From: Escherichia coli
Lineage (GTDB): Bacteria; Pseudomonadota; Gammaproteobacteria; Enterobacterales; Enterobacteriaceae
DNA length: 64,000 nucleotides
NCBI RefSeq assembly: GCF_024223415.1
Contig: NZ_CP100500.1
Reading direction: 5' to 3' (one strand)
Shown: positions 1 to 64,000 of the stretch, one piece after another
Numbering within the stretch: position 1 is the first letter of the stretch
Layout of the letters: each line of letters starts with the position of its first letter
The notes under the pieces: model-generated
Database searches by the model: none
What the model saw: the letters and a program-made list of their open reading frames with translations, nothing else
Told to the model about the DNA's origin: nothing
Position numbers and translations under genes: made by a program

Positions 1-10
1 AACGCATCGT

Positions 11-86
<76 letters not shown>

Positions 87-95
87 AATTTCCAA

Positions 96-122
96 CCCTC
101 GCTGCAAAGCGGGGGTTTTTTG
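96..122 (+). terminator. Rho-independent terminator after tRNA-Ala
   Basis: GC-rich hairpin CCCTCGC-TGCAA-AGCGGGGG followed by a T-run. Confidence 0.6.
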
Positions 123-293
123 TCTCTGCTTTTTGCCGCTTTTGTAATACAGTCTACGTCCGGGTTAGCGCCGCCTGGTGAAAGCATCATTGGATGAAAA
201 ATCGGCAACAGGCTGGCCCCTGTTTGCTTCGCGATGCGAATAAACTTATTATTTGTGTGCCTGAAAACCCCGATCAGTGAGAGTAGTGTACTC

Positions 294-2483
294 ATGTTTG
301 TGGAGCATAACCTGATAAAAAATATCAAGATATTCACACTAGCGTTTACGCTCACCGTGGTACTTATTCAGCTTTCCCGTTTTATTTCGCCACTTGCCAT
401 TATCCATTCCAGTTATATCTTTCTGGCGTGGATGCCACTGTGCGTAATGCTGTCAATCTTGTTTATCTTTGGCTGGCGCGGTGTCGTTCCCGTTTTATGC
501 GGGATGTTTTGCACCAATCTGTGGAACTTTCATCTCTCTTTTTTACAGACTGCGGTCATGCTCGGTAGCCAGACGTTTGTCGTGTTGTGTGCCTGCGCAA
601 TATTACGCTGGCAGCTGGGGACGCGTTGGCGTTATGGATTGACCAGCCGATATGTCTGGCAACGTCTGTTCTGGCTTGGTTTGGTGACGCCGATCGGCAT
701 CAAATGCAGCATGTATCTTGTGGGGAGCTTCTTTGATTTCCCGCTAAAGATATCCACCTTTTTCGGCGATGCGGATGCCATTTTCACGGTCGTTGATTTG
801 CTAAGCCTTTTCACCGCTGTGCTGATTTACAACATGCTTTTCTACTATCTCACTCGCATGATTGTAAGTCCCCACTTTGCGCAGATATTGTGGCGCAGGG
901 ATATCGCTCCGTCGTTGGGCAAAGAGAAACGCGCATTTACCTTAAGCTGGCTGGCAGCGTTAAGCGTGCTGCTACTTCTGTTGTGCACACCTTATGAAAA
1001 CGACTTTATTGCCGGTTACCTGGTACCCGTTTTCTTCATCATCTTTACCCTCGGGGTCGGTAAGCTTCGCTATCCGTTTTTAAATCTCACTTGGGCTGTT
1101 TCAACGCTTTGCCTGCTGAATTACAACCAGAACTTTTTGCAAGGGGTGGAAACCGAATATTCGCTGGCATTTATTCTCGCGGTGCTGATTTCCTTTAGCG
1201 TTTGCCTGCTCTATATGGTGCGCATTTATCATCGCAGTGAATGGCTTAATCGACGCTGGCATTTGCAGGCGCTGACCGATCCGTTAACGCTCCTACCCAA
1301 TTTTCGTGCGTTGGAACAAGCGCCGGAGCAAGAGGCGGGCAAGAGTTTTTGCTGCCTGCGCATTGATAATCTTGAGTTTATGAGTCGTCATTACGGGTTA
1401 ATGATGCGCGTTCACTGTATCCGATCAATTTACCGTACGCTGCTGCCGTTGATGCAGGAAAACGAAAAGTTGTATCAATTGCCGGGTAGTGAACTGCTGT
1501 TAGTGCTGAGCGGGCCGGAAACGGAAGGGCGACTCCAGCATATGGTTAACATCCTGAATAGTCGGCAAATTCACTGGAACAATACCGGGCTGGATATGGG
1601 CTATGGTGCTGCCTGGGGGCGTTTTGATGGAAATCAGGAAACCCTGCAACCCTTGTTGGGGCAGTTAAGCTGGCTGGCGGAGCAATCCTGTGCACATCAT
1701 CATGTGCTGGCGCTGGATAGCAGAGAGGAGATGGTTTCCGGGCAGACCACTAAACAGGTGCTATTGCTGAATACCATTCGAACGGCGTTAGATCAGGGTG
1801 ATTTGCTGCTCTACGCCCAGCCAATTCGCAACAAAGAGGGTGAAGGTTATGATGAGATCCTCGCGCGACTGAAATATGACGGCGGCATTATGACCCCGGA
1901 TAAGTTTCTGCCCCTTATTGCTCAGTTTAACCTTAGCGCGCGTTTTGATTTGCAAGTGCTGGAATCCTTGTTGAAGTGGCTGGCAACACACCCTTGCGAC
2001 AAAAAAGGCCCGCGCTTTTCAGTTAATTTAATGCCGCTCACGCTGCTGCAAAAGAATATTGCCGGGCGGATTATTCGTCTATTTAAGCGTTATCACATCT
2101 CCCCGCAGGCGGTCATTCTTGAGATCACCGAGGAGCAGGCGTTTTCTAACGCAGAAAGCAGCATGTACAACATCGAGCAGCTGCATAAGTTTGGTTTCCG
2201 GATTGCGATTGATGACTTTGGCACCGGCTATGCCAACTACGAACGGTTAAAGCGTTTGCAGGCTGATATCATCAAAATTGATGGCGTCTTTGTGAAAGAT
2301 ATTGTCACGAATACGCTGGATGCGATGATTGTGAGATCAATTACCGATCTGGCGAAAGCGAAGTCATTGAGTGTGGTCGCGGAGTTTGTCGAGACGCAAC
2401 AGCAGCAGGCGTTATTGCATAAGCTCGGGGTGCAATATCTGCAGGGGTATTTGATTGGTCGCCCGCAGCCATTAGCTGATTAA
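294..2483 (+). CDS. pdeA: c-di-GMP phosphodiesterase PdeA (YfeA), membrane protein with C-terminal EAL domain
   Basis: ORF 234..2483; the recalled K-12 protein is 729 aa starting MFVEHNLIKN, which is the internal Met 20 codons downstream of the ORF start. Multiple N-terminal hydrophobic segments and an EAL-like C-terminus. Confidence 0.85.
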   Translation: MFVEHNLIKNIKIFTLAFTLTVVLIQLSRFISPLAIIHSSYIFLAWMPLCVMLSILFIFGWRGVVPVLCGMFCTNLWNFHLSFLQTAVMLGSQTFVVLCACAILRWQLGTRWRYGLTSRYVWQRLFWLGLVTPIGIKCSMYLVGSFFDFPLKISTFFGDADAIFTVVDLLSLFTAVLIYNMLFYYLTRMIVSPHFAQILWRRDIAPSLGKEKRAFTLSWLAALSVLLLLLCTPYENDFIAGYLVPVFFIIFTLGVGKLRYPFLNLTWAVSTLCLLNYNQNFLQGVETEYSLAFILAVLISFSVCLLYMVRIYHRSEWLNRRWHLQALTDPLTLLPNFRALEQAPEQEAGKSFCCLRIDNLEFMSRHYGLMMRVHCIRSIYRTLLPLMQENEKLYQLPGSELLLVLSGPETEGRLQHMVNILNSRQIHWNNTGLDMGYGAAWGRFDGNQETLQPLLGQLSWLAEQSCAHHHVLALDSREEMVSGQTTKQVLLLNTIRTALDQGDLLLYAQPIRNKEGEGYDEILARLKYDGGIMTPDKFLPLIAQFNLSARFDLQVLESLLKWLATHPCDKKGPRFSVNLMPLTLLQKNIAGRIIRLFKRYHISPQAVILEITEEQAFSNAESSMYNIEQLHKFGFRIAIDDFGTGYANYERLKRLQADIIKIDGVFVKDIVTNTLDAMIVRSITDLAKAKSLSVVAEFVETQQQQALLHKLGVQYLQGYLIGRPQPLAD

Positions 2484-2491
2484 CAGGCGTA

Positions 2492-2523
2492 AAAAAACCG
2501 GGGAATTATCCCCGGCTTTTTTA
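2492..2523. terminator. Bidirectional rho-independent terminator between convergent pdeA and nupC
   Basis: Hairpin AAAAAAACCGGGGAATTATCCCCGGCTTTTTT with A-run on one side and T-run on the other. No IS element lies between the two genes. Confidence 0.7.
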
Positions 2524-2532
2524 TGTATGGTC

Positions 2533-3735
2533 TTACAGCACCAGTGCTGCGATTGACGCAGACAGCACACTCACCAGGGTAGAGCCGTAAACCAGCTTCA
2601 GACCGAAGCGAGAAACCACGTTACCTTGCTCTTCATTCAGGCCTTTAACTGCACCTGCGATAATCCCGATTGAAGAGAAGTTAGCGAAGGAAACCAGGAA
2701 CACAGAGATGATGCCTTCAGCACGCGGAGAGAGTGTAGAGGCAATTTTCTGCAGATCCATCATCGCAACGAACTCGTTAGAAACCAGTTTGGTCGCCATG
2801 ATACTGCCCACTTGCAGTGCTTCACTGGAAGGAACACCCATCACCCATGCAATCGGATAGAAGATGTAGCCCAGGATGCCCTGGAAGGAGATGCTGTAGC
2901 CAAACCAGCCAGTCACGGTAGCAAACAGTGCGTTCAGCGCGGCGATCAGGGCGATAAAGCCGATCAGCATCGCGGCAACGATAATGGCAACTTTGAAACC
3001 TGCCAGAATGTATTCACCCAGCATTTCGAAGAAGCTCTGACCTTCGTGCAGGTTGGACATCTGAATGTTTTCTTCACTGGCATCAACACGGTAAGGGTTG
3101 ATCAGCGACAGCACGATAAAGGTGCTGAACATGTTCAGTACCAGCGCCGCAACGACATATTTCGGCTCCAGCATGGTCATGTATGCACCAACGATGGACA
3201 TAGATACGGTGGACATCGCCGTTGCTGCCATGGTATACATACGATTGCGGGAGATTTTGCCGAGGATATCTTTATAGGCAATAAAGTTTTCAGACTGACC
3301 CAGAATCAGGGAGCTGACGGCGTTAAAGGATTCCAGTTTGCCCATGCCGTTGACTTTGGAGAGCAGGAAACCAATTGCGCGGATAATCACCGGCAACACG
3401 CGAATGTGCTGGAGAATACCGATCAGTGCAGAGATAAAGACGATTGGGCACAGCACTTTCAGGAAGAAGAATGCCAGGCCTTGATCATTCATGCTACCAA
3501 AGACGAAGTTAGTCCCTTCGTTGGCAAATCCGAGCAGTTTTTCGAACATTTCGGAGAAGCCTTTCACGAAGCCTAAACCAACGTCGGAGTTCAGGAAGAA
3601 CCACGCCAGTAACACTTCGATAACAAGCAGTTGAATAACATAACGGATACGAATTTTTTTGCGGTCGCTGCTTACCAGCAGTGCGAGAATCGCAACAACG
3701 GCAAGTGCCAGTACAAAATGAAGGACGCGGTCCAT
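2533..3735 (-). CDS. nupC: Nucleoside:H+ symporter NupC
   Basis: ORF 2533..3774; protein matches NupC from [14 protein letters not shown] (400 aa). The first 13 codons of the ORF are probably an upstream extension. Confidence 0.9.
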
Positions 3736-4002
3736 ATTTGCTCCAAATATGAGGCAGGTTAAATTTCCGTGCACATTCTATGTAACATGGTTAAGGAAAA
3801 CGAGATCTGACACACACTATAATGACGTCCTGTGACAAGCTTCAAAAATAGTGAGCTGTCATACATTTCTGCTATGTTGTGTATGGAAGCTGAAAGTTAT
3901 GTAAATGTGCTAACATTAAACATAACCATAACATTCAAGTCATCAATCTTTTCGTAGTCATAATCCTGGTCTATCAGAGAAATCACCACAACCCATTTAA
4001 AT

Positions 4003-4021
4003 GAATTTGATAATCATTCTC
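4003..4021 (+). promoter_or_regulatory. Fur box in the mntH promoter
   Basis: TTGATAATCATTCTC-like sequence resembling the Fur consensus GATAATGATAATCATTATC, about 50 nt upstream of the mntH start. Confidence 0.5.
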
Positions 4022-4036
4022 GTTTGGCATAGCATG

Positions 4037-4058
4037 AAACATAGCAAAGGCTATGTTT
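4037..4058 (+). promoter_or_regulatory. MntR operator in the mntH promoter
   Basis: Near-perfect palindrome AAACATAGC-AAA-GGCTATGTTT immediately upstream of the mntH RBS, matching the known MntR box. Confidence 0.65.
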
Positions 4059-4061
4059 TAG

Positions 4062-5309
<1,248 letters not shown>

Positions 5310-5336
5310 TTCAACTGGTGTCGCATCTGGCACCAT

Positions 5337-5428
<92 letters not shown>

Positions 5429-5449
5429 GTGCTCCATTGGCGAATGTGT

Positions 5450-5776
5450 TTAATGGCGGTGTCCATGTCCGCGGCCTTTTCCGCGATGATCGTCACGATC
5501 GCGCCAGCCTTCACGATAGCCACGCTCATATGCTTTACGCTTATCCCAGCCACGATGGTAGCCATTATCATGACGCCACCAGCGGTTTTTACGCCATTCA
5601 TAATTGCGATGCCAGTAGTCACGGTCGCGCCAGTGACCACCGTCCCAGTAATTACCGTAATGATCGCGATCGCCAATTTGTAATTTGATTGATGGCAGTA
5701 GGGTGATTTCGCCTGCGTTTGCTGCAAGCGGGGTAAATGCCATCAGGGCGGCCGCCAGAAACAGTGACCTGAACAT
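5450..5776 (-). CDS. ypeC: DUF2502 small secreted protein YpeC
   Basis: 108-aa ORF with a signal peptide ([21 protein letters not shown]) and a basic, Trp/Arg/Asp/His-rich low-complexity C-terminus, as in YpeC. Confidence 0.8.
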
Positions 5777-5890
5777 TGTTATTCTCCTTCACGATCGAAG
5801 CCGTCAGCGGCCTGTTAACGCAATATTACGGGGAGGTAAAGCCCCGTATCATCGCCATAACTCTTAAATCATAAAGGAGAGCATTTTTTG

Positions 5891-7147
5891 CTAAACGTTA
5901 TCGTGGGGTGGCTGTTGCTTCGGACGATTGACCATCATCATCGGCTTACCTGCTAATAACAGCCATGCCGGAAGCATGACGATACAGAGCAGCGGTAGCA
6001 ATGTGGTATTGGGTACAACGACTGCCGCCATAAAAAGACTTAACCAGCCATCGCGTGTTACCACCAGCACGATGCCGAGAATAGCGCAGGAAACGGTTAT
6101 TGCCGCTGGTACGGCGGGAACGTGCTCATGCAGCATCAACCCTAATGCCACGCCGACAAACACTGCCGGGAAGATTCGCCCACCGCGAAAGCCACTGGCG
6201 GCAGCAACGACCAGGGCGGCAAGTTTAATTACCGCCAGCAAAAAGTAATCGCTGGTGCTGAAAGCCTGATTTGCCACCATCTGCTGCATCTCATCCAGCC
6301 CTTTAAACAGCGAAACTGGTCCACCAATAACCCCCAGAATACCGAGAATAAATCCACCAATACCCAGCACGAGCACCGGATTTTTCATTTGATGCATCAT
6401 CGCGTGCAACCGTGGTAAGCACCATACGGCGACCATCCCTGCTGCGATGGCAATCGCCGCGACAATTGCACCGCTGAGAATATCGGTCATTTCCATCTGT
6501 CCGTAATGCGCAATGGGCAATGAAAAATGAGGATGGAAAAATAATCCGGTAGTAAGTGCACCAGCTGCTGCCGCCATTAACGGCGCAAAAAGACGATCCC
6601 ATAGCGGAACTTCACTACTGCCATTTAAGGTTTGCGAAAATATCAACGCCGCCGCAACAGGTGTACCAAACAGCGCGCCGATGGTTCCGGCAGAGGCTAA
6701 AATAGTCCACTCCATTCGGTTGACGCGCGGTAACAGACGAGCGCCAATGGCAACCGCAAGGGCGATATTGACGGTCATGATCGGATGTTCCGGCCCCAGG
6801 CTGACGCCGCCAGCAAGACCGAGAATTAATGCTACGATAAGTCCTGGTAGCGCAGAGGGCGGAACCGGTGCGCCGATCAGCGGTTCACAGGCGGGGTCTG
6901 GTCCGGCATGACCCTGGCTGAAACGGATAACCAACCCCACCGCAATACCCGTTAGCGTTAATACACCGATGATCCAGAGAGGTGAATCCTGTGCTATTCC
7001 CAGAGTTCCCGGCAGTCGTTGCCAGAGCAAATTCTGTAATACCGAGGCGATTTTCATCACCACAATCAGAATAAGACTGGACGCAATCCCAATTGCCACG
7101 GCGGGGAGCGATAATAACAACATGGTTCTGGCTCGCGGATGGAGCAT
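5891..7147 (-). CDS. yfeO: Putative ion channel/transporter YfeO (ClC-like family)
   Basis: 418-aa polytopic membrane ORF between ypeC and glk, in the conserved position of yfeO. Confidence 0.85.
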
Positions 7148-7350
7148 GTTCTATTCCTTATGCGGGGTCAGATACTTAGTTTGCCCAGCTTGCAAAAAGG
7201 CATCGCTGCAATTGGTGCTGAAACGATAAAGTAATTGTGTGACCCAGATCGATATTTACTGGGAGCCTGCCTTTCCGGCGTTGTTGTTATGCCCCCAGGT
7301 ATTTACAGTGTGAGAAAGAATTATTTTGACTTTAGCGGAGCAGTTGAAGA

Positions 7351-8316
7351 ATGACAAAGTATGCATTAGTCGGTGATGTGGGCGGCACCAACGCACGTCT
7401 TGCTCTGTGTGATATTGCCAGTGGTGAAATCTCGCAGGCTAAGACCTATTCAGGGCTTGATTACCCCAGCCTCGAAGCGGTCATTCGCGTTTATCTTGAA
7501 GAACATAAGGTCGAGGTGAAAGACGGCTGTATTGCCATCGCTTGCCCGATTACCGGAGACTGGGTGGCAATGACCAACCATACCTGGGCGTTCTCAATTG
7601 CCGAAATGAAAAAGAATCTCGGTTTTAGCCATCTGGAAATTATTAACGATTTTACCGCTGTATCGATGGCGATCCCGATGCTGAAAAAAGAGCATCTGAT
7701 TCAGTTTGGTGGCGCAGAGCCGATAGAAGGTAAGCCTATTGCGGTTTACGGTGCCGGAACGGGGCTTGGGGTTGCGCATCTGGTCCATGTCGATAAGCGT
7801 TGGGTAAGCTTGCCGGGCGAAGGCGGTCACGTTGATTTTGCGCCGAATAGTGAAGAAGAGGCCATTATCCTCGAAATATTGCGTGCGGAAATTGGTCATG
7901 TTTCGGCGGAACGCGTGCTTTCTGGCCCAGGACTGGTGAATTTGTATCGCGCAATTGTTAAAGCCGACAACCGCCTGCCAGAAAATCTCAAGCCAAAAGA
8001 TATTACCGAACGCGCGCTGGCTGACAGCTGCACCGATTGCCGCCGTGCGTTGTCGCTGTTTTGCGTCATTATGGGCCGTTTTGGCGGCAATCTGGCGCTC
8101 AATCTCGGGACATTTGGCGGCGTGTTTATTGCGGGCGGTATCGTGCCGCGCTTCCTTGAGTTCTTCAAAGCCTCTGGTTTCCGTGCCGCATTTGAAGATA
8201 AAGGGCGCTTTAAAGAATATGTCCATGATATTCCGGTGTATCTCATCGTCCATGACAATCCGGGTCTTCTCGGTTCCGGTGCACATTTACGCCAGACCTT
8301 AGGTCACATTCTGTAA
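7351..8316 (+). CDS. glk: Glucokinase
   Basis: 321-aa ORF starting [21 protein letters not shown], the glucokinase N-terminus with its ATP-binding motif. Confidence 0.95.
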
Positions 8317-8534
8317 ATCCTTCCTGTTATATCGGGAGGTAACTCTCCCGATAATCTTTTAAATCATACAGTTAATTCAATTTTTCTTTGTGTCCCCTCA
8401 CAAGGCCGACCTGCGTCACACTTCCGTACAGCGGGATTAATTCTCCAGTAAATGCATTATTTGTCTGGTAACGGCGATTTGTTTTGCACGTTCATAATTT
8501 CACTCGTCAACTATCACTGAACGAGGAATTAACG

Positions 8535-8861
8535 ATGAGTAAGAAACTGATTGCCTTATGTGCCTGCCCGATGGGCCTGGCTCATACCTTTATGGCCGCT
8601 CAGGCGCTGGAAGAAGCAGCGGTAGAAGCCGGTTATGAAGTGAAAATTGAAACCCAGGGCGCGGACGGTATCCAGAATCGCCTGACGGCGCAGGATATCG
8701 CCGAAGCGACCATCATCATCCACTCCGTGGCAGTAACCCCGGAAGATAACGAACGTTTCGAATCACGCGATGTTTATGAAATCACTTTGCAGGACGCAAT
8801 TAAAAACGCTGCGGGCATCATCAAAGAAATCGAAGAGATGATTGCCTCTGAACAACAGTAA
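8535..8861 (+). CDS. fryB: PTS fructose-like IIB component FryB
   Basis: ORF 8484..8861; the 108-aa protein from internal Met MSKKLIALCACPMGLAHTF has the IIB Cys motif, and a GAGGA RBS precedes this ATG. Confidence 0.85.
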   Translation: MSKKLIALCACPMGLAHTFMAAQALEEAAVEAGYEVKIETQGADGIQNRLTAQDIAEATIIIHSVAVTPEDNERFESRDVYEITLQDAIKNAAGIIKEIEEMIASEQQ

Positions 8862-8882
8862 TATTCGACAGGGATAATTGTT

Positions 8883-10130
8883 ATGGCCATTAAAAAACGC
8901 AGTGCAACCGTTGTGCCTGGCGCATCCGGTGCGGCAGCGGCAGTTAAGAATCCGCAGGCCTCTAAAAGCAGCTTCTGGGGTGAACTCCCGCAGCATGTGA
9001 TGTCAGGGATTTCACGCATGGTGCCGACCTTAATTATGGGCGGTGTGATCCTCGCTTTCAGCCAGCTGATTGCTTATAGCTGGCTTAAAATTCCTGCTGA
9101 TATCGGCATCATGGATGCTCTTAATAGCGGGAAATTCTCCGGTTTCGACCTCTCCTTACTGAAATTTGCCTGGTTGTCGCAGTCCTTCGGCGGCGTGTTG
9201 TTTGGTTTTGCCATTCCGATGTTTGCTGCTTTTGTGGCGAACTCTATCGGTGGCAAACTGGCGTTTCCGGCTGGTTTTATCGGCGGCTTGATGTCTACCC
9301 AGCCGACGCAACTGCTGAACTTCGATCCCAGCACTATGCAATGGGCGACCTCTTCGCCGGTGCCGTCCACCTTCATTGGTGCGCTGATTATTTCTATCGT
9401 TGCCGGTTACCTTGTGAAATGGATGAACCAGAAAATCCAGTTACCGGATTTCCTGTTAGCGTTCAAAACCACATTTTTGCTACCGATTCTTTCCGCCATT
9501 TTTGTCATGCTGGCGATGTACTACGTCATCACCCCATTTGGTGGCTGGATCAACGGCGGTATCCGTACCGTGCTGACTGCCGCAGGTGAGAAGGGCGCGC
9601 TGATGTACGCAATGGGGATCGCCGCGGCGACAGCAATCGACCTTGGTGGCCCGATCAACAAAGCCGCAGGTTTTGTTGCCTTCAGCTTTACCACTGACCA
9701 CGTATTACCGGTCACCGCACGTTCTATCGCTATCGTTATTCCGCCGATTGGTCTGGGTCTGGCGACCATTATCGACCGTCGTTTAACCGGCAAACGCCTG
9801 TTCAACGCACAACTTTATCCGCAGGGTAAGACCGCGATGTTCCTTGCCTTTATGGGGATCAGTGAGGGTGCGATTCCGTTTGCACTGGAAAGCCCCATCA
9901 CCGCCATTCCGTCCTATATGGTCGGCGCGATTGTCGGCTCAACCGCCGCTGTCTGGTTGGGCGCAGTGCAATGGTTCCCGGAGTCCGCTATCTGGGCATG
10001 GCCACTGGTCACTAACCTCGGCGTCTACATGGCGGGGATCGCGCTGGGGGCAGTCATTACTGCGCTGATGGTGGTGTTCCTGCGTCTGATGATGTTCCGT
10101 AAAGGCAAATTGTTAATCGATAGCCTGTAA
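8883..10130 (+). CDS. fryC: PTS fructose-like IIC permease FryC
   Basis: 415-aa polytopic membrane ORF directly downstream of fryB. Confidence 0.85.
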
Positions 10131-10144
10131 GAAGGAAAATCCAG

Positions 10145-11230
10145 ATGACATTACTCGCTTCGCTGCGTGACTGGCTTAAGGCGCAACAACTGGATGCGGT
10201 GCTTCTCTCCTCACGGCAGAACAAACAGCCGCATCTGGGGATCTCCACCGGATCAGGCTATGTGCTGATTAGCCGTGAAAGTGCGCACATTCTGGTGGAC
10301 TCGCGCTATTACGCGGATGTAGAAGCCCGCACGCAAGGTTACCAGCTGCATTTGCTTGACGCGACGTACACGCTTACAACCATCGCCAGGCAAATCATTG
10401 CCGATGAGCAGTTGCAAACGCTCGGTTTTGAAGGCCAGCAGGTGAGTTGGGAAACCGCGCACCGCTGGCAGTCTGAACTCAATGCGAAACTGGTTAGCGC
10501 CACGCCGGATGTGCTGCGGCAAATCAAAACGCCAGAGGAGGTGGAGAAAATCCGCCTTGCCTGTGGGATTGCCGATCGCGGTGCAGAGCATATTCGCCGC
10601 TTTATTCAGGCGGGGATGAGCGAGCGCGAGATAGCCGCTGAACTGGAGTGGTTTATGCGCCAGCAGGGCGCAGAAAAAGCCTCTTTTGACACCATTGTTG
10701 CCAGTGGCTGGCGTGGGGCGCTGCCGCACGGCAAAGCCAGCGACAAGATTGTTGCAGCGGGCGAGTTTGTCACTCTCGATTTCGGTGCGCTCTATCAGGG
10801 CTACTGCTCTGATATGACGCGCACCTTGCTGGTGAATGGCGAAGGGGTGAGCGCCGAATCTCATCCGCTGTTTAACGTCTATCAGATTGTTTTGCAGGCA
10901 CAGCTCGCAGCAATCTCTGCAATTCGCCCCGGCGTGCGCTGCCAGCAGGTTGACGACGCCGCGCGTCGGGTGATTACCGAGGCAGGATTTGGCGACTATT
11001 TTGGTCACAACACCGGTCATGCTATTGGCATTGAAGTACACGAAGATCCGCGTTTTTCACCGCGGGACACCACGACGCTACAGCCAGGCATGTTGCTGAC
11101 CGTGGAGCCGGGGATTTATTTGCCAGGGCAAGGGGGCGTGCGCATCGAGGATGTTGTGCTGGTCACCCCGCAAGGCGCAGAAGTGCTCTACGCCATGCCG
11201 AAAACAGTGTTGCTCACGGGAGAGGCATAA
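10145..11230 (+). CDS. ypdF: M24-family Xaa-Pro aminopeptidase YpdF
   Basis: 361-aa ORF with a pita-bread metallopeptidase C-terminal region ([13 protein letters not shown]), in the ypdF position. Confidence 0.85.
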
Positions 11231-12267
11231 TGGATTTATCGCTATTGAAAGCGTTGAGCGAGGCAGATGCGATCGCCTCCTCGGAACAGGAAGTGCGGCA
11301 GATCCTGCTGGAAGAAGCGGATCGCCTGCAAAAAGAAGTGCGATTTGATGGGCTGGGATCGGTGCTGATCCGCCTCAATGAATCGACAGGTCCGAAAGTG
11401 ATGCTCTGTGCGCATATGGACGAAGTTGGATTTATGGTGCGCAGTATCTCCCGCGAAGGCGCAATTGATGTGCTGCCGGTTGGCAACGTGCGCATGGCTG
11501 CCCGCCAGCTGCAGCCGGTGCGCATCACCACCCGTGAAGAGTGCAAAATTCCAGGCCTGCTTGACGGCGACCGGCAGGGGAATGATGTCAGCGCCATGCG
11601 CGTGGATATTGGCGCGCGCTCGTATGACGAAGTGATGCAGGCGGGAATTCGTCCAGGCGATCGCGTCACGTTTGATACTACTTTTCAGGTTCTCCCTCAC
11701 CAGCGGGTGATGGGGAAAGCCTTTGATGACCGCCTCGGTTGCTACCTGCTGGTGACGTTACTGCGCGAACTACACAGCGCTGAACTGCCTGCGGAAGTGT
11801 GGCTGGTGGCCAGTTCCAGCGAAGAGGTGGGGTTACGCGGCGGGCAAACTGCCACCCGCGCGGTGTCGCCGGACGTCGCCATTGTCCTTGATACCGCCTG
11901 CTGGGCGAAAAACTTTGATTATGGCGCGGCTAACCATCGCCAGATTGGTAACGGCCCGATGCTGGTGTTAAGCGACAAGTCACTGATTGCGCCGCCAAAA
12001 CTCACCGCCTGGATCGAAACCGTGGCGGCAGAAATTGGCGTGCCGTTACAGGCGGATATGTTCAGTAACGGCGGCACGGACGGTGGAGCGGTGCACTTAA
12101 CCGGTACTGGCGTACCCGCAGTGGTGATGGGGCCTGCCACCCGCCACGGACATTGCGCCGCGTCGATTGCCGATTGCCGCGACATTTTGCAGATGGAGCA
12201 ACTTTTATCTGCCCTTATTCAACGTCTTACGCGTGAGACGGTTGTTCAACTGACGGATTTCAGATGA
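11230..12267 (+). CDS. ypdE: M42-family aminopeptidase YpdE
   Basis: 345-aa ORF; its start overlaps the ypdF stop (ATAATGG), in the ypdE position. Confidence 0.85.
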
Positions 12268-12291
12268 TCTCCTGATTAACCCGGAGCGGTT

Positions 12292-14787
12292 ATGTTAACG
12301 ATTCAATTTCTCTGTCCTTTGCCTAACGGTCTACATGCTCGTCCGGCGTGGGAACTTAAAGAACAGTGCAGCCAGTGGCAAAGCGAAATCACTTTTATTA
12401 ACCATCGCCAGAACGCAAAGGCCGATGCCAAAAGCTCGCTGGCGCTGATTGGCACCGGCACCTTATTTAATGACAGTTGCAGCCTGAACATTAGCGGCAG
12501 CGATGAAGAGCAGGCGCGGCGCGTGCTGGAAGAGTACATCCAGGTGCGCTTTATCGACAGCGACAGCATCCAGCCAACGCAGGCAGAACTGACGGCGCAT
12601 CCGCTGCCGCGTTCATTAAGTCGCCTGAACCCTGATTTACTGTATGGCAATGTGCTGGCAAGCGGCGTCGGTGTGGGGACGCTGACCCTGTTACAGAGCG
12701 ACAGCCTCGACAGTTACCGGGCGATCCCCGCCAGTGCGCAAGATTCCACCCGGCTGGAGCACAGCCTGGCAACGCTTGCCGAGCAACTGAACCAGCAATT
12801 GCGTGAGCGTGACGGCGAAAGCAAAACTATCCTCAGCGCCCATTTGTCGCTGATTCAGGATGATGAGTTCGCGGGCAATATCCGTCGCCTGATGACAGAA
12901 CAGCATCAGGGGCTGGGGGCGGCGATCATCAGCAATATGGAGCAGGTTTGCGCCAAACTTTCTGCTTCTGCCAGCGATTATCTGCGCGAACGTGTTAGCG
13001 ACATTCGCGATATTAGCGAACAGTTGCTGCATATTACCTGGCCGGAACTGAAGCCGCGCAACAATCTGGTTCTGGAAAAACCGACTATTCTGGTAGCCGA
13101 GGATTTAACCCCAAGCCAGTTTTTGAGCCTCGATTTAAAAAATCTTGCGGGCATGATTCTGGAGAAAACCGGGCGCACCTCGCATACCCTGATTCTGGCC
13201 CGCGCCTCGGCGATCCCGGTACTGAGCGGCCTGCCGCTGGATGCGATTGCCCGTTATGCCGGGCAACCTGCAGTGCTTGACGCCCAGTGCGGCGTGCTGG
13301 CGATTAACCCGAATGACGCGGTGAGCGGTTATTATCAGGTCGCGCAGACGCTGGCGGATAAACGCCAAAAACAACAGGCGCAGGCTGCCGCGCAGCTGGC
13401 TTATTCCCGTGATAACAAGCGTATTGATATCGCGGCGAATATTGGCACCGCTCTGGAAGCGCCTGGCGCGTTTGCCAACGGCGCGGAAGGCGTCGGGCTG
13501 TTCCGTACCGAAATGCTCTATATGGATCGCGACAGCGCGCCGGACGAGCAGGAGCAATTTGAAGCCTACCAGCAGGTGCTACTGGCAGCGGGCGACAAGC
13601 CGATTATCTTCCGCACAATGGACATCGGAGGCGATAAAAGCATTCCTTATCTGAATATTCCCCAGGAAGAGAACCCGTTCCTCGGCTATCGCGCGGTACG
13701 TATTTACCCGGAATTTGCTGGCCTGTTCCGCACTCAACTGCGGGCCATTTTGCGCGCCGCCAGTTTCGGCAACGCCCAGTTGATGATCCCGATGGTTCAC
13801 AGCCTCGATCAGATCTTATGGGTGAAGGGCGAGATCCAAAAAGCGATCGTTGAGCTTAAGCGCGATGGCCTGCGTCATGCAGAGACGATTACGCTGGGTA
13901 TCATGGTGGAAGTGCCGTCGGTGTGCTACATCATCGACCACTTCTGCGATGAGGTCGATTTCTTCAGTATCGGCTCCAACGATATGACCCAGTATCTGTA
14001 TGCGGTCGATCGTAATAACCCGCGCGTATCGCCGCTGTATAACCCGATTACGCCATCGTTCCTGCGCATGTTGCAGCAGATAGTTACCACTGCGCATCAG
14101 CGAGGCAAATGGGTAGGCATTTGCGGTGAACTGGGCGGTGAAAGCCGTTATCTGCCGCTACTGCTTGGGCTGGGCCTGGATGAGCTGAGTATGAGTAGCC
14201 CGCGCATTCCGGCGGTGAAAAGCCAGCTTCGTCAACTGGATAGCGAGGCGTGTCGGGAACTGGCACGTCAGGCGTGTGAATGTCGCAGCGCACAGGAAAT
14301 TGAAGCGTTACTCACCGCCTTTACGCCGGAAGAAGACGTTCGCCCGCTGCTGGCGCTGGAGAATATCTTCGTTGATCAGGCCTTTAGCAATAAAGAGCAG
14401 GCGATCCAGTTCCTGTGCGGTAACCTCGGCGTTAACGGGCGCACTGAACATCCGTTCGAGCTGGAAGAGGATGTCTGGCAGCGGGAAGAGATTGTCACCA
14501 CTGGCGTTGGTTTTGGCGTGGCGATCCCGCACACCAAATCTCAGTGGATCCGTCATTCCAGTATCAGCATTGCCCGGCTGGCGAAACCGGTTGACTGGCA
14601 GTCAGAAATGGGCGAAGTCGAACTGGTGATCATGCTGACGCTGGGTGCTAACGAAGGGATGAATCATGTGAAAGTCTTCTCGCAGCTGGCGCGTAAACTG
14701 GTGAATAAAAACTTCCGCCAGTCGTTGTTTGCCGCGCAAGATGCACAAAGTATCCTGACGCTGCTGGAAACAGAATTAACCTTCTGA
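12292..14787 (+). CDS. fryA: Multiphosphoryl transfer protein FryA (fused HPr/Enzyme I/IIA domains)
   Basis: 831-aa ORF containing an Enzyme I-like PEP-utilising region (GGRTSHTLILARA, GSNDMTQY motifs) plus additional PTS domains. Confidence 0.9.
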   Translation: MLTIQFLCPLPNGLHARPAWELKEQCSQWQSEITFINHRQNAKADAKSSLALIGTGTLFNDSCSLNISGSDEEQARRVLEEYIQVRFIDSDSIQPTQAELTAHPLPRSLSRLNPDLLYGNVLASGVGVGTLTLLQSDSLDSYRAIPASAQDSTRLEHSLATLAEQLNQQLRERDGESKTILSAHLSLIQDDEFAGNIRRLMTEQHQGLGAAIISNMEQVCAKLSASASDYLRERVSDIRDISEQLLHITWPELKPRNNLVLEKPTILVAEDLTPSQFLSLDLKNLAGMILEKTGRTSHTLILARASAIPVLSGLPLDAIARYAGQPAVLDAQCGVLAINPNDAVSGYYQVAQTLADKRQKQQAQAAAQLAYSRDNKRIDIAANIGTALEAPGAFANGAEGVGLFRTEMLYMDRDSAPDEQEQFEAYQQVLLAAGDKPIIFRTMDIGGDKSIPYLNIPQEENPFLGYRAVRIYPEFAGLFRTQLRAILRAASFGNAQLMIPMVHSLDQILWVKGEIQKAIVELKRDGLRHAETITLGIMVEVPSVCYIIDHFCDEVDFFSIGSNDMTQYLYAVDRNNPRVSPLYNPITPSFLRMLQQIVTTAHQRGKWVGICGELGGESRYLPLLLGLGLDELSMSSPRIPAVKSQLRQLDSEACRELARQACECRSAQEIEALLTAFTPEEDVRPLLALENIFVDQAFSNKEQAIQFLCGNLGVNGRTEHPFELEEDVWQREEIVTTGVGFGVAIPHTKSQWIRHSSISIARLAKPVDWQSEMGEVELVIMLTLGANEGMNHVKVFSQLARKLVNKNFRQSLFAAQDAQSILTLLETELTF

Positions 14788-14789
14788 CG

Positions 14790-15647
14790 TTAGCCCTGAA
14801 AACGGGCGCTGTACTCTCCCGGCGTCAGACCAAACTGACGCCGGAAAACGCGACAAAAATAGTCGCTATCCGGAAAACCGCAACGCTGTGCCACTTCATG
14901 AATTGACAGATGATATTTCTGCAAAATCATCCTCGCCTTCGCCATTCGCACCCAACGCACATACTCGATAAAACGCATCGTTCCATGCTGAGCAAACAGT
15001 TTTGACAGATGATTGGGCGTGATATTAAAAAACTGCGCCACGCTCTCGCGGGTGAGCGGCTGGGCATAATTATCCTGAACCCAGTTACAAATGCTGTGAT
15101 AGAGAAAATCGCCGCGCGGCTGCGAATTGCCCGGCGGCATATTCACCACGTTACGGCAAAGATGCAGCAAACTTAACACCAGCGGCTGAATGATATTTTG
15201 CTCCAGCGGCGAACGGCTAAGATGGGTGAGGGCGGTAAGCATCGCTTCACCTTCACCGCGTTGCAGGCTGGGAAGCTGGATCTGGCGAGCAGGATGCAAC
15301 AACGACGTGGTGCGGCTATCGTAAAACGATAACCCAAGCCAGGTCGGAGCGAACACCAGGCTTAACAGCATCACCGGTTTGTTGTTGACCGGTAAATTAG
15401 CCGCGCGTGCCGGAATAAACAGCATTTCTCCTTCCACCAAACGTTGCTGCTTTGCTTCCAGCAGATTGCCGTATTCGCCGCGCAGCACGATATCCAGACG
15501 GGGAAAATCAATACATAAACTGCCCACCGGCAACGAGGCAGGCTGGCTGGCAAACCAGACGCGCCCCAGTAGTTGCGGGTTAAGCACCAGGCCGCTGAAC
15601 AGATCGGCGAAAAATTGTTGATCGGCGGGCAAGCCTGGTGCTTTCAT
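14790..15647 (-). CDS. ypdC: AraC-family transcriptional regulator YpdC
   Basis: 285-aa ORF with a C-terminal AraC-type helix-turn-helix (HLSIHEVAQRCGFPDSDYFCRVFRRQFGLTPGEY). Confidence 0.85.
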   Translation of the reverse strand: MKAPGLPADQQFFADLFSGLVLNPQLLGRVWFASQPASLPVGSLCIDFPRLDIVLRGEYGNLLEAKQQRLVEGEMLFIPARAANLPVNNKPVMLLSLVFAPTWLGLSFYDSRTTSLLHPARQIQLPSLQRGEGEAMLTALTHLSRSPLEQNIIQPLVLSLLHLCRNVVNMPPGNSQPRGDFLYHSICNWVQDNYAQPLTRESVAQFFNITPNHLSKLFAQHGTMRFIEYVRWVRMAKARMILQKYHLSIHEVAQRCGFPDSDYFCRVFRRQFGLTPGEYSARFQG

Positions 15648-15659
15648 GAAAGTTCCCGA

Positions 15660-16412
15660 TTAAAGATGCATTAACTGGCGGAATTCTTTAACTTTGCTGC
15701 GGCTGACCGGCACTTCAAAATCCAGATCTTTCAGCCGCAGAATATAGGTGTTATTAAACCACGGTTCGATTTCGCGGATTTTGTTCAGATTGACACAAAA
15801 TGAGCGATGGCAGCGGAAAAAATGCGACGGCGGCAGTTTGCTGCAAAATTCGGTAATGTTCATCGGCATTACGTAGGATTCACGCCGCGTATAGACAAAG
15901 GTCATTTTCTCGTGCGCTTCGGCGTAATAGATATCGTTAATTGGCGTGACGATGATTCGCTCATCTTTCACCAGATTAATGGTGTCATTCTCACGCGTTA
16001 CCGTCGCGGCAGGCGTACTGCTGGTCTGCTGTTGCTGCCAGGCCGCTTCCAGTTTTTGCAGCATCCCGGTAATGCGTGACTCCTGATACGGTTTGAGAAT
16101 GTAGTCAAACGCCTCAAGTTCAAACGCTTCTACCGCATGTTCTTTCCACGCGGTGATAAACACAATAAACGGTTTATGTGCGAACTGGCTGATGTTTTGT
16201 GCCAGCAACACACCATCCAGCGACGGAATATTGATATCCAGAAAAATGGCGTCGACGCGGTTATGCTGCAAAAACTTCAACACGTCCAGACCGTCGTCAA
16301 AGGTGCCGACAATCTCCATCTGGCTGTGCTCTTTAATTAGCCAGCTCAGTTCCTGTTGTGCCAGGAATTCGTCTTCAACAATGATGACTTTCACAATATC
16401 ACTCCGGCTCAA
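15660..16412 (-). CDS. ypdB: LytTR-family response regulator YpdB
   Basis: 250-aa ORF with a receiver domain ([10 protein letters not shown]) and LytTR DNA-binding domain. The true start may be the GTG six codons downstream, giving the recalled 244 aa. Confidence 0.8.
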
Positions 16413-18106
16413 AGCAATAACGTAGCCTGTGAGGCGACTGGGGTGCGTTGGTTAGGAATGTAAAACGCAATTTCCGTTCCTGGTTCCAGGCGGCGGATAT
16501 GCAGCCCCTCGCCATACAATAACTTCACGCGATGATGGACATTCAGCAGGCCAATTTTATTGCCCGGCATTTCATTCGCTTCGACCCGCTCAATCACCTT
16601 TGGATCGATGCCGTGCCCGGTATCCCGCACCGCAATGCGTACCCGATTGCCGCACTCTGCAACGCTGATGGTGACAACGCCTTTACCTTTGCAAGGCTGG
16701 ATACCGTGGACAATGGCATTCTCCACCAACGGCTGGATCAGCAGGCTGGGAATGCAGCAATTCACCTCTTCATCAATATCATAGATAACCGTGAGCTTGT
16801 CGCCAAAGCGGGCCTGCTCAATGGCAATATAGTCTTTAATTTGATACAGCTCTTTTTTGATATCGATTTGCTCATCATCTTTTAATTCAATGTTATAGCG
16901 CAGATAACGCGACAGATTAAAGATCAGCTGGCGAGCGGTATCCGGATTCAGACGGATCGACGATGAAATAGCGTTCAGAGCGTTAAACAGAAAATGGGGA
17001 TTAATTTTGCTTTGCAGGGCGCGAAGCTCTGCCTTATTTGCCATTTCACGTAGCTGCTCGGCGCGTGAAACCTCCAGTTGCGTGGAGATGATTTGCGACA
17101 GACCAACCGCCATTTCCTGTAATGACGAGGTTATCTGATGCGCGTGGCAGTAGTAAATTTTCAGCGTTCCGGTCACAACGCCTTTCTCCCACAATGGGAT
17201 CACCAGCATGGAATGAATCTCTGGTGTGCGGTGGGCTTCATCATTGTTTTTAATGATGATTTTTCCGTAATTCATCGCCTGACGGGTAGTCGGGCTAATG
17301 AAGTCATCGCCATTCTGATAGTTATGTTCACCCACGCCAACATAGGCCAGCACATGATCGGTATTGGTAATCGCCACCGCATCGGCGTGAATGTCATCGC
17401 GAATAATTTCACAAACTTTGCGTAATGACTCGCTATTGACATGGCGAAACAGAGGTAGCGTTTTGTTGGCGATATCCAGCGCCAACTTGGCCTGCCGCGC
17501 GGCGCTGGCCTCTTTTTCGCCCTCAACGCTTTGCACCAGAAGCACAATAAAGCCGATACAGACGCTGCCGAGGATCATTGGAATCCCGATTTTAGAGACG
17601 ATATCGATCCCCAACGCGGTAGTTGGTGCCCAGACAATCACCAGAATCATGGTCAACGTTTCACACAACATGCCGCCGAGAATACCGACGCGCCAGCGCT
17701 GTGCTTTGGGGATTTTCAGGTTGATCCAGCCCGATATACAACCCGCCAGAATGCTGGTGATAAAGCAGGGGATCGCCGTCACGCCGCCGATATCAATTAA
17801 ATAACGATGAATACCCGCAATCACGCCGGTAATGATGCCCACCCACGGGCCAAACAGAATCCCGCCGGACATCACCGCGATAATACGTACGTTCACCAGC
17901 GAGCCTTCTACGGGAACGCCAGACCAGGTGCTGAACAGGGCGAACAGCGAGAAAATGGCGGTAACGGCGAGCAACTCTTTCGGTGAGTGTGCCGACTTGT
18001 GCAACAGTTCGCGAAACAGGCGGATACGGATGAGAAAGAACAGGCAGATAAGCATTAACGCTGCCCGATCGAAGACCGCCAGCAGCATGTTGAATATTTC
18101 GTGCAC
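16409..18106 (-). CDS. ypdA: LytS-type sensor histidine kinase YpdA
   Basis: 565-aa ORF with an N-terminal 5TM LytS-like membrane domain, a GAF-like region and a His-kinase/ATPase C-terminus; stop adjacent to the ypdB start. Confidence 0.85.
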
Positions 18107-18482
18107 GGGTGACTCTGAATAAGGATTAAACCTCTATGATAGGTAACCTGAAGGCTGATGACCAGCAGGCCGTTTTTGAGGAAAAACCACAATTTTAAAA
18201 GGGGATTGATAGATAAATGGTGTATTAGCAATGCATCTCTTGATAATGCACTTCTGGTTAGTAAATTTATTGAAATTATTATGTTAATAAAATGAGTGGT
18301 AACTTTCTTGTTAGCGCAGATAAATTTCCTGTTTTTAAAGCAGAGTTCCTCATTTAACGTCATTAATAAAAATGTTCTAAAACGCTGGACAGACAGAAAT
18401 TAATCAGGCTATTTTCAAAACAGCCACCATCGTGACAGCGTCGCTCGGACGGTCCGGGCGCTAACGTTAATCTGAGGAAATT

Positions 18483-19721
18483 ATGGCTGACACTCGCCCT
18501 GAACGTCGCTTTACGCGCATTGATCGTCTCCCGCCCTATGTTTTTAACATTACCGCTGAACTGAAAATGGCTGCGCGTCGGCGCGGCGAAGATATTATCG
18601 ATTTCAGTATGGGTAACCCGGACGGTGCGACTCCGCCGCATATCGTCGAAAAATTATGTACTGTGGCCCAGCGCCCGGACACGCATGGTTACTCCACTTC
18701 ACGCGGTATTCCGCGGCTACGTCGCGCCATTTCCCGCTGGTATCAGGATCGCTACGACGTTGAAATCGACCCGGAATCAGAAGCCATCGTCACTATTGGT
18801 TCGAAAGAGGGCCTGGCGCATCTGATGCTGGCGACACTGGATCACGGTGACACAGTGCTGGTGCCGAATCCAAGTTACCCCATTCATATTTACGGCGCGG
18901 TGATTGCCGGGGCTCAGGTACGCTCAGTGCCGCTGGTGGAAGGTGTCGATTTCTTCAATGAACTGGAGCGCGCCATTCGCGAAAGTTATCCGAAACCGAA
19001 GATGATGATCCTCGGCTTCCCGTCGAACCCAACCGCGCAATGCGTGGAACTGGAGTTCTTCGAAAAGGTTGTGGCGCTGGCGAAACGCTACGATGTGCTG
19101 GTGGTCCATGACCTGGCCTATGCGGACATCGTCTACGATGGCTGGAAAGCGCCGTCAATCATGCAGGTGCCAGGTGCACGCGATGTGGCGGTCGAGTTCT
19201 TTACGCTGTCGAAAAGCTACAACATGGCGGGCTGGCGTATCGGCTTTATGGTTGGCAACAAAATGCTGGTCAGCGCCCTGGCACGTATTAAAAGCTATCA
19301 CGATTACGGCACCTTTACGCCGTTGCAGGTGGCGGCGATTGCGGCACTCGAGGGCGATCAACAGTGCGTGCGCGACATTGCCGAACAGTACAAACGCCGC
19401 CGTGATGTATTGGTTAAAGGGCTGCATGAAGCGGGCTGGATGGTCGAAATGCCGAAGGCTTCGATGTATGTCTGGGCGAAAATACCGGAACCGTATGCTG
19501 CCATGGGCTCGCTGGAATTTGCCAAGAAATTGCTTAACGAAGCGAAGGTCTGTGTCTCTCCGGGGATTGGCTTTGGCGACTACGGTGATACGCATGTGCG
19601 CTTTGCACTGATTGAAAACCGCGACCGTATTCGTCAGGCGATTCGTGGGATTAAAGCGATGTTCCGTGCCGACGGTTTACTACCCGCCAGCAGCAAACAT
19701 ATTCACGAAAACGCGGAATAA
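18483..19721 (+). CDS. alaC: Glutamate-pyruvate aminotransferase AlaC (YfdZ)
   Basis: 412-aa class-I aminotransferase starting [23 protein letters not shown], with the PLP-lysine region [12 protein letters not shown]. Confidence 0.9.
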
Positions 19722-19740
19722 ACACCGACCTCAGAAATGC

Positions 19741-19770
19741 AAACAGGAGCCTGATGGCTCCTGTTTTTCA
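19741..19770. terminator. Rho-independent terminator after alaC
   Basis: Hairpin AAACAGGAGCC-TGAT-GGCTCCTGTTT followed by TTT; may also terminate ypdK from the other side. Confidence 0.65.
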
Positions 19771-19785
19771 TTGCACAGTTTGCTT

Positions 19786-19857
19786 TTAGATCATCAGGGC
19801 AAAAGTACCGGCCCAAACGATGACCATAAAAGAAATGCCCATAAAGAAATATTTCAC
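19786..19857 (-). CDS. ypdK: Small membrane protein YpdK (23 aa)
   Basis: Minus-strand reading GTG AAA TAT TTC TTT ATG GGC ... ATG ATC TAA gives (M)KYFFMGISFMVIVWAGTFALMI, which I recall as YpdK. GGAGAG lies 7 nt upstream of the GTG. Absent from the supplied ORF track. Confidence 0.55.
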   Translation of the reverse strand: MKYFFMGISFMVIVWAGTFALMI

Positions 19858-20212
19858 TTTACATCTCTCCGCGTAATTGCTGTTACGCCTGAATGACTTC
19901 ATTACACCTGATACAGTGAGTTGACACCGGGCAAAACGACCTTAAAAGTCCTGTATTTTACCGTGGGCATCACCCCAGAATTCTGAGCTAAACTGCTCGA
20001 GACGGCGCTAATGTACGCCTAAAACTGAAACGAGACAAGAGGCATTTTCTTATTTACTTTTAGTAACTTACAGGTGTCTCATATCGGCGACAGTTTAATT
20101 TCTGACGGTAATAATTAGAGATTCAGCGAAGGAAAAAACCTTAAGAAAAAAGCCATAAAAACCATGAGGTTATTATGGCTTATGTGAGGAGGTAAAGAGT
20201 CAGAGCAGTTTG

Positions 20213-21133
20213 TTAAATGTATAACGACGATTCTCCCACCGGGCGCGTTTTAAAGCGACGGTGGATCCAGAGGTACTGCTCCGGTGCGCGCATGATCTCT
20301 TTCTCGATAATCTTGTTCATATAGGCAGCGGCTTGATTTTCATCTGCCGGGTAGCCTTCCATCTCTGGGGTGATGAACAAACGATATCCGCTGTAATCCG
20401 CTTTTCTTACCATCGTTACGGTCAACATGGCTGCGCCAGAGAGACGGGAGAGAACATAGGTGCCATTGGTTGTGGCGACATTTTCTACCGCAAAGAACGG
20501 CGCGAAGGAGCTGCCTTTACGACCATAATCCTGATCGGGAGCAAACCATACCGCTTCACCTTTCTTCAGTGCACTGACAATGCCGCGCAGATTATTTCTG
20601 CCGATCATCGCTTTGTTAGAGCGCATGCGACCACGGGTCTGCACCCATTCCATCAGCTGATTATTATGTGGACGATAGGTAGCCATCATTGGCTGACAAA
20701 GTCCCATCACGCGGCCGCCCAGTTCCAGCGACATAAAATGGACGCCGACAACCATTACGCCGCGATTTTGCATTTGTGCGCGTTTAAGGTTATCCAGCCC
20801 TTCAACATCAAACCATTTACGTACGCGACTGTCGGGCCAGAACCACGCCATGCCGGTTTCTACCAACGCCATGCCGAGTGAACGAAAGTTTTCGGCAATC
20901 ATCTTCTCGCGTTCTTCCGCAGAATGCTGCGGGAAGCAAAGTTCCAGGTTTTTACGGGCGATAGATTCACGCCGTTTCAGGAATGGTCGCGCCATTGCGC
21001 CAATACGCGTGCCGAGAAAGCAGAGAACAGGATAAGGAAGCTGTACCCAAAGCCAGAGTACACCAAGCCCAAACCATGTGAGCCAGTAGCGAGGATGCAT
21101 AAACTCGCGGGAAAATTTGCATTGTGGAAACAT
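20213..21133 (-). CDS. lpxP: Cold-induced lipid A palmitoleoyltransferase LpxP
   Basis: ORF 20213..21199; LpxL/LpxP-family acyltransferase. The 306-aa protein from internal Met MFPQCKFSREFMHPRYWLTW matches LpxP, and the gene sits in the lpxP position next to alaC. Confidence 0.85.
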   Translation of the reverse strand: MFPQCKFSREFMHPRYWLTWFGLGVLWLWVQLPYPVLCFLGTRIGAMARPFLKRRESIARKNLELCFPQHSAEEREKMIAENFRSLGMALVETGMAWFWPDSRVRKWFDVEGLDNLKRAQMQNRGVMVVGVHFMSLELGGRVMGLCQPMMATYRPHNNQLMEWVQTRGRMRSNKAMIGRNNLRGIVSALKKGEAVWFAPDQDYGRKGSSFAPFFAVENVATTNGTYVLSRLSGAAMLTVTMVRKADYSGYRLFITPEMEGYPADENQAAAYMNKIIEKEIMRAPEQYLWIHRRFKTRPVGESSLYI

Positions 21134-21485
21134 AGTTACCTTCTGTAGATACGAATTGTTGTATCGCAGAAGATTCCATGTCGACAGCGGTACACTCAAT
21201 TGATTAGGCCATCATGTACGACAATGGTTCCTGTAAAGAGTGTAAAGACTAGTCAGGACATAACCACGAGGAGCATGAATGCGGTATCTGTACTTTATCA
21301 CTCGCTGACTGCTTTCAGCTACTGATTATTAATCGTGCAAAGTAAATATTTTTCCGTACACAACAGTCTTGCATTTAACATGCTGTTTTCATTGATGCTT
21401 AGCAAAAATTGCCAGAGGTTAAGGATTGTCTTACTATTAAAGTGACTGAAGTTACAGGTTTTTTAGCGCGGCAGGAGGTTGAGCT

Positions 21486-21728
21486 ATGATTTATTTATGG
21501 ATGTTTCTCGCCCTGTGTATTGTCTGCGTAAGCGGATACATCGGTCAGGTACTGAACGTGGTATCGGCGGTCTCTTCTTTCTTCGGCATGGTGATCCTCG
21601 CTGCACTCATTTATTACTTCACCATGTGGTTAACTGGCGGTAATGAACTGGTGACGGGGATATTTATGTTTCTTGCCCCGGCTTGTGGCTTGATGATTCG
21701 CTTTATGGTGGGGTATGGCAGGCGGTAG
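21486..21728 (+). CDS. yfdY: DUF2545 inner membrane protein YfdY
   Basis: 80-aa ORF with two to three predicted TM segments, in the yfdY position. Confidence 0.7.
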   Translation: MIYLWMFLALCIVCVSGYIGQVLNVVSAVSSFFGMVILAALIYYFTMWLTGGNELVTGIFMFLAPACGLMIRFMVGYGRR

Positions 21729-21804
21729 TGGGTCAGGATGGCTCATTTGGGCAGGTGTTCACATCACCATCAGACATGATTGTTCACCTGCCAGGTGACA
21801 GACG

Positions 21805-22080
21805 CTATCGCACAGGATGAATAAGATAATTCGCCTTTGTCGGAAAAGGGGGCGTGGTTTCTTCTGTGAGGTTTAATGGTGGCGCATCTTCTCTCATCTT
21901 AAACAAAATTGCCTGTGATGGCTGAAGTTTTGTAGAGTGAGTTGTCGTCATCGCTGATGTTTTTTCCGTCTCTTTATAGCTCCTCTCACTTCCACCACCA
22001 GAAATGGAAAATGCAAAAACATTGCATGCCATAATAGAGACCAATAAAAATAAGCTAAAAAGCATTAAGTTTACTTTCAT
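21805..22080 (-). CDS. ypdI: Small putative lipoprotein YpdI
   Basis: 91-aa ORF with a signal peptide and a Cys in a lipobox-like context (VSIMAC), in the ypdI position. Confidence 0.7.
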   Translation of the reverse strand: MKVNLMLFSLFLLVSIMACNVFAFSISGGGSERSYKETEKTSAMTTTHSTKLQPSQAILFKMREDAPPLNLTEETTPPFPTKANYLIHPVR

Positions 22081-22222
22081 AGAAAGTTATCCTGAAAATG
22101 GTTCACTGAAAACCTACGACGTTATGGCTGTATTTACATATAATTAATCAGTATTTACATCGATATAATAAATGACATCTCTTTGTGGTATATAAGAATA
22201 GTTCTCTGTGACAGGAAGCAGA

Positions 22223-22240
22223 TTCCTACAACTGTAAGAT
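22223..22240 (+). promoter_or_regulatory. EvgA box upstream of yfdX (site 1)
   Basis: TTCCTACA-AC-TGTAAGAT, an 18-bp inverted repeat of the EvgA-box form TTCYTACA-N2-TGTARGAA. Confidence 0.55.
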
Positions 22241-22261
22241 TAAAATACTTCTTGCGATAAT

Positions 22262-22279
22262 AACTACAAGTGTAAGATA
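22262..22279 (+). promoter_or_regulatory. EvgA box-like motif upstream of yfdX (site 2)
   Basis: AACTACA-AG-TGTAAGATA; right half-site matches well, left half is weaker. Confidence 0.4.
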
Positions 22280-22375
22280 ACCCTTTCAAAATGACCGTTG
22301 CTCTCTGATTTCTCATTTCATGCTCACCCAATATGATGGCGGCGTTTTCTAAAACTGTTAAAGAATGAGGTAAGT

Positions 22376-23008
22376 ATGAAACGTTTAATTATGGCTACGA
22401 TGGTCACAGCTATTCTGGCATCTTCAACTGTATGGGCTGCTGATAATGCACCGGTAGCGGCACAACAGCAAACTCAGCAAGTTCAGCAAACCCAGAAAAC
22501 GGCAGCAGCAGAGCGTATCTCTGAACAAGGTTTATATGCGATGCGTGACGTGCAGGTAGCGCGCCTGGCTCTGTTTCATGGCGATCCGGAAAAGGCAAAA
22601 GAACTGACCAATGAAGCTTCCGCTTTGTTGTCAGATGACAGTACCGAATGGGCAAAGTTCGCTAAGCCAGGTAAAAAGACCAATCTCAATGATGACCAAT
22701 ATATTGTCATTAATGCATCTGTCGGAATTTCTGAGAGTTATGTAGCGACACCCGAAAAAGAAGCCGCGATAAAAATTGCCAATGAAAAAATGGCGAAAGG
22801 GGATAAAAAGGGCGCAATGGAAGAGCTTCGCCTGGCCGGTGTTGGTGTAATGGAAAACCAATATCTGATGCCGCTTAAACAGACTCGTAATGCACTTGCT
22901 GATGCGCAGAAACTGCTTGATAAAAAGCAATACTACGAGGCAAACCTGGCGCTTAAAGGTGCGGAAGATGGAATCATCGTCGATAGCGAAGCACTGTTTG
23001 TGAACTAA
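22376..23008 (+). CDS. yfdX: Periplasmic YfdX-family protein (EvgA regulon)
   Basis: 210-aa ORF with a signal peptide ([21 protein letters not shown]); conserved position upstream of frc. Confidence 0.85.
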
Positions 23009-23251
23009 TGCTGACTGGCAGTATATTGAGGTAAAGGATTTAACTCCCTCCAGCCGACAATTTTTTATGACCACAATACGACAGGTTGTGGTCATAAAAT
23101 TATTTGGCGCTCGCTGTTCTATAAACTCGCATTTTATATTCCTCAAAGTAAACCGCAATAATCCCGTGTCATCACAAATCATTTAATATGTTATATTTTA
23201 TGGTACGCTTTAAAAAGCGTAATCATACCCTTACTTGTAAATCACCGGCGC

Positions 23252-23269
23252 TTCTTACAGTTGTAAGAA
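23252..23269 (+). promoter_or_regulatory. EvgA box upstream of frc
   Basis: TTCTTACA-GT-TGTAAGAA: the two 8-nt halves are exact reverse complements, and it lies about 250 nt upstream of frc. Confidence 0.6.
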
Positions 23270-23520
23270 TAACATCACAAATGTCGCGGCTCTCTCTGAT
23301 TACCGCGAACCAATATTTATCATATTCTTCTTTTCGTCCTCACTACTTACCATGCAGAAAGGAATTGGAAGTGGCGATGAAATGATTTTCAGCACTTGAT
23401 ACAGGAATTTAAAAATATCGAGTGCCGCTACGACGATATTTTGCGGATTATTTATAGAGGGCGTTATGCCTTAAATAAACGCTAAATTAACACATATTTA
23501 ATTAACTAATAGGTATTGCT

Positions 23521-24771
23521 ATGTCAACTCCACTTCAAGGAATTAAAGTTCTCGATTTCACCGGTGTGCAATCTGGCCCATCTTGTACTCAAATGCTGGC
23601 CTGGTTTGGCGCTGACGTCATTAAAATTGAACGCCCCGGCGTTGGTGACGTAACGCGTCACCAGCTGCGAGATATTCCTGATATCGATGCGCTTTACTTC
23701 ACCATGCTTAACAGTAACAAACGTTCTATTGAGTTAAATACCAAAACAGCGGAAGGCAAAGAGGTAATGGAAAAGCTGATCCGCGAAGCTGATATCTTAG
23801 TCGAGAACTTTCATCCAGGGGCCATTGATCACATGGGTTTCACCTGGGAGCATATTCAAGAAATCAATCCACGTCTGATTTTTGGTTCGATCAAAGGGTT
23901 TGATGAGTGTTCGCCTTATGTGAATGTAAAAGCCTATGAAAACGTTTCTCAGGCAGCGGGTGGCGCGGCATCCACTACGGGTTTTTGGGACGGTCCGCCG
24001 CTGGTAAGCGCTGCAGCGTTAGGAGACAGCAACACCGGAATGCATTTGCTGATCGGTTTACTTGCTGCTTTGCTGCATCGCGAAAAAACGGGGCGTGGGC
24101 AACGAGTCACCATGTCAATGCAGGATGCCGTATTGAACCTTTGCCGCGTGAAATTACGCGACCAGCAGCGTCTCGATAAATTGGGTTATCTGGAAGAATA
24201 CCCGCAGTATCCGAATGGTACATTTGGTGATGCAGTTCCCCGTGGTGGTAATGCGGGTGGTGGCGGTCAACCTGGATGGATCCTGAAATGTAAAGGCTGG
24301 GAAACAGATCCTAACGCCTATATTTATTTCACTATTCAGGAGCAAAACTGGGAAAACACCTGTAAAGCCATCGGCAAACCAGATTGGATTACCGATCCGG
24401 CATACAGTACAGCCCATGCCCGACAGCCACATATTTTCGATATTTTTGCTGAAATCGAAAAATACACTGTCACTATTGATAAACATGAAGCGGTGGCCTA
24501 TTTGACTCAATTTGATATTCCTTGTGCACCGGTTTTAAGTATGAAAGAAATTTCACTTGATCCCTCTTTGCGCCAAAGTGGCAGTGTTGTCGAAGTGGAA
24601 CAACCGTTGCGTGGAAAATATCTGACAGTTGGTTGTCCAATGAAATTCTCTGCCTTTACGCCAGATATTAAAGCTGCGCCGCTATTAGGTGAACATACCG
24701 CTGCTGTATTGCAGGAGCTGGGTTATAGCGACGATGAAATTGCTGCAATGAAGCAAAACCACGCCATCTGA
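23521..24771 (+). CDS. frc: Formyl-CoA:oxalate CoA-transferase (family III CoA transferase)
   Basis: 416-aa ORF starting [40 protein letters not shown], matching Frc/YfdW. Confidence 0.95.
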
Positions 24772-24824
24772 TATTAACGGGGGCTTCTGGCTCCCAATTT
24801 ATAAAAATTTCGAGGTTATTAATC

Positions 24825-26519
24825 ATGTCAGATCAACTTCAAATGACAGATGGTATGCATATCATCGTTGAAGCATTAAAACAGAATAATATTGACACTA
24901 TTTATGGTGTTGTAGGTATTCCTGTGACGGATATGGCGCGCCATGCCCAGGCGGAAGGCATTCGTTATATTGGTTTTCGTCATGAGCAGTCGGCAGGCTA
25001 TGCCGCTGCGGCAAGCGGTTTTCTTACCCAAAAACCAGGGATCTGCCTGACAGTGTCTGCGCCAGGATTCCTCAATGGTTTGACCGCATTGGCCAACGCA
25101 ACGGTAAATGGTTTTCCGATGATCATGATTAGCGGCTCCAGCGACCGCGCGATCGTCGACCTACAGCAAGGTGATTATGAAGAGCTGGACCAAATGAATG
25201 CGGCAAAACCGTATGCCAAAGCAGCATTTCGCGTTAATCAGCCGCAGGATCTTGGCATTGCATTGGCACGCGCTATCCGGGTCTCAGTATCGGGTCGCCC
25301 TGGCGGAGTTTATCTTGATTTGCCAGCAAATGTCCTGGCCGCGACGATGGAAAAAGACGAAGCGTTAACCACGATTGTAAAAGTTGAAAATCCGTCGCCA
25401 GCATTATTGCCATGCCCGAAGTCAGTCACTAGCGCAATTTCGCTTTTAGCAAAAGCTGAACGGCCATTAATTATCCTTGGCAAAGGCGCGGCGTATTCAC
25501 AAGCTGACGAACAACTTCGTGAATTTATTGAAAGTGCCCAGATTCCATTCCTGCCAATGTCTATGGCGAAAGGGATCCTCGAAGATACGCATCCACTTTC
25601 TGCGGCAGCTGCGCGTTCGTTTGCCCTGGCAAATGCTGACGTTGTCATGCTTGTTGGTGCACGACTGAATTGGTTACTGGCACACGGTAAAAAAGGATGG
25701 GCGGCAGATACACAGTTTATTCAACTGGATATTGAACCGCAGGAAATTGACAGCAACCGCCCCATTGCTGTGCCAGTCGTTGGCGATATTGCATCCAGTA
25801 TGCAAGGTATGCTGGCAGAACTGAAACAAAACACATTTACGACTCCACTGGTATGGCGCGATATTTTAAATATCCACAAGCAGCAAAATGCACAAAAAAT
25901 GCATGAAAAATTAAGTACAGATACCCAACCATTAAATTACTTTAATGCATTAAGTGCTGTGCGCGATGTATTGCGTGAGAACCAGTATATTTATTTAGTT
26001 AATGAAGGTGCAAATACCCTGGATAATGCACGAAATATTATTGATATGTATAAACCACGTCGTCGTCTGGATTGTGGTACCTGGGGTGTCATGGGCATCG
26101 GTATGGGCTATGCCATCGGTGCTAGCGTGACCTCTGGTTCTCCGGTTGTCGCCATTGAAGGTGATAGTGCTTTTGGTTTCAGTGGGATGGAGATTGAAAC
26201 GATTTGTCGATATAACCTGCCGGTGACGATCGTTATTTTTAATAATGGCGGCATCTACAGAGGAGACGGTGTTGATCTCAGTGGCGCTGGTGCACCATCA
26301 CCAACAGATCTGTTGCACCATGCAAGGTATGACAAATTAATGGATGCGTTTCGTGGCGTTGGCTATAACGTCACCACGACAGATGAACTTCGTCATGCTT
26401 TAACCACCGGTATTCAGTCGCGCAAACCGACCATTATTAATGTGGTCATCGACCCTGCAGCAGGAACTGAAAGTGGCCATATTACCAAACTTAACCCAAA
26501 ACAAGTCGCTGGTAATTAA
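24825..26519 (+). CDS. oxc: Oxalyl-CoA decarboxylase (ThDP-dependent)
   Basis: 564-aa ORF with ThDP-enzyme organisation and a GDSAFGF-type ThDP-binding motif, directly after frc. Confidence 0.95.
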   Translation: MSDQLQMTDGMHIIVEALKQNNIDTIYGVVGIPVTDMARHAQAEGIRYIGFRHEQSAGYAAAASGFLTQKPGICLTVSAPGFLNGLTALANATVNGFPMIMISGSSDRAIVDLQQGDYEELDQMNAAKPYAKAAFRVNQPQDLGIALARAIRVSVSGRPGGVYLDLPANVLAATMEKDEALTTIVKVENPSPALLPCPKSVTSAISLLAKAERPLIILGKGAAYSQADEQLREFIESAQIPFLPMSMAKGILEDTHPLSAAAARSFALANADVVMLVGARLNWLLAHGKKGWAADTQFIQLDIEPQEIDSNRPIAVPVVGDIASSMQGMLAELKQNTFTTPLVWRDILNIHKQQNAQKMHEKLSTDTQPLNYFNALSAVRDVLRENQYIYLVNEGANTLDNARNIIDMYKPRRRLDCGTWGVMGIGMGYAIGASVTSGSPVVAIEGDSAFGFSGMEIETICRYNLPVTIVIFNNGGIYRGDGVDLSGAGAPSPTDLLHHARYDKLMDAFRGVGYNVTTTDELRHALTTGIQSRKPTIINVVIDPAAGTESGHITKLNPKQVAGN

Positions 26520-26588
26520 ATACTGACATCGTCTCCTCTTGCCAACTCATTATGCGAAGGTGAGGGGACCCTTATCGGAAATACTATT

Positions 26589-27533
26589 ATGCTAACATTT
26601 TTTATTGGCGATTTATTGCCTATTATCGTAATCATGCTGTTGGGTTATTTTAGCGGCAGACGAGAAACTTTTTCAGAAGATCAAGCCCGGGCATTTAATA
26701 AACTGGTATTAAACTACGCTCTTCCTGCGGCTCTATTTGTTTCTATTACCCGGGCAAACAGGGAAATGATTTTTGCGGACACTCGTCTGACCCTTGTATC
26801 ACTTGTGGTTATTGTCGGATGTTTCTTTTTCTCCTGGTTTGGTTGCTACAAATTTTTTAAACGTACCTATGCAGAAGCAGCTGTATGTGCATTAATTGCA
26901 GGTTCACCTACCATTGGATTCCTGGGATTTGCAGTTCTCGATCCTATTTATGGTGATTCCGTATCAACAGGTTTAGTGGTAGCAATTATTTCTATTATTG
27001 TTAACGCAATTACTATTCCTATTGGTCTGTATTTGCTGAATCCTTCCTCAGGAGCGGATGGTAAGAAGAATAGTAATCTGAGCGCATTAATTTCTGCGGC
27101 AAAGGAGCCTGTAGTATGGGCACCTGTTCTGGCAACGATCCTGGTGCTGGTTGGGGTAAAAATTCCGGCAGCATGGGACCCAACCTTTAATCTGATTGCG
27201 AAGGCTAACTCAGGGGTAGCGGTATTCGCTGCGGGGTTGACTCTGGCTGCACATAAATTCGAGTTCAGTGCCGAAATTGCTTATAACACCTTCCTGAAGC
27301 TGATTCTGATGCCACTGGCGCTGCTTCTTGTTGGTATGGCATGTCATTTGAACAGCGAACATCTGCAGATGATGGTACTGGCAGGCGCATTACCGCCGGC
27401 ATTCTCCGGAATCATTATTGCCAGCCGGTTTAATGTCTACACCCGCACTGGTACAGCGTCATTGGCTGTGAGCGTACTGGGTTTTGTCGTCACGGCTCCC
27501 TTGTGGATTTATGTCAGTCGACTGGTTTCATAA
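26589..27533 (+). CDS. yfdV: AEC-family membrane transporter YfdV
   Basis: 314-aa polytopic membrane ORF in the yfdV position of the oxalate cluster. Confidence 0.85.
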
Positions 27534-27606
27534 TTAATCATGTTATTGATTTTACATAAATGCCGAAGTGTCTTTTCACCTTCGGCTTTTTTCAAGGCAT
27601 AAGCAA

Positions 27607-28752
27607 ATGACAAATAATGAAAGCAAAGGGCCGTTTGAAGGCTTATTAGTTATCGATATGACACATGTCCTTAATGGACCTTTCGGAACTCAACTTCTTT
27701 GTAATATGGGCGCAAGGGTAATTAAAGTTGAGCCACCAGGTCATGGTGATGATACCCGCACATTTGGTCCCTATGTGGATGGACAGTCACTCTATTACAG
27801 TTTTATTAATCATGGTAAAGAGAGTGTGGTTCTTGATTTAAAGAATGATCACGATAAAAGTATATTTATAAATATGCTTAAACAAGCTGATGTATTAGCT
27901 GAGAATTTTCGCCCAGGTACAATGGAAAAACTGGGGTTTTCATGGGAAAGGTTACAAGAAATCAACCCGCGCCTCATATATGCTTCATCGTCAGGTTTCG
28001 GACATACCGGTCCGCTAAAAGATGCTCCTGCCTACGATACCATCATTCAGGCAATGAGCGGGATAATGATGGAAACAGGGTACCCTGATGCTCCGCCAGT
28101 GCGTGTTGGTACCTCTCTTGCGGATCTATGCGGCGGTGTTTATTTATTCAGCGGAATAGTGAGTGCACTTTATGGCCGCGAAAAGAGCCAAAGAGGGGCG
28201 CATGTCGATATAGCGATGTTTGATGCCACGCTGAGTTTTCTGGAGCATGGTCTGATGGCATATATTTCGACAGGGAAGTCACCACAACGCCTGGGAAATC
28301 GCCATCCCTACATGGCACCTTTTGATGTTTTCGATACTCAGGATAAGCCGATTACGATTTGTTGTGGTAATGACAAGCTTTTTTCTGCGTTATGCCAGGC
28401 ACTGGAGCTTACGGAACTGGTTAATGATCCCAGATTTAGCAGCAATATTTTACGCGTACAAAACCAGGCTATTCTTAAACAATATATTGAGCGGACGTTA
28501 AAAACGCAGGCAGCTGAAGTTTGGTTAGCCAAAATACATGAAGTCGGTGTGCCCGTAGCGCCGTTATTAAGTGTGGCTGAGGCCATTAATTTGCCACAAA
28601 CTCAGGCGAGAAATATGTTGATTGAAGCCGGAGGAATAATGATGCCGGGTAATCCGATAAAAATCAGCGGCTGCGCGGACCCGCATGTTATGCCGGGAGC
28701 GGCAACGCTCGACCAGCATGGGGAACAAATTCGCCAGGAGTTCTCATCATAA
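27607..28752 (+). CDS. yfdE: Acetyl-CoA:oxalate CoA-transferase YfdE (family III CoA transferase)
   Basis: ORF 27568..28752; a 381-aa product from internal Met MTNNESKGPFEGLLVIDMTHVLNGPFG matches YfdE and is a paralogue of Frc. Confidence 0.85.
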   Translation: MTNNESKGPFEGLLVIDMTHVLNGPFGTQLLCNMGARVIKVEPPGHGDDTRTFGPYVDGQSLYYSFINHGKESVVLDLKNDHDKSIFINMLKQADVLAENFRPGTMEKLGFSWERLQEINPRLIYASSSGFGHTGPLKDAPAYDTIIQAMSGIMMETGYPDAPPVRVGTSLADLCGGVYLFSGIVSALYGREKSQRGAHVDIAMFDATLSFLEHGLMAYISTGKSPQRLGNRHPYMAPFDVFDTQDKPITICCGNDKLFSALCQALELTELVNDPRFSSNILRVQNQAILKQYIERTLKTQAAEVWLAKIHEVGVPVAPLLSVAEAINLPQTQARNMLIEAGGIMMPGNPIKISGCADPHVMPGAATLDQHGEQIRQEFSS

Positions 28753-28773
28753 ATGTAAGATGTGCTGGTAAAT

Positions 28774-28801
28774 AGCTCCCACATTTGAACATTGTGGGAG
28801 C
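28774..28801. terminator. Hairpin between convergent yfdE and evgS
   Basis: Inverted repeat CTCCCACA-TTTGAACAT-TGTGGGAG. Confidence 0.5.
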
Positions 28802-28807
28802 CACTAT

Positions 28808-31800
28808 TTAGTTATTTTGTTGACAGAAAACAGCAATCTCCTGGTCCAGCTCTGCAATGTGTTCTTTTACAGAGTTCAGCAACTGAAGAATTTCAGGCTT
28901 ACTGTCATCTGAAACAGGTGTTATTTCTAACTGATGGCTAATATTAATCAACTTTTGCAAATTCAGGATGTTAGCCGCACCGTGGATGCGATGAATACAC
29001 TGATGGAAAGTTCTATTATCGCCAGCTTCTAGTGCATGAAACGCAGCGGATAAATCTTTATGTGTTTCATGCTGGAAAGTCATGAGAATCTCCTGCATCA
29101 GTTGTAGATCGTTCGCCGTATTATTTTTCAGGGCCTCGATATCAAGGTGGCGATACTGAGGTACAATATGCGCAACCTGGTGTAACTGACTTAAATGTGT
29201 TTTCAGTACATCCAGGGTCAACGGTTTGAACAAACATAAGTTCATGCCGCAATTTAACCCTTTTTCACGTTCGTTAGCCTGTGCGTTGGCTGTAAGCCCC
29301 CAGATGGGTAAGGACGAATTTTGCTCACGGAGTTTGCGAGTCAACTCAAAACCATCCATATTCGGCATATTAACGTCAGTAATAAGCAGATCATAATGTT
29401 GCATACTGACTTTGTGTAGCGCTTGCACACCATCAGTGGCTTCGTCAACATCATATCCTAATAGATTTAGCTGGCGTTTGAGTAATAGCCTGTTGGTCGG
29501 ATGATCATCCGCGATTAATATGCTCAACTTTTCAGGTAGTGTGATAGGTTGTTCTGCTTTTGCCTCGACAGCCGCCACTTGTTGGGTAATTTCTACCGGG
29601 ATTGTGATCGTAAATGTTGTTCCTATGCCTGGATGACTTTCTAATGACAAATCACCCTGCATGTTTTTAATTAATTCTTTGCAGATCATTAAGCCTAAAC
29701 CAGAACCTGTTTGCTGACGACCTGCACTTGTTTGGCTATAACGTTTAAACAGTTGTTGTTGTTCTTCCTGTGATAATCCACTTCCAGAATCCATAATCGT
29801 CATTTTGATTACAGCGTGGTTGTCATCAATGTGAACCAGGGCGGTCGTAATTTTTACTGCCCCCTCGGTGGTAAATTTGAGAGCATTACTCAGTAAATTT
29901 GATAAGAGCTGCTTAAACGCCTGAGGGTCGATCTTAACCAGGTAATGTTCAGGAAACGTACTGCTGCAACTTAATGCGATCGATTTGCTTGCAGTAATCG
30001 CACCGAAAGAGTGACAAGTGTTCTGGACTAAAGTAGGAATATCGACCCATTGTGGTTGAAGTTGATAGTTACCCGATTCAATTTTGTCGACATCAAGGAT
30101 TTCACCAATTAAGCCGAGGAGTGATTGTCCGGTGGCGTAGGCAAGTGAAATCGCCTCCACCCGTTGTTCCTTGCTAAGACCAGAACCCGACAGAAGTTCC
30201 AGGAAGCCCATAATGGAGCTTATTGGTGTTCTTATTTCGTGACTCATTGTTGCCAGAAACTGACTTTTTGCGACAGTTGCATTGATCGCTTTATTTCTCT
30301 CTACTTCGAGTGCATGAATTAAATCACGCGTCTCGGTAATATCTTGCCAACCACAAATATAAACAGCATGTTCGCTGGCTGGCAGATTACATAATGTATG
30401 CCAGTGATTAATGCATCTTTTCTCGATGCCATTATCAATTTCAAATACCTGTGTGTATATTGTTCGGTTTTCTTTCGTCTCTGCTGTGACTTCATGCGTA
30501 TTAGAAAAAACATCTTTAAAGGGTGATTCACTGTTTTCTAATGGCAACATTGCATTTTTGTAGTAATCAGCAGTGAAATAATGTTCAAATGCACTATTGT
30601 GACTAATGACATTACCTTGCCAGTTTACAACATAAGTTGGATTCGGTAAGGAGTCCGAGAGCGCTTTCCGGAATGATATTTGGTTTTCTAAATCACCCTG
30701 AATGACTTTACGACGACGAACTGAGCGTAACAGGTAGAATCCCCATAAAAGGCTACTGCCAACTAATAAAACGGATAATGTCGTAACAATATAAAATTGC
30801 TCGCTATAGAGGTCCCATGTGTCAATGGTCACATTGGGCATTTTAATCCATTTTTCGGTCAGGCGCAGAACTTCGCTTGGGGGGATTGCATTCAGTGCTT
30901 TATTAATAATATCCTTAAGTTCCGGTTCTCCGCGAGGAAAAGCGAACGAAAGCGATGCATTCGGAACGCCGGGAATAAGAAAATGATAAAGTTCATTAGG
31001 ATAGTAATGGTCGATCATGTAACGTGAATTTAACTGTGTCGCGACCAGAGCATCAAGTTCGCCTTCCTTGACCTTGTGAAATGCAGCGCTGGCGTTATCG
31101 ACTTTTATCCACTCTACCTCCGGATACATCTCTTTTAATTGCGAATGAAGCTCATAATAATATGGAATGGCAACTTTCATTCCTTTTTTTAATGTTTGTT
31201 CACTGTCAGGCGCTTTTTGCATGACAAAAACGTAAGGCGTTGTTATGAAGGCTTCAGCAAATAAAACATTATTTTCTCTATCTTCACTATAAATAGCACC
31301 GGGTAATATATCCCATCCGCCGGGATTCAGCTGTGTTCCGGCATGGATATTGTGTGAAACGGTGATCGGAGAAAAATTTAAACCTGTTTGCAAGGTAATA
31401 ATATTAAGAATGTCCCCCATAACGCCCCGAACCGAGCCATTTTCATCCGTCATAGAATAGGGGGGCGAGTAAGGATTTTCCAGCACCTTTAAATCGGGAT
31501 GCTGCTTAATCCACTGTTTTTCATGTTCAGTGAGTTCTAATGGCTTGTTCAGAAAGGCCAGGTTTCCTGTATCAAGCCAATTTTGTGATACTTCATAGCG
31601 AACTTCATTTGTTAAAGCATCAACAAATCGATTGAGTACTTCATTAAGAATGACAGATTCTTTTCTGGTTAAGAAGAAGTTATATTGACGCGGTGAGTTA
31701 TAATATTTCACTACATTTAAGGAGTGAGTGAAATAGCGGGAAATCATACTGCTGGTAATGATGTTACTACCAATAAAGTAATCATTCTGTCCGGCTGAGA

Positions 31801-32401
31801 CGGATGCTAATGCCTGATATAAATTTGTAAAAGAGATAATTGTTGCTTTTGGAAATGATTGATGAATTACCTCGTCAGGGGGATAATTTGCTACTCGAGC
31901 AATATTTACTGGTTTTGATGAGGTAAGCGGTCGCATTGAATCGTGAAGGGTGGTGACCAGTGCCGGAAAGGTAATTATCAGTGGTTTGGTTGCAGCAATG
32001 TCATCATTAAGAGGCGGCGAAGTAACTAAATGTGATAACACTATATCGACTTCACCTTCTTCCAGCGCGTCCATTGCTTTTTGATGATCGGCGTATTCCC
32101 GGAGTGTTAATTTGATATTTAACGCTCTTTTTAAAAGATTTAAATAATCAGCATTAATACCACGAACCCGTTGCTGCGAATCGGTATGCAACAACGTAGC
32201 CGTTTGGGACTTGTGTACTGCAATCACAAGATTTTTTTTGCTCGCTAACCAACGTAATTCCTTGTTGCTCAGACGTAGTGGATCAAGTGTGACACGGTTG
32301 TTACTACTGATGCCACGGTATTCGATGTAATCTTCGTCTGCGAAACTTATGGTCGACCAAAGACCACAACAGAGAAGAAAAATATAGGGTAAAAACTTCA
32401 T
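28808..32401 (-). CDS. evgS: Hybrid sensor histidine kinase EvgS
   Basis: 1197-aa ORF with a signal peptide, two periplasmic solute-binding-like domains, HisKA/ATPase, receiver and HPt domains. Confidence 0.95.
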   Translation of the reverse strand: MKFLPYIFLLCCGLWSTISFADEDYIEYRGISSNNRVTLDPLRLSNKELRWLASKKNLVIAVHKSQTATLLHTDSQQRVRGINADYLNLLKRALNIKLTLREYADHQKAMDALEEGEVDIVLSHLVTSPPLNDDIAATKPLIITFPALVTTLHDSMRPLTSSKPVNIARVANYPPDEVIHQSFPKATIISFTNLYQALASVSAGQNDYFIGSNIITSSMISRYFTHSLNVVKYYNSPRQYNFFLTRKESVILNEVLNRFVDALTNEVRYEVSQNWLDTGNLAFLNKPLELTEHEKQWIKQHPDLKVLENPYSPPYSMTDENGSVRGVMGDILNIITLQTGLNFSPITVSHNIHAGTQLNPGGWDILPGAIYSEDRENNVLFAEAFITTPYVFVMQKAPDSEQTLKKGMKVAIPYYYELHSQLKEMYPEVEWIKVDNASAAFHKVKEGELDALVATQLNSRYMIDHYYPNELYHFLIPGVPNASLSFAFPRGEPELKDIINKALNAIPPSEVLRLTEKWIKMPNVTIDTWDLYSEQFYIVTTLSVLLVGSSLLWGFYLLRSVRRRKVIQGDLENQISFRKALSDSLPNPTYVVNWQGNVISHNSAFEHYFTADYYKNAMLPLENSESPFKDVFSNTHEVTAETKENRTIYTQVFEIDNGIEKRCINHWHTLCNLPASEHAVYICGWQDITETRDLIHALEVERNKAINATVAKSQFLATMSHEIRTPISSIMGFLELLSGSGLSKEQRVEAISLAYATGQSLLGLIGEILDVDKIESGNYQLQPQWVDIPTLVQNTCHSFGAITASKSIALSCSSTFPEHYLVKIDPQAFKQLLSNLLSNALKFTTEGAVKITTALVHIDDNHAVIKMTIMDSGSGLSQEEQQQLFKRYSQTSAGRQQTGSGLGLMICKELIKNMQGDLSLESHPGIGTTFTITIPVEITQQVAAVEAKAEQPITLPEKLSILIADDHPTNRLLLKRQLNLLGYDVDEATDGVQALHKVSMQHYDLLITDVNMPNMDGFELTRKLREQNSSLPIWGLTANAQANEREKGLNCGMNLCLFKPLTLDVLKTHLSQLHQVAHIVPQYRHLDIEALKNNTANDLQLMQEILMTFQHETHKDLSAAFHALEAGDNRTFHQCIHRIHGAANILNLQKLINISHQLEITPVSDDSKPEILQLLNSVKEHIAELDQEIAVFCQQNN

Positions 32402-32405
32402 GTGG

Positions 32406-33020
32406 TTAGCCGATTTTGTTACGTTGTGCGAATGTGTAAAGATCCATCAGTGATTTACATTCTAATTTTTCCATCAGGCGACTTTTATAAGTGCTGACAG
32501 TTTTGTTGCTGATGAACATTTTTTCAGCAATGTCATTATTATCCTTGCCATCAAGAATATAGCGCATGACACTAATTTCTTGTTTCGATAAGGAGTCGAG
32601 TTTTTGCTGGTCGGACGTTAAACTTCCAACAAACCGGTTGAGAGAGAAGGGGAAATAGCAGTAGCCATTTTTTGCAGCTTCAATAGCCGCAATGATATTG
32701 TTCATGCCTTCTTTTTTACTCACGAAACCATTAGCGCCAGCATCAGCACAATGTTTCCCGTAAAAATGGTCATTTTTAGCGGAGACGATAATAATAATTC
32801 CGCTATATTGGCGCTTCCTCAGCGTTTCTAACACCTGGATACCGTTAACTCCGGGGATATCGACATCAATGATGACGATATCAGGCTTAAGTGTTTCCAC
32901 CCGCTGAACGGCACTTCCGCCTTCAGTCAACTCTGCTAAGATTTCAATATCGTTTTTGATCAATAAATTACGAATTGCTGCGATAGCAAGAGGATGGTCA
33001 TCAATAATTATTGCGTTCAT
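32406..33020 (-). CDS. evgA: Response regulator EvgA (NarL/FixJ family)
   Basis: 204-aa ORF starting MNAIIIDDHPLAIAAIRNLLIKNDIEILAEL with a LuxR-type HTH C-terminus. Confidence 0.95.
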   Translation of the reverse strand: MNAIIIDDHPLAIAAIRNLLIKNDIEILAELTEGGSAVQRVETLKPDIVIIDVDIPGVNGIQVLETLRKRQYSGIIIIVSAKNDHFYGKHCADAGANGFVSKKEGMNNIIAAIEAAKNGYCYFPFSLNRFVGSLTSDQQKLDSLSKQEISVMRYILDGKDNNDIAEKMFISNKTVSTYKSRLMEKLECKSLMDLYTFAQRNKIG

Positions 33021-33245
33021 AGATTATTCCCTTTGCAATGAAGCATCTCCCTTCTCCCTGTAGTAATACAGACATAAGGCATCATCTCATTTTCTCAATA
33101 AAAATAAGAAAATTTGAGCTTCCTTTAAGATAATTCGACAAGTATACCATATAAATAGTCGGCATATATGAAATGTCAACAATAAAATCAGGGATTATAC
33201 CGATGATTTATAGTTTCAAGTTAGCACTATAAGTCTTCTCACTAA

Positions 33246-33262
33246 TCCTACAGGCGTAAGAA
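33246..33262 (+). promoter_or_regulatory. EvgA box in the evgA-emrK divergent promoter region
   Basis: TCCTACA-GGCG-TAAGAA, resembling the EvgA-box half-sites with non-canonical spacing. Confidence 0.45.
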
Positions 33263-33435
33263 TTGTATTGCAAAAGCCACGGTTTAGTCCTCTGTTGTTT
33301 TTTTTGCACCTCATTTAAATTAGGCCTCCAACGTTCCTGGGATAATGTGCAACACATGCACTGTGTTTGATATGAAGAATGAATACTCTTTTCATTCAAT
33401 TCATAAATTTCATCTATGCGAAATGAGAGATAATA

Positions 33436-34599
33436 GTGGAACAGATTAATTCAAATAAAAAACATTCTAACAGAAGAAAATACTTTTCTTTATTGGCGAT
33501 AGTTTTATTTATTGCGTTTTCAGGTGCTTATGCCTATTGGTCAATGGAATTAGAAGACATGATTAGTACAGATGACGCCTATGTCACGGGGAATGCAGAT
33601 CCAATTTCTGCACAAGTCTCAGGTAGTGTCACTGTAGTTAATCATAAAGATACGAACTACGTTCGACAGGGTGACATTTTAGTTTCACTGGATAAAACTG
33701 ATGCCACTATCGCACTCAATAAAGCTAAAAATAATCTGGCAAATATTGTTCGGCAAACGAATAAACTGTACTTACAGGATAAACAATACAGTGCCGAAGT
33801 CGCTTCAGCACGTATTCAGTATCAACAATCTTTAGAAGATTATAACCGTCGTGTGCCTTTAGCGAAGCAGGGGGTTATTTCAAAAGAAACGCTGGAGCAT
33901 ACCAAAGATACGTTAATAAGTAGCAAAGCGGCATTGAATGCCGCTATCCAGGCTTATAAAGCGAATAAAGCTTTAGTAATGAACACACCATTAAACCGTC
34001 AGCCACAAGTCGTTGAAGCTGCGGATGCAACCAAAGAAGCCTGGTTGGCGCTTAAACGTACGGATATTAAGAGTCCGGTTACCGGCTATATTGCCCAGAG
34101 AAGTGTTCAGGTCGGCGAAACAGTGAGCCCCGGACAATCGTTAATGGCTGTCGTACCGGCACGTCAAATGTGGGTTAATGCCAACTTTAAAGAAACACAA
34201 CTCACGGATGTACGGATTGGTCAATCGGTCAATATTATCAGCGATCTTTATGGTGAAAATGTTGTGTTTCATGGCCGGGTGACAGGGATCAATATGGGAA
34301 CCGGCAATGCGTTCTCCTTATTACCTGCACAAAATGCGACAGGGAACTGGATCAAAATCGTTCAGCGTGTACCGGTTGAAGTTTCTCTTGATCCAAAAGA
34401 ACTCATGGAACACCCCTTGCGCATTGGTTTATCGATGACTGCAACTATTGATATGAAGGACGAAGACATTGCTGAGATGCCTGATCTGGCTTCAACCGTG
34501 ACCTCCATGCCTGCTTATACCAGTAAGGCTTTAGTTATCGATACCAGTCCGATAGAAAAAGAAATTAGCAACATTATTTCGCATAATGGACAACTTTAA
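33436..34599 (+). CDS. emrK: Multidrug efflux membrane fusion protein EmrK
   Basis: 387-aa ORF with an N-terminal TM anchor and HlyD-like periplasmic adaptor region. Confidence 0.9.
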   Translation: MEQINSNKKHSNRRKYFSLLAIVLFIAFSGAYAYWSMELEDMISTDDAYVTGNADPISAQVSGSVTVVNHKDTNYVRQGDILVSLDKTDATIALNKAKNNLANIVRQTNKLYLQDKQYSAEVASARIQYQQSLEDYNRRVPLAKQGVISKETLEHTKDTLISSKAALNAAIQAYKANKALVMNTPLNRQPQVVEAADATKEAWLALKRTDIKSPVTGYIAQRSVQVGETVSPGQSLMAVVPARQMWVNANFKETQLTDVRIGQSVNIISDLYGENVVFHGRVTGINMGTGNAFSLLPAQNATGNWIKIVQRVPVEVSLDPKELMEHPLRIGLSMTATIDMKDEDIAEMPDLASTVTSMPAYTSKALVIDTSPIEKEISNIISHNGQL

Positions 34600-36137
34600 T
34601 GGCAATCACTAAATCAACTCCGGCACCATTAACCGGTGGGACGTTATGGTGCGTCACTATTGCATTGTCATTAGCGACGTTTATGCAAATGTTGGATTCC
34701 ACTATTTCTAACGTCGCAATACCGACAATATCTGGCTTTCTGGGAGCATCAACAGACGAAGGCACCTGGGTTATCACCTCGTTTGGCGTAGCAAATGCCA
34801 TTGCGATCCCTGTTACCGGCAGGCTGGCACAAAGAATAGGCGAATTAAGGTTATTTTTACTTTCAGTCACTTTTTTTTCGCTGTCTTCCTTAATGTGTAG
34901 TTTATCGACCAATCTTGATGTGCTGATATTTTTTAGAGTCGTTCAGGGATTAATGGCGGGGCCGTTAATTCCACTGTCACAGAGTTTATTATTAAGGAAT
35001 TATCCACCAGAAAAAAGAACATTTGCTCTGGCATTATGGTCTATGACCGTGATTATCGCTCCGATATGTGGGCCGATATTAGGCGGTTATATTTGTGATA
35101 ACTTTAGCTGGGGTTGGATATTTTTAATCAATGTCCCTATGGGGATTATCGTCCTGACATTATGCTTAACCTTACTTAAAGGAAGAGAAACTGAGACTTC
35201 ACCGGTCAAAATGAATCTACCAGGACTGACCCTGTTAGTGCTCGGTGTTGGTGGCTTGCAAATTATGCTTGATAAAGGGCGCGATCTGGATTGGTTCAAC
35301 TCGAGTACAATAATAATATTAACAGTAGTATCAGTTATTTCTCTGATCTCTTTAGTCATTTGGGAGTCGACCTCAGAGAACCCGATTCTTGATCTCAGTT
35401 TGTTTAAGTCCCGTAACTTCACCATTGGTATTGTGAGTATCACATGCGCGTATTTATTTTACTCTGGAGCGATAGTCCTTATGCCGCAGTTACTCCAGGA
35501 AACAATGGGGTATAATGCGATTTGGGCTGGGCTTGCTTATGCGCCCATCGGCATCATGCCGCTATTAATATCACCTTTGATAGGACGTTATGGCAACAAA
35601 ATTGATATGCGGTTGTTGGTGACATTTAGTTTTTTAATGTATGCGGTTTGCTATTACTGGCGTTCTGTGACATTTATGCCAACGATTGATTTTACAGGCA
35701 TCATTTTGCCACAGTTTTTTCAGGGATTCGCCGTCGCCTGTTTCTTTTTACCCTTAACAACGATTTCGTTTTCAGGTTTGCCAGATAATAAATTTGCCAA
35801 TGCCTCGAGTATGAGTAATTTTTTTCGTACCTTGTCAGGATCAGTTGGTACGTCGTTGACAATGACGCTGTGGGGACGCCGAGAATCATTACACCATAGT
35901 CAGTTGACAGCAACCATCGATCAATTTAACCCCGTGTTTAATTCATCGTCACAAATTATGGATAAATACTATGGTTCGCTTTCAGGGGTTCTTAATGAAA
36001 TTAATAATGAAATAACTCAGCAGTCACTTTCAATTTCTGCAAATGAGATTTTCCGTATGGCGGCTATTGCTTTTATCTTACTTACGGTATTGGTTTGGTT
36101 TGCGAAACCGCCGTTTACAGCGAAAGGTGTTGGGTGA
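34599..36137 (+). CDS. emrY: MFS (DHA2) multidrug efflux pump EmrY
   Basis: 512-aa 14-TM MFS ORF whose start overlaps the emrK stop. Confidence 0.9.
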   Translation: MAITKSTPAPLTGGTLWCVTIALSLATFMQMLDSTISNVAIPTISGFLGASTDEGTWVITSFGVANAIAIPVTGRLAQRIGELRLFLLSVTFFSLSSLMCSLSTNLDVLIFFRVVQGLMAGPLIPLSQSLLLRNYPPEKRTFALALWSMTVIIAPICGPILGGYICDNFSWGWIFLINVPMGIIVLTLCLTLLKGRETETSPVKMNLPGLTLLVLGVGGLQIMLDKGRDLDWFNSSTIIILTVVSVISLISLVIWESTSENPILDLSLFKSRNFTIGIVSITCAYLFYSGAIVLMPQLLQETMGYNAIWAGLAYAPIGIMPLLISPLIGRYGNKIDMRLLVTFSFLMYAVCYYWRSVTFMPTIDFTGIILPQFFQGFAVACFFLPLTTISFSGLPDNKFANASSMSNFFRTLSGSVGTSLTMTLWGRRESLHHSQLTATIDQFNPVFNSSSQIMDKYYGSLSGVLNEINNEITQQSLSISANEIFRMAAIAFILLTVLVWFAKPPFTAKGVG

Positions 36138-36245
36138 TGGTAAAAAGAGAGAGCTATAGCAGGTAAGACGGTAGAATCTTAAGCCTGCGCCATCGGCAGC
36201 ATCGCTCACCCAGGGAAAGGATGGCGATGCTGCATTGAAAATTAA

Positions 36246-37574
36246 TTAGCGGCCTTTTGCCAGATATTGCTCCATCTCTTCTTCCGGCACCATTCCACCT
36301 CCCGTCGCCCACACCAGATGAGTGGCATTACGCAGTTGTTCTGCGCTGAAACCGTGCATCTGTTGGTAACTTACTGATGCGCACACGCGCTGAGGCCCGG
36401 CCATACCCGCCAGTGCCGAAGGTTCAAGACGAATACCTTCTTCCTGCGTCAGCCAGCCAAGCATGTCATACATGGTTGGATCGCTAAGGGTATAGAAGCC
36501 ATCCAGCAGACGCTCCATTGCCCGCCCGACAAAGCCTGATGCGCGACCAACAGCAAGGCCATCCGCTGCGGTAAGGTTGTCGATACCAATATCCTGAACA
36601 GAGATCTGATCGTGTAATCCTGTATGGACGCCTAACAGCATACAAGGGGAGTGCGTTGGTTCGGCAAAAAAACAGTGAACATGATCGCCAAACGCCAGTT
36701 TAAGTCCGAATGCGACGCCACCAGGACCACCGCCAACACCACACGGCAGATAGACAAACAGAGGGTTATCAGCATCGACGATACGACCTTGCTCGGCAAA
36801 TTGCGCTTTAAGACGCTGGCCAGCGACGGAATACCCAAGGAACAACGTGCGGGAATTTTCGTCATCAATAAAGAAACAGTTCGGGTCAGACTGCGCTGCT
36901 TTACGTCCTTCCTCGACGGCAACACCATAATCTTGCTCATATTCCACGACCGTAACGCCATGGCTGCGCAGTTTCGCTTTTTTCCATGCCCGGGCATCAG
37001 CAGACATATGCACTGTCACCTTAAAGCCAATGCGGGCGCTCATAATGCCGATTGATAACCCCAGATTTCCGGTTGAGCCCACAGCAATGCTGTATTGGCT
37101 AAAGAACTGTTTAAACTCCGGAGAAAGCAGTTTGCTGTAGTCATCATCAAGCGTCAGCAACCCCGCTTCCAGAGCCAGTTTTTCTGCGTGTGCCAGGACT
37201 TCATAAATCCCGCCGCGTGCTTTTATGGAGCCGGAAATGGGCAAATGGCTATCTTTTTTCAGTAACAGTTGCCCGCTGATCGGTTGTTGATATTCCTTTT
37301 CCAGCCGTTTTTGCATAGCCGGAATGGCAACCAGTTCTGATTCAATAATCCCCCCAGTGGCAGCAGTTTCAGGAAATGCTTTTGCCAGATAGGGTGCAAA
37401 ACGGGATAAGCGCGCATGGGCGTCCTGAACATCCTGTTCGGTCAGGCCAACATAAGGTAAACCTTCAGCCAATGAGGTCGTGCCAGGATTAAACCAGGTG
37501 GTTTCTTTAAGAGCAACCAGATCCTTTACCAACGGATACTGGGCGATGAGCGAGTTCATTTTAGCGTTTTCCAT
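36246..37574 (-). CDS. dsdA: D-serine ammonia-lyase (D-serine dehydratase)
   Basis: 442-aa ORF starting [31 protein letters not shown], with the PLP-lysine region SGSIKARGG. Confidence 0.95.
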
Positions 37575-37591
37575 AGTACGTCTCTTTGCGC

Positions 37592-37810
37592 TTAGATGAT
37601 AAATGACAGCAGGAATGTGCCCGCCAGAGCGACGACTGAAGCGATAAATGTCGCTGTCGTATAGTATTTAAATGTTTCATTGAGCGTAGCGCCGCAATAT
37701 TGCTTCACCAGCCAGAAAAGCGAGTCCGTAACGATCGTGCAGCCAATCGCGCCTGAACCGATAGCAATCGTAATAATTTCCGGGCTGATGTCGGGATACA
37801 GCGGCAGCAC
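37592..37810 (-). pseudogene. dsdX: 3' remnant of D-serine permease gene dsdX (C-terminal ~72 codons only)
   Basis: Short ORF encoding the GntP-family C-terminal TM segments ([56 protein letters not shown]) directly upstream of dsdA; no N-terminal coding sequence follows, only the cscR upstream region. Confidence 0.75.
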
Positions 37811-38040
37811 AATGATCCATATTTATATTTTCTTCTCCAGGTTGGCGATGCCAGTTGGCATGTTTTACTTACTTGCCTATATGGTTACTCGTTGGCGAGA
37901 ACAGAGGCGGAATTGGGGACAATTGTCCGGGAATTATTGTTATTTTTTATTGTATTGCCGTGTCAGGTGATAGGGCGTTGGATCTCGCCAGTGACGTCTG
38001 TTTCTGCTACAGTGCCCGTTTTACGGCAAACGGCTTGGAT

Positions 38041-39036
38041 ATGGCTTCATTAAAGGATGTCGCACGCCTGGCGGGAGTGTCGATGATGACAGTCTCCCGG
38101 GTGATGCATAATGCAGAATCTGTGCGTCCTGCAACGCGTGACCGCGTATTGCAGGCAATCCAGACCCTGAATTATGTTCCTGATCTTTCCGCCCGTAAGA
38201 TGCGCGCTCAAGGACGTAAGCCGTCGACTCTCGCCGTGCTGGCGCAGGACACTGCTACCACTCCTTTCTCTGTTGATATTCTGCTTGCCATTGAGCAAAC
38301 CGCCAGCGAGTTCGGCTGGAATAGTTTTTTAATCAATATTTTTTCTGAAGATGACGCTGCCCGCGCGGCACGTCAGCTGCTTGCTCACCGTCCGGATGGC
38401 ATTATCTATACTACAATGGGGCTGCGACATATCACGCTGCCTGAGTCTCTGTATGGTGAAAATATTGTATTGGCGAACTGTGTGGCGGATGACCCAGCGT
38501 TACCCAGTTATATCCCTGATGATTACACTGCACAATATGAATCAACACAGCATTTGCTCGCGGCGGGCTATCGTCAACCGTTATGCTTCTGGCTACCGGA
38601 AAGTGCGTTGGCAACAGGGTATCGTCGGCAGGGATTTGAGCAGGCCTGGCGTGATGCTGGACGAGATCTGGCTGAGGTGAAACAATTTCACATGGCAACA
38701 GGTGATGATCACTACACCGATCTCGCAAGTTTACTCAATGACCACTTCAAATCGGGCAAACCAGATTTTGATGTTCTGATATGTGGTAACGATCGCGCAG
38801 CCTTTGTGGCTTATCAGGTTCTCCTGGCGAAGGGGGTACGTATCCCGCAGGATGTCGCCGTAATGGGCTTTGATAATCTGGTTGGCGTCGGGCATCTGTT
38901 TTTACCGCCGCTGACCACAATTCAGCTTCCACATGACATTATCGGGCGGGAAGCTGCATTGCATATTATTGAAGGTCGTGAAGGGGGAAGTGTGACGCGG
39001 ATCCCTTGCCCGCTGTTGATCCGTTGTTCCACCTGA
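38041..39036 (+). CDS. cscR: LacI-family sucrose operon repressor CscR
   Basis: ORF 37855..39036; a 331-aa product from MASLKDVARLAGVSMMTVSRVMHN has a LacI-type HTH followed by a periplasmic-binding-protein-like domain. Confidence 0.85.
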   Translation: MASLKDVARLAGVSMMTVSRVMHNAESVRPATRDRVLQAIQTLNYVPDLSARKMRAQGRKPSTLAVLAQDTATTPFSVDILLAIEQTASEFGWNSFLINIFSEDDAARAARQLLAHRPDGIIYTTMGLRHITLPESLYGENIVLANCVADDPALPSYIPDDYTAQYESTQHLLAAGYRQPLCFWLPESALATGYRRQGFEQAWRDAGRDLAEVKQFHMATGDDHYTDLASLLNDHFKSGKPDFDVLICGNDRAAFVAYQVLLAKGVRIPQDVAVMGFDNLVGVGHLFLPPLTTIQLPHDIIGREAALHIIEGREGGSVTRIPCPLLIRCST

Positions 39037-39043
39037 TATTATG

Positions 39044-40486
39044 CTAACCCAGTTGCCAGAGTGCTCCATGTTGCACCACAGCCACTCCGTGGGAGGCATA
39101 AAGCGACAGTTCCCGTTCTTCTGGCTGCGGATAGATTCGACTACTCATCACCGCTTCCCCGTCGTTAATAAATACTTCCACGGATGATGTATCGATAAAT
39201 ATCCTTAGGGCGAGCGTCTCACCCTGCGGGAGGAGAATACTACGGTAGCCGTCTAAATTCTCGTGTGGGTAATACCGCCACAAAACAAGTCGCTCAGATT
39301 GGTTATCAATATACAGCCGCATTCCTGTGCCGAGCTGTAATCCGTAATGTTCGGCATCACTGTTCTTCAGCGCCCACTGCAACTGAATCTCAACTGCTTG
39401 CGCGTTTTCCTGCAAAACATATTTATTGCTGATTGTGCGGGGAGAGATAGATTGATGCTGCTGGCGTAACGACTCAGCTTCGTGTACCGGGCGTTGTAGA
39501 AGTTTGCCATTGCTCTCTGATAGCTCGCGCGCCAGCGTCATGCAGCCTGCCCAGCCTTCACGTTTTGAGGGCATTGGCGATTCCCACATATCCATCCAGC
39601 CGATAACAATACGCCGACCATCCTTCGCTACAAAGCTTTGTGGTGCATAAAAGTCATGCCCGTTATCAAGTTCAGTAAAATGCCCGGATTGTGCAAAAAG
39701 TCGTCCTGGCGACCACATTTCGGGTATTACGCCACTTTGAAAGCGATTTCGGTAACTGTATCCCTCGGCCTTCATTCCCTGCGGGGAAAACATCAGATAA
39801 TGCTGATCGCCAAGGCTGAAAAAGTCCGGACATTCCCACATATAGCTTTCACCCGCATCAGCGTGGGCCAGTACGCGATCGAAAGTCCATTCACGTAATG
39901 AACTGCCGCGATAAAGCAGGATCTGCCCCGTGTTGCCTGGGTCTTTCGCCCCGACTACCATCCACCATGAGTCGGCTTCACGCCACACTTTAGGATCGCG
40001 GAAGTGCATGATTCCTTCTGGTGGAGTGAGGATCACACCCTGTTTCTCGAAATGAATACCATCCCGACTGGTAGCCAGACATTGTACTTCGCGAATTGCA
40101 TCGTCATTACCTGCACCATCGAGCCAGACGTGTCCGGTGTAGATAAGTGAGAGGACACCATTGTCATCGACAGCACTACCTGAAAAACACCCGTCTTTGT
40201 CATTCTCGTCTCCTGGCGCTAGCGCAATAGGCTCATGCTGCCAGTGGATCATATCGTCGCTGGTGGCATGTCCCCAGTGCATTGGCCCCCAGTGTTCGCT
40301 CATCGGGTGATGTTGATAAAACGCGTGATAACGATTGTTAAACCAGATCAGGCCGTTTGGATCGTTCATCCACCCGGCAGGAGGCGCGAGGTGAAAATGG
40401 GGATAGAAAGTGTTACCTCGGCGCTCGTGAAGTTTTGCTAGTGCGTTTTGCGCCGCATGCAATCGAGATTGCGTCATTTTTATCAT
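39044..40486 (-). CDS. cscA: Sucrose-6-phosphate hydrolase / invertase CscA (GH32)
   Basis: 480-aa ORF with GH32 motifs (WMNDPNG, FRDP, EC); the true start may be Met-4 (MTQSRLHAAQ) at 40477. Confidence 0.9.
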   Translation of the reverse strand: MIKMTQSRLHAAQNALAKLHERRGNTFYPHFHLAPPAGWMNDPNGLIWFNNRYHAFYQHHPMSEHWGPMHWGHATSDDMIHWQHEPIALAPGDENDKDGCFSGSAVDDNGVLSLIYTGHVWLDGAGNDDAIREVQCLATSRDGIHFEKQGVILTPPEGIMHFRDPKVWREADSWWMVVGAKDPGNTGQILLYRGSSLREWTFDRVLAHADAGESYMWECPDFFSLGDQHYLMFSPQGMKAEGYSYRNRFQSGVIPEMWSPGRLFAQSGHFTELDNGHDFYAPQSFVAKDGRRIVIGWMDMWESPMPSKREGWAGCMTLARELSESNGKLLQRPVHEAESLRQQHQSISPRTISNKYVLQENAQAVEIQLQWALKNSDAEHYGLQLGTGMRLYIDNQSERLVLWRYYPHENLDGYRSILLPQGETLALRIFIDTSSVEVFINDGEAVMSSRIYPQPEERELSLYASHGVAVVQHGALWQLG

Positions 40487-40510
40487 CCTGGTTAAGCAAA
40501 TTTGGTGAAT

Positions 40511-40524
40511 TGTTAACGTTAACT
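40511..40524. promoter_or_regulatory. Candidate CscR operator (copy 1) in the cscA-cscK divergent promoter region
   Basis: TGTTAACGTTAACT, with palindromic core GTTAACGTTAAC; an identical copy lies 64 nt away. Confidence 0.45.
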
Positions 40525-40574
40525 TTAATAAAAATAAAGTCCCTTACTTTCATAAATGCGATGAATATCACAAA

Positions 40575-40588
40575 TGTTAACGTTAACT
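40575..40588. promoter_or_regulatory. Candidate CscR operator (copy 2)
   Basis: Second exact copy of TGTTAACGTTAACT. A CRP-like half-site TGTGATCGAATATGCA follows at about 40598..40613. Confidence 0.45.
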
Positions 40589-40692
40589 ATGACATTTTGT
40601 GATCGAATATGCATGTTTTAGTTAATCCATGACGATTTTGCGAAAAAGAGGTTTATCACTATGCGTAAGTCAGATGAATTTAAGGGAAAAAA

Positions 40693-41607
40693 ATGTCAGC
40701 CAAAGTATGGGTTTTAGGGGATGCGGTAGTAGATCTCTTGCCAGAATCAGACGGGCGCCTACTGCCTTGTCCTGGCGGCGCGCCAGCTAACGTTGCGGTG
40801 GGAATCGCCAGATTAGGCGGAATAAGTGGGTTTATAGGTCGGGTCGGTGATGATCCTTTTGGTGCATTAATGCAAAGAACGCTGCTAACTGAGGGAGTCG
40901 ATATCACGTATCTGAAGCAAGATGAATGGCACCGGACATCCACGGTGCTTGTCGATCTGAACGATCAAGGGGAACGTTCATTTACGTTTATGGTCCGCCC
41001 CAGTGCCGATCTTTTTTTAGAGACGACAGACTTGCCCTGCTGGCGACATGGCGAATGGTTACATCTCTGTTCAATTGCGTTGTCTGCCGAGCCTTCGCGT
41101 ACCAGCGCATTTACTGCGATGACGGCGATCCGGCATGCCGGAGGTTTTGTCAGCTTCGATCCCAATATTCGTGAAGATCTATGGCAAGACGAGCATTTGC
41201 TCCGCTTGTGTTTGCGGCAGGCGCTACAACTGGCGGATGTCGTCAAGCTCTCGGAAGAAGAATGGCGACTTATCAGTGGAAAAACACAGAACGATCGGGA
41301 TATATGCGCCCTGGCAAAAGAGTATGAGATCGCCATGCTGTTGGTGACTAAAGGTGCAGAAGGGGTGGTGGTCTGTTATCGAGGACAAGTTCACCATTTT
41401 GCTGGAATGTCTGTGAATTGTGTTGATAGCACGGGGGCGGGAGATGCGTTCGTTGCCGGGTTACTCACAGGTCTGTCCTCTACGGGATTATCTACAGATG
41501 AGAGAGAAATGCGACGAATTATCGATCTCGCTCAACGTTGCGGAGCGCTTGCAGTAACAGCGAAAGGGGCAATGACAGCGCTGCCATGTCGACAAGAACT
41601 GGAATAG
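40693..41607 (+). CDS. cscK: Fructokinase CscK (PfkB/ribokinase family)
   Basis: 304-aa ORF with PfkB-family motifs (N-terminal GDAVVD, C-terminal DSTGAGDAF). Confidence 0.9.
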   Translation: MSAKVWVLGDAVVDLLPESDGRLLPCPGGAPANVAVGIARLGGISGFIGRVGDDPFGALMQRTLLTEGVDITYLKQDEWHRTSTVLVDLNDQGERSFTFMVRPSADLFLETTDLPCWRHGEWLHLCSIALSAEPSRTSAFTAMTAIRHAGGFVSFDPNIREDLWQDEHLLRLCLRQALQLADVVKLSEEEWRLISGKTQNDRDICALAKEYEIAMLLVTKGAEGVVVCYRGQVHHFAGMSVNCVDSTGAGDAFVAGLLTGLSSTGLSTDEREMRRIIDLAQRCGALAVTAKGAMTALPCRQELE

Positions 41608-41678
41608 TGAGAAGTAAACGGCGAAGTCGCTCTTATCTCTAAATAGGACGTGAATTTTTTAACGACAGGCAGGTAATT

Positions 41679-42926
41679 ATGGCACTGAATATTCCATTCA
41701 GAAATGCGTACTATCGTTTTGCATCCAGTTACTCATTTCTCTTTTTTATTTCCTGGTCGCTGTGGTGGTCGTTATACGCTATTTGGCTGAAAGGACATCT
41801 AGGGTTGACAGGGACGGAATTAGGTACACTTTATTCGGTCAACCAGTTTACCAGCATTCTATTTATGATGTTCTACGGCATCGTTCAGGATAAACTCGGT
41901 CTGAAGAAACCGCTCATCTGGTGTATGAGTTTCATCCTGGTCTTGACCGGACCGTTTATGATTTACGTTTATGAACCGTTACTGCAAAGCAATTTTTCTG
42001 TAGGTCTAATTCTGGGGGCGCTCTTTTTTGGCCTGGGGTATCTGGCGGGATGCGGTTTGCTTGACAGCTTCACCGAAAAAATGGCGCGAAATTTTCATTT
42101 CGAATATGGAACAGCGCGCGCCTGGGGATCTTTTGGCTATGCTATTGGCGCGTTCTTTGCCGGCATATTTTTTAGTATCAGTCCCCATATCAACTTCTGG
42201 TTGGTCTCGCTATTTGGCGCTGTATTTATGATGATCAACATGTGTTTTAAAGATAAGGATCACCAGTGCGTAGCGGCGGATGCGGGAGGGGTAAAAAAAG
42301 AGGATTTTATCGCAGTTTTCAAGGATCGAAACTTCTGGGTTTTCGTCATATTTATTGTTGGGACGTGGTCTTTCTATAACATTTTTGATCAACAACTTTT
42401 TCCTGTTTTTTATGCAGGTTTATTCGAATCACACGATGTAGGAACGCGCCTGTATGGTTATCTCAACTCATTCCAGGTGGTACTCGAAGCGCTGTGCATG
42501 GCGATTATTCCTTTCTTTGTGAATCGGATAGGGCCAAAAAATGCATTACTTATCGGTGTTGTGATTATGGCGTTGCGTATCCTTTCCTGCGCGCTGTTCG
42601 TTAACCCCTGGATTATTTCATTAGTGAAGCTGTTACATGCCATTGAGGTTCCACTTTGTGTCATATCCGTCTTCAAATACAGCGTGGCAAACTTTGATAA
42701 GCGCCTGTCGTCGACGATCTTTCTGATTGGTTTTCAAATTGCCAGTTCGCTTGGGATTGTGCTGCTTTCAACGCCGACTGGGATACTCTTTGACCACGCA
42801 GGCTACCAGACAGTTTTCTTCGCAATTTCGGGTATTGTCTGCCTGATGTTGCTATTTGGCATTTTCTTCCTGAGTAAAAAACGCGAGCAAATAGTTATGG
42901 AAACGCCTGTACCTTCAGCAATATAG
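41679..42926 (+). CDS. cscB: Sucrose:H+ symporter CscB (MFS oligosaccharide:H+ symporter family)
   Basis: 415-aa 12-TM ORF starting MALNIPFRNAYYRFASSYSFLFFISWSLWWSLYAIWL, LacY-like. Confidence 0.9.
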   Translation: MALNIPFRNAYYRFASSYSFLFFISWSLWWSLYAIWLKGHLGLTGTELGTLYSVNQFTSILFMMFYGIVQDKLGLKKPLIWCMSFILVLTGPFMIYVYEPLLQSNFSVGLILGALFFGLGYLAGCGLLDSFTEKMARNFHFEYGTARAWGSFGYAIGAFFAGIFFSISPHINFWLVSLFGAVFMMINMCFKDKDHQCVAADAGGVKKEDFIAVFKDRNFWVFVIFIVGTWSFYNIFDQQLFPVFYAGLFESHDVGTRLYGYLNSFQVVLEALCMAIIPFFVNRIGPKNALLIGVVIMALRILSCALFVNPWIISLVKLLHAIEVPLCVISVFKYSVANFDKRLSSTIFLIGFQIASSLGIVLLSTPTGILFDHAGYQTVFFAISGIVCLMLLFGIFFLSKKREQIVMETPVPSAI

Positions 42927-43349
42927 ACGTAAACTTTTTCCGGTCGTTGTCGATATCTCCATATCCTTCAATCGGAAAATAATAATACTAAAATGCTTAG
43001 CCCTGCTAATAATCACCTATGTTCTGGTACAGTCGCTCAAATGTACTCCGGATACACGGTTCGCTGATTTCCAGGACATTGTCGTCATTCAGCGACCTGT
43101 CCCGTGTATCACGGGCCTGCAAATTCATCAAGGAATGCATTGCGGAGTGAAGTATCGAGTCACGCCGTATTTCGCTATCAGGATTCTGTGTGATGGTTAC
43201 ATCGCCCGGCCCAGGGCTGTTTAGTCATCAGCGCTTTCTGACAGTGCTGAGATTTCAACCTGTTGCAGTAAAAATGAGTAGATATAGGGCAAGTGTGCTG
43301 CCAAACCCATCTTTTATGGGGTGAAGGTAGATTTCGTTTGAAGGGTATC

Positions 43350-43424
43350 TGGTGTCCCCTGCAGGAATCGAACCTGCAATTAGCCCTTAGGAGGGGCTCG
43401 TTATATCCATTTAACTAAGAGGAC
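43350..43424 (-). tRNA. argW: tRNA-Arg (anticodon CCU)
   Basis: Reverse complement reads GTCCTCTTAGTTAAATGGATATAACGAGCCCCTCCTAAGGGCTAATTGCAGGTTCGATTCCTGCAGGGGACACCA, with the anticodon loop CT-CCT-AA; its 3' end faces cscB. Confidence 0.9.
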
Positions 43425-43499
43425 AATGCGGCATGAGTATACCCGCTAATGGACTGCGGGGTAAGTACGCTGCCGCTCGATTGCTTAAACCCTCGCCAT

Positions 43500-44432
43500 T
43501 TATGCCGGGTTTTTATCATTTTTCTTAATGTTTTCCGCACGTTCTGCTTTTTGGCGTGCTTCTGCTTTGCGCTTGTTGCTCATGTCGTTACGGATCTGTG
43601 CATGACTCATTAACGCGAAGATAAAGGTGCCGCCGCAGATGTTCCCCGCTAAAGTAGGTAGTGCGAAGGGCCAGATGAAATCGCTCCAGTGCAGCGTACC
43701 GTTAAACACCAGATAGAGGATTTCTACAGAACCGACAACGATGTGAGTGGTGTCACCCAGGGCAATAAGCCAGGTCATCAATATAATCACCACAATCTTT
43801 GCCGCACCCGCTGCAGGAAACATCCATACCATAGTGGCGATCAGCCAGCCGGAAATGATCGCGTTGGCAAACATCTCGCTGGGGGTGTTCTTCATCACAT
43901 CCATGCCGATTTTGACAAATGCATCGCGAGTTTCTTCATTGAAGATTGGCATATATTCAAATGCCCACGCCGCAATACCTGTCCCGAGAATATTACCCAG
44001 CAGCACGACGCCCCATAACCGCATAAGTAAGCCAACGTTGCTCATTGTCGGTTTTTGCATGACGGGTAGTACCGCAGTCACGGTGTTTTCGGTAAATAAT
44101 TGCTGGCGGGCCATAATGACGATAATAAAACCAAAGGTATAACCGAGATTCTCCAGCAAGAAGCTGCCCGGCACACCTTCCAGTTCGACATGAAATATCC
44201 CTTTTGCCAGTAATGAAGCGCCCATCGACAGACCCGCCGCAATGGCTGACCACAGTAGTGCCATTGCGTCGCGTTCCAGCTCTTTTTCACCATCCTGGCG
44301 GATATGCTCATGAATTGCCATCGCCCGGGAGGGGAGTCGATCTTCATCTATTTCTATTTTTTTGCCACGCTCTTTTTCTTCGCTCTCAACTTCAATTTCG
44401 TCGCTGTGTTGATCAATTTTGTCGTTGTCCAT
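43500..44432 (-). CDS. yfdC: Formate/nitrite transporter-family inner membrane protein YfdC
   Basis: ORF 43500..44549; a 310-aa product from internal Met MDNDKIDQHSDEIE, a polytopic FNT-like membrane protein. Confidence 0.8.
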   Translation of the reverse strand: MDNDKIDQHSDEIEVESEEKERGKKIEIDEDRLPSRAMAIHEHIRQDGEKELERDAMALLWSAIAAGLSMGASLLAKGIFHVELEGVPGSFLLENLGYTFGFIIVIMARQQLFTENTVTAVLPVMQKPTMSNVGLLMRLWGVVLLGNILGTGIAAWAFEYMPIFNEETRDAFVKIGMDVMKNTPSEMFANAIISGWLIATMVWMFPAAGAAKIVVIILMTWLIALGDTTHIVVGSVEILYLVFNGTLHWSDFIWPFALPTLAGNICGGTFIFALMSHAQIRNDMSNKRKAEARQKAERAENIKKNDKNPA

Positions 44433-44725
44433 GGTCTCTTCTCTTGAATTAGCACGTATAGCTAAAGCGTAGCGGCTTTTTTGCTCGCAACTGGCGGGAG
44501 TTACTCTGAAAATGTAGAAAAGGCCGCGTTTGCCTTTTTCTGTTTCCATAGAATCAAGTAGCCTACAGGGCGGCGATTACCAGGCTATGATCAAATCAGC
44601 AAATCAGGGCGTCTGGACATCAGTTGACGTGCTGTTACAATCGCCCACACCTAAACAGGCGGATACGGTATCGTTCCGTCATGGATGGCAAACTGCATAA
44701 GCCATAAAAAAACAGGGAGACATTT

Positions 44726-64000: not shown

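Follow-up and report, generated by a model that had tools for sequence, protein, structure and literature searches.

In the csc regulon, CscB imports sucrose together with a proton, CscA, a cytoplasmic GH32 invertase, splits it into glucose and fructose, and CscK phosphorylates the fructose. Both promoters of the divergently oriented cscA and cscKB are under the control of CscR, a LacI-type repressor, and of cAMP-CRP, which act via two GTTAACGTTAAC operators. The regulon was reportedly described by Bockmann in 1992 and by Jahreis in 2002, the latter work being said to have already published the csc arrangement beside argW/dsd, as did, reportedly, that of Moritz and Welch in 2006. Where csc takes the place of dsdCX at argW, the result is a textbook metabolic trade-off, sucrose use against D-serine tolerance, which bears on the niche choice of enterohemorrhagic (EHEC) versus uropathogenic (UPEC) strains and on industrial sucrose strains. 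The arrangement is already known and published: it is treated, along with the loss of D-serine use, in PMC3032704, PMC4366372, PMC7486766, and PMC11251922, and both the E. coli W genome paper and the EHEC D-serine papers give it.

Here, we compared a 64-kb stretch of E. coli DNA (the window, i.e., the whole stretch that was analyzed) with these systems. The locus in question is ordinary: in roughly one E. coli in two, part of the D-serine locus has likewise given way to a csc cluster. With high confidence, we explain it jointly as a csc regulon of the EC3132/W/O157 type at argW-dsd that arose by one ancient replacement and is probably weak or silent. The order in the window is dsdA, a 72-codon 3′ remnant of dsdX, cscR, cscA, cscK, cscB, and the tRNA-Arg(CCT) gene argW; according to the list of open reading frames (ORFs), cscKB is divergent from cscA and cscR is convergent with it. 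The features are as follows.

36246–37574, (−) strand: dsdA, D-serine ammonia-lyase, 442 aa, intact (TIGR02035, 810 bits; annotated dsdA in SCU-316)
37592–37810, (−) strand: dsdX 3′ remnant, 72 codons corresponding to DsdX residues 374–445 (NF007395 profile positions 374–445 of 445)
37811–38040, no strand: left spacer and cscR upstream region, exclusive to csc+ genomes
38041–39036, (+) strand: cscR, LacI-family repressor, 331 aa (LacI-family matches; TUM1880 orthologue annotated cscR)
39044–40477, (−) strand: cscA, GH32 invertase, 477 aa (TIGR01322, 475 bits; PDB 7VCO, E = 7e-175)
40478–40692, no strand: divergent cscA/cscKB control region with two palindromes, a CRP-like site, and the rare base 40527
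40693–41607, (+) strand: cscK, PfkB-family fructokinase, 304 aa (NF006957, 505.7 bits against a cut-off of 450; cscK in TUM1880)
41679–42926, (+) strand: cscB, predicted LacY-like sucrose:H+ symporter, 415 aa (TIGR00882, 594 bits)
43021–43224, (−) strand: decayed internal fragment of a DUF4942 gene, ~residues 76–143 of 281
43350–43424, (−) strand: argW, tRNA-Arg(CCT) (ARAGORN and Rfam)

The initial annotation had proposed four intact csc genes, and the profile searches agree, as all four ORFs match Csc families and none contains an internal stop. One gene call was revised: cscR had been drawn as a 393-aa ORF opening with TTG at 37855, which is too long, and the annotated ATG start gives 38041–39036 and 331 aa. 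The CscR protein has the same accession as that of O157:H7 (WP_001301925.1), and its 90% cluster includes the entry “Sucrose operon repressor (Csc operon regulatory protein)” of E. coli W. In CscA, the catalytic motifs NDPNG (38), RDP (160), and EC (215) are in place, while the TIGR00882 match of CscB spans residues 9–399 in the profile search (cut-off 220). The TUM1880 locus, 98% identical to the window, is annotated cscR/A/K/B, with its cscB entered as “cscB: sucrose MFS transporter.” No frameshifts, stops, or IS elements were found in the csc cluster, scrY and scrA were absent from the ORFs and profile matches of the csc block, and an Rfam scan of the whole window returned two tRNAs and nothing else. 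Judged by these sequence matches, the four ORFs are the csc regulon of non-PTS sucrose catabolism, with transport as the predicted function of CscB.

Breakpoints were determined by BLAST against K-12 and against EC24, a dsdCXA strain without the prophage. Homology with intact dsdX stops at 37809, which sets the left breakpoint at 37809/37810, inside dsdX, and homology with dsdCXA strains restarts at position 43350, precisely where argW has its 3′ end. Given this gap between 37809 and 43350, dsdC and dsdX codons 1–373 are missing, and neither dsdC nor full-length dsdX is present between dsdA and argW in the window. The earlier placement of csc between a 72-codon dsdX remnant and the argW 3′ end, in lieu of dsdC and most of dsdX, is borne out by these coordinates and by the alignment against K-12 and EC24. 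The remnant is annotated as a pseudogene in every csc+ record compared. In K-12, dsdC and dsdX are followed in this interval by CPS-53 genes, among them torI and yfdT, which upholds the assignment to a non-K-12 strain. CPS-53 is not what csc replaced but an independent insertion of the K-12 type at argW, because some strains carry dsdCXA directly beside argW and some csc+ strains carry other elements at the 23-bp argW core. Since the activator gene dsdC is absent, dsdA is not inducible in the window, in agreement with the silent dsdA of csc-bearing EHEC (PMC7486766); an intact dsdA whose activator is gone would allow neither the use nor the detoxification of D-serine. The dsdA of the window differs from that of SCU-316 by Q366P (base 36478).

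At least 80% of positions 36000–44000 aligned in 2,646 of 5,426 complete E. coli genomes, which makes the locus real far beyond chance. An identical 101-bp junction between the dsdX remnant and csc occurs in 2,690 of these genomes, from diverse lineages, and the remaining genomes match only the dsdX half of it. The left spacer is found in 2,691 of the 5,426, with no occurrence elsewhere in the genome; it shows a 12-bp indel polymorphism, of which the window has the short form. In an alignment, six lineages that are 95–99% identical share the same junction sequence. Nucleotide identity of csc to other csc+ strains is 95–99.8%, and csc divergence between lineages is less than or about equal to that of the flanks. 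The identical junction in so many genomes suggests that the block goes back to a single old event and was not inserted recently, and the description of csc as the clearest accessory block of the window does not hold, as about half the species bears it through one shared junction. The event was probably a single ancient replacement in which dsdC and dsdX codons 1–373 were lost and csc DNA was joined to dsdX; on its other side, the csc DNA would have met the remains of a CP4-like island abutting the argW 3′ end. Inheritance or recombination would later have carried the arrangement to about half of E. coli.

At the right boundary, bases 43350–43372 of argW form the 23-bp core that element insertions in other strains duplicate, and matches in prophage- or island-bearing strains end at 43364–43372. 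The cscB-argW spacer holds what appears from its sequence to be the relic of a CP4-like island gene (DUF4942). The fragment was matched by tblastn (51% identity, E = 2e-15; its extension upstream contains a single in-frame stop), by blastn against full-length copies of the gene elsewhere (~73% identity), and by a weak Pfam match (PF13708, in L015); it corresponds to z3622 of EDL933 and is annotated DUF4942 in O157 and TUM1880. A search of the two spacers for an att repeat or other island relics gave the DUF4942 fragment only. Any scenario for this relic and the arrival of csc needs at least two deletions. The tRNA-island origin that had been suggested for the block is thus retained in part: the right boundary and the CP4-like relic fit it, but on the left the block ends at a deletion joint within dsdX, where no att repeat is present.

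A stronger version of this idea, in which argW of this strain recently received an integrase-mediated island whose integrase was later lost, would accommodate novel DNA that begins exactly at the argW 3′ end, a CP4-like gene fragment lying 125 bp from the tRNA, and the elements that the same 23-bp core carries in other strains. However, we consider it extremely improbable. As the initial annotation had also remarked, no integrase survives: none was found within 37592–43424 among ORFs, profile matches, or annotation. The argW 3′-end direct repeat is present in a single copy, with no distal copy in the island even when up to 3 mismatches were allowed, and the best local alignments of the argW 3′ end with the island scored no better than shuffled sequence. 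Further against a recent island, the left boundary falls within dsdX, the junction is identical in 2,690 genomes of diverse lineages, and csc and its flanks diverge together. The GC content of 0.43–0.53 may also speak against it, as it overlaps that of neighboring core genes (0.42–0.53 across csc and 0.41–0.55 in the flanking emrY, dsdA, and yfdC).

The closest complete genome is that of SCU-316 (phylogroup E/ST57), 99.94% identical over the 64 kb. A base-by-base comparison rejected full identity, with 20 substitutions and 12 indels over that length, three of these differences falling in the locus. CscA T170S, P415L, and D420E are common to the window and SCU-316, while N236K (base 39770) and G253E (base 39720) belong to the window's sub-clade; V284I in CscB is the sole difference between the window and six other lineages in that protein. 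The column of CscA residue 253 holds G in 120 of 130 GH32 homologues and V, M, L, A, S, or Q in 9, so that E may be tolerated there too. The exact CscA allele of the window occurs in 6–7 public contigs, and a 61-bp blastn query around codon 253 found G253E in no complete RefSeq genome. A sequencing error or artefact was rejected as the source of G253E, the exact protein being present in several independent assemblies.

In the control region, the 12-bp palindrome GTTAACGTTAAC occurs in two copies (40512–40523 and 40576–40587) that are conserved in six lineages and are, as read from the sequence, the putative CscR operators; a CRP-like site, TGCGATGAATATCACA, which is conserved as well, lies at 40557–40572. 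PMC11251922 attributes the operators and the CRP site to Jahreis 2002. Two bases of the region differ from other csc+ strains. At 40527, the best candidate cscA −10 hexamer is changed from TATAAA to TATTAA, and the 61-mer containing this base is identical in 4 of 2,658 csc+ genomes. This probable −10 placement comes from a secondary description combined with a reading of the sequence, and a scan of the cscA-cscK region with consensus promoters and terminators gave no match.

The initial annotation had taken the cluster to indicate a sucrose-positive lineage. We instead conclude that, in this lineage, standard test conditions would probably show the regulon to be weak or silent, the phenotype being borrowed from the relative SCU-316, from which the window differs by the substitutions and indels given above. 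SCU-316, which is csc+ and scr−, does not grow on M9 with 10 mM sucrose, the basis being given as unknown, and 23 of 29 csc-only isolates grow slowly or very slowly, none being fully Suc+ (PMC11251922); in general, growth of such isolates is slow or absent. Together with CscA G253E and the base at 40527, these phenotypes are the ground for expecting a weak phenotype. Fast growth on sucrose has been attributed to scr rather than csc (PMC11251922). A fully functional locus that marks a sucrose-positive lineage would fit four full-length ORFs with intact catalytic motifs, conserved operators, and a CscR identical to that of O157:H7, given that wild-type EHEC grows on sucrose (PMC7486766). It is nevertheless quite unlikely in view of the SCU-316 result and the lack of any Suc+ csc-only isolate in that study, to which are added a substitution at a conserved glycine and, in what is probably the −10 region of cscA, a rare base.

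The opposite reading, that csc is decaying toward a pseudogene cluster in a small clade, with a mutation that lowers promoter activity and a substitution that harms CscA as the suspected lesions, is somewhat unlikely. It would give a reason for the unexplained Suc− phenotype of SCU-316, and it can point to the TATAAA-to-TATTAA change in 4 of 2,658 genomes, to a G253E that is confined to the window's sub-clade, and to a precedent, as csc decay is known in Shigella (PMC11251922). Yet the cluster is free of frameshifts, stops, and IS elements, the amino acid differences are modest in number, and four other Suc− csc+ isolates come from unrelated lineages, which suggests a general regulatory cause, tight CscR repression at low sucrose. 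G253E was rejected as the cause of the SCU-316 phenotype, because SCU-316 has G253. A narrower proposal, that csc in the ST57-like clade is cryptic via the −10 change shared with SCU-316 plus the sub-clade's G253E, treats both as candidate lesions and is tentative, being more doubtful than general decay. If it were true, specific lesions would explain a published Suc− phenotype of unknown basis, and csc decay would extend to a commensal lineage, as in Shigella. On the preferred reading of an old, probably weak or silent regulon, the csc cluster here adds nothing new, and the island relic and the two candidate lesions are of local interest only; the lesson for annotation is that a sucrose-positive phenotype cannot be read off from the presence of four intact csc genes.

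Compared with known systems, the csc block of the window shares its substrate with the scr regulon (scrKYABR; pUR400/Klebsiella type), and the two are alike in having a LacI-type repressor whose operators are paired palindromes, along with a GH32 hydrolase and a fructokinase (PMC11251922). However, scr works through a PTS enzyme II plus a porin and cleaves sucrose-6-phosphate, whereas csc in the window relies on uptake via a LacY-like symporter. In CP4/P4-like tRNA islands (CP4-57, KpLE2), DUF4942 is the terminal gene of a distal module that comprises DUF932, antirestriction, RadC/JAB, YeeU-CbtA, DUF5983, DUF957, and DUF4942, and the fragment in the window likewise sits beside the argW 3′ end and reads away from the tRNA. 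Unlike those islands, the window keeps only ~68 codons of the gene, is devoid of an integrase, toxin-antitoxin genes, and an att repeat, and has csc beyond the DUF4942 end, which is not the usual cargo position. The dsdCXA locus of K-12 and UPEC CFT073 has dsdA and the last 72 dsdX codons at the same position, ~97.6% identical, but the window is without its dsdC and dsdX codons 1–373. The csc loci of EC3132, W, and O157:H7 EDL933 show the same genes, order, orientation, dsdX truncation point, operators, and position, and the window differs from them at the allele level only; relative to other csc+ strains, the spacer between its cscB and argW is shorter by 18 bp and its cscR upstream stretch by 12 bp.

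The ORF list and tRNA scan of the window place four csc genes between dsdA and argW, with family matches from NCBIfam, as follows:

34599-36137, (+) strand: emrY, 512 aa
36246-37574, (−) strand: dsdA, 442 aa; D-serine ammonia-lyase, 810 bits
37592-37810, (−) strand: dsdX remnant, 72 codons; positions 374-445 of the 445-position DsdX model
38041-39036, (+) strand: cscR, 331 aa; LacI-family regulator
39044-40477, (−) strand: cscA, 477 aa; GH32 "scrB family" hydrolase, 475 bits
40693-41607, (+) strand: cscK, 304 aa; fructokinase, 506 bits against a cut-off of 450
41679-42926, (+) strand: cscB, 415 aa; oligosaccharide/LacY-type MFS transporter, 594 bits
43350-43424, (−) strand: argW, tRNA-Arg(CCT), 75 nt
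43500-44432, (−) strand: yfdC, 310 aa
44726-45481, (+) strand: mlaA, 251 aa

The initial annotation named these genes cscR, cscA, cscK and cscB, and the identification is confirmed because independent lines agree: the family matches, the same gene names annotated in TUM1880 (98% identical across the locus), and a CscR protein that shares its accession with O157:H7 and belongs to a 90% cluster containing the entry [quoted passage not shown] For cscR, a mechanically called TTG start at 37855 was rejected in favor of the annotated ATG at 38041. Upstream of this gene lies a 12-bp insertion/deletion polymorphism (37968-37971), for which the window has the short form, found at ≥99% identity in 611 genomes, and most csc-carrying (csc+) genomes have the long form.

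BLAST comparison with K-12 and with EC24, a prophage-free strain with the order dsdA-dsdX-dsdC-argW-yfdC, revealed homology across 36000-37809 and again from 43350, the exact 3′ end of argW. The intervening 5,540 bases (37810-43349) stand in place of dsdC, dsdX codons 1-373 and the 95-bp dsdC-argW spacer, which bears out the proposed replacement of dsdC and most of dsdX, with the breakpoints now placed at 37809 and 43350. The K-12 map on which that proposal drew is also correct, with CPS-53 genes (torI, yfdT, yfdR and others) following dsdC. However, CPS-53 was rejected as DNA displaced by csc, since it is a separate argW insertion absent from EC24 and is unrelated to the replacement.

Among 5,426 complete E. 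coli genomes, 2,646 cover at least 80% of 36000-44000, and a 101-bp probe spanning the junction of truncated dsdX with csc DNA was fully covered in 2,690, the remaining genomes matching the dsdX half only. Six lineages sharing 95-99% identity with the window have the same junction sequence, and csc divergence between lineages is about that of the flanks, or lower. Taken together, these observations point to one old replacement event, later inherited or spread by homologous recombination; a recent strain-specific island insertion is argued against by both the 2,690-genome junction and the csc/flank divergence. The arrangement is already described and very common, and the copy in the window is real and correctly identified. 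In E. coli W, csc is flanked by dsdX on one side and the argW variable region on the other, and the strain lost D-serine use in consequence (PMC3032704). The same dsdX truncation was described in EHEC by Connolly et al. and O'Boyle et al., with reference to Jahreis 2002 and Moritz & Welch 2006 (PMC4366372, PMC7486766). Stephens and co-workers found csc in 35-37% of isolates; phylogroups D and E carried it universally, and B1 nearly so (PMC11251922).

Functions were assigned from what is established about these families and from the cited papers: sucrose would be imported with a proton by CscB and hydrolyzed in the cytoplasm by CscA, the fructose would be phosphorylated by CscK, and the divergent promoters would be controlled by CscR and cAMP-CRP. 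Between cscA and cscK we found two GTTAACGTTAAC palindromes (40512-40523 and 40576-40587) and a CRP-like site, TGCGATGAATATCACA (40557-40572), all conserved across lineages in the alignment; they match the operators and CRP site attributed to Jahreis 2002 in a later paper (PMC11251922). Carriage of csc does not indicate a sucrose-positive lineage, contrary to what had been predicted for the window, because its closest complete genome, SCU-316 (phylogroup E/ST57; 99.94% identical across the whole window), has csc without scr and did not grow on M9 with 10 mM sucrose, "basis unknown," and because none of the csc-only isolates in that study was fully Suc+, with 23/29 showing slow or very slow growth (PMC11251922). 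The prediction is therefore not supported for this lineage.

Three bases within the locus distinguish the window from SCU-316:

36478: dsdA Q366P
39770: CscA N236K
39720: CscA G253E

Column 253 of CscA is G in 120 of 130 diverse GH32 homologues and never acidic; the other window-specific CscA positions fall in variable columns. G253E and N236K are absent from all 2,662 csc+ complete RefSeq genomes, SCU-316 included, and the window's 61-mer around cscA codon 253 had no exact match in this set (0/2,662). G253E is nevertheless a genuine allele, restricted to a small sub-clade, since the exact window CscA protein is on record in six to seven other public contigs from independent assemblies. A further change, T to A on the (+) strand at 40527, adjoins the cscA-proximal operator and is common to the window and SCU-316; its 61-mer occurs in 4 of 2,658 csc+ complete genomes (SCU-316 plus three others). 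On the cscA-sense strand, the best −10 candidate (a promoter assignment of our own) thereby reads TATTAA instead of TATAAA, and we regard G253E and the 40527 base as candidates for reduced function. Near 40623 there is another lineage-specific base (tagtaaat to tagttaat). In the orphan dsdA, a gene shown in EHEC to be silent without DsdC (PMC4366372, PMC7486766), Q366P is private in the comparison with SCU-316 and six further lineages, and A376T is specific to the window's clade among the lineages compared; relaxed selection on a gene that is silent may account for both.

Most window/SCU-316 indels cluster in homopolymer runs within a low-GC stretch (0.30-0.34) at 45500-47000, suggesting that one of the two assemblies contains errors. 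Here the window has an intact 426-aa ORF (45663-46943, (−) strand) with no NCBIfam match, and the SCU-316 counterpart is annotated as a frameshifted yfdF and a hypothetical pseudogene. Several more homopolymer-length differences from SCU-316 occur at 53028-54843, near the end of a yfc-type fimbrial operon.

The initial annotation also regarded the block as a tRNA-associated island without a surviving integrase. The latter point held, as no integrase was found among the ORFs, NCBIfam matches or annotation of the csc block. Evidence on the former is split: the right boundary coincides exactly with the argW 3′ end, and the cscB-argW spacer (42927-43349) contains a decayed DUF4942 gene fragment (43021-43224, (−) strand; 51% amino-acid identity over residues 76-143 of 281, E = 2e-15), but a search for any repeat of the argW 3′ end found none and the left end falls within dsdX. 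GC content of the block is unremarkable. All csc+ genomes have the fragment in this spacer, and its ORF is z3622 of EDL933, which served O'Boyle et al. as a promoter source, its origin uncommented (PMC7486766); the window's spacer is ~18 bp shorter than, and only 92-94% identical to, that of most strains. The relic may have come with csc or from a different island. In several csc+ strains, among them O157:H7 (a recombinase-bearing element), BEC1 (a YeeU-bearing island) and L014 (a P2-like phage), other elements lie past a short repeat of the argW 3′ end. Because matches to these strains stop at 43364-43372, a 15-23-bp core in the 3′ part of argW (43350-43372) serves as the attachment site core for an active hotspot of integration, which in the window is an empty site. 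In CP4-like islands, full-length E. coli DUF4942 is the last gene of a DUF932, antirestriction, RadC/JAB, YeeU-CbtA, DUF5983, DUF957, DUF4942 module. The window's fragment reads away from argW, as expected of such an island at this tRNA, whereas csc is found past the DUF4942 end and not where island cargo usually sits.

Follow-up and report, generated by a model that had tools for sequence, protein, structure and literature searches.

Two identical palindromic motifs lie between the divergently transcribed genes cscA and cscK of an Escherichia coli sucrose locus, and the questions that they raise are which protein recognizes them and how two such sites could control two transcription units. 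The locus was analysed within a stretch of 64 kb (the window), and the genes were identified from the open reading frame listing, from NCBIfam scans and from the RefSeq annotation of the identical locus of strain SCU-316. On the minus strand, cscA (39044-40477) encodes a sucrose hydrolase of 477 aa, an invertase of the sucrose-6-phosphate hydrolase family (TIGR01322, 475 bits), and is annotated as such in the SCU-316 locus. The plus strand carries cscK (40693-41607), encoding a fructokinase of 304 aa (NF006957, 506 bits), and cscB (41679-42926), encoding a sucrose:H+ symporter of the LacY family of 415 aa (TIGR00882, 594 bits). It also carries cscR (38041-39036, start as annotated), which is convergent with cscA and encodes a repressor of 331 aa with LacI-family NCBIfam matches; the domains of the CscR homologues are PF00356, PF00532 and PF13377. 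The original prediction had named the genes of the divergent region as we find them, but its left boundary implied the longest-ORF start of cscA at 40486. The annotated start is at 40477 (MTQSRL...), with AGGA before it at 40486-40489, and the cscA-cscK intergenic region is therefore 40478-40692, a length of 215 bp.

Across positions 30000-52000, identity of the window to E. coli KV7 is 100.0% and to SCU-316 99.9%, and the csc intergenic region was found in 2663 of the 5426 complete E. coli genomes. The csc genes are flanked by dsdA, a dsdX remnant and a tRNA-Arg. By the annotation of the identical SCU-316 locus, dsdX is left as a 3' remnant beside cscR and dsdA is intact (37592-37810 and 36246-37574), the result of a known event at the argW hotspot in which csc replaced dsdCX. 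Deletions in this dsd/csc area can bring dsdA under the cscA promoter (PMC7486766).

The 14-nt motif TGTTAACGTTAACT is present in exactly two copies in the 64-kb window, at 40511-40524 (O1, proximal to cscA) and at 40575-40588 (O2, distal), both written here as on the plus strand, so that the two exact copies reported initially are indeed there. Their spacing had been given as 64 nt, which holds as the distance from start to start; the actual gap between the copies is 50 nt. The core of each copy, GTTAACGTTAAC (40512-40523 in O1 and 40576-40587 in O2), is a perfect palindrome of 12 nt with CG at its centre, as had been claimed. The flanking T...T of TGTTAACGTTAACT is not complementary, so the symmetry of the 14-mer is 13/14. 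With up to two mismatches allowed, no other site like TGTTAACGTTAACT was found in the whole 64-kb window, in which O1 and O2 were also read on the opposite strand; 0.22 matches were expected from such a search, and the observed count was reached in none of 100 dinucleotide-preserving shuffles. When the two copies are compared, their likeness stops after 17 nt, so that they are neither a recent tandem duplication nor a duplicated block. An Rfam scan of 39800-41200 (E<=1) returned no family, and there is thus no sign of a known RNA element in that interval. What we find is a palindrome with a central CG step, of the class of about 14-20 bp to which LacI-family operators belong, located in the promoter region of catabolic genes that adjoin a gene for a LacI-family regulator.

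To see how far the motif follows the regulator, 22 CscR homologues were aligned and one genome per species was scanned, giving 80 loci in Enterobacterales, Orbaceae (Gilliamella) and Pseudomonas whose encoded proteins are 48-96% identical to CscR. Exact GTTAACGTTAAC is present in 72 of these 80 loci, with 90 copies against an expectation of 0.076 in the 1.27 Mb that they cover, and nearly all of the copies are situated in the regulatory region of adjacent genes for a GH32 hydrolase and a transporter. Symmetrization of 106 sites gave the consensus aaaTGTTAACGTTAACAttt, a 14-bp palindrome, and the 14-bp operator consensus from the 80 loci is TGTTAACGTTAACA. Few stretches of the CscR homologues are as conserved as the recognition-helix peptide VS[LM]MTVSR, and this high conservation fits an operator that does not change. 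Pairs of operators were found in 54 loci. From start to start, the members of a pair are 64 bp apart in 32 loci, 63 bp in 10 and 62 bp in 2; the outlying genera have 57 bp (8 loci, all Gilliamella) and 69 bp (2 loci, Proteus). O1 and O2 correspond to the proximal and the distal operator, respectively, of this conserved arrangement, and in about 70 species the sites accompany cscR, with their spacing fixed.

The same picture was obtained at closer range from 12 sequences, namely the window, 10 other E. coli strains, among them a divergent csc allele, and Pluralibacter gergoviae. In this alignment both 14-mers are invariant and their flanks are variable, a phylogenetic footprint beside orthologous regulators such as LacI-family operators leave. 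That the repeat arose by chance, or is a non-functional remnant, for example of a duplication, has only the AT-rich context in its favor and is extremely improbable: the shuffles did not reproduce it, the copies are alike over their 17 nt only, and the invariance of the sites amid diverging flanks, together with the excess of exact copies in the 80 loci, already refutes such an origin on the evidence of conservation. The divergent allele mentioned above is that of E. coli SCPM-O-B-8794 (L002:8001-12877), in which amino-acid identity is 96% for CscR, 92% for CscA, 93% for CscK and 95% for CscB; the operators are unchanged there, and the inner CRP site, TGTGATTATCATCACA, matches perfectly.

A few loci have copies of the motif in other places. 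In Gilliamella (L031:7826-7851 and L034:7827-7852), two overlapping operator-like sites, TTTAACGTTAAC and GTTAATGTTAAC, 14 bp apart, are found between a cscB-like gene and cscR, in addition to the pair spaced by 57 bp between cscA and cscK. In the Pseudomonas loci L066-L081, whose CscR homologues are about 50% identical, a single exact copy of GTTAACGTTAAC (e.g. L069:2114-2125) precedes the regulator gene by about 5.9 kb and apparently heads a long operon ending in a GH32 gene and cscR. In Escherichia sp. ESNIH1 (L053:421-432), an exact GTTAACGTTAAC lies about 7 kb from a csc-like control region with no blasted csc-type gene nearby, and could be an extra member of the regulon or a chance copy. 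In the window itself, no third operator, for example upstream of cscR, was found within the csc region at two mismatches or fewer, and further matches with two mismatches, at 6951, 18460 and 32838, are at the level of chance.

These sites have a published history. As Jahreis et al. 2002 is reported in PMC11251922 and PMC3938415, the cscA-cscK region contains a 12-bp inverted repeat in duplicate, whose two copies are putative CscR operators, and a point mutation in one of them leads to derepression of csc and to growth at low sucrose. A mutation of the cscKB operator was isolated again in PMC3938415 and permits low-sucrose growth; the same paper cites a bidirectional csc promoter with two cAMP-CrpA sites and describes a cyaA::Tn5 mutant that is unable to use sucrose. 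A 2024 paper (PMC11251922) has the repeats on both sides of the cscA -35/-10 elements, the downstream repeat over the start site, and a Crp-cAMP site adjoining the -35 element. A comparison with published csc operator mapping, suggested in the original prediction as a check, therefore leads to the same two 12-bp repeats, according to the papers that cite Jahreis et al. 2002. For the csc regulon of EC3132/W (Jahreis et al. 2002, J Bacteriol 184:5307; Sabri et al. 2013, AEM 79:478), the accounts in PMC11251922 and PMC3938415 agree with the window in locus, intergenic region and the two 12-bp repeats, likewise with a Crp site at the cscA -35 element, two cited cAMP-CRP sites and a derepressing operator mutation. 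On these accounts nothing essential differs from the window, which has a rare allele (A at 40527 and T at 40623) outside the operators.

The csc sites are termed putative operators in papers of 2014 and 2024 (PMC3938415, PMC11251922), and an EMSA or footprint of CscR on O1 or O2 was not found in the accessible literature; a full-text search for the string GTTAACGTTAAC returned unrelated papers only. Expression data are available from EHEC, in which the absence of cscR raises cscA 58-fold, cscK 156-fold and cscB 28-fold (PMC7486766, 2020), and cscR provided in trans restores repression of the cscA promoter (PMC7486766). Because the cscR deletion raises all three genes, both divergent units are under CscR control. 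The proposal that the motifs are candidate CscR operators is thus supported by published genetics, by the adjacent cscR gene and by the phylogenetic footprint, with binding still putative. The further proposal that they serve both promoters stands in so far as both units are repressed by CscR, while an action of O2 on cscK from about 85 bp upstream is something that we infer. O1 and O2 are the published sites of the sucrose repressor CscR, and the finding is correct and already known.

Could another protein of the same family be the one that binds? An AACGTT centre is common to many LacI-family operators, which counts in favor of a different regulator, such as Cra/FruR or a plasmid-borne or chromosomal ScrR. 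Some E. coli also have csc and scr loci together (PMC11251922). However, the motif tracks a gene for a CscR homologue through many genera, as the 72 loci attest, deletion of cscR alone derepresses the locus and the gene in trans restores repression (PMC7486766), and non-orthologous sucrose regulators are reported with clearly different motifs (PMC4052901). Binding by such a protein is therefore very improbable. The ScrR operators flanking the scrY promoter of pUR400/Klebsiella (Cowan 1991; Jahreis and Lengeler 1993; via PMC11251922, whose account we follow) also belong to a LacI-family sucrose repressor, but this regulator is not orthologous to CscR and its motif is reported to be different (PMC4052901). 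The scr genes specify a PTS-type pathway, unlike csc, and the upstream csc operator, again unlike scr, is located beyond a CRP site and between two CRP sites.

O2 is flanked by a CRP-like site on each side. The inner one, CRP1 (40557-40572, TGCGATGAATATCACA), is located between O1 and O2 and matches TGTGA-N6-TCACA at 9/10 positions; its centre is 17 bp from that of O2 and 47 bp from that of O1. The outer one, CRP2 (40598-40613, TGTGATCGAATATGCA), begins 9 nt after O2, with 24 bp between the two centres, and it has one perfect half-site and a 7/10 match, the TGTGATC being invariant in the 12-sequence alignment. Measured from the core of O2, TGTGA of CRP1 is 3 bp away and TGTGA of CRP2 is 10 bp away. 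The original prediction had mentioned a CRP-like site after the second copy of the motif; this is CRP2, which is real and conserved but is the weaker of the two, and the stronger CRP1 had been missed. We equate CRP1 with the Crp site that the literature places at the cscA -35 element (PMC11251922).

This architecture recurs where operators are paired. Of the 54 loci concerned, 51 have their best inter-operator CRP-like site centred at 17-18 bp from the distal operator, and 40 have the best outer site exactly 24 bp beyond it. Stacking of the regions with 64-bp spacing, with the catabolic operon reading one way, gave a conserved order in which the outer CRP-like site comes first, followed by the distal operator and the inner CRP site (consensus TGTGATTAACATCAca); after about 30 variable bases come the proximal operator and the first gene. 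In the window, the corresponding order is CRP2, O2, CRP1, a putative core promoter, O1 and cscA, and the distances within the module are fixed. A match to the consensus, at only 7/10 in the case of CRP2, and conservation in orthologous promoters speak for both as CRP sites.

Neither a consensus sigma-70 promoter nor a terminator was found by scans of 40400-40760. The empty promoter scan is compatible with weak, CRP-dependent promoters, and putative elements can be proposed from conservation and geometry. For cscA, the candidate -10 element is TATTTT (40531-40536, minus strand), proposed from the geometry and from its TAT, which is conserved in Escherichia, Pluralibacter and Serratia. It would place the start of transcription at about 40523, inside or at the edge of O1, and CRP1 at about -41.5, which is the usual class II position for CRP. 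For cscKB, the candidate is TATCAC (40654-40659, plus strand), an instance of a TATCA[CA] hexamer that follows the 16-mer of CRP2 by 39-40 bp in Escherichia, Pluralibacter and Rosenbergiella, where the surrounding sequence has diverged. With this hexamer the predicted start of cscK would be at about 40666, CRP2 at about -60.5/-61.5 (class I) and O2 in the vicinity of -85. Every position given relative to +1 depends on the model, in which the conserved TAT-type hexamers serve as -10 elements.

Two other candidates were rejected. An extended -10 element TGACATTTT (40590-40598) would give a cscK promoter with O2 over the -35 element and spacer, but most strains have G in place of its A at 40594, a polymorphic position, and Pluralibacter is without the element. 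The hexamer TATAAA/TATTAA (40530-40525, minus strand) as the -10 element of cscA is not conserved in position outside E. coli, and only the conserved TAT at 40536-40534 gives CRP1 at -41.5.

The predicted cscK promoter bears on how the two operators would act. Perhaps each operator simply blocks RNA polymerase at one promoter, O1 at that of cscA and O2 at that of cscKB. We regard this as unlikely: there are 105 nt from the end of O2 to the cscK ATG, and O2, being upstream of both CRP2 and the TATCA[CA] hexamer, consequently has no overlap with the likely core promoter of cscK. Moreover, the same pair, with its 63-64 bp spacing and inner CRP site, is found in more than 15 loci in which blast detected no csc-type gene distally, as well as in about 25 loci whose only divergent gene is cscR. 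The retention of the pair without a divergent catabolic gene indicates that it brackets, as a unit, the promoter on the O1 side, and PMC11251922 likewise places both operators around the -35/-10 elements of cscA. With neither operator over the likely cscK core promoter, and cscK yet the gene most derepressed without cscR, the simplest reading is that CscR, when bound to O2, prevents the binding or the action of cAMP-CRP at the two promoters.

We therefore consider it very probable that O1 and O2 are the operators of CscR in a composite region of the order CRP2-O2-CRP1-promoter-O1, in which O1 occludes the start of cscA and O2 counters cAMP-CRP. In the absence of inducer, a CscR dimer on O1 would cover the transcription start of cscA and block RNA polymerase. 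A second dimer on O2, against CRP1, would keep cAMP-CRP from activating either promoter, that of cscA from CRP1 at about -41.5 and the divergent one of cscKB from CRP2 near -61. CscR would be freed by sucrose or one of its products, and cAMP-CRP could then activate both units. What we infer in this scheme are the start sites and -10 elements, that CscR is a dimer, and that O2 serves in anti-activation.

A different use of the pair would be DNA looping, with a CscR tetramer or two interacting dimers bridging O1 and O2 and trapping CRP1 and the cscA promoter in a loop of 64 bp. Such a distance corresponds to about 6.1 helical turns, which would put O1 and O2 on the same face of the DNA, and a spacing of 63-64 bp is found in 42 of the 54 pairs. 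On the other hand, a loop of 64 bp is very tight, and CscR, at 331 aa, aligns with residues 5-329 of LacI and with nothing beyond, so that it is without the C-terminal segment by which LacI tetramerizes. The spacings of 57 bp in Gilliamella and 69 bp in Proteus are out of phase. In Gilliamella, the distance from operator to CRP site is kept (18 bp) and that from the CRP site to the proximal operator is shifted by 8 bp, which suggests that the constraint comes from promoter elements rather than from the phase between the operators. Looping between O1 and O2 is accordingly possible but less likely, and we give it a low probability. Looping among lac O1, O2 and O3 by tetrameric LacI likewise involves multiple LacI-family operators around a CRP-dependent promoter, but the CscR sequence has no segment aligned to the LacI tetramerization helix, and the csc operators are 64 bp apart, with some genera departing from that phase.

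Repression through CRP, as proposed here for O2, has parallels. In CytR-CRP anti-activation (deoP2/cdd) and in the case of GalR at gal OE, a LacI-family repressor located upstream of the core promoter, near or between CRP sites, lowers activation and does not occlude RNA polymerase. CytR sites are imperfect, depend on contact with CRP and go together with tandem CRP sites at a distance of about 52-53 bp. O2 resembles the CytR module in being flanked by two CRP sites. In contrast, csc has 41 bp between its CRP centres and, as operator, a perfect and highly conserved palindrome of high information, so that the CytR-specific features compared here are absent and the likeness is one of outline only. 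Also unlike the case of CytR, we know of no protein-protein contact of CscR.

Tentatively, and with more doubt than for the scheme as a whole, the distal operator might be part of a conserved anti-activation module, kept in more than 40 species at 24 and 17 bp between two CRP sites, with cscKB of E. coli repressed from about -85 through exclusion or disabling of cAMP-CRP and not through a block of RNA polymerase. If this were true, CscR would be a second and structurally simpler example of repression in the style of CytR or GalR at OE. The accessible literature calls the two csc sites only 'operators', and the fixed CRP-operator-CRP geometry, with its implication for the control of cscKB, may be the only part of this analysis that goes beyond that literature. 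The sites themselves, their assignment to CscR and the dependence on CRP have been in print since 2002, with re-examinations in 2013 and 2024, and the finding adds little. What the 80-locus comparison provides is a precise and testable map, with a 14-bp consensus, two CRP sites and fixed spacings, and it raises the question of how cscK is repressed 156-fold from an operator about 85 bp upstream of its predicted start. The csc region also serves strain engineering for sucrose feedstocks, in which the repressor and the native promoter are usually deleted or replaced.

Finally, some strains show natural variation in the control region. The window has A at 40527, directly beside O1 on the promoter side, so that the cscA-sense sequence is TATTAA, compared with TATAAA in other strains, and T at 40623 is the second position at which it differs from all other strains of the 12-sequence sample. 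The exact 83 bp of 40478-40560 are present in only 6 of 2512 E. coli genomes, those listed as identical being SCU-316, GPEC1446, NCTC9112 and KV7. SCU-316 has csc and yet does not grow on sucrose, with 'no obvious genetic defect' (PMC11251922), and the promoter-region SNP at 40527 is a candidate cause of this failure. In E. coli MDP9-27 (NZ_CP146515.1), only 26% of the query 40400-40760 was matched and the annotation there has cscA beside an MFS transporter, which points to natural loss, by deletion, of cscK and the greater part of the control region.

Follow-up and report, generated by a model that had tools for sequence, protein, structure and literature searches.

The spacer between cscB and argW of Escherichia coli: a probable composite scar of a former CP4-like island

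The argW-dsdCXA/csc region

In many strains of E. coli the cscRAKB genes lie beside argW, where they replace dsdC and most of dsdX, and argW itself is regarded as a hot spot for recombination and phage integration (Jahreis 2002 and Moritz & Welch 2006 (J Clin Microbiol), as reported in PMC11251922, PMC13054288, PMC4366372 and PMC3032704). The arrangement of the csc genes between dsdA with its truncated neighbor dsdX' on one side and argW on the other has been described (PMC11251922, PMC3032704). The accessible parts of the literature on this region (PMC11251922, PMC13054288, PMC4366372, PMC3032704) contain no description of what the DNA between cscB and argW is made of. Strain K-12 lacks this spacer and has the order argW - CPS-53 - pawZ - 95 nt - dsdC. 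CPS-53, also called KplE1, occupies the same argW site, and its distal tRNA-derived relic, pawZ, repeats 15 nt of the argW 3' end. Another relevant class of elements is formed by the CP4-like islands, which are of the P4-integrase type and possess a distal module that runs ...Ag43 - DUF932 - KlcA - RadC/YeeS - YeeT - CbeA - CbtA - YeeW/DUF5983 - DUF957 - DUF4942. The involvement of a mobile element that uses argW was reportedly proposed already by the authors of Jahreis 2002 (J Bacteriol).

The window, by which we mean the whole 64-kb stretch of DNA that was analysed, contains the argW-dsdCXA/csc variable region, and the remainder of it is ordinary core chromosome. Table 1 presents the features of the locus. 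The genes cscR, cscA, cscK and cscB are found in the described arrangement between dsdA/dsdX' and argW. The latter is intact, is identical to the argW of strain BH100N at 75/75 positions and presents its 3' end (43350) to the spacer. Over this region the window is 100% identical to strain SCU-316, in which cscB is annotated as an oligosaccharide MFS transporter. SCU-316 belongs to phylogroup E / ST57; it is csc+ and, with no obvious defect, does not grow on sucrose (PMC11251922).

As a side observation, the window differs from O157, W and BH100N by five lineage-specific substitutions in CscA (D48N, T170S, N236K, G253E and P415L) and by V284I in CscB. Comparison of the two proteins with those of O157, W and BH100N did not identify a cause of the sucrose-negative phenotype. 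D48N was considered as a cause and rejected, because the catalytic motif WMNDPNG is preserved and N is likewise the residue at position 48 in Citrobacter.

Table 1. Coordinates of the features at the csc-argW locus of the window
Feature	Position	Strand	Basis or remark
emrY	34599-36137	+	
dsdA	36246-37574	-	
dsdX 3' remnant	37592-37809	-	annotated as partial DsdX in SCU-316
csc-linked DNA, 190 nt	37810-37999		between dsdX remnant and Citrobacter-shared homology (from 38000)
cscR	38041-39036	+	
cscA	39044-40477	-	
cscK	40693-41607	+	
cscB (sucrose permease)	41679-42926	+	ORF; the spacer begins after its stop codon
cscB-argW spacer	42927-43349		423 bp, 45% G+C
csc cassette 3' flank (part A)	42927 to ~43000		blastn homology to Citrobacter amalonaticus csc loci
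Imperfect palindrome/hairpin TTTTTCCGGTyG ... CAAyCGGAAAA	42936-42979		inside csc 3' flank; fold z-score -1.0
Residual 44-aa ORF within DUF4942 fragment	43006-43140	-	60-68 aa counterparts in other strains
DUF4942 (PF13708) internal gene fragment, pseudogene (part B)	~43015-43283	-	tblastn, Pfam, blastn
18-bp deletion site, lineage-specific	43018/43019		alignments to other csc+ genomes
argW-proximal stub (part C)	43284-43349		local alignment to argW-island arm
argW, tRNA-Arg(CCU), intact	43350-43424	-	ARAGORN; Rfam tRNA 63.4 bits
yfdC	43500-44432	-	

Composition of the spacer

The first-pass annotation described about 420 bp of non-coding DNA between cscB and the 3' end of argW, with no integrase, no recombination directionality factor (RDF) and no obvious direct repeat of the argW 3' end. 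Each part of this description is borne out. The longest ORFs in the spacer are of 43-44 aa. When four argW-associated integrases (IntS, the 396-aa integrase of an island, that of a P4-like satellite and the 441-aa lambdoid integrase) were used as tblastn queries, nothing better than an E value of 2.1 was obtained against the spacer, and a comparable search with the RDF TorI gave no match. Pfam scans of the six-frame peptides (11 of the 14 peptides of at least 20 aa) returned DUF4942 as the sole family in the spacer and no integrase. The suggestion that fragments of an integrase pseudogene might survive here is not supported by either kind of search. Across the 64-kb window the terminal 23-mer of argW, with up to 3 mismatches allowed, matched only argW itself. 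The terminal 15-mer matched one additional site with 3 mismatches, at 63202, which is at chance level since 35 of 100 shuffled sequences reached the same count. The partial direct repeat that had been anticipated at 37.6-38.1 kb is therefore missing there and elsewhere in the window, as are a pawZ-like repeat, IntS and TorI. In short, of the hallmarks of an integrase-type island, the integrase, the distal tRNA repeat and an RDF of the TorI/Xis type are all absent from the spacer. The hallmark that it does show is that strains differ in having it, at a chromosomal site that is conserved.

One caveat attaches to the term non-coding, in that RefSeq calls an ORF of 44-68 aa within the spacer. In SCU-316 its product is named "hypothetical protein", and in many other genomes the automated annotation already labels it "DUF4942 domain-containing protein". 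As will be seen below, this ORF is a pseudogene remnant. The spacer consists of three parts, which we refer to as A, B and C in the order from cscB to argW.

Part A belongs to the imported csc cassette, as its native 3' flank. Two csc loci of Citrobacter amalonaticus (L015 and L019) are homologous by blastn to positions 38000-42994 of the window. Between 42927 and 42994, 57-61 of the 68 positions are identical (84-90%), and from 42995 to 43012 the identity drops to 7-10 of 18. The assignment of part A follows from this pattern, in which the homology to Citrobacter continues through 42994 and then fades. In Citrobacter a gene with an MCPsignal domain comes after cscB, and the homology to E. coli fades around its start codon. 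An extension of the homology into the first codons of this MCP gene was considered and rejected, because the 7-10 identities in 18 positions beyond 42994 are too weak. The Citrobacter cassette has neighbors of its own, lying between a ytfT/yjfF-like ABC permease gene and fbp-mpl-pmbA, and since its homology to E. coli stops near the start of the MCP gene, the Citrobacter copy did not simply descend from that of E. coli. This context contrasts with the suggestion that such csc loci arose by transfer from E. coli (PMC11251922).

Part A also contains an imperfect palindrome that is conserved in E. coli and Citrobacter. It lacks a U-tail and is not a canonical terminator, and in the window copy two substitutions weaken the stem. 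The hairpin could act as a stabilizer of the mRNA 3' end or as a binding site for a protein, and this conserved element may well be important for cscB.

Part B is not a gene; it is what decay has left of an internal piece of one, a DUF4942 pseudogene fragment. It covers residues ~38-143 of a protein of 281 aa, in two reading frames. Residues 76-143 are encoded in one frame, from 43224 down to 43021, and tblastn with two intact 281-aa DUF4942 proteins gave 51-53% identity over this segment (E values of 2e-16 to 5e-16). Residues 38-65 lie in another frame, from 43283 down to 43200, which contains an in-frame stop (tblastn E value of 7e-4). The Pfam profile PF13708 matched with 27.2 bits against a cut-off of 25 (E value of 3.5e-6), over profile positions 7-60 of 190, so that the family is recognized by its profile in a sequence that has neither a complete domain nor an intact frame of ~281 aa. 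At the nucleotide level, a blastn search of 5426 complete E. coli genomes with a sensitive setting revealed 72-76% identity to full-length DUF4942 genes of 846 nt at other loci in 1825 other genomes. Over 68 codons the differences from the functional genes fall evenly on the three codon positions (21/16/26), and two functional DUF4942 genes differ from each other by 1/1/5 over the same stretch.

The window copy of this fragment is slightly shorter than most. At 43018/43019 most csc+ genomes have AATCCAAACACCTCATTC, which encodes DUF4942 residues ~144-149, and in most strains, including O157:H7, the homology to DUF4942 reaches residue 151. No intact relative with more than ~50% amino acid identity to the fragment was encountered among 5.8 billion protein clusters or 1.84 billion representatives, and the best matches of the exhaustive search of the representatives were 46-52% identical. 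A word-indexed protein search returned only the same remnant locus, including ORFs that read through into a copy of argW. A single NCBI protein of 122 aa, encoded on a contig of 1547 bp, has an RnfA/RsxA-like N-terminus (PF02508) fused to the DUF4942 remnant, the remnant part starting at "...GPGDVTITQ". This fusion points to either a rearrangement or an assembly error that affects the locus in some genome.

The family to which part B belongs has a characteristic position. CP4-like islands carry a module with the order Ag43/Cah - DUF932 - antirestriction - JAB/RadC - DUF987 - YeeU/CbeA - CbtA - DUF5983 - DUF957 - DUF4942, of which the intact DUF4942 gene is the terminal member, located at the end farthest from the integrase and reading outward. 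The fragment in the window, on the minus strand, reads away from argW just as the copies in intact islands read away from their tRNA genes. What is found next to argW is thus a fragment of an island-specific gene, in the orientation that it has in islands, adjoining a tRNA gene that serves as an attachment site.

Part C, the 66 nt between the DUF4942 fragment and argW, has no detectable coding similarity. Positions 43311-43334 (TTTTATGGGGTGAAGGTAGATTTC) match the integrase-side arm of an extant argW island at 21 of 24 nt; the arm used for this comparison is the sequence between argW and the 396-aa tyrosine integrase of strain MEC2025-PR. The motif is located 14-15 nt from argW, at the same offset as in the extant arm, and the score of the match was reached by 1 of 5000 shuffled sequences. 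Four control sequences gave no significant match to the stub, namely the IntS-side arms of K-12 and O157, the arm of a P4-like satellite and the K-12 flank from pawZ to dsdC. This native flank of 95 nt has no similarity to any part of the spacer. In a search of the whole database the 24-nt similarity is too short to be significant, and it is weaker in the copy from a divergent Escherichia. When an 88-nt argW-proximal piece was compared with all of the E. coli genomes it was found only in those that are csc+, and the similarity of the stub to the island arm is consequently visible only in the targeted comparison. The 66 nt could also be, in part, diverged N-terminal coding sequence of the DUF4942 gene.

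Linkage to csc, rate of change and present use of argW

The spacer was found in 2631 of the 5426 complete genomes and cscB in 2648, and in these ~2630-2650 genomes the spacer and csc are always located between dsdA and argW/yfdC. Genomes without csc, such as K-12, lack the spacer, which is confined essentially to those that are csc+. The first-pass annotation named, as the outcome that would speak against its interpretation, that the segment be core sequence, conserved and syntenic in genomes without the island, and the absence from csc-negative genomes disposes of this objection.

That the csc genes form an island integrated at argW is not what the junctions show. On the left, the csc block ends in a truncation inside dsdX at 37809, where the homology to K-12 dsdX ends, and on the right it ends inside the DUF4942 relic, at ~43000-43015. 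Neither edge is an att site. O157:H7, KO11FL (a derivative of strain W) and BH100N have the same dsdX truncation and the same DUF4942 junction. A divergent Escherichia, ~90% identical, possesses the same dsdX remnant, csc and a shorter spacer of 257 rather than 423 nt, from which ~165 nt are absent. Since every E. coli lineage that was examined has identical junctions, the replacement of dsd by csc appears to have originated once. The 190 nt of DNA next to the dsdX remnant (Table 1) found no match outside csc+ E. coli, and the length of this segment differs among strains by a 12-bp indel.

Within the csc+ genomes the spacer is variable in sequence. Only 5 genomes have a spacer that is at least 99% identical to that of the window, and 2442 fall in the band of 90-95%. 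In comparison with BH100N the spacer has a substitution divergence of 6.4% at aligned positions, in addition to indels, and cscB diverges by 4.8% at third codon positions. From these two values, the spacer is drifting at about the neutral (synonymous) rate.

The argW gene is a site in present use. The order cscB - spacer - argW - yfdC is uninterrupted in 1410 genomes. In ~1200 others an insertion lies between the spacer and argW, and a partial copy of argW abuts the stub, which thereby forms the host-side flank of these later integrations. In O157 the copy measures 23 nt and accompanies an IntS prophage remnant; a copy of 15 nt accompanies a prophage end of the TorI type; in NIID080884 a 19-nt copy occurs with a CP4-like island that is followed by a second prophage in tandem; and a copy of ~68 nt occurs with a lambdoid prophage that carries the 441-aa integrase. 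KplE1-like prophages insert beside the spacer in many csc+ strains. In 266 genomes argW is occupied by an island that has the CP4-like module, oriented like the fragment in the window, and the islands that were inspected end at yeeU/cbeA and do not contain DUF4942.

Some further observations concern these elements. At least four kinds use argW: the KplE1-like prophages of the IntS/TorI type, the CP4-like island with the 396-aa integrase, the P4-like satellite and the lambdoid phage with the 441-aa integrase. The duplicated argW cores that we measured are of 15, 19, 23 and ~68 nt, and two elements can sit in tandem. Four database entries that are described as coliphage genomes and contain csc (ON470622.1 and three siblings) are in fact records of prophage regions with host flanks that extend from cscA to yfdC. 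The prophage of the ON470622.1 type is lambdoid, carries the 441-aa integrase and a retron-type reverse transcriptase, and is bounded by a duplication that covers ~68 nt of argW, the integrase lying beside the copy next to the spacer.

Origin of the spacer and comparison with known systems

The spacer is probably a composite scar, non-functional in itself, of a CP4-like island that formerly occupied argW and was cut both by the acquisition of csc and by a deletion of the island body. According to this model, the island would have had its integrase beside the tRNA gene and DUF4942 at its far end, reading away. One rearrangement would have fused the csc cassette to DUF4942 near codon 151, at the cost of the 3' half of that gene, of the distal att repeat and native flank, and of dsdC together with 1.1 kb of dsdX. 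Another deletion would have taken the body of the island, starting with the integrase at ~50-65 bp beyond argW and stopping near codon 33-38 of DUF4942. The segment 43284-43349 would then be the stub of the integrase-side arm of the former island. Throughout these events argW would have stayed intact and available as an attachment site, so that new prophages and islands could insert between the scar and the tRNA gene. The first-pass annotation had offered a choice between an ancient island with eroded mobility genes and the deletion of an earlier element integrated at argW. The DUF4942 relic and the stub favor the second of these, although the relic that remains is not that of an integrase. 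No intermediate was found, whether a genome with a longer DUF4942 gene beside cscB or an argW island that ends in an intact DUF4942 gene, and it is therefore only from orientation and position that we infer that the island resided at the argW of this lineage and did not come in with csc. The number of deletions likewise belongs to the model.

Two other accounts take the spacer to be something other than island debris. That it might be ancestral core intergenic DNA 3' of argW, with a fortuitous similarity to DUF4942, can be set aside with near certainty: K-12 and about half of the E. coli genomes do not have it, and the similarity to DUF4942, with a tblastn E value of ~1e-16 and a score above the Pfam curated cut-off, already refutes an explanation by chance. 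It is also very improbable that the spacer or part of it is maintained as a functional element, be it a terminator or stabilizing hairpin for cscB, a 3' trailer or terminator for argW, a small RNA or a small protein of 44-68 aa. Some observations are in keeping with such a role. The 68 nt that bear the hairpin are 84-90% identical between E. coli and Citrobacter, compared with ~55% for the last 47 nt of the cscB coding sequence; transcription of argW has to end somewhere within the spacer; and a small ORF is called there by PGAP. Against it, no Rfam family was detected in the spacer at E values up to 1, the only match being the tRNA itself; promoter and terminator scans gave counts at or below chance and no terminator was called; and the folds of the argW trailer and of the cscB trailer are not unusual (z-scores of -0.9 and -1.0). 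Moreover, the length of the small ORF changes from strain to strain (44, 60 or 68 aa), the window has the 18-bp deletion as well as the substitutions that weaken the stem, the divergence is close to the synonymous rate, and ~165 nt are absent in the divergent Escherichia. The best reading is that the spacer has no function of its own, and a role of parts B and C as a terminator, small RNA or micro-ORF is unlikely.

A more serious competitor, which we nevertheless consider rather unlikely, holds that csc, the DUF4942 fragment and the stub entered as one block and that the island was never independently present at the argW of the recipient. A donor would have captured csc in or beside a CP4-like island, and either the island or a recombinant segment that extended from argW to dsdX would have delivered the block. 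The near-perfect linkage of the spacer to cscB fits such a co-import equally well. The identical junctions in all of the E. coli lineages examined and the shortened block in the divergent Escherichia also speak for it. In addition, no intact gene of E. coli is closely related to the fragment (72-76% nucleotide identity at best), and the csc cassette is clearly foreign and keeps a 3' flank of the Citrobacter type. However, in Citrobacter amalonaticus the cassette is flanked by the ytfT/yjfF-like permease gene and by fbp, and neither island genes nor a tRNA gene lie nearby. Furthermore, the cassette meets DUF4942 in the middle of the gene, and its left edge is a truncation of dsdX without an att repeat; these are the marks of illegitimate junctions and not of the ends of an island. 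Finally, DUF4942 is normally the terminal gene, and cargo located beyond it would depart from the usual architecture. We therefore retain the former argW island, reduced to a scar in place, as the preferred explanation.

It is conceivable, but doubtful in our view, that the DUF4942 fragment and the stub are all that is left of the vehicle by which csc reached Escherichia, an argW-targeting CP4-like island that would have acquired a cscRAKB-mcp segment from a genome like that of Citrobacter and, once csc had been delivered, would have lost its mobility genes. If this were so, the scar would be a datable marker of a single founding transfer of csc, which set up the dichotomy between sucrose and D-serine utilization among the phylogroups of E. 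coli.

The replacement of dsd by csc at argW is a known phenomenon, to which the three-part anatomy of the spacer adds detail and no new mechanism. This anatomy explains how a csc block can lie at argW without an integrase or att sites, its edges being illegitimate and located inside dsdX and inside a dead island gene. It also identifies as pseudogene debris the small ORFs that are annotated here as DUF4942 or hypothetical proteins in thousands of RefSeq genomes. The scar provides a shared-derived marker for the single origin of the csc/dsd replacement, which is of ecological interest because it underlies the difference in sucrose and D-serine utilization among commensal, EHEC and UPEC strains.

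The nearest counterparts of this locus can now be compared with it. Compared with CPS-53/KplE1, in which the distal relic is an att repeat, the relic in the window is a fragment of a cargo gene. The extant argW island with the 396-aa tyrosine integrase (MEC2025-PR, O26:H11 11368 and NIID080884) shares the site and the orientation of the module, and in csc+ strains it is present in addition to the spacer, next to which it lies with a 19-nt attR of its own. Because it ends at yeeU/cbeA and lacks DUF4942, this island is a relative of the source of the relic and not the source itself. In comparison with the CP4-like islands, the spacer keeps only residues ~38-143 of the 281 of DUF4942, interrupted by a frameshift and a stop, and the remaining genes of the module, the integrase and both att repeats are gone. 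The family and the orientation of this fragment are those of the CP4-like islands as a class (for example CP4-44, CP4-6, CP4-57 and the island at selC of BL21), and it is ~50% identical in amino acid sequence and 72-76% identical in nucleotide sequence to their living DUF4942 genes.
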